From Trichodesmium erythraeum IMS101 (lineage in GTDB: Bacteria > Cyanobacteriota > Cyanobacteriia > Cyanobacteriales > Microcoleaceae), in NCBI RefSeq assembly GCF_000014265.1, contig NC_008312.1:2280001-2312000 (forward strand): a DNA stretch of 32,000 bases, written 5' to 3'. Positions 1 to 32,000 of this stretch are shown here, one piece after another. The position numbers were made by a program, and so were the translations under genes. The notes beneath the pieces were generated by a model that did no database searches, was not told the DNA's origin, and saw nothing but the letters and a program-made list of their open reading frames with translations. Positions within the stretch are counted from its first letter, which is position 1. Every line of letters starts with the position of its first letter.

Positions 1-1229
1 AAAAAAATTTATTACAAAAGTTTGTTATTGTAATTGATGCTTAAAAATGCGTCATATTATTACCTCTTTACCTGCAAATAATCACTCTTTCTTAATTTTA
101 TACAGAGAAATATTATCCGAGAATTGAGATAGAAAACAGAATTAAATAATAACAACTATATTTATTCTTATGCCCTACTTCAACACAGACATTTCAGACT
201 AATAAACTAAAATTGGGCCATCTTAATTTGCTTATATCTTAATTCCATCTTTTTGACAAAATCGTTTAAATAAAACATCTTTTTCTCAAGCTATAATCAG
301 AACAATTAGTTTAATTTTTATGAAACTGGGAACCATAAATACTATTAGCTATAGAATAACTGTAATTAGAATTATGCATATGTTGTCCTGCTTAACATAT
401 TCTAAATATCCCTTTCTCTCAAATTAAAGCTATTCCTGATACTAGGTGATATTTCGATATAAAATATACGTATCATAATATAACCCTGATTAGATAAAAA
501 AGGACTGTCATAAAATTTCAGTATATTTTGAGATTAAAGATTATATTGAGCCCCTCAATTTACATAATATAATCACTCAGTTTTTAGCTATATTCTTCAT
601 ATTATTACTCAGAAAACTATAATTTTTATCTTCCTTTTAGATTATTCTAATTTTGATAATTATCAGAAGTATATAAAATCAACTTGTGGCAAATTATAGA
701 TAAATTATCTATATAATTTATCTATAAAATCTATCCTTACCTTTATTACACAACCAAATAATTGACTTAAAACTTTATGGGTAATATTGTTCAGATATAT
801 TCTGTATTGATATGTTGCTTTAATATTTCCCCTGATTGACCGTACCTATATCATAACATAAATCATATATACGCATTAGAGAAACATCTTAAAAATAATC
901 AATATAATATAATAACATATGATAATAGCCAGATTAAATTCAGGTAATATGCAATAACACAAGGGAAAATTAAATTTCAAGTAATAGATAATTTGCCAGA
1001 ATTTGTTATCGAATTAACTGAACAATAAAGAATTTTTGTAAGTAATTAAACTCCCTTATAAGAGGGAAGCTTGAAATCCACTTTTTTGGTAAATTTAAAA
1101 ATATTAAACTAAGTATCTGACACAGTATAACATTTATTCTATAATGCTAACTACCTCATATAAATTTCATTTTATCTCAAGCTATTAGCAGAATTAGTCT
1201 GCTCAAGTAGTAGGCATTCTTAACATCCT

Positions 1230-1420
1230 CCTTAGCTGTTAGGTGCGCGGGGCTTCTTGCGAGCCGCATCTCCTGGGGGGTTAACCTTTTGCACTTAGTA
1301 AAACTTCCCACTCTATTGGCTGCTACAATTCTAGTCGCGAGCACGAAACATTACCCTAGTCTTGTGTTTGCCTAATAAGTCCGTTTTTTGTCTGATGACT
1401 GCCCGCTCGCTACTAATTAA
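1230..1420. ncRNA. GC-rich island with hairpin and long-range pairing potential inside a 1.66 kb ORF-free AT-rich tract. Candidate small structured RNA or relic of foreign DNA.
   Basis: Local GC is clearly above the flanks. A hairpin GCGG(GG)CUUC-UUGC-GAGCCGC lies at about 1246-1268 (GCAA tetraloop if read on the minus strand). AGUCGCGAGC (1333-1342) can pair with GCUCGCUACU (1405-1414) at 9 of 10 positions. GGGGGGUU (about 1274-1281) can pair with AACUUCCC (about 1301-1308) using G-U pairs on the plus strand. No match to any RNA family I can recall. Confidence 0.2.
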
Positions 1421-1444
1421 TTAACAGAACTAACATAATGTTTT

Positions 1445-1508
1445 CAAAAAAAACAACTAAAAAATCGCACGCTTATGGGCGAGGCTTTAAATCTAATTTT
1501 TCGGTAAA
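1445..1508 (-). repeat. Left copy of a ~63 nt dispersed repeat, inverted relative to the copy at 6985-7047
   Basis: The reverse complement reads tttaccgaaaaattagatttaaagcctcgcccataagcgtgcgattttttagttgttttttttg. It aligns with 6985-7047; the core aagcctcgccc[a/g]taagc matches at 19 of 20 positions, and both copies share the tttacc head and the tttttagttgttttttt tail. Confidence 0.6.
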
Positions 1509-1660
1509 CAAGTAGTAATTTTGTACCTTACCTCCTGAAAATGGAATGAATTTAGCAACAATATCCTGACATATTTACAACTAGCAAATAGTGTAGAATA
1601 TTATTAATAAGTAATATTATTCCACCCTCAATTATCAAATACAGGAAACTCTATATAACA

Positions 1661-3121
1661 ATGACAACAACAGCAACAGAAACCAGTGTTAACTATCTTC
1701 ATATTGGGAATAAATTATTAAGGCAAGGTAACTTCCCTGAAGCTGCTGATGCTTATCGCCAAGTCATTAAACTTAACCCCAAATCAGCAGTAGGTCATCA
1801 AAACCTAGGAGAAGCTCTCAGTTTACAGGGAAATTTAGAAGAGGCAGCAAATATCTATTATCAAGGAATTCAACTACAGAAAAATTATCCCTGGTCTTAC
1901 TATAATTTAGGAGAAATTCTGATTAAACTTGAGAGGTTTGATGAAGCAGTTATTTATCTACGTCAAGCTATTGAACTTAATCCAGATTTTTCCAATTTTC
2001 ATCATAGTTTAGGCTTAGCTTTGTCAAAAAAAGGATTATTTGATGAGGCGATAGTTACTTATCGTCGCGCTATTGAAATAGACCCAAATGCAATTTTAAC
2101 TTATCAATATTTAGGTGAAGTATTAGCATGTAAAAAACAGTATGATGAAGCCATAGAAAGTTTTAATCAAGCTATTGGAATTAATCCCTATTTATCAGAA
2201 TATCATTTAGGTTTAGCTAAAGTTCTACAAAACGCTGGTCAAATAGAAAAAGCAATCAATTCTTGCCATCACGCTCTTGAATTAAACCCAAACTTAGCTG
2301 AAGCTTACTATTACATTGGCTTAGGTTTTACTAAGTTACAAAAGTGGGAAGAAGCTATTGATAGCTTATTGCAAGCTATTTCTCTAAATTTTAAAAATGC
2401 AGAAGTCTATCATCATTTAGGAGCAGCTTTAGCACAATTACAACGTTGGGAAGAAGCGGTTGCTGCCTATAAAAATGGACTTGAATTTAATCCTAATTCT
2501 GCAATAATTCATCATCAATTAGCTTATGCTTTAGCCCAAATAAAACAGTGGGAGGAAGCTGTAAAAGAATATCGTGAAGTTCTCATAATTAATCCTAATT
2601 CTGCAGTAGTTTATGACCAGTTAGGAGAAGCACTAACAGAAATACAAAAGTGGGAAGAAGCTATAGATTGTTATCAGAAAGCTGTGAAAATTAAGCCAGA
2701 CAATCAAAAGTTTAACCAACATCTACAGGAAGCATTGACAAGAAGACAAGAAAAGAATAAAACTACTATAGAGTCTCATCTTAAATTGGCAGAAATGATG
2801 GAAAAACAAGGATTTGCTAATGAGGCTATTTCTGCTTATCGTCGAGTGGTAAGTCTTAATCCTACTGCTGCTGATTTACATCATAAATTAGGGTATGCTT
2901 TGGCTACTTCAGAAAGGTGGGATGAAGCTGTCGCTCCTTATCGTCAGGCAATTAAACTTAACCCAAATTCAGGTGTTGTATATTATCATTTAGGCATAGC
3001 TTTATCATACTTAGGTTTAGATGAAGAAGCAATATCTTCCCTAGAAAAAGCAATTCAGCTTAAACCGGATTTATCTAGCGCCCATCAAGCTTTAGAAAAA
3101 CTACAAGTAAAATCAAAGTAA
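1661..3121 (+). CDS. Tetratricopeptide (TPR) repeat protein
   Basis: 486 aa ORF built almost entirely of 34-aa TPR units (recurring W/Y-EEA-...-Y..A..LNP motifs). TAA stop. Confidence 0.9.
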   Translation: MTTTATETSVNYLHIGNKLLRQGNFPEAADAYRQVIKLNPKSAVGHQNLGEALSLQGNLEEAANIYYQGIQLQKNYPWSYYNLGEILIKLERFDEAVIYLRQAIELNPDFSNFHHSLGLALSKKGLFDEAIVTYRRAIEIDPNAILTYQYLGEVLACKKQYDEAIESFNQAIGINPYLSEYHLGLAKVLQNAGQIEKAINSCHHALELNPNLAEAYYYIGLGFTKLQKWEEAIDSLLQAISLNFKNAEVYHHLGAALAQLQRWEEAVAAYKNGLEFNPNSAIIHHQLAYALAQIKQWEEAVKEYREVLIINPNSAVVYDQLGEALTEIQKWEEAIDCYQKAVKIKPDNQKFNQHLQEALTRRQEKNKTTIESHLKLAEMMEKQGFANEAISAYRRVVSLNPTAADLHHKLGYALATSERWDEAVAPYRQAIKLNPNSGVVYYHLGIALSYLGLDEEAISSLEKAIQLKPDLSSAHQALEKLQVKSK

Positions 3122-3210
3122 CTTAACTAATATTTTTTTCACTTATAAAATATCTAACAAAAACTTTGATTGCTGTACTCCTTTCCCTAGAGTATATAAA
3201 TAGACAGCAT

Positions 3211-3268
3211 GACCTAGGAAAGTAATTTTAGTTATCAGTTAGCTTCCTGGGTCGTCACTGTTTTTTTT
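3211..3268 (+). terminator. Possible intrinsic terminator downstream of the TPR gene
   Basis: GACCUAGGAAAG (3211-3222) pairs with CUUCCUGGGUC (3243-3253), with one G-U pair and one bulge. A run of 8 T follows at 3261-3268. The loop is long (20 nt), so the call is only moderate. Confidence 0.4.
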
Positions 3269-3507
3269 CATTTCGTGAGGGTAAAATAGTGATCAGGAAC
3301 TATTTCAATTTTTCCTAATTTTTACTTCTGATTTTTGATTTCAAAAGTACTTAATTTATGCAAATACAAAAATAGGTTAATGAGGCAAAATTAGTGATTT
3401 TTAAAACAATAATTATGAAAATAAGTCCTGTTTCTTGTTTAGTTATTTTACTCTTGTTAAAACCTTTAAATTTTTACTTATTGAACAATAGGAAATAGCT
3501 GGTAAAT

Positions 3508-4245
3508 TTAAGGATATACTTTACGGTAATTATATCTCAATTTAGTTACAACTTTTTCTCTATCAAGCATTTGATTTCCTCGTCTACGAATAAATTCATT
3601 ATCATTAATAAAATAACCCATACTAGGATTAGCAAAACCATTATCAGCAAATTTTACAGGAAAATTTATCCAACCAGAATTATCTCCATTTATTCGTTCA
3701 AACAAAACTAATTTATTGCTATTTTGATATCGACAAATATGGATAGTTCGATTCTCTGTTTGGAAAAATGCTTCCTGAGATAAATTATAGTTTATGCCTT
3801 CACAATTCCTATTATTCTGAGTCATAAAAGATTGGTTATAATAATCATTTAATGCTTGAGGTTGTGATGGGTATTTTGAGTAAGAAGCACCAGAACGGTT
3901 TTCATATTGACCATGTTTGAGATAATGATCGTAAGCAGACTTAAATTTACCACGGCGTAAAGCATCTACTACATCAGGGTTTTGTCGCAAATATTCAAGT
4001 TCTGCGAATGTTTTGAAAGCACCAGAGCGATTTTCATATTGCCCAGATCTGACATAATGTTCATAACCAGAGCGGTATTTCCCTTGACTTACTAACTTTG
4101 CTACATCAGGATTTTGACGTAAATACCCTTGTTCGTCAAATTCTCTAGTGTAGTTTTCCGCAAGTGCCAGGGGAGTGCTAAAAATACTCAGGGCAACTGC
4201 GGCGATCGCCACTATATTTGTTTTAATATTATTGACATTGACCAT
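3508..4245 (-). CDS. Secreted protein with an internal duplicated ~45-aa motif; function unknown
   Basis: The N-terminal hydrophobic segment ending in ALA-EN looks like a signal peptide. Two copies of YLRQNPDV...G(K)Y/F.S.Y.HY...GQYENRSGA follow. One HIP1 site lies inside the ORF. Confidence 0.7.
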   Translation of the reverse strand: MVNVNNIKTNIVAIAAVALSIFSTPLALAENYTREFDEQGYLRQNPDVAKLVSQGKYRSGYEHYVRSGQYENRSGAFKTFAELEYLRQNPDVVDALRRGKFKSAYDHYLKHGQYENRSGASYSKYPSQPQALNDYYNQSFMTQNNRNCEGINYNLSQEAFFQTENRTIHICRYQNSNKLVLFERINGDNSGWINFPVKFADNGFANPSMGYFINDNEFIRRRGNQMLDREKVVTKLRYNYRKVYP

Positions 4246-4653
4246 TTATTTATACCTCAAAAATCATTGTTCTTAATTATCAAGATATCCTTTGAGGCTT
4301 AAAGACTGTGGAGAATTTTAGGGAGTTAAAAATTTTTCAATGTACTTTGTACTTTTTAACTCAAAATTTGCTCAAACCCTGATTTGATGAAACTTATAAG
4401 AATTTTTTACTCAAATTCTTGAGAGTGTGCTTAACTCCTTTAAAATCCTGAAAGGGTTGCTATCTTCGTGATATTAGTGTCAGTTTGTTAAGTGTCTACC
4501 TTTAAAATCATCCTGCTTTCCGAGATTAGCAGTAAAAGACGAGATATACCTAATATCTAATATGTTGTGATTAGGTTAGTGGCATATACCTATAACTTTT
4601 TAGAGGCAAAAGTTTGTACAGTTCAACCATAGAGTTAACCAAGGAATTTAGCA

Positions 4654-4980
4654 ATGACATCTAACCGGTACTTCCAGCAACTCAACCCTCAGTCTTCCTT
4701 TTTTAATACAGATAGTTCTGTCACTATTGCATGGCTTGATTTAATAGCATCAACAGTAGACAATTTTGATGGAGATGATTGGTTAGCTTTGTGTGGTGAT
4801 ATTGACGAAGGTGAAATCTACCGAGATTGGTTTATTTGGCAAGATATAGACTTTCCCCAAGAGTGGGAAGCTTACGATCTAGTTACTAAGAAAACATTTG
4901 TAACAACAGACTTATCTTTACTTAAGGCTAAAATTAATGCAATAGAAGATGCCAGAAGTAAAACATTCATCAGAAACTAA
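4654..4980 (+). CDS. Hypothetical small acidic protein
   Basis: 108 aa ORF with ATG start and TAA stop. No recognisable domain. Confidence 0.4.
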   Translation: MTSNRYFQQLNPQSSFFNTDSSVTIAWLDLIASTVDNFDGDDWLALCGDIDEGEIYRDWFIWQDIDFPQEWEAYDLVTKKTFVTTDLSLLKAKINAIEDARSKTFIRN

Positions 4981-5466
4981 GAAAATTATACTGAAAAAAA
5001 CAGTTTTATTGCAGGTAGTAATATTTACTTATTACCTGTACTGCTGCTTTTGATGTTAATTATTTAGTTTCAGTAGCTTGCGCCAATACATTAACTACCG
5101 TTGCATATTGGCTATGCAGTTAATACTAATTTATATAAGTAATGCTATACTCTTGGAAAACTTCAGTTATTAAATTAAGTAATATAAAAAGGTCAAATGT
5201 TCCAGAACCCACAAATTAACTAATAAGGAAAATGTTTTCTAACGGCTTCATATTTTTACTTCTTTTGATATTCCTGATTCTGCTGTTTTTTGCATCTGGT
5301 CTCTAATATTGTCAACTTTACAGATGTTTTAACAGTTTATAATGGCCATAATCATTATAGTTTCATTGTATCCTAAACTATTTACTCTCAAATAAATATA
5401 AAACTTGTAAATTTTAAGACATCTGACGCTATAATATTAGACGGGTGACTGTTAGAGGATGTCCAG

Positions 5467-5946
5467 ATGTTATTCCCAAATCAAGTTTCTCAGAATTCAG
5501 AAACTCAACCCATTCCTAGAATTTATCAAATTTTAGGACTTGACAGAATACCTAAAAATGTTTTGGAATTACCCCAAGAACTGCAAATAGTCAGTATAAT
5601 TCGTCAAGGATTTTCAATAATTTCTGTAATGAAAGTAGCAGAATATTGTGGCATTTCCGAGTCACAAATGGCAGGCTTATTAGCAACTTCCGAACGGACT
5701 ATATCTAGACGTAAGAAAGATCAGAAACCTCTCGATCTTTCCGAGTCAGATAGACTTTATCGCATTGCTAGAACTTTTGCACACACATTAGATGTATTTG
5801 AAAATGTGGAAACAGCAAGAGATTGGTTAAAAAAACCAAACCGTGCCTTAGCTGGAAAAACTCCTATAGAACTATTAGATACAGATGCAGGTACACAACA
5901 AGTATATCAACTTTTAAATAAAATAGAGTATGGAGTATATAGCTAA
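5467..5946 (+). CDS. Xre-family antitoxin with a C-terminal DUF2384 (MbcA/ParS-type toxin-binding) domain
   Basis: The C-terminal half (SESDRLYRIARTFAHTLDVFENVETARDWLKKPNRALAGKTPIELLDTDAGTQQVYQLLNKIEYGVYS) follows the DUF2384 pattern of RES-associated antitoxins. A helix-turn-helix-like segment lies upstream. Confidence 0.85.
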   Translation: MLFPNQVSQNSETQPIPRIYQILGLDRIPKNVLELPQELQIVSIIRQGFSIISVMKVAEYCGISESQMAGLLATSERTISRRKKDQKPLDLSESDRLYRIARTFAHTLDVFENVETARDWLKKPNRALAGKTPIELLDTDAGTQQVYQLLNKIEYGVYS

Positions 5947-6190
5947 TGATTAATGATGAATTCTTAATGGCTAATACCTATTGGTCATCTCAGTTATTAG
6001 TTATCAATACCTCTAGCTACAGCCAGAGGCTAAATACCTAATTTTTTTTTCATCAATAAAGAAATAAAAACAGGCAGGTTAAAACTACTAACAGATAGCT
6101 TTTGTAGCAAGTTTTAATTATCTAATAATTTACTATAAACCCTGCCTTTTTCTTTAACAAATAGTAATATCAAATCTGCCGATAGTAGTA

Positions 6191-6225
6191 GGTTGTTTTT
6201 TAAGTTACAGTCATTGCTAAATAAG
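6191..6225 (+). repeat. Copy 1 of a ~35 nt dispersed repeat (second copy at 9669-9704)
   Basis: ggttgttttttaagttacagtcattgctaaataag versus gggtatttttttgagttacagccattgctaaacaag. The 23-nt core AGTTACAGYCATTGCTAAAYAAG differs at only 2 positions. Confidence 0.55.
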
Positions 6226-6256
6226 GGATTAAGCGAAGCGACTTTTATCCCCTAAT

Positions 6257-6304
6257 TTAGTTTAATTAAAGACATCATAATTAGTTTAATTAAAGACATC
6301 ATAA
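6257..6304 (+). repeat. Perfect 24-bp tandem duplication (2 copies)
   Basis: ttagtttaattaaagacatcataa occurs at 6257-6280 and again at 6281-6304 with no mismatch. It lies inside the antitoxin-toxin spacer. Confidence 0.9.
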
Positions 6305-6426
6305 TTACAGCAAATTCAGTTATTAATGTGGTAGCGGTAATTTTTTTTGTCTTGTTACCTATCTTATTCACCTATCTTCCCTACTCCCTATCGATAATAT
6401 GTACTTCAAAAATAGGAAACTACTGC

Positions 6427-6921
6427 ATGAGCTTAACAGTATGGCGAATCTCTCATAAAAAATACACCAATATTGCTTTGATAGGTGAAGGTTATAATTG
6501 TGGCAGAGGTCGTTGGAATTCTAAAGGAACAGCTTTAATTTATACTTCAGCGACATTATCTCTCGCCACATTAGAAACTTTAGTATACATGGAAATTGAA
6601 AACTTTAGTAACATATTTGTATCTATTAGTATAAAAATTCCTGATAGTTTTTATATTCAACAAGTAGATGAATCTCTATTACCTCATAACTGGCGTGATA
6701 CTCCTCCAACTGAAGCCTTAGCCTCTATTGGAGATAAATGGTTCACTTCTCAAACTACAGTTGTATTAAAGGTTCCTTCTGCTATTATTCCTCAAGAATA
6801 TAACTATTTGATTAATCCTCTACATCCAGATTTTGAAAAAATTTCAATTACTCCACCTCAACCTTTTATCTTAGACCGTAGTATTAAAAGTATAAACAAA
6901 AATTTGTTTACAAAACTCTAG
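6427..6921 (+). CDS. RES-domain toxin (MbcT/ParT-like, NAD+-targeting family)
   Basis: WRISHKKY...GEGYNCGRGRWNSKGTALIYTSATLSLATLETLVYME...LKVPSAIIPQEYNYLINPLHPDF matches the RES-domain layout (R in GRWN, E in LETLV, S in PSAI). I prefer the ATG at 6427; the track ORF starts at a GTG at 6328 with a non-homologous hydrophobic extension. Confidence 0.85.
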   Translation: MSLTVWRISHKKYTNIALIGEGYNCGRGRWNSKGTALIYTSATLSLATLETLVYMEIENFSNIFVSISIKIPDSFYIQQVDESLLPHNWRDTPPTEALASIGDKWFTSQTTVVLKVPSAIIPQEYNYLINPLHPDFEKISITPPQPFILDRSIKSINKNLFTKL

Positions 6922-6984
6922 AACTGATATGTCATTTCAGTTATCAGTGATAGTTATTATTTACCATACTAAATCTCAAGCATT

Positions 6985-7047
6985 TTTACCAAAAAATTTG
7001 GTCTTAAGCCTCGCCCGTAAGCAGGTAACTTTTTAGTTGTTTTTTTG
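6985..7047 (+). repeat. Right copy of the ~63 nt dispersed repeat, inverted relative to 1445-1508. Terminator-like on the plus strand.
   Basis: The sequence is tttaccaaaaaatttggtcttaagcctcgcccgtaagcaggtaactttttagttgtttttttg. It contains a weak hairpin (CCU-GC / GC-AGG) followed by TTTTTAGTTGTTTTTTT, 64 nt downstream of the RES stop. Confidence 0.6.
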
Positions 7048-7726
7048 TAGTCCTTCATAGTAAGAATATAGAAAAAAGGAATACTATTGCACAGGAGAAA
7101 ATGTTCCAACTTTTCTCAAGACCAAACATTGACGAAAAATATATGACTATGATGATTTAAGGTACCTCTTACTGTGCATTGAAGTATTAATTTTTAGCAC
7201 TCATAGTATCGGAATATACTTAATTATTATTACTACCAATGTACTGATAAGAAATATTCCTATTAGAGAATCAAAAATTAACAAACGTTGTAATTATTTA
7301 GAGTTAATTATTCTTTTACCAAAAAATTGGGAGAGCAGGAGAACTTAGAGGTAATGGCTTTTTACTTTTCGGTTTGACCCTGATTTACAATAGCTCCGAA
7401 GACAAGTTGAGCAGGAGCTAAGTACTGAAGTCAAATAGTAGGAAAACATTGACAACAATAATACATTCTTGCTCACAATAATATTATCAATGTGATAGAT
7501 TTATTGGAGGTCAATGGCAAATTAGAATGAAAGAAATTAAGACCAAGTTAAAAGTTAATAATCAGCAAGAAAAATTAATGCTGCTATTAACTTAGAAAGC
7601 TATAGTAATAGCAATTATGGTTAATTTGTAATATTTTGTTGGTAGTTTTTTAAAGCAATTTGAATACTCTCTCTCTTCCCTGCTAGCCTCATAAATTAAC
7701 TAGATTAAATCGGTTTGATCACTCAA

Positions 7727-8308
7727 CTATTTTACTTGACTACCGTGAACTCGAGGATCGGCTTGACTGGCTTTAGTTGGTTCTACTGGAGCATTAAAGT
7801 GAGAACCTTGACCAACTGTACTATTATATGGTAAATAACTTCCGGCAACTAAAGCTTCTATATTTGCTGCCATGATAGATTTTGGTACTTCTCCAATAGT
7901 CTGGCCAACTTCAGTTCCCTCCCGATCTAGAAAGACAAAGTGTGGAATACCATCTACCCGATATTCAACCAATTCTGGTAACCACCTGCTATTATCAACA
8001 TTTAACATCACAAAGTTGGTATTCTGAGTATACTTTTGTCTAATTTCCTCCAACTCAGGAGCCATGGCTTGACAAGTCGTACACCAATTAGCATAAAATT
8101 CAACTAGAGTTGGCTTATTATTGCTTAATGCTACATCCAAAGGTGTTGCAGCTTGAGCCATTTCATTTAAGGAAACGGAGAGCTTATCAGTTCGCAGAGC
8201 CATAAAAATGCTTACTGATAAAGCGATCGCTACTGACACAATCATAAAATTTCTCAGGCGTGTCACTAAAGAGGAAATATTTGTAGAATTAGATTGATTT
8301 GCATTCAT
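7727..8308 (-). CDS. txlA: Membrane-anchored thioredoxin-like protein (TxlA-type thiol:disulfide interchange protein)
   Basis: An N-terminal transmembrane helix is followed by a thioredoxin fold with LVEFYANWCTTCQAMAPE (WCxxC active site). One HIP1 site lies inside. Confidence 0.8.
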   Translation of the reverse strand: MNANQSNSTNISSLVTRLRNFMIVSVAIALSVSIFMALRTDKLSVSLNEMAQAATPLDVALSNNKPTLVEFYANWCTTCQAMAPELEEIRQKYTQNTNFVMLNVDNSRWLPELVEYRVDGIPHFVFLDREGTEVGQTIGEVPKSIMAANIEALVAGSYLPYNSTVGQGSHFNAPVEPTKASQADPRVHGSQVK

Positions 8309-8743
8309 TGTCAGAAAATTAAATAGTTATTAAAATTATCGAAAAGCAGTTGAAACCAATGTCTCTTTTAGAGCTAAGGAATCAGTAAAAATAAGTTGTA
8401 CAAATTTTATTTTAGATGAATTGTGAAATTTAGCTTCCATAAAAAAACTGTTTTGGTTATTTTCACACGACCTCTAAGATGAAAACAATGTGGCTTTTGA
8501 AATAGACAACTAAATTTGTGTTCTTATGTATATAGCAATGCTATCTGAAAAGTGAAAAAAATGGGCGCCTAGAAGGTACTTATGCTGAATAAATAAACCA
8601 AAAGTAAAAGTAGCTGGAGCTATTTTTAAAAATACTAGTAATTTTTCATAAATGATTTAGGATTGCTATAGTATTATTAATAATAATCTTAAGGTAGCAA
8701 AATGTATGGTTCTTAGAAAGTTCTAAAAATCAAGGATTAACCG

Positions 8744-9148
8744 GTGAAAAAACGAGTAACGTTAACATTTCCACAAAAGTCAATTCACATGCCCATTACC
8801 TATAGATTAGCAAAAGATTTTAACGTTGCTGCTAATATTATTCGCGCTCAAGTAGCACCAAATCAAGTGGGCAAATTAGTCCTCGAATTATCAGGAGACA
8901 TTGATGAGTTAGAAGCTGCATTGGAGTGGATGAGATTGCACAATATAGATGTATGTCTAGCTAGCAGAGAAATTTTAATCAATGAAAAAAGCTGTGTAGA
9001 CTGTGGTTTATGTACTGGTGTCTGCCCTACAGAAGCTCTAACTTTACAACCTGATACTTTTCGTCTTAATTTTGTCAGATCCCGTTGCATTGTTTGTGAA
9101 CAATGTATTCCTACCTGTCCAGTACAAGCTATTTATACTAACCTATAA
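8744..9148 (+). CDS. NIL-domain / 2x[4Fe-4S] ferredoxin-domain protein
   Basis: GTG start. The N-terminal ~75 aa resemble the NIL (MetN C-terminal-like) domain. The C-terminus carries two CxxCxxCxxxCP motifs (CVDCGLCTGVCP, CIVCEQCIPTCP). Confidence 0.8.
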   Translation: MKKRVTLTFPQKSIHMPITYRLAKDFNVAANIIRAQVAPNQVGKLVLELSGDIDELEAALEWMRLHNIDVCLASREILINEKSCVDCGLCTGVCPTEALTLQPDTFRLNFVRSRCIVCEQCIPTCPVQAIYTNL

Positions 9149-9154
9149 GCTAAT

Positions 9155-9580
9155 GTGAAATCAATACCTTTACTTTCTTTAGCTCTACTTTTCATTAGTT
9201 ATATTATTTTGGGCTGGAGCCTGGCTAATTATCAAGCTTCTTTATTTTTATATTTAGTTGTTCTTGTTAGTATTTTTTTATCAGATATAATTTTAACTTT
9301 TTGTTTATTTAATTTGCAAGCAATAGTTCCTTTGTTTAACTCAAAAAGTTATATTTTTATTTCTGCAATTGTTGTTGCTTTTTTATTTGTAGTTATAATT
9401 AGGTGGATCAACATTTTTATCCATAGTTTAGTGTTAATTTTAGCCGGAATATTAGTGAAATTAGATACTAAAATTTATGGTCTAAACAGATGGCAGTCTT
9501 TTGGTATTTTACTCATTATTTCATATGTTGGTTTAGGTCTGGGATATTGGTTTTACTTATTGCTCAAAAATCATATATAG
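9155..9580 (+). CDS. Small integral membrane protein, probably co-transcribed with the NIL-ferredoxin gene
   Basis: 141 aa, almost entirely hydrophobic (about 4 predicted helices). GTG start 7 nt after the upstream stop. Confidence 0.5.
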   Translation: MKSIPLLSLALLFISYIILGWSLANYQASLFLYLVVLVSIFLSDIILTFCLFNLQAIVPLFNSKSYIFISAIVVAFLFVVIIRWINIFIHSLVLILAGILVKLDTKIYGLNRWQSFGILLIISYVGLGLGYWFYLLLKNHI

Positions 9581-9668
9581 TAATTCTATTTCATTGGTGT
9601 TTTTACATTTTCAACTAACTTAACTTGAGAGTAGGAAACCAGTCAGATAAAATCCACCAATTATGAGA

Positions 9669-9704
9669 GGGTATTTTTTTGAGTTACAGCCATTGCTAAA
9701 CAAG
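9669..9704 (+). repeat. Copy 2 of the ~35 nt dispersed repeat (first copy at 6191-6225)
   Basis: See 6191-6225. This copy is embedded between short inverted repeats: TTATGAGAG (9661-9669) and CTCTCATAA (about 9757-9768). Confidence 0.5.
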
Positions 9705-10169
9705 AAATTTTTATAAGAAAAGCCTGCTTTTATACAAGGATGTTGGCATCACATACTCTCATAATGGTTACAAGAATTACTTTGGGGTTTTCAGAGACTT
9801 CTCTATAAGAAGATTGACTGAGCTAGTAAGGTATCCAGTTGATTTGGTAGAATATTTTTATTTATCTTTCTCTTTTCAAGGATAAAAATATTATAGTTTT
9901 TTATTTTGTATATACCCATTGCAATATATAACTAGAAAAACCTAATTACATTATCGAGTAATTCAAGCAAGATTTAGATAAGTTAAGGCTATATGTAATT
10001 AGAAACCAAAAAAGTTATTTGATTTAATTGTAATTCGGGTAAAAATATTCAAGATAAGCATCTCAAAGTTAATAAATTCTTATAACAATAACCCTTTCAT
10101 CCTAAACTCAAACTCTTCGTTTTTAGTATAGAGCTTCTACTAGAAAAAAGCTAATGAATAACTAAGCGA

Positions 10170-10724
10170 CTACCTCTGAGATGACTTTAGCACTTTTTTT
10201 ATTTCTTCCAAGGTTAAAATTGTCACTTGTTGAGGTGTATCTTGAATATCAACATTAACATGAACATCTGCACAATTATAAAACGGTCTTCTTTCCTCTA
10301 AAATAGCCTGAAGTCTAGCTAAAGGGTTACTATTTTGAATTAAAGGTCTAGTCTGATCGCCTTGCAAGCGACTATATAAAACTTCTACTGGCACATCTAA
10401 CCAAACTACTATGCCATGCCGTAAATAACTCCAGTTAAATCGACTTATAACTATACCACCACCTGTAGCAATAGTCAAATTTTTGTAACTAGATATTTCT
10501 GATAATATGTTTGTTTCCAACTCCCGAAAAGCTGCTTCACCTTCAGTGGCAAAAATTTCGTTAATTGACTTGCCAGCAGCTTGAGTAATTAAATTATCTG
10601 TATCAAGAAAACTATATCCTAAGTGTTGGGCTAGTAAATGTCCCACAGTTGTTTTACCAGCACCCATCATCCCCACTAGATAAAGATTTACTCCCTGTAA
10701 TAATTTCCTATTACTAATATCCAT
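10170..10724 (-). CDS. aroK: Shikimate kinase
   Basis: Walker A motif GMMGAGKTTVG, then DTD and GGG(I/V)V motifs. The length of 184 aa is typical of AroK. Confidence 0.9.
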   Translation of the reverse strand: MDISNRKLLQGVNLYLVGMMGAGKTTVGHLLAQHLGYSFLDTDNLITQAAGKSINEIFATEGEAAFRELETNILSEISSYKNLTIATGGGIVISRFNWSYLRHGIVVWLDVPVEVLYSRLQGDQTRPLIQNSNPLARLQAILEERRPFYNCADVHVNVDIQDTPQQVTILTLEEIKKVLKSSQR

Positions 10725-10895
10725 AGTTATGAGTTATAGTTTATAAAAGTAAAGTTAAATAAGACATATCCTTATTTTAATGGATTAGGAGTAATGGAAT
10801 TAGGATTTTATTCTGTTGAAGTTCATCAGATAATTAAAGGAAGGAGAAGATAAGTTATTTGTCTTAAGAATTAAAAACAATATAGCCCTAGAAAT

Positions 10896-10951
10896 TTTAG
10901 ATAATGAGAATTGTCAAGTAGGATTTAAATAATGAAAATTGTCAAGTAGGA
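10896..10951 (+). repeat. 28-bp tandem duplication (2 copies, 26/28 identical)
   Basis: tttagataatgagaattgtcaagtagga (10896-10923) is followed directly by tttaaataatgaaaattgtcaagtagga (10924-10951). It lies about 170-230 nt upstream of the aroK start on the opposite strand. Confidence 0.85.
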
Positions 10952-11102
10952 AAAGATGAAAGAGAGACAACAAAGAGCAAGTGGTAAAATTGTGTGGCCT
11001 AGAAAAAAGAACAGAGTTTAGATTAGCAATCAGCTAAAGGAATGAGAATTAAATAAAGTCCATAATTTTTGTGAAATAACTCATACTCACATGATATAAA
11101 TT

Positions 11103-11330
11103 TTAGACAATTTAATTGTTTAGATTATAAAATCTTCATTCCTAGAAGAAGAATATGTTTGCACTTGTAATTTTTACCAGTTTATACACCAGAACTACAA
11201 AAGAAACGAAAGGCTCTGGCCAATAATTAATCAACCTATAAGCAATCAAACCTTTGAAAATTTATCTCAGGTGAAAGATATAGTCAATTATCAATGTATT
11301 CACTTATTGAAACAGCCATTACTCCCATAA
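11103..11330 (+). pseudogene. C-terminal remnant of an IS630/Tc1-mariner-like DDE transposase
   Basis: Stop- and frameshift-interrupted translation gives LDNLIV*..., then FLPVYTPEL, then ERLWPIINQPISNQTFENLSQVKDIVNYQCIHLLKQPLLP*. This mirrors the (M/L)DNA..H...LPPYSPELNPIERLW...F.SL.EL tail of IS630-family enzymes. Confidence 0.5.
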
Positions 11331-11401
11331 GGGTCTTACTTGTTTTTATCAGTGGCCTACCGATAATCTCACAAGAACTTGAAGAGTAGGGTTGAGTAGC
11401 A

Positions 11402-11496
11402 ATATAGTCATTCTGGTTTAGATTGAGAGGAGGTTTTCCTGCTGTGAACGGGTTTTACATGAAAAAGTATCCCATTCTTATTCGGAATGACTATAT
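11402..11496. repeat. 12-bp perfect inverted repeat flanking a 71-nt spacer
   Basis: ATATAGTCATTC (11402-11413) and GAATGACTATAT (11485-11496). It lies just downstream of the transposase remnant. Confidence 0.6.
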
Positions 11497-11950
11497 CTTT
11501 TAGGTTTTACACAAACAATACTACCCGACATAAGATAATGGCAGGGAAAGAGAAAAAGTTATGCTTATAAATCTTTGACAAATTTTACTGAAACTTCAGA
11601 AGCATTTTTTATGGGAATTTCTGGCGTTGCTCAAAAGGTTATAAAAATAAAAATTGAATAATCTGAAATATTTGTTATTCAATAGTTTAGCAATTACCAA
11701 AAATACAAGTTATACTCACCCATTAGCAACTTTGACTTGCCCATTGCGCTGTATTTTTCAACCTAAATCATTAATTCATACTAAATGGTATTAAGTATCT
11801 AGGCAAAAAAATTACATACTGCTAAATAACTATTGTATAACTCTTTGTATTAGTACCCCTAGCCTTTTGTTTTTCCTAAATCATAACTACTTACTATACA
11901 AAAACACCACCAATTTTAAGTCAACTTAATTTAAGCTATTAATTGCCTGG

Positions 11951-12667
11951 TTAATTCTTCTTATCTTCTGGAGGACCATCTTCATCTTCTTTCTTTTGAT
12001 TTGGTGTAGATTGATCTTGAGGAGGCGGTGGAGTAATAACCCGATAATCAGCATCATACAAAGATTCGGTTTGACCAACCCCTGAATCACTAGGTTCGCG
12101 ATAACCATAAGAATAAACCGAACCAGACCAAGACTCTATTTCTGGTTCTTGTTTCACTTCATAATTTTTCTCTGTAGAATCTTGACTAACAGACTTTTGC
12201 GTATCTCCAATAACTTGTTCTTGTGTGCTACTATCCCAAGAATTACTAATTTTAGGAGGTTCTTGTTCCCAATCATCAATATTTTCCTCTTCCTCCCTTA
12301 GTTCCAAATCTTTATTAAGGTTAAAGGAGCTTTGATAATTTGAGGTTTCTTGATAGTGTGAATATTTATCCTTGCTTTCCCCTGGTTGATCTTGATATTG
12401 AAATTTTCTTGAAGTTGGTTTAACAGATTGTAAATTTTGGTTGAAAAAGTAATTTGAAAGTTCAAAAATACCATAAATCAGCAAATAAGTAATTACACCT
12501 GCAACAAGAGCACCTAAAATCCATATAGAAATAGGTAGAGATACGGACTTTAATCCCAGAAAAGTTAATTGCAAACTAGGAGACCAATTTTGCCAAGCAA
12601 ATAAGGCCAACCCACCAATGATTACAATTAAAACTACTAACAATAGTAAATTCTGACTTCTATTCAT
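11951..12667 (-). CDS. LapA-domain (DUF1049-like) membrane protein with a long low-complexity acidic/polar tail
   Basis: Two N-terminal transmembrane helices in the LapA_dom arrangement. The C-terminal ~160 aa are rich in S/Q/E/D/P. Confidence 0.6.
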   Translation of the reverse strand: MNRSQNLLLLVVLIVIIGGLALFAWQNWSPSLQLTFLGLKSVSLPISIWILGALVAGVITYLLIYGIFELSNYFFNQNLQSVKPTSRKFQYQDQPGESKDKYSHYQETSNYQSSFNLNKDLELREEEENIDDWEQEPPKISNSWDSSTQEQVIGDTQKSVSQDSTEKNYEVKQEPEIESWSGSVYSYGYREPSDSGVGQTESLYDADYRVITPPPPQDQSTPNQKKEDEDGPPEDKKN

Positions 12668-12674
12668 GGCCTAC

Positions 12675-13269
12675 TCACCGCTTAATAGGAACACAATCTA
12701 AACCAAATTGGTCTAGAGCACGAGCTACCACAAAGTCTACCAAATCTTCTATAGTTTGGGTATTATTATACCAGGCCGGGATTGCTGGGACAATTCTTGC
12801 TCCTGCTTCTGCGTGCTTCAGTCAAATTTCGTAAATTAATCAAGCTCAAAGGTATTTCCCGAGGCACTAATATTAGTTTACCACCTTCTTTTAATTGTAC
12901 ATCTGATGCCGACTCTAGTAAATCTGAGCTAAATCCAGCAGCCAATTTACTTACTGTTCCCATACCCTGAGTTCGATAGGAACTACTAGCAATATTTGCC
13001 CCTAGATATTGCCAAGGATGACAATAGAGTTTACTGTTGGTTTCAACTCTTGCTTGTTCTCGCCAGAATTTTTTTTGTTTAGTTACTTCAGCAGGCATTT
13101 TAATATTTGGCTCTGCCTGCCAGACTGATTAGGTGGCTTTTGATGTTACTAAGTCAATAGTATAATTTGCCAGTAAAAATTTAATGGCTCTCACGGCGTA
13201 AATTAGTCCTGATGCTCCTGTAACTCCAATAACTATCGGTAGTTGAGCAGTAGAAACAAAATTAGTCAT
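12675..13269 (-). pseudogene. ubiX: Flavin prenyltransferase UbiX, inactivated by a nonsense codon, an in-frame deletion and a frameshift
   Basis: The N-terminus PIVIGVTGASGLIYAVRAIKFLL and the tail GARIVPAIPAWYNNTQTIEDLVDFVVARALDQF are clearly UbiX/Pad1. There is an in-frame TAA at 13129-13131 (SKAT*SVWQAE). The segment between GM and GTVSKLAAG (around 12958-12963) lacks the conserved (V/I)xPCS stretch. A +1 frame change is needed near 12805-12820 to join ...NLTEA to AEAGARIVP. Confidence 0.8.
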
Positions 13270-13339
13270 GTTTGAATATATTTTCAGACACTTCTTTTTA
13301 TACCAAATTTGGGTATCAAAGCATATTTTTCCCATTGCT

Positions 13340-14457
13340 TAATGCTTTGTTTAGCAAATGCTGTAACTTAAAAAAATGCCCTATTATACTTGGCAGATTT
13401 GGGATCACTCAGGCACGCTTAAGCTCACAAAGAAAGGTTTGAACATTAATATTTGTACCTTACATACTTAGAATATGCTCTTTATAAAATCCCAATCATA
13501 GCAATCATTTATTTTAGGTCTGGAGTGACTGCAAAGGAGAGGAAGGAAACAATCTCAAGAGCAAGGTAGGAATAGGTTTTTTCTCTGTTTTCCCAAGTTT
13601 GAGTATTCAGATTCTTTTTGTAGCTTTTGCTTTTCTTTCTAATTTTAGATTTTAAGCTAGGCTAAATCTTTCAGTTGGTTTCAGGTTTTTCTTTCCGTCT
13701 ATACTACCTGTTTTATTACCTCTGTTATCCTTTGTCACTCTTCTAGTAAGCAACATTCTTGCAGACTATTAATTTAACAGGGTTTTTTGCCGTTTGTGAG
13801 TTGTCTTAACGTCACCCCTTTAAGTAGCTTGATAGATTCTTTTTTGCAACTTGAATACAATTATTTCTGGCTTTGGCCATTGAAACTGATTCCATACTAC
13901 CATTAATTTTGTTAGTATTTTAGTCTTTTTCATTGTTAATAAATTTCTAACTTCTACAATACCGGATATCTGTATGCTTATCTATACTCATTACAAGTAG
14001 GCATTTGCTTTTGTTCTCATCTCTTTGTATTTACCCATCCGGGTTTGATCCTACTCTGTTTATCGACCTTTTCCAGAGAGCTATATATGAGATTACTTAG
14101 TTCCATATAACTATTCTTTAAGCATTTAGATGGGTAATATATGCCGGAGACTAAAGTGAACGTATGCAATAACGGAGGAAGAAATTGCCTTTATATCTCT
14201 CAGTGTTTTTTGAGTGCAGTTTATCAATTTTCTTTTCACTGCTTAATGGGTTACGACAGTTAATGGTACCTTGAATGTTTCATTTACTATCCGCCTTTTG
14301 CTTGCTGGGATTTGGTTACAAGTAACCATTACCAGCTTGTATTTTTGCTTGATCCGTTGATATCCATTCTCTAAATAAGGGATAGGCTATCACTTCTACG
14401 TTATAAAGGGTAGGTTTCTTAGCTACATGGTTATATAGTTGTCAAGTTCTTATGCAT
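13340..14457 (-). mobile_element. Degenerate group II intron 5' fragment (domains I-IV RNA plus a stop-riddled N-terminal reverse-transcriptase remnant)
   Basis: Minus-strand RNA segments parallel the intron at 19029: aagctgg...cagcaagcaaaagg...cgtaacccatt...agagtaggat...gtattgtagaag. From about 13933 the translation reads MKKTKILTKLMVVWNQFQWPKPEIIVFKLQKRIYQAT*RGDVKTTHKRQKTLLN**SARMLLTRRVTKDNRGNKTGSIDGKKNLKPTERFSLA. This is the conserved N-terminus of group II intron RTs, with several stops. The 5' GUGCG appears degraded to AUGCA at 14457-14453, so that boundary is uncertain. Confidence 0.6.
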
Positions 14458-14606
14458 TTGGACTTGAAGTACCATACAATCTTTGTATTCTAAAAATCCT
14501 AAAAACTTTGCTGTCATTAAGTTTATGCCTAAAAAGTTACAATAATCAGACTCATATCCTTACTCCAAAAACCATCAATATATGTACTTATCAGAAATCT
14601 ATATTA

Positions 14607-16907
14607 TTAGAACCGATAAGGATTAGAGGAGAACTCTTCATCGTCAAAAGCAGTACTGCCCCCACTAACTGCAACTAAGTCAATTTGCTGGCGGTAATAA
14701 TCAACACTCTTGACCTGTACTTCTACTATATCCCCTAATCGATACTGGTTACGATTTTTGCGTCCAACAAGTGTTTGTTGTCGGGAACGATATTCATACC
14801 AATCATCTTTCAGAGAAGATACATGAACTAAACCCTCTACTCTGAAAGTTTGTGTAGACTCAGAGGAAATTTCAATTTCTACAAAGAAACCGTAAGACTG
14901 TACCCCAGTAATTAAACCTGGGAAAGTTTGACCAGTACGTTCTTTCATTAATCCAGTTTTAATTAATCCTTCTAAATCTTCTTGGCCATCTTGTGCTATG
15001 TTTTCTCGTTCCGTTAAATGGACGACTACTGAAGTTAATTGTGCTTCCAATTCTTGCTGTATTTCTGGAGCTAGAACATTCCAGGAGATTTTGCCATGAC
15101 ATGAAGAATGTCCCAGCTCTACACCTTCTTTAGAACGACTAGAACGGCGATCGCGACCCTCATTAAATACAGTATGTAATACTCGTGAAATCAATAAATC
15201 GGAATATCTTGAAATTGGAGATGTACAATGAACATAACCATGTTGTAAAGCTAATCCAAAATGAGGTTGAGCTGTGGTACTGTAAATTGCAGGTTTCAAA
15301 GTATCTTCGAGCAAGTATGTCAGTACTCTTTCTGATTTTGATGTGGTAAATTCCTCAACAAATGCTTGATAGTCAGCAGGTTGTAGGTATTCTTCATCTT
15401 CTAGATATAACTCAGATCCAAGATGACTAGCTAGTTTAATAAATTCTTGAATATCTCCTGGTTCTGGGGAATTTTGGACTCTATAAATTGCAGGTACTCC
15501 TAATGCTAACAAGTGACTAGCTATTGCTTGGTTGGCCAGAACGATCAATTCTGCTACCATGGAACGAGCTTGAAAGATATTAGGAATTATCATTGCTCCC
15601 AAAGGACTCTCATCGTTGTAGTAGCTTTTTTCATCTGGTAAATTTAGGTCAAAAGCACCTCTTCGTAATCTGGCATTTCGGACTGCGTGACTAACATCTT
15701 GAAGCTTATTGATGGTATTTTCCAGTTGCTCTAAGTTAATGTCAACTAATCCATCCGTATTGCCATTAATAATTTTTTTGGTTTGCTCGTAGCTGAGATG
15801 AACATTTACCTGGATCACACTAGGTTCAATCTCAAACTCAACTATCTGACCGTTTTTATTGACAGTTATCAAAATAGATATAGCTAGTCGATCTTTTTTT
15901 GGTAGTAAGGAAAAGTAATCACTTGATAGTCCGTCTGGCAATATAGGAACTACTTCATTTCGCAGGTATATGCTGATAGCTCGCTTACGAGCTTCTTTAT
16001 CTAGGGGGGAATCTACTTTAATAAAATAGGCTACATCAGCAATGTGAACTCCTACTCGCCAATAACCGGAGGTTGTGGTTTCTATACTCAGAGCATGGTT
16101 AATATCTTTTTTTTCTAGTTCTCCAAAAGAAACTGTGAGCAGTTCACGCAAATCTAGTCTATTTTTTTGATCTGCTTTGGTAGAGTGGCTGACTAGAGAC
16201 TCCGCTTCTTTAAGAACTGTATTTGGAAAAGACCGGGGTAAATCATGTTTACAACATACTATGTCTAAGTCATCTGCTGCTTCTGCATCTGAACCAAGAA
16301 TCTGAACTACTTTTCCAATGGGACGTTTTTCTCCTAGGGGGTAGCGCAATACTTCAACATGGACTAGGTGGTCTATAGCATCTGCTAAGTCTGGACCTTC
16401 TGGTACTAAGTCAAGTTCAAATAGTAAGCGATCATCTAGGGGAACTGCTCTATAGTAGGGGTCTCCATTCTGCCCATTTATTTGCTTGATTCTTGCTAAT
16501 AAGGAAGGGTTTGCACGTTCTAATATTAGCTTGACTTCTCCTTCCGGACTCCGGCGACGACTTCCTTCTTTGATAATTTTCACAAAGACGCGATCGCCAT
16601 TCCAAGCATTGCTCAGATGACTCTCGCGAATGTAAATATCTTCTGTTCCTTCTAAGTCTTGTATCGCGAAGCAAAATCCTTTACTAGAGCAACGTAGTTT
16701 TGCTTCTACAAGTGCCTCTTCAAAAAGTCGCCGATAGCGACCTTTGTCTTTAGCGAGAACTCCTATTCTTTCGAGAGCATCCAAGGCAATTTGTAATTTT
16801 CTGATACTTTGGTCGTCTTGACAATCTAGTTTTTTCTCCACTGCTTTGGGAGCGATTAATTTGTCATCACTGAAATTTGCTAAGAGTGTAGCGATGGAAA
16901 ATTTCAT
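14607..16907 (-). CDS. rnr: Ribonuclease R / RNase II-family 3'-5' exoribonuclease (VacB)
   Basis: 766 aa with N-terminal cold-shock/OB-like regions, a central RNB catalytic domain (HIADVAYF..., DRLAISI..., HFGLAL..YVHCTSPISRYSDL) and a C-terminal S1 domain (GLITGVQSYGFFVEI). Two HIP1 sites lie inside. Confidence 0.9.
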   Translation of the reverse strand: MKFSIATLLANFSDDKLIAPKAVEKKLDCQDDQSIRKLQIALDALERIGVLAKDKGRYRRLFEEALVEAKLRCSSKGFCFAIQDLEGTEDIYIRESHLSNAWNGDRVFVKIIKEGSRRRSPEGEVKLILERANPSLLARIKQINGQNGDPYYRAVPLDDRLLFELDLVPEGPDLADAIDHLVHVEVLRYPLGEKRPIGKVVQILGSDAEAADDLDIVCCKHDLPRSFPNTVLKEAESLVSHSTKADQKNRLDLRELLTVSFGELEKKDINHALSIETTTSGYWRVGVHIADVAYFIKVDSPLDKEARKRAISIYLRNEVVPILPDGLSSDYFSLLPKKDRLAISILITVNKNGQIVEFEIEPSVIQVNVHLSYEQTKKIINGNTDGLVDINLEQLENTINKLQDVSHAVRNARLRRGAFDLNLPDEKSYYNDESPLGAMIIPNIFQARSMVAELIVLANQAIASHLLALGVPAIYRVQNSPEPGDIQEFIKLASHLGSELYLEDEEYLQPADYQAFVEEFTTSKSERVLTYLLEDTLKPAIYSTTAQPHFGLALQHGYVHCTSPISRYSDLLISRVLHTVFNEGRDRRSSRSKEGVELGHSSCHGKISWNVLAPEIQQELEAQLTSVVVHLTERENIAQDGQEDLEGLIKTGLMKERTGQTFPGLITGVQSYGFFVEIEISSESTQTFRVEGLVHVSSLKDDWYEYRSRQQTLVGRKNRNQYRLGDIVEVQVKSVDYYRQQIDLVAVSGGSTAFDDEEFSSNPYRF

Positions 16908-17559
16908 GTAGCGTTTTATCCTTTTTCTGATTCTACTATTTTTAAAGTTAGTATGTCATTAAGGTTTCACCCAAGTTTCCTCAAGTTAGTAGCTTAGTTG
17001 CGTTCATGCTACTTTTACTGCTCTATCAAACTGATACCAAGCCTCACATCAAATTGTAACTTGATGTTTACTTCTTGCTGAGCATGAACCTCTCGGCGGT
17101 TACTCATCCAAAGATATCCACGCTCAAGTCAACCGCATTTCTCCAATTAATATTTGCACTTAAGTCTTGGCAAACGAAATAAACCGCACTTAGGGCAATT
17201 ATCAGTTCTCAGATCTAAAAGCATATCTTTAACCTAACCACAACAAAGATAAGTTTATCTAAGTCTAAATTAGTATGCTTAAGTAGGCATTATATTGTTA
17301 TTCTTTTATTAAGTCAATGCTCCTGAATTAAGTAACATACTCTTCTGCAATTCCTGTACACAGATAAAATCTGTATATTGGAATTACCTTTGCTAACATT
17401 TAATTTGGAGCAATTGTAAATTAGGCCATTAATAATTAGTAGGCATGTTTTTGGCTAAGTTTTATGATAGCTTCAAATTAGACTTCTGGCAAAAGTATTT
17501 TTTGTTAATGTACTAAGTTAGATATTCAATTTTCTCTAAGTTTCACCAAGTGAATAATT

Positions 17560-18819
17560 ATGTTAGAACATTTTCGATCCTCTTATCCTACAGGTTGCTT
17601 AATCTCTGAATTAATTACTATTCATAACGGTAAGTATGTAGTTCGTGCCTTAGTACTGGTGAATGGTGAAACTTTAGCTACTGGATTAGGATCTGCTGAT
17701 ACTGTGGAGGTGGCAGAAGACCTGGCTCGAGAGCGATCGCTTGCTACTCTTACACTTCATACACCTTTGTGTTCACCTGAGGCTTCTGTTGAGTTTTCTC
17801 CATCCCCACCTCCCACTAGTGAAAAACCACAATTTACAAAATCTGTCAATACTTCTTCACAAATAAAAACAGATAAATTAACAACAGCAGGATTAAATAT
17901 AGATTTAAATAAGGTTTCTGATAGTGAAAAACCACAATTTATAAAATCTGTCAATACTTCTTCACAAATAGAAACAGATAAATTACCAACAGCAAGATTA
18001 AATATAAATTTAAATGAAGTTTCTGATACTCCAACTATTTCGTTGGCCTCAGAGAAATCCGAAATTTCTAATCCACTGAAAAAAGATAAATTACCAATAG
18101 CAGAGTATAGTATTAATTATAATGATGTTTCTGATTTGCCTCAAGATTCAAGTGCATTCGATAATAGTTGGTTAAATAAAGATTATAGTCAGGAACAAAA
18201 GGAAGAAAAAATTGATGAAACTACAGAAGCACTAATAGATTCTATAAATCATCGAGAAAGTGAAATAATTACATCAGAATCAAAAAGAACGATAAAAGAT
18301 TTAGCTACTTCAATAAATAGTAATAATCAAATTGATTCTTCAGATCAATCTGAGGATGTATCTGATGATAATGTTAGTATAGATATTTTAATAGATAGTT
18401 TGGGATGGACAAAAGAGCAGGAGCGAGATTTTATAGAGCAAAATTACAGTCAAAAAACACGCCAATTTTTAACACCTGAAGAGTTATCTAATTTTAATAA
18501 ATATTTATATTTGCTACAGAAAGTAACTAAAGAAATTAAGGTTCAAGGCTGGAAAGCAAAGCAACAAAAAGATTATTTTGAATACAACCATAATAAAGAA
18601 CTTCTAGAACAATTAACTATACATGAATTACACAATTTTTGGCAGTATTTAGAAGTATTTTGCAAAACTACTAATGAAATTAAACGTTTGGGTTGGAGTT
18701 CTACAAAAGGAAAAACTTTCCTCAAGAAAACTTATGGACAGGAGGGTCGTACACGGCTTTCATTTGAGGAATTGCAAGATTTTTTACAACAATTAGAAGC
18801 GTTAGATACTCCCGAATAA
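17560..18819 (+). CDS. Hypothetical protein with a conserved-looking N-terminal domain, a central 35-aa tandem repeat and three C-terminal ~45-aa repeats
   Basis: 419 aa ORF with one HIP1 site. The repeat SEKPQF(T/I)KSVNTSSQI(K/E)TDKL..A.LNI.LN.VSD occurs twice plus one diverged copy. The C-terminus has three units of GW...(K/E)...F......R..L..EEL..F..(Y/Q)L. Confidence 0.75.
   Translation: MLEHFRSSYPTGCLISELITIHNGKYVVRALVLVNGETLATGLGSADTVEVAEDLARERSLATLTLHTPLCSPEASVEFSPSPPPTSEKPQFTKSVNTSSQIKTDKLTTAGLNIDLNKVSDSEKPQFIKSVNTSSQIETDKLPTARLNINLNEVSDTPTISLASEKSEISNPLKKDKLPIAEYSINYNDVSDLPQDSSAFDNSWLNKDYSQEQKEEKIDETTEALIDSINHRESEIITSESKRTIKDLATSINSNNQIDSSDQSEDVSDDNVSIDILIDSLGWTKEQERDFIEQNYSQKTRQFLTPEELSNFNKYLYLLQKVTKEIKVQGWKAKQQKDYFEYNHNKELLEQLTIHELHNFWQYLEVFCKTTNEIKRLGWSSTKGKTFLKKTYGQEGRTRLSFEELQDFLQQLEALDTPE
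17818..18027 (+). repeat. 105-bp in-frame tandem duplication (2 copies, about 7 mismatches) inside the hypothetical gene
   Basis: Unit 1 is 17818-17922 and unit 2 is 17923-18027; both begin agtgaaaaaccacaattta. A third, much more diverged unit follows to about 18135. Confidence 0.9.
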
Positions 18820-19028
18820 ACAGCCCATTCCCCCCCCAGGGTGCTTTTATTTGAGGCGGCCGCAAAAAAATAAAAGGTAGGGTCAGCTCATCTTGACAAT
18901 CATTGACAAATAGTATATTAATAATTTTCTATTGTCCTGAAAGCTTTTGAGATTAATTTAGTGACGAAAATACATTCCAATTATTAAGCTACGAAAACCG
19001 ATAATATGAAAATTATGTGATCTTTATA

Positions 19029-19990
19029 GTGCGACTCGTTGGCCACTAAACTAGGAAACTAGGTATACATGACCGTTCCAAGTCACCACATGAGGACAAC
19101 CTCGACTTGTGAATAACTCTTATTACCTTGGTGGTGAAATTCCATCTGCCTTGTTGTTGGGTTGACAGCATAGACCACAGGGTAGCGACTGAACATCAAT
19201 CCCTGAAGCTGGTTTAAAAGCGGGAAAATACCAGTTACCTAGGAACGATACCGCAAGCAAAGGTTGACAAGTGGACGAATAGGAAGGTAATAAAACTCTC
19301 GTTACCGCAAACCATTCCAAAGGTAGCTATGGGATGTAGGACGAAAGTCAGAGGGTCAATGAGCATAAGTATTATAAAGCTTAGGTTAACAATCATATAG
19401 CACCCTTCGGGAGATTTTACCCCACTAAATCAATCGTAATAAAGGAATAAGGGAACGAGGAAACCTCTTTAAGACACCTAAGTTAATAGGTCAAAAACTT
19501 AGGAATCCATTCAAGGTCAATCTACACAAAAGATGTAGGTTTTAAGGAGAGTAGGATTGAGTAAGAAGCATAATGTTTGCAGACGTACTCACTGTTAGAC
19601 GTAATGTAGAGTAATAACTAGCTATGAATAAAGCTAAAACCCTAAAAAGAAGTTTAGAAAATCCTGAACCATTTTTAAGTGTGGCATGGGATACAAACGA
19701 TATACCAGATCCATGTAGTGTTAATCCTAATCTTAAATGGAAGGACATTAACTGGAAGAAGGTGGAAAAGTATGTGTTTAAGTTGCAAAAATTAATCTAC
19801 AGAGCATCCAGCCGTGGCGAAATCCGCAAGATGCTTAAATACCAAAAACTTCTGACCAAAAGTTATTACGCCTTGTTGCTAGCTGTTAGACGGGTGACTC
19901 AGGATAACCAGGGTAAGAAAAAGGCGGGTATAGATGGTATAAAAAGTCTACCCCCAATGCAAAGATTTAACCTGGTAGATGTATTAAGCA
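19029..19990 (+). mobile_element. Group II intron, 5' portion only (5' GUGCG, domains I-IV, first ~120 codons of the intron-encoded RT); 3' part missing
   Basis: It starts with the GTGCGAC consensus at 19029. About 595 nt of ORF-free, structured-looking RNA follows. The ORF from 19624 then encodes ...KWKDINWKKVEKYVFKLQKLIYRASSRGEIRKMLKYQKLLTKSYYALLLAVRRVTQDNQGKKKAGIDGIKSLPPMQRFNLV, the RT-0/RT-1 region of group II IEPs. I found no RT palm, maturase X domain, domain V or domain VI downstream. Confidence 0.8.
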
Positions 19991-20118
19991 GCGTAGCAGC
20001 CTACCCTGGACAGAAAGAGTATAAAAATTTAGAGAATAATAGAAAGGAATTGGTGAAAAAGATATATTCAGAAAATTTAGTATTTATAGATGAAACAGAA
20101 TTTAGTAATTATACATGA
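19624..20118 (+). pseudogene. Chimeric ORF: truncated group II intron RT N-terminus fused in frame to an internal fragment of an IS630-like transposase
   Basis: Residues 1 to about 120 are RT-like. Residues about 125-164 (GQKEYKNLENNRKELVKKIYSENLVFIDETEF) look like the segment preceding and including the first catalytic D (xLV(F/Y)IDE(T/A)G) of IS630-family transposases. Confidence 0.65.
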
Positions 20119-20600
20119 AATAGATGTAATGCTAGAACTAACAAGAACCTATATACGTTTATACTAAAAGGATAATAAGTTAATGAAATGAAGCTATTTT
20201 ATTGATGCCATAAAGTTACAGTAATTGGTGCAGTAAATATTAAAGAAGTAGTAGAGTTAATGACAATAAATAATTCAATGGCAACCATGGCATTTAAAGT
20301 ATTTATTGAACATTTTTTTCTCTGCTAGAGTTATGGCTAGGAGAGATAGTTGTGAGGGATAATTTATCTGCACATAAACTAGTATTAATTGAAAAAAAAA
20401 GCACGGAAGCACGGGAGCAGGTCGGGATGGAGCAATAGCTTGGTCACCAACTCCGGTATAGTAAGAATTGCCTTCTGATTTTTCTGCGGCCAGTGTGTCC
20501 ACTCATCCGATCCATGCATGAGCTTGAGCAACCGAACTTCTGGTACTTTTTAAGACTTCTTAACTTGGCTAAAGCTTTTATTTGTCAATGCTTTGAGAAC
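19995..20600 (+). mobile_element. IS630/Tc1-mariner-like transposase remnant (catalytic-core region, multiple frameshifts and stops)
   Basis: Translated fragments across frames: ENLVFIDETEF (20071-20103), VIGAVNIKEVVELMTINNSMATMAFKVFIEHFF (about 20215-20320), and VVRDNLSAHK (about 20349-20378). A GC-richer tail follows with degraded YL.PYSPDF-like and WS-like segments. Confidence 0.55.
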
Positions 20601-20635
20601 TAATCCACTAGCCTTAACTGTTTTCTACTATTTAT

Positions 20636-21247
20636 TTATTCCTTAATAGGAGATATAGGTTGAGAATTAGAGGGATTACGGTTATAAACTTGGTCTATTA
20701 TTCCGTATTCCATTGCTTCTGTGGCTGACATAAAAAAGTCTCTTTCTGTATCTTCGGTAATTTTTTCTATAGATTGGCCTGTGTGTTCTGCTAAACATTC
20801 ATTAAGATATTTTTTGAGGTATAAAATCTCTTTTGCTTGGATTTCAATATCTGTGGCTTGACCTTGGGCACCACCTAATGGTTGATGAATCATAATTCGG
20901 GAGTGGGGTAGACTCATTCTTTTGCCTTTTGTTCCTCCACTCAGAAGAAATGCTCCCATACTAGCAGCTATTCCCATACAAATAGTACAGACATCAGGTC
21001 GAACGTGTCTCATGGTGTCATAAATACCCATCCCGGCACTAACAGAACCGCCAGGAGAGTTTATATAGAGATAAATATCTTTTTCTGGGTCTTCTGAGTC
21101 TAAATATAATAATTGGCCTACGATTAGGTTGGCCAATTCAGAGTCTATCGCTTCTCCTAGATAGATTATGCGATCGCGTAATAGTCGAGAGTAAATATCG
21201 AAGGCTCTTTCGCCACGGCCAGATTGTTCAATAACGGTTGGAATCAT
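20636..21247 (-). CDS. clpP: ATP-dependent Clp protease proteolytic subunit
   Basis: 203 aa with strong ClpP signature: [19 protein letters not shown], the catalytic Ser in [11 protein letters not shown], His in IMIHQPLGG, and Asp in ERDFFMSA. One HIP1 site lies inside. Confidence 0.95.
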
Positions 21248-22942
21248 ATTTTTTCAGCTAAAAGTTAAAATTCAAAGTGAAAATTATTGGTGCTGTTTAA
21301 TATATAATATAATATTTGTCAATATTTTTAAGGTACGGTTATTTTTATTTTTTTTCTATTCTCTTTTATCTGTTTCTGTAAGTATTTGGCTCTCAGCTAT
21401 CAGCTTCATTACTTTTAGTTGAAAGTAGAGCTGGTCGTTTTTGTACTTCAATTATATGGTAAAAAATGTAGTATAAGTTAAACAAATGCTTGCTTCATTT
21501 ATTAAAATGCTGAGAGCTAACTGTTAATACTTAAATACCTTTCAGTATTTCTAGAATTGGTATTTCCTTATGGGATGTAAATTACTAATATTATAGCACA
21601 ATAGTTACTATAGTTAGTAGATATTAAGTATTAAATTATTATCTTATAATACCATTTCTCATATATTAATTCTACCCTTTAAAAGTAGCTAAAATAACTA
21701 CAGAAATCACAAAAAGTAGTTAACCACAAATAATGGTTAATAAATAATTTTTCAAAATATCAAGCTCAAGTTGAGCAAAACAAAGTTTTTCATAAGTTGG
21801 TATTCAATAATTATATTTTAATCAATATCTAATTTGATTGAGAGTTTATTATAACTCTAAGCTACTTACACTAAATAAAATTTCCCATCAGTATTTTTTT
21901 ATTTAATAGAATAGATAATAATACATTTAAAAAAATATTATATTTGATAATTTTCAACTAAATTTATAACCAGTTAATTAATATTAGGAACATATAATAT
22001 CAAAATTTTGATTTGACTAATAACTACAAAAAGTTAAGAATAAATTTTATCCTATTTCCTTATTTTTAACATATATAGAGCTGATATTAAATCATTTTGA
22101 TTGATGAATCCACACTTTGAGAAAATCAGGAAATTTTTGGTCAAATAAAGACGCTCATAACTATAAAATTTCTCAAAAATAACATTACTTAGTTCTGTGA
22201 TATATTGAGACATTTAACTAATAACTATTCTTTGATAAAACAAGTGTAATGAGGCTTACAAGTTAAAAGTTTTTAGAATATCTCCTTATTAAAATGAATT
22301 TAGTGTAACTAGAGAAATACAACTTATTTTTTGCCCGTTTAATTATCAAAATTCAAAACTTTTTAGGGTCAGCTACATAAAATTATTAGCATTATTAATT
22401 CCGGAATTTTATTATTAATTATCAGCTTAAATTATAGCTAATCTTAAGTTAGTTATAGTTATAAGGAAGAGTATAAAATTATCTTAATTAATGTTAATTA
22501 GAAAATATGTTTATATTTAATGATAAAATCAACATATAGCAATTTCCACACTGTTAAGATACAAAATTTATTTGTTTTACTAGGGAAGCTGCATGAAACA
22601 TCCATTAAACAGTAGTAATTTTTAAAACAGAGTATAGAAAAGAAAAAAAACTTTATCTCAGTAAGTTGAGAAACGTTATATTAAGACGGATTTACTCAAA
22701 CAATAAATCCTGTTTATTGTCCTAATTATTGTTTTTCATATCAATATCTATCAGACCACTTTGACAAATTTTATAGACTGAATTAATAAGCACTTATACA
22801 AAATTATTGACAAAGTACGGTATTTACACAAGTGTTTTATTTCAGTTTCAATCAATATGTAATTCCTAATTGTTTACCTACTTAACTACTTTTATTTTTA
22901 TGGCTAAGGTGCTGATAGTTGATAGCTGAATACTTACTTTCT

Positions 22943-24043
22943 TTAAACTTTAATAAACAAACTGCGACGATACATTAAATCAGAAATTTTCCACCAAAAT
23001 AATAAATTGACAATAGCAAAGAGTAAAGAACCATTAAATGAACCTGCCCAAGATTGAAAAAAATGTTCATATATCCATATTTTAATTGTAGGGGAATTTT
23101 CAGCTCTATTAATATTATTATAAATCATTACCCTGGCCAAAAATCCAGAGCCAATAAATATAAATATGGCATTTAATCCCATCACTTCAAATGGATGTCC
23201 CCATTTATGCCAGCCTCGAACCTCCATGGCCTGATAACAAATAGCTAAAAACAGCAAGGCCCATCCGGCAGTAAATATTACATAAGAACTTGTCCATAAA
23301 GCTTTATTAATGGGAAAAAATAGTCCCCAAAGATACCCGACTACTAAACAACTTAGACCAGAAATTACCATATTTAAGGTAGTACGACTGTTTGTTGATT
23401 GATGTTTGAGCCATTCTCCTGTAAGGTAACCAATCAAAACAGTTACTATAGCTGGTAAGGTGCTAAAAAGTCCTTCTGGGTCGTATTGTTTGCCTGCCCA
23501 CAAATGTTGTTGAGTTAGGATCAAGCGATCAATATAGGCAGCAAAGTTTCCTTCTGGAGAAAGGTTCCCAAGACCATAACCAGGAACAGGTATTAGTTGC
23601 ATGGCTATCCAGTATCCAATTAGCAGGGTAGTGGCAAGTCCATAAAGTTGTTTTCGGGACAAGTTAAGGATGGCTATTGCTGCGAGAAGATAGACTAGAC
23701 TAATACGTTGTAATACTCCCATAACCCTAATAGTGGCTAAGTTGTAATTAGGAAAGCCATTTAGTAGCAAACCAAACAGGAAAATTATGAGGCATCGGCG
23801 GAAAATTCTTTGGTAAATGTGTGGAATAGGTTGATTTTTATCGGTGTATTTTGACAGGGAAAAGGTCATAGCTACACCCATGATAAATAAGAAGAAGGGA
23901 AATATTAAATCTGTGGGAGTACAACCATGCCATTTTGCATGAAGTAAGGGTGGATAAACATGATTCCAACTGCCTGGGTTATTAACAATAATCATACTAG
24001 CAATTGTGATGCCACGAAATACATCGAGAGATTTTAGGCGCAT
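22943..24043 (-). CDS. Polytopic membrane protein of the DUF5009/DUF1624 (heparan-alpha-glucosaminide N-acetyltransferase-like) acyltransferase family
   Basis: The N-terminal motif R(L)KSLDVFRGITIASMIIVNNPGSW is typical of this family. About 10 hydrophobic helices follow. Confidence 0.7.
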   Translation of the reverse strand: MRLKSLDVFRGITIASMIIVNNPGSWNHVYPPLLHAKWHGCTPTDLIFPFFLFIMGVAMTFSLSKYTDKNQPIPHIYQRIFRRCLIIFLFGLLLNGFPNYNLATIRVMGVLQRISLVYLLAAIAILNLSRKQLYGLATTLLIGYWIAMQLIPVPGYGLGNLSPEGNFAAYIDRLILTQQHLWAGKQYDPEGLFSTLPAIVTVLIGYLTGEWLKHQSTNSRTTLNMVISGLSCLVVGYLWGLFFPINKALWTSSYVIFTAGWALLFLAICYQAMEVRGWHKWGHPFEVMGLNAIFIFIGSGFLARVMIYNNINRAENSPTIKIWIYEHFFQSWAGSFNGSLLFAIVNLLFWWKISDLMYRRSLFIKV

Positions 24044-24393
24044 TTTGATTTTAGTTTTTATAGTAGGAGATTATACTAAGTCATTTTGGTTATTATTGGC
24101 AAGAAAAGCTATTTTATTAAACAGGTAAATAATTAGGAATTATCAACTTAAAAAACTAAAAATATAATCCTTTTATAGGTATCACGTTTTATCAAAAATT
24201 TTATATCGGCAATTATAATTTATTAGTAAATATTATACCTTTTAATTTATATATTTATTGGATTTCATATTTCTCTATAAATTAAGTTGATTTTGACTGT
24301 AAAAATAAGGTATAATTTAGTAAGTAATAAAAAAATATTTAATCAAATAATATAATTCAATAATTATAATTTTTTGAGAAATTAAATTTAACT

Positions 24394-25170
24394 ATGGCTA
24401 ATAATAAAACTGGTATTGAATGGACGGACAGGACTTGGAATCCTACCACAGGTTGTGATAAAGTTAGTCCTGGTTGTGCTCATTGTTATGCAGAAGCAAT
24501 TACAAAACGTTTTACTAATAATTTTCCTGAAGGGTTTACTTTGAAACTGCATCCTGAGCGTTTAAAGCAACCATTAAGTTGGCGTACTCCTAAGCGAGTT
24601 TTTGTTAATTCAATGAGCGATATTTTCCATGAAGATGTTGATCTTGATTTTATCAAACAAGTATTTAAAATAATTGGCAAAACCCCTTGGCATATTTATC
24701 AAGTTTTGACGAAAAGACATGAACGTTTGGTTGAACTAGCACCTCAATTAGAATGGCATGAAAATATTTGGATGGGTGTATCGGTGGAAAGTCAAAATTA
24801 TGTTCATCGTGTTGATTATTTACGGCAAGTACCTGCTAATGTGAGATTCCTTTCTTGTGAACCCCTTTTAGGGGATTTACAACTTAATTTAATTGATATT
24901 AATTGGGTAATTGTAGGTGGTGAATCTGGTAATAAATATCGTCCGATGAAAGAGGAATGGGTAAAAGGTATTTATGAACAATGTCAAGCTGCTGATGTAG
25001 CTTTTTTCTTTAAACAATGGGGAGGTAGAACTCCTAAAACTTTAGGCAGAATTTTTAATGGAAAAGTTTGGGATGAAATGCCAGAAGTGTGGAATAAATA
25101 TCAAAAAAAATGGAGGGGGTGCAAGGTAGAATATAAGGGTAAATCTAGAAAAGAAAAGATTTATGTTTAG
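24394..25170 (+). CDS. DUF5131 (phage Gp37/Gp68 family) protein with a three-Cys motif
   Basis: The N-terminus GIEWTDRTWNPTTGCDKVSPGCAHCYAE (C-x6-C-x2-C) and later motifs VFVNSMSDIFHE, QVLTKR, FLSCEPLLG, WVIVGGESG and FFFKQWGG match the PF07505/DUF5131 pattern as I recall it. Confidence 0.85.
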   Translation: MANNKTGIEWTDRTWNPTTGCDKVSPGCAHCYAEAITKRFTNNFPEGFTLKLHPERLKQPLSWRTPKRVFVNSMSDIFHEDVDLDFIKQVFKIIGKTPWHIYQVLTKRHERLVELAPQLEWHENIWMGVSVESQNYVHRVDYLRQVPANVRFLSCEPLLGDLQLNLIDINWVIVGGESGNKYRPMKEEWVKGIYEQCQAADVAFFFKQWGGRTPKTLGRIFNGKVWDEMPEVWNKYQKKWRGCKVEYKGKSRKEKIYV

Positions 25171-26273
25171 GGGAATATAACTTCTACTTTGTCTCCAAAT
25201 GTATCTTTTTTACGCTTAGATGGGTTTGTAATAATTTTTCCTTCAGCTTCCAATTTTAGTAGGGTATCTTTGTAATTCTTTTTAATATATCGCTTGTCTA
25301 CATGATGTTGATCATAGATATCTATCATTTTAATTGTCTGACCTGCAAAGTCATTTAAAAGCATATTTTTTAACTCATCAAGTGGTCGGAATAGTTCAAA
25401 AAGTAAAGGTTGATATTCTGTTGCTGGATTATACTCAAAAGCTGGTACGCCTTGTTCAGAAGATGAACTTTCCTTAGCCATAATTTCTTTCATAATTGAG
25501 TATCCTCGAATATGCTTTGATATAAAAATAAGATGATGGCTAGTTCTTCTTCCTTTAGCATTTCTAAAGCGAAAAGGTAATACATATTCACCACCAATAT
25601 TTTTGAGTTCTTGAGATATATTTTCAATGATAATTAATTCTCTCTCGTGTGGCTTAATTCTTTTTCTTTTAATTTCTTCTTTAAGCTTATTAAATCTTTG
25701 TTCACCAAACAACGCTTTCATGTGTTTTTCTACTTTCTGATTTTCTAAGCCCATATTTATTCTGTTGTAATTAAAGAATAGTATACAATCACAACCCCAA
25801 TCTTTAATTACTAAACGTATTAGTTCACGAGATATGCCTTTATAACCCCAAGGATCAATAAAAAAAAGTTTAGGTAGATTACTAATTTTTTTAATTAATT
25901 GAAGAAATTGTTCTCCTACTTCTGTATTTAAAATTTGTGGTTGATGTTTTAAATTTTCGATATTTTCGAGAGATTTTATTGCTTGTTAAAGCGACTTTGT
26001 ATTATCAGAATTTTTATCGTTAAAAATAGTAATTAGTTTCTCTCCCATGTCTTGATCAGCAATAGCACGTTCTAAAATTAGTAATGGTGTAGATTTTGAA
26101 CCATCTTGATAACGACCTGGCCCAGAAAAAAGATCGATATATGCAATATTTGTATTCTTTTTTTTCGCTTGTGGTATTATGACCTTTGCCCAAGCCCAAA
26201 AATATTTAGCTACAATTTCAGCTTTGACTAAAGATGTTTCTGTAGACTTATCAAAAAAAGAATTATTTGTCAT
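25167..26273 (-). pseudogene. Three-Cys-motif partner protein TcmP-like gene, a single reading frame interrupted by one in-frame TAA
   Basis: The track ORFs 25986..26273 and 25167..25754 are in the same frame. The 231 nt between them is also open in that frame (QAIKSLENIENLKHQPQILNTEVGEQFLQLIKKISNLPKLFFIDPWGYKGISRELIRLVIKDWGCDCILFFNYNRIN). The only interruption is TAA at 25986-25988, with 95 codons before it and 272 open codons after it. The IDLFSGPG and FIDPWGY motifs resemble SAM-MTase-fold motifs I and IV. The position next to a DUF5131 gene fits the TcmP family definition. Confidence 0.7.
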
Positions 26274-26461
26274 AATTTAGATATTAGTATTATTTATAAA
26301 ATTAAATTTTTGTTAAAACTCAACAATTTTAGGCTAGATGTATTCTAGAGTTTAAAAAAAAGGTTAAATTAATTAAGTATTATATTCAATTATATAGCAA
26401 TCCTATTGAAGTTGTAATATTTTAGTCAAACTCAGGAGTCAGGAATCAGAATAAGAGTTAA

Positions 26462-26485
26462 TATTAACTCTTATAAGTGCTGATA
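26462..26485. promoter_or_regulatory. Perfect 24-bp palindrome in the divergent intergenic region between tcmP and the TPR-oxygenase gene
   Basis: ATAAGAGTTAAT|ATTAACTCTTAT is an exact 12+12 inverted repeat. It is preceded by the short tandem tcagga-g-tcagga-a-tcag. Confidence 0.45.
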
Positions 26486-26691
26486 CAAAATTAATTAGCT
26501 AACTTTATTCCCAGTGATTTTTACATTTGTAGTCTGTTCAGTAGCTCAAGTATTTGTAATTAATTTTGTATAACTTATTAAAAAGTATTATAGCCAATGG
26601 GAGGACTGTTATATTTTGAAAATTATTCAAAAATTTAATTCTATTTACTATTTAAAAAAAATCAGCTTAATATTAGTACTAGGATAGAACT

Positions 26692-28485
26692 ATGAACAGA
26701 GAACAAAAAAGAAAAGCAGTAAAAAATAAAAGTCAAAAAATACTCAATAATAATATCCCAGAAAATGCCTTATATCGTGCTTTATCTTTTCATAAAAACG
26801 GAGAATTGCAAAAAGCAAAAGTTATCTATGAAAAAATTATTCAGTTGGAACCAAATAATTCTCAAGTCTTAAATTATCTGGGGGTACTTAAAGCACAAAT
26901 GGGAGATAATAAGAGTGCTATAAGTTTAATAAAGAAAGCTGTTAATCTAGAACCATTAAATTTTAAATACCTCAATAATCTCGGCAATACTTATCGCGCC
27001 TTTGAACAACTTGATAATGCTATTGACTGTTATAAACGTGCGATTCAGGCAGATAAAAATTCTGCTGAATATCACCTAAACTTAGGTATTGCTTTGACCG
27101 AAAAAGGAATCATAGAAGAAGCGATCGCTTCCCTAGAAAAAGCTTTAACTATTAATCCAAATTATCAGCAAGTTAACATGGCTCTAGGAGATATATTTCA
27201 GACTCAAGGGAAATTAGATAAAGCAATATCTTCTTACATAAAAGCTCTCTCAATAGATCCAAAATATTCAAAGAATCAAAATCCCAATAATTTTGATGCT
27301 CTATTATCTTTAGGCATGGCACTTTATCGCCGTGGAAACCTCAAAGAATCACAAATAACTTATGAACAAGCATTAGAAATTAATCCTCATTCCACAGAAT
27401 GCTTGACTAATATTGCTGCTACTTTTTATGAGCAGGGAAGAGTTGATATAGCTGAAGCTTGTTATCAAGCTGTTGTTGATTTAATTCCTACTTCTACTGA
27501 TGCTCATATAAATTTGGGTTTTCTGTTAAGCCAACAGGAAAAATATGACGAAGCAATTGAGTGTTATAAAGCAGCATTGAAGCAGGATCAAAATTCTGTT
27601 AATGCTATAGCAGGTCTAGCAGAAGTTTTCGGAAAAAAATCTGACTGGAAAACAGTCTTTCAACTATATCAAAAAATTCTGAAACTTGATTCTAACTCTG
27701 CTGATGCTTATGCAAAACTAGGAATATCTTTGCGAGAAATAGGTAAATCTAAAGAAGCAATTCCTCAATTTGAAAAAGCTATAAGTATTAATAATAGACA
27801 TATTAAAGCTTATGCTAATTTGGGTTTAGCTTTGCAAGATGTAGGCAAACAGTCTGAAGCTAAATTTATTTTTGACTATTCAGAATTAGTAGCTAAATAC
27901 CAGTTTACTAGTATAGAAGGATGGCAAAATTTGACAGCTTATAATCATGACTTGAAAGATTATATTGTTCGACATCCTACTCTTTTAAAAAATCGACCAG
28001 GCAAACCCATAAATAAAGGTAGTCAAACTTATGAAATTTTTACAGATAATACTCCTGTAATAACAGCACTAAGAAAAAAAATTAATAGTTATCTAGAAGA
28101 TTATTTTAGTCGTTTCACTTCTAATTCTAACTATCAATTTTTTCATAATATACCCTTAGATTGGAAACTCAGTGGTTGGGCAGTTGTTTTAGAATCAGAA
28201 GGATTTCAATCTTCTCATATTCATCCTGAAAGTTATTGCAGTGGCGTTTATTATATTCAAGTTCCTAATACTATTAAAGAAAATAATTCTGAAGCAGGTC
28301 ACTTAAATTTTGAAACTTGCTTTTCTTCAAAGTTAGATATGAAAAATTCAGATAAATATCAGGTTAAACCACAAGCAGGATTATTAGTAATTTTTCCTTC
28401 TTATTTTTGGCACTCTACTATTCCATTTATTGGAGATAGTGAGAGAATTTGTATTTCGTTTAATATGGTTCCTGTGAGTAGCTAA
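26692..28485 (+). CDS. TPR-repeat protein fused to a C-terminal 2OG-Fe(II) oxygenase-like domain (PF13759-type)
   Basis: The N-terminal ~390 aa are TPR units. The C-terminus has GFQSSHIHPESYCSGVYYIQVP...KPQAGLLVIFPSYFWHSTIPF...ERICISFN, i.e. the H-x-(D/H)...H jelly-roll pattern of the putative 2OG-Fe(II) oxygenase family. One HIP1 site lies inside. Confidence 0.8.
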   Translation: MNREQKRKAVKNKSQKILNNNIPENALYRALSFHKNGELQKAKVIYEKIIQLEPNNSQVLNYLGVLKAQMGDNKSAISLIKKAVNLEPLNFKYLNNLGNTYRAFEQLDNAIDCYKRAIQADKNSAEYHLNLGIALTEKGIIEEAIASLEKALTINPNYQQVNMALGDIFQTQGKLDKAISSYIKALSIDPKYSKNQNPNNFDALLSLGMALYRRGNLKESQITYEQALEINPHSTECLTNIAATFYEQGRVDIAEACYQAVVDLIPTSTDAHINLGFLLSQQEKYDEAIECYKAALKQDQNSVNAIAGLAEVFGKKSDWKTVFQLYQKILKLDSNSADAYAKLGISLREIGKSKEAIPQFEKAISINNRHIKAYANLGLALQDVGKQSEAKFIFDYSELVAKYQFTSIEGWQNLTAYNHDLKDYIVRHPTLLKNRPGKPINKGSQTYEIFTDNTPVITALRKKINSYLEDYFSRFTSNSNYQFFHNIPLDWKLSGWAVVLESEGFQSSHIHPESYCSGVYYIQVPNTIKENNSEAGHLNFETCFSSKLDMKNSDKYQVKPQAGLLVIFPSYFWHSTIPFIGDSERICISFNMVPVSS

Positions 28486-28526
28486 AATTCTCTGATGTCA
28501 TGGTAAATGTTAATCATGTGTCTGAG
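28484..28526 (+). repeat. Copy 1 of a ~42 nt direct repeat (3 copies upstream of ppa)
   Basis: aaaattctctgatgtcatggtaaatgttaatcatgtgtctgag. It overlaps the stop codon of the upstream gene. Confidence 0.7.
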
Positions 28527-28610
28527 TTTCTGAGACTCTGCTATTTAATTTTATATATATAGAAAATCGCAAAATTTGTATTTCATTTATCTACTGCCGA
28601 ATGGTAAATC

Positions 28611-28652
28611 AAATTTTCTGATATTTGGCTAAATATTAGTCATCTGTTCCTA
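28611..28652 (+). repeat. Copy 2 of the ~42 nt direct repeat
   Basis: aaattttctgatatttggctaaatattagtcatctgttccta aligns with copies 1 and 3. Shared blocks are AAAWTTCTCT, TGGNTAAATRTTARTCATNTGT. Confidence 0.7.
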
Positions 28653-28984
28653 GGAAATTTCCAGATTAGTCAATTTTATCCATCATCTCTAAGAAAATAA
28701 TTTTGGAGAAAGTTACTGCAATTTTTCGACTTTATTAGCCTCAGAATTAGACTTAAATAAATTTTTCCTTTGCTTGAGAGTTATACCATTTATAAAAAAG
28801 TTTTCTACCTATATCTTCAGTAGGGGAGAAGGGAAGTATTAAACATTTATAAAACTAATATTAACTTAGCTAAAGATAGCAATAAGATTATTATGCCTAT
28901 CTCAATTCTTTAACAACTGAAGTACTAACCAAATATAGTATTAATGCATAGGAATTAGTATTAAACGGGAAAAATGAGGCGAAT

Positions 28985-29026
28985 AAAATTCTCTAAATTT
29001 TGGGTAAATATTAATCATCTGTTTGG
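28985..29026 (+). repeat. Copy 3 of the ~42 nt direct repeat
   Basis: aaaattctctaaattttgggtaaatattaatcatctgtttgg. It lies about 245 nt upstream of the ppa start. Confidence 0.7.
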
Positions 29027-29269
29027 AAATTCAATGATAGAGTTCACGTTGACTGAGGATCGAGATATTAATTCAGCTCAGGTATGCTTGACTTAGGCCT
29101 GGGTGTAGGAACGATATCTTTAGATGCCTAGTCCCTTAGCTCTACTAACTTAGAAGAATAAAGCAACTATGGGCCTGGAATCTTACTATTCCCGGTGCTA
29201 ATTCGTGGAGCCCGAGTAGTTCATCCCAACTCTTGATATACTCTTTTTTAGTTAATATGGAGAAATATT

Positions 29270-29782
29270 GTGGATTTATCGTTAATTCCGGCTCAACCAA
29301 AACCTGGACTAATAAATGTTTTAATAGAAATTACTGGCGGAAGTAAAAATAAATACGAATTTGATAAAGATTTACAAGCTTTTGCCCTTGACCGTGTACT
29401 ATATTCTTCTGTACAATATCCTTATGACTATGGTTTTGTCCCTAATACCCTAGCAGATGATGGTGATCCCCTTGATGGAATAGTAATTATGGATGAGCCA
29501 ACATTTCCTGGATGTGTTATTCCAGCAAGACCTGTAGGTATGTTAGAAATGATCGACGGAGGAGATAGAGACGAAAAAATTCTCTGTGTTCCAGATAAAG
29601 ACCCGCGCTATACTGAGGTTAAATCTCTCAAAGATGTAGCACATCATCGACTAGAAGAAATAGCTGAATTTTTCAGGACTTATAAAAACCTAGAAAAAAA
29701 GGTGACAGAAATACTTGGCTGGAAAGATGTTGAGCATGTAATGCCATTAGTAGAGAAATGCGTTAAAGCTGCAAGTAAGTAA
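29270..29782 (+). CDS. ppa: Inorganic pyrophosphatase (family I)
   Basis: GTG start. The sequence (V/M)[33 protein letters not shown]...[23 protein letters not shown]...DEKILCV carries the canonical soluble PPase motifs. Confidence 0.95.
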
Positions 29783-29817
29783 TATTAATTCTAGTATCTT
29801 CAGAGTTAAAAAAAATT

Positions 29818-29871
29818 TAGGGGTGGGTTTTCTAGAGATTTTACTTGAATAAAAACCTACCCCTACTTTTT
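29818..29871 (+). terminator. Intrinsic terminator of ppa
   Basis: UAGGGGUGGGUUUU (29818-29831) pairs with AAAACCUACCCCUA (29852-29865) at 13 of 14 positions. CUUUUU follows. It lies 36 nt after the ppa stop. Confidence 0.6.
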
Positions 29872-30207
29872 AAAAAAACTAGTTAATTTTTTAAAAATTC
29901 TCAAATGATGGCAGTTTTTGTAGTTATCGTAATTTTTAATAGGAATAAAATACTTTTTTACCCGAAACTATTTTACAGCAAGAAAGCAGTGTCTTAATTA
30001 TAACTAAAATGATTATAGTAAATAACAATAGGGAAGTGATATGGAAAGTCTACAAAAATTTTAGATAAAGTCCAGCAGCATCATTAATGTATAAAATAAG
30101 GTAATAAAGAAAAAACATTTTTCCTTCAGTATAAATATCTTTTGCTACAAGGTATTAAAATCATTAAAATCAGAAGTTTTAGTTAACTCAAAATTAGTTA
30201 GTTCTAT

Positions 30208-30861
30208 TCAAATTTTTATAAATCTTGTAGAATTATCAAAGAAATTTATTTGTTGGTTTACAAAAAAATATCCAACATATTCAATTTCTACTGCATATTT
30301 ATGTGCCACCATATCAACCAATTCAGAATCGTAATATTTCCAATATTCTTCTCTATTTGATTTATTGCGGATAGGGAGCTGAAAGTTTTCTAGTTGTAAT
30401 ATTTGGGATAGTTTTTTAAAGTCGTTTTCAAGAGATTCAAACCTCATAACAAAATTAACTTAAGGCTGGCTTAACGGCAAGCCATTACTATTTAAATAAT
30501 AAAACATTGTTGGTACTTTTCGCAATAAATTAATAAACTCATCTCTATTCCATTTTTGAGTTTGACGATGTGGCGAAAAAAAATAAGAAATCATTCTTTA
30601 CCAAGAGTTTCTAATAACGGCAAATTTATAAAGAGAATTAAAAATATCTGGTGACAAAACTTGATAGTAGTCAAGTAAAGACAAGTGTTTATGTATGTGA
30701 GAAAAATTTTTATTTCTTACTTCAAATATTTCTACATCATCTTGCCAAGGGTTAAAGAAAAAAATTTTATCTTCAAAGTAATGCTTTAGAAAATTATGAA
30801 TTGAATTACCTACTGTTTTAGGAATGTGAATAAATAAAAACTTTTTTTGTATAGAAAGCAT
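30208..30861 (-). pseudogene. Sulfotransferase-family gene, a single reading frame interrupted by two in-frame TAA codons
   Basis: The N-terminus FIHIPKTVGNSI is a PAPS-binding-loop-like motif of sulfotransferase family 2. The C-terminus RFESLENDFKKLSQILQL...LPIRNKSNREEYWKYYDSELVDMVAHKYAVEIEYVGY is typical of the same family. ORFs 30598..30861 and 30208..30447 are in the same frame (offset 390 nt), and the intervening codons are open except for TAA at 30598-30600 and 30460-30462. Confidence 0.7.
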
Positions 30862-30957
30862 TTTTCAAAGTGACGTAGTAAACATTTTTGGTTTGTTCCC
30901 TATCCTCGGACTCATCTATCCTACTCCCTAATAACTTAAAACAAAAACAATTAATAA

Positions 30958-32000
30958 TCAACCTTTTCCTTTCTTCTTTTCTCCTCTTTCCTGACAGGAT
31001 AAAATTTCAGCAAATAAAGCTTCATAACTATTTAAAGCATTTTTAGATCCAAAATTTTCTTCAGCATATTTTCTCCCTTGCTGACCTAGTTCCTCAAGTT
31101 TTTTTGGATTTTCATATAACTCTAGAATGGCTTGTGCCAAAGCTGAAAAATCTTCTGGAGTAACCACTATTCCACCACCACTTTCTTTGACAACCCTCAT
31201 TGCTGTACCTGTATCTGGAACAGAGGCTATTATGGGACGACCACTAGCAAGAATAACAGGAATTTTTGAAGGTAAATTAAAAGCAGTAACAGTCTTTTTC
31301 TGTATTACTAAACCAACATCAGCAGCAGATAACATTTCTGGTAATTTTTCTCGTGGTACTAAAGGCAGTAAAAGTATATTATCTGCTTGATAATTATTAC
31401 AACATTCTTGTAATTGTTGACGCGCTGTTTCTTCTCCTAAGATGACAAAAGAAATCTCTGATTTTTCTTTGAGACTAGCAGCAGCTTTAACTACTGTTTC
31501 TAAACCTTGAGTTAAAGCAATATTCCCAGAATAAATCACTACAAACTTATCTTGAAGGTTATGCTCTGCTCGGAAATAATTATTTTTATTGAGAGGTCTA
31601 ATAAAATTAATATCTACCCAATTAGAAATGCAAACAATACGATCTTTACTAACCCCTTGTTCTACCAACTTAGTAACAAAATCTTCAGTAATAACACTAA
31701 TTTTATCAGCTTTAAAATAAGCTAATTTTTCCACTGCTTGAGCTAGACTTACTATCCAACTATTTTTGTTCACTAGCCCAACTCTTACCGCAGCTTCAGA
31801 AACAATATCCTGAATATTTAAGACCACAGAAGATTTAGAAAATAATCCGTAAAAACTAACTGGTAAAGAAATTAATATAGGAGGAGTAGTAGCAAAAATA
31901 ATTTCAGGTTTCCAGCCATTAAAAGCTTGCCATAAACTAGAAACAATAAAACTACCATCTAACAATAGCCGAGCTAAAACCCCCGGTTTAGAACCTCTGA
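30958..32000 (-). CDS. GT4-family (GT-B fold, WcaI-like) glycosyltransferase; the 5' end lies beyond the window
   Basis: The C-terminal half has the GT1/GT4 signature: GRP(I/V)IAS...G....V......G.VV.PED...LA.AI..L. The reading frame stays open upstream of the listed start through position 32000 (...RGSKPGVLARLLLDGSF...), so the gene is truncated by the window edge. TGA stop at 30958-30960. Confidence 0.85.
   Translation of the reverse strand, partial: RGSKPGVLARLLLDGSFIVSSLWQAFNGWKPEIIFATTPPILISLPVSFYGLFSKSSVVLNIQDIVSEAAVRVGLVNKNSWIVSLAQAVEKLAYFKADKISVITEDFVTKLVEQGVSKDRIVCISNWVDINFIRPLNKNNYFRAEHNLQDKFVVIYSGNIALTQGLETVVKAAASLKEKSEISFVILGEETARQQLQECCNNYQADNILLLPLVPREKLPEMLSAADVGLVIQKKTVTAFNLPSKIPVILASGRPIIASVPDTGTAMRVVKESGGGIVVTPEDFSALAQAILELYENPKKLEELGQQGRKYAEENFGSKNALNSYEALFAEILSCQERGEKKKGKG

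Follow-up and report, generated by a model that had tools for sequence, protein, structure and literature searches.

The TcmP-DUF5131 gene pair of Trichodesmium erythraeum IMS101, which lies in the 32,000-nt stretch of DNA analysed here (the window), has lost one of its two members: tcmP is inactivated by a C-to-T substitution that turns codon 96 into a stop, and a partner gene broken in this way would leave the window copy as a relic with no working system. The initial annotation had described a two-gene cassette and had overlooked this in-frame TAA. Taking our best explanation jointly and as a whole, we consider it somewhat probable that the window copy is a relic, or a decaying chromosomal form, of the TcmP-DUF5131 module that PADLOC carries as candidate PDC-M30. 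The features on which this reading is based are collected in Table 1.

Table 1. Features of the TcmP-DUF5131 locus, in window coordinates
Feature	Coordinates	Strand	Remarks
Spacer upstream of DUF5131, AT-rich, 350 nt	24044..24393	.	ordinary for genome
DUF5131 (Gp37/Gp68) gene, intact, 258 aa	24394..25170	+	exact match to T. erythraeum IMS101 ABG50801.1/WP_011611177.1
Three-Cys motif C21-x6-C28-x2-C31 (CDKVSPGCAHC)	24454..24486	+	read off translation
Glycine-rich GGESG, residues 175-179	24916..24930	+	G175, G176, E177, S178, G179 invariant (alignment A2)
Convergent stop codons, 4-nt overlap	25167..25170	.	from gene coordinates
tcmP pseudogene	25167..26273	-	one internal stop in translation; 368 aa if read through
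GMT-like winged helix-turn-helix (PF22560)	25221..25436	-	E 2.7e-19; residues 107-178 of 195-aa piece
Motif IV-like FIDPWGY, residues 138-144	25842..25862	-	D140, G143 invariant, P141, Y144 nearly so (127 diverse members)
Premature TAA, codon 96 of tcmP	25986..25988	-	CAA (Gln) in other Trichodesmium contigs
Motif I-like IDLFSGPG, residues 46-53	26115..26138	-	G51, G53 invariant, D47 nearly so (127 diverse members)
Spacer tcmP to TPR/2OG-oxygenase gene, 418 nt	26274..26691	.	ordinary for genome

TcmP homologues are uninterrupted proteins of 366-377 aa, and no comparable frame of about 370 aa is open in the window tcmP. The TAA, at a codon that encodes Gln in 15 of 16 aligned homologues and Cys in the other, splits the gene into a 95-aa piece and a 195-aa piece that restarts only at M174, with the FIDPWGY motif lying downstream of the stop and upstream of this next ATG. 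Sequencing error was rejected as the source of the TAA, which recurs across independent assemblies and metagenomes. All seven T. erythraeum haplotypes that we found carry the stop, a C-terminal frameshift, or both: the TAA is present in the window haplotype and in L003, L004 and L005, L002 and L006 retain Gln96 and shift frame after ITNP, and L001 combines the two lesions. The 1-nt insertion responsible for the frameshift in non-window haplotypes removes the conserved C-terminal wing of TcmP, where every full-length homologue keeps the pattern 'S.RRKNTF.D.V.VTFP'. Among the seven haplotypes, DUF5131 does not vary at any of its 777 sites, whereas tcmP does at 12 of 1103 and the spacers do at 5 of 768. 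Substitutions in tcmP thus accumulate at the spacer rate and affect conserved residues, P34S and N282S both falling at nearly invariant positions. Some activity might remain in T. erythraeum with the Gln96 allele, whose C-terminal truncation is short, so that loss of all functional alleles in this species stays unproven.

The tail-to-tail arrangement of the two genes and spacers of about 350 and 420 nt had been recognized correctly in the initial annotation, which took the spacers as the sign of an inserted accessory module. That interpretation is contradicted by their lengths, which are the norm for this genome, by the lack of flanking repeats, and by synteny with Okeania. In the window, ORFs of 90 aa or more are mostly separated by 350-1700 nt, and the cassette does not stand out from its surroundings in GC content (0.24-0.34); the non-coding share of the Trichodesmium genome is about 40% (PMC4649490). 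A search for flanking repeats around the cassette turned up no att-like or IR boundaries and no insertion scars, all matches being AT-rich chance similarities of low identity. A promoter and terminator scan did no better on the spacers than on shuffled sequence, in which promoter-like sites were just as common. Neither Rfam nor tRNA scans found anything in the window, which therefore offers no tRNA integration site. In Okeania, the gene order is GT-PPase-TcmP-DUF5131-NagX, that is, the same PPase/NagX locus as in Trichodesmium, and the pair is intact at this locus in Okeania and in sister-lineage Trichodesmium contigs. The shared locus makes the pair older than the Trichodesmium-Okeania split. 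A recent insertion was rejected on the basis of this synteny, and the locus is vertically inherited from the ancestor shared with Okeania.

The assignment of the forward-strand gene to the three-Cys Gp37/Gp68 family (DUF5131) held up: the whole PF07505 profile (positions 1-243 of 243) aligned with the window ORF at E 1.8e-96, scoring 322.8 bits where the cut-off is 28.9, and C21, C28 and C31 of the C-x6-C-x2-C motif are invariant among 50 homologues. Among PADLOC profiles, PDC-M30B (E 2e-107) and PDC-M41B (E 1.3e-109) matched the protein; TIGR04471, 'radical SAM mobile pair protein A', gave a hit that stayed below its own cut-off (E 1.3e-21). SFLD/RadicalSAM.org places DUF5131 among the subgroups of the radical SAM superfamily (PMC9477430), which makes the previously suggested Fe-S-type centre at the Cys cluster plausible. 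The canonical CX3CX2C cluster motif is absent, the spacing being CX6CX2C, and a permissive Pfam scan gave no match to Radical_SAM PF04055 even at E <= 10; Pfam scans found no nuclease domain either. The predicted model (pLDDT 77.8) is of low confidence in the Cys region, and its best PDB match in Foldseek was a weak one to lipoyl synthase (LIAS; E 9e-3, TM 0.28), with generic TIM barrels next. DUF5131 is therefore predicted, from this model, to be a TIM-barrel-like protein that weakly resembles radical SAM enzymes, and its invariant GGESG may bind SAM.

The partner had been assigned to TcmP, and this identification was borne out by TIGR04474, which matched both window pieces (N-terminal, 74.9 bits; C-terminal, 55.4 bits; curated cut-off, 53), and by PF22560 in the C-terminal part. 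The intact orthologue P0123 scored 218 bits against TIGR04474, and PDC-M30A of PADLOC matched the TcmP pieces with E 2e-18 to 2e-11. All 127 diverse TcmP members carry the PF22560 domain, none matched a methyltransferase Pfam family at E <= 0.05, and searches for PDB relatives by sequence or profile returned nothing meaningful for either TcmP or DUF5131. The IDLFSGPG and FIDPWGY motifs pointed out earlier were both located (Table 1); conservation among the 127 members reaches 90% or more at D47, F84-N85-D86, P141 and Y144, and we tentatively assign the conserved residues to methyltransferase motifs I, II and IV on sequence grounds. Motif IV of TcmP resembles the DPPY and DPFG motifs of the amino-methyltransferase class, and dsDNA is the usual association of winged helix-turn-helix (wHTH) domains of this kind. 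The best PDB matches of the TcmP model (pLDDT 79.5) in Foldseek were Trm1 (E 3.7e-5) and RlmJ (E 7.9e-5), both with probability 1.0, followed by MnmM and KsgA with the same probability, Trm5 and other SAM methyltransferases; a BFVD fold search returned only generic methyltransferases. Structurally, TcmP is thus nearer to RNA methyltransferases than to those acting on DNA. TcmP is thus predicted to combine a Trm1/RlmJ-like SAM methyltransferase fold with a wHTH, in line with the methyltransferase-type fold proposed by the initial annotation.

Conserved linkage of homologous pairs, which had also been anticipated, was found in 78 of 80 genome loci, where DUF5131 adjoins TcmP; the contigs of the remaining two end at the gene. 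Reverse look-ups gave a GMT-wHTH gene next to cyanobacterial DUF5131 in three of three cases. The pair occurs in three gene orders, and in the convergent loci (n = 57), as well as in Gordonia phages, the 3' ends mostly overlap or abut. TcmP and DUF5131 co-evolve, with a mirror-tree r of 0.75 where shuffling reached at most 0.15. No third conserved gene was found near the pair; the next commonest neighbour, a hydantoinase (25 loci), reflects cyanobacterial synteny. TcmP forms about 3,800 clusters at 50% identity, and the pair is conserved 57-88% in sequence across phyla, with a patchy distribution of near-identical proteins that indicates horizontal transfer. Intact pairs are strictly linked and co-inherited in many phyla.

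Several of these pairs are embedded in defence loci. Two lie inside type I restriction-modification (R-M) loci, in the orders HsdS-SIR2-HerA-x-TcmP-DUF5131-HsdR (L052) and HsdM-HsdS-...-TcmP-DUF5131-HsdR (L064), and a third lies within a type III R-M locus (L056). Other neighbours include TOTE primase-helicase, SNF2/NOV_C, a PDDEXK nuclease and DUF1156. Cyanobacterial pairs mostly have housekeeping neighbours, and some adjoin toxin-antitoxin genes and transposases. In temperate Gordonia phages, the genes are located between integrase and immunity repressor (integrase-...-DUF5131/TcmP-repressor), and plasmid-borne pairs were found in actinobacteria, haloarchaea and Bacteroidota. DUF5131 is present in 180 phage records and TcmP in only about ten. 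Of the phage or mobile origin suggested previously, carriage of the pair by phages and plasmids therefore stands, but recent insertion in T. erythraeum does not. Taken together, the family assignments, fold and linkage claimed by the initial annotation were upheld, whereas insertion and novelty were not.

These data suggest to us that an intact pair may be a targeted nucleic-acid modification module in phage-host conflict, which here would be inactive as a pair. TcmP would be the targeting subunit, with its predicted class I SAM-methyltransferase fold, its putative amino-methyltransferase-type motifs (D-x-F-x-G-x-G, FND and DPWGY), and a wHTH that may bind nucleic acid, most likely DNA. DUF5131 would be the conserved catalytic partner, a partial TIM barrel whose C-x6-C-x2-C motif probably holds an Fe-S cluster and whose chemistry is probably of the radical-SAM type. 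The joint product of the two would be a base or nucleotide modification by which self DNA is marked or invader DNA is blocked. In the window, the pair would be unable to act as such, and DUF5131 may have a role independent of its partner. It is possible, if somewhat doubtful, that intact pairs constitute a mechanistically new immune or epigenetic module in which TcmP directs a non-canonical radical-SAM-type DUF5131 to nucleic acid for a modification as yet undescribed, with DUF5131 also active without its partner. Such partner-independent activity would explain both the invariance of DUF5131 after tcmP decay and the phages that carry DUF5131 alone.

The RNA methyltransferases that head the structural neighbours of TcmP (Trm1, RlmJ, KsgA, MnmM and Trm5) can also be read as pointing to a housekeeping tRNA/rRNA modification pair without any conflict role, in which RNA methylation by TcmP would be complemented by another modification that DUF5131 adds or prepares. 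The housekeeping genes beside cyanobacterial copies, vertical inheritance in Okeania and Trichodesmium, and the high cross-phylum conservation are compatible with that arrangement, which we nonetheless regard as unlikely: the pair is dispensable in T. erythraeum, is carried by phages and plasmids, is embedded in R-M and defence loci, and is spread horizontally among phyla, and its wHTH is of the dsDNA-associated kind. Distinctly unlikely, too, is abortive infection of the viperin type, whereby the product of DUF5131 would be a nucleotide analogue, toxic or chain-terminating, and TcmP would serve as a sensor or regulator, not a modifying enzyme. The radical-SAM-like features of DUF5131, its frequent occurrence in phages without TcmP, and the defence-island and prophage lysogeny-region context would all suit such a system, but neither profile nor fold searches revealed any similarity to viperin, and the SAM-binding and catalytic-type motifs of TcmP are all invariant, which favours an enzyme over a pure sensor.

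An R-M-like or addiction pair, with TcmP as the protective methyltransferase and DUF5131 as a nuclease or toxin, would account for the combination of methyltransferase fold and DNA-binding wHTH as well as for residence in R-M loci and defence islands. TIM-barrel nucleases do exist, and the AP endonuclease AsfvAP appeared at rank 30 (probability 0.28) in the DUF5131 fold search. We consider this very unlikely, however, given that the supposed protective methyltransferase is dead in T. erythraeum while DUF5131 is intact and invariant, a state that should be lethal were DUF5131 a restriction nuclease. Moreover, DUF5131 finds its best fold matches among radical SAM and TIM-barrel enzymes rather than among nucleases, phage DUF5131 far outnumbers phage TcmP, and neither a recognisable nuclease domain nor a third conserved gene accompanies the pair. 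That the window tcmP still functions, via stop-codon readthrough or as a two-piece protein, is extremely improbable: the single in-frame stop is followed by an open frame with conserved motifs and DUF5131 is perfectly conserved, yet DPWGY lies past the stop but ahead of the next ATG, other haplotypes have independent second lesions, tcmP has diverged as fast as the spacers and has done so at conserved residues too, and we know of no recoding signal in T. erythraeum.

With respect to the preferred reading of a decaying module, the window result is mainly a correction. Since the window copy is a relic whose partner gene is dead, in a genome where non-coding DNA is known to abound, it makes a poor entry point for discovery. 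The family survey, on the other hand, sharpens a testable case, that of a strictly linked, co-evolving unit found in R-M operons, beside SIR2-HerA, and in an actinophage lysogeny region, for which the Gordonia phage copies, such as ThankyouJordi gp41/gp42, and the intact copies of Okeania or sister Trichodesmium are practical experimental starting points. The natural situation in T. erythraeum, where DUF5131 has been kept and stays invariant despite loss of its partner, is a further argument that DUF5131 is not toxic by itself.

The pair is already catalogued, TcmP being named for its pairing with PF07505 and the two together forming PADLOC candidate PDC-M30. Its earlier description as an undescribed system was hence overstated, since TIGR04474 is defined by this pairing. 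The accompanying statement that neither protein has an experimentally established function agrees with the searchable literature, in which we found no functional study of either protein family or of PF22560. Compared with the reference TcmP family, the window pair matches the PF07505 and TIGR04474 HMMs in adjacent genes and has both the three-Cys motif and the C-terminal PF22560 wHTH, but its tcmP is a pseudogene. DUF5131 shares with the radical SAM superfamily three conserved Cys near the N-terminus and may share a beta/alpha barrel-like fold, and departs from it in its Cys spacing (C-x6-C-x2-C, not C-x3-C-x2-C), the lack of PF04055, and a weak structural match. Likewise, TcmP would share with Trm1 (tRNA m2,2G) and RlmJ (rRNA m6A) a Rossmann-type fold in which motif I is of the GxG form, motif II is acidic (FND) and motif IV reads D-P-aromatic-G-aromatic, whereas it has no sequence-level similarity to them and differs in an extra helical insert, the C-terminal wHTH, and an obligatory DUF5131 partner. 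Both component HMMs (A and B) of PDC-M30, which shares its B component with PDC-M41, match the adjacent window genes. PDC systems are 'guilt-by-embedding' computational candidates, experimentally unvalidated, and the correlation seen in P. aeruginosa is weak, 68.8% of the 32 strains with a predicted PDC-M30 being phage-resistant (PMC10855318). Whereas non-cyanobacterial homologues are defence-embedded, the Trichodesmium copy is broken and lies outside any defence island; in contrast to the cargo of R-M loci and prophages, the Trichodesmium and Okeania copies are located among housekeeping genes (PPase, NagX-like).

Both genes of the pair were recognised by profile searches. The 258-aa ORF matched PF07505/DUF5131 along the full length of the profile (E 1.8e-96, 322.8 bits; Pfam cut-off 28.9), and the PADLOC models PDC-M30B and PDC-M41B also matched it (E about 1e-108). 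The three Cys of its C-x6-C-x2-C motif did not vary in 50 homologues, in which GGESG (residues 175-179) was likewise invariant. The protein is identical to ABG50801.1 of Trichodesmium erythraeum IMS101, and that of the neighbouring pyrophosphatase (PPase) gene to ABG50803.1. TIGR04474 (cut-off 53) scored 74.9 bits on the first 95 aa of TcmP and 55.4 bits on its last 195 aa, PF22560 'GMT-like wHTH' matched its C-terminus (E 2.7e-19), and PDC-M30A models of PADLOC matched both parts. The three-Cys DUF5131 and TcmP assignments of the initial annotation were thus borne out, as were its IDLFSGPG and FIDPWGY motifs and the tail-to-tail arrangement, with the convergent genes sharing 4 nt of their stop codons. 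Of the proposed two-gene module, both genes are recognisable and DUF5131 is intact, but tcmP is broken by a lone in-frame TAA. Because the next ATG is codon 174, FIDPWGY lies outside both tcmP ORF pieces. TcmP homologues run uninterrupted over 366-377 aa, with Gln at the position of codon 96 in 15 of 16 aligned sequences and Cys in one, and all full-length homologues share a C-terminal 'S.RRKNTF.D.V.VTFP'. Read-through of the window stop is considered the less probable explanation.

Coordinates of the pair, its motifs and its phage counterparts
Feature	Position	Strand	Basis
DUF5131 gene, intact 258-aa ORF	24394-25170	+	ORF translation
Three-Cys motif C-DKVSPG-C-AH-C	DUF5131 residues 21-31	+	translation
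tcmP frame	26273..25167	-	TIGR04474, PF22560, PDC-M30A matches
IDLFSGPG motif	26138-26115	-	TcmP translation
TAA, codon 96 of TcmP	25988-25986	-	translation
FIDPWGY motif	25862-25842	-	TcmP translation
DUF5131/TcmP pair, Gordonia phage ThankyouJordi gp41/gp42	L087 4986-6853		
DUF5131/TcmP pair, Gordonia phage Jablanski gp42/gp43	L088 3986-5855		

The exact DUF5131 protein is carried by many public contigs, six of which (L001-L006, 99.6-100% identity) were aligned to the window. The TAA was present in L003, L004 and L005; L002 and L006 have CAA (Gln) at codon 96 but a 1-nt insertion near 25219, and their TcmP terminates at ...ITNPF after 352 aa, without the conserved wing; L001 combines both lesions. 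Judged by their gene calls, about 18 of 23 contigs have a split tcmP, and no lesion-free T. erythraeum haplotype was found among the aligned haplotypes and these gene calls. Across the seven sequences, variable sites numbered 12/1103 in tcmP, 5/768 in the flanking spacers and 0/777 in DUF5131 (DUF5131 versus tcmP, Fisher p = 0.002), and the tcmP substitutions include P34S and N282S, both at nearly invariant residues. Since tcmP varies at a spacer-like rate, it shows pseudogene-type evolution, whereas DUF5131 does not. Beside tcmP (25171-26273) and spacers that vary by ~1%, DUF5131 (24394-25170) has thus stayed constrained after the loss of its partner.

The AT-rich spacers had been read as fitting an inserted module, a reading that was not upheld. 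The Trichodesmium genome is about 40% non-coding (PMC4649490), and among window ORFs of 90 aa or more, most intervening gaps span 350-1700 nt, so the cassette spacers, of 350 nt and 418 nt, belong with the shorter ones; the cassette does not stand out in GC content, and a repeat search found no credible flanking repeats. Scans of the window found no tRNA genes and no Rfam elements. Okeania holds the pair at the same locus, in the orders glycosyltransferase - PPase - TcmP - DUF5131 - NagX-like (L008) and TcmP - DUF5131 - NagX-like ... ClpP (L007), and sister-lineage marine contigs keep it intact (TcmP 87-88% identical; 370-376 aa plus 258 aa). The module was therefore already present in the ancestor of the Trichodesmium-Okeania clade and has decayed in T. 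erythraeum, and these same loci rule out a recent insertion.

Other features of the region were also recorded. The largest window gap (21248-22942) comprises 1.7 kb without an ORF of at least 90 aa, at GC 0.21-0.26. A 597-aa protein (26692-28485), with many TPR repeats fused to a C-terminal 2OG-Fe(II) oxygenase (PF13759/TIGR02466), is missing at the syntenic Okeania locus, where PPase adjoins TcmP directly. Of a group II intron reverse transcriptase, only an RVT_N ORF is present at 19624-20118; other Trichodesmium contigs hold about 2.1 kb extra at ~19987, with GIIM/RVT_1 and HNH ORFs (L001 3459-5593), so the window copy looks like a deletion derivative. In a sister-lineage contig, gene calling gives the NagX-like neighbour of an intact pair as no more than a 70-aa fragment (L090 2568-2780), and decay at the locus may be affecting different genes in different lineages of Trichodesmium.

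Conserved linkage of the pair was evident when one genome per species was scanned for TcmP. The 80 loci obtained (57-81% identity) came from Cyanobacteria, Chloroflexota, Acidobacteriota, Planctomycetota, Poribacteria, Nitrospira, Elusimicrobia, Deinococcales and others; DUF5131 adjoined TcmP in 78, and the remaining two contigs stop at the gene. The reverse look-up gave a convergent GMT-wHTH gene beside DUF5131 in 3/3 cyanobacterial cases. The order was convergent in 57 loci, mainly cyanobacterial and mostly with overlapping or abutting 3' ends, TcmP->DUF5131 in 15 and DUF5131->TcmP in 4, and no third gene was conserved across the loci. Pairwise identities of the two proteins were correlated (r = 0.75; shuffled maximum 0.15), and the TcmP family comprises 3,825 clusters at 50% identity (E <= 1e-3). 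Hormoscilla sp. GM7CHS1pb has a second, partial DUF5131-like segment (L020 14342-14761; residues 101-240, 67% identity) ~4.5 kb from its complete pair.

Cyanobacterial flanks are mostly housekeeping genes, with toxin-antitoxin pairs, a PIF1 helicase or a transposase close by in some loci. Outside cyanobacteria, the pair often lies within conflict loci: HsdS - SIR2 - HerA - x - TcmP - DUF5131 - HsdR (L052), HsdM - HsdS - DUF7380/DUF4209 - x - TcmP - DUF5131 - HsdR (L064), with a type III Res-like gene on one side and an N6/N4 methylase on the other (L056), before a TOTE AEP-helicase (L054), or before SNF2/NOV_C, a DUF1016/YhcG nuclease and DUF1156 (L076). The two type I R-M operons (L052 2998-13110; L064 2125-13014) thus embed cargo between hsdS and hsdR, namely TcmP-DUF5131 with SIR2-HerA or with the DUF7380/DUF4209 protein. 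In temperate Gordonia phages the convergent pair is found between the integrase and immunity repressor genes; its DUF5131 is 58% identical to that of the window, and the partner is annotated 'methyltransferase' (TIGR04474, 187 and 117 bits). In ThankyouJordi this partner gene sits immediately downstream of the repressor, in the same orientation. In actinobacteriophages, this region is reported typically to house lysogenically expressed defence genes (Dedrick 2017; Montgomery 2019). Phage records with DUF5131 number 180, those with TcmP only about ten; the TcmPs of different phages are so divergent that tblastn with one does not find the others, while DUF5131 is conserved. TcmP genes are also carried by actinobacterial, haloarchaeal and Bacteroidota plasmids. 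A phage or mobile connection, as proposed, is borne out by these phage and plasmid copies. The defence-locus and phage context points to a setting in phage-host conflict.

The AlphaFold2 model of an intact TcmP orthologue, P0123 (pLDDT 79.5, pTM 0.80), resembles class I SAM methyltransferases (best Trm1, E 3.7e-5, and RlmJ, 7.9e-5, then MnmM, KsgA, PsiM and others) and, in a viral structure library, generic methyltransferases only, which supports the predicted SAM-methyltransferase-type fold. By sequence, the 127 diverse members scanned matched no methyltransferase Pfam family, and no PDB relative was detectable. In these 127 members, K17, G51, G53, D140 and G143 were invariant and D47, FND84-86, P141 and Y144 nearly so; they are interpreted as motifs I, II and IV from a putative amino-methyltransferase-type site. 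DUF5131 has a predicted beta/alpha barrel-like fold (pLDDT 77.8), with a weak best PDB match to the radical SAM enzyme lipoyl synthase (E 9e-3, TM 0.28), followed by generic TIM barrels, and a below-threshold match to TIGR04471 'radical SAM mobile pair protein A'. DUF5131 is included among radical SAM superfamily subgroups (PMC9477430).

Strict pairing, variable gene order and co-evolution suggest that TcmP and DUF5131 form a two-subunit enzyme, in which TcmP (SAM-binding fold plus wHTH) would select and present a nucleic-acid target and DUF5131 would perform Fe-S or radical-type chemistry. Housekeeping RNA modification by the pair and a viperin-like product from it are both less probable. That DUF5131 is a nuclease restrained by TcmP methylation is argued against by the natural experiment in T. 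erythraeum, where tcmP is dead and DUF5131 intact and invariant.

The initial annotation had regarded the pair as a candidate for an undescribed system; however, TIGR04474 is itself defined by association with DUF5131, and PADLOC lists the pair as its candidate PDC-M30, which PMC10855318 describes as unvalidated. No functional study of DUF5131 or TcmP was found in the searchable literature. The window thus holds a degenerate copy of a module that is catalogued yet functionally uncharacterised, and the TcmP-DUF5131 family, rather than its T. erythraeum copy, is still a worthwhile experimental target.
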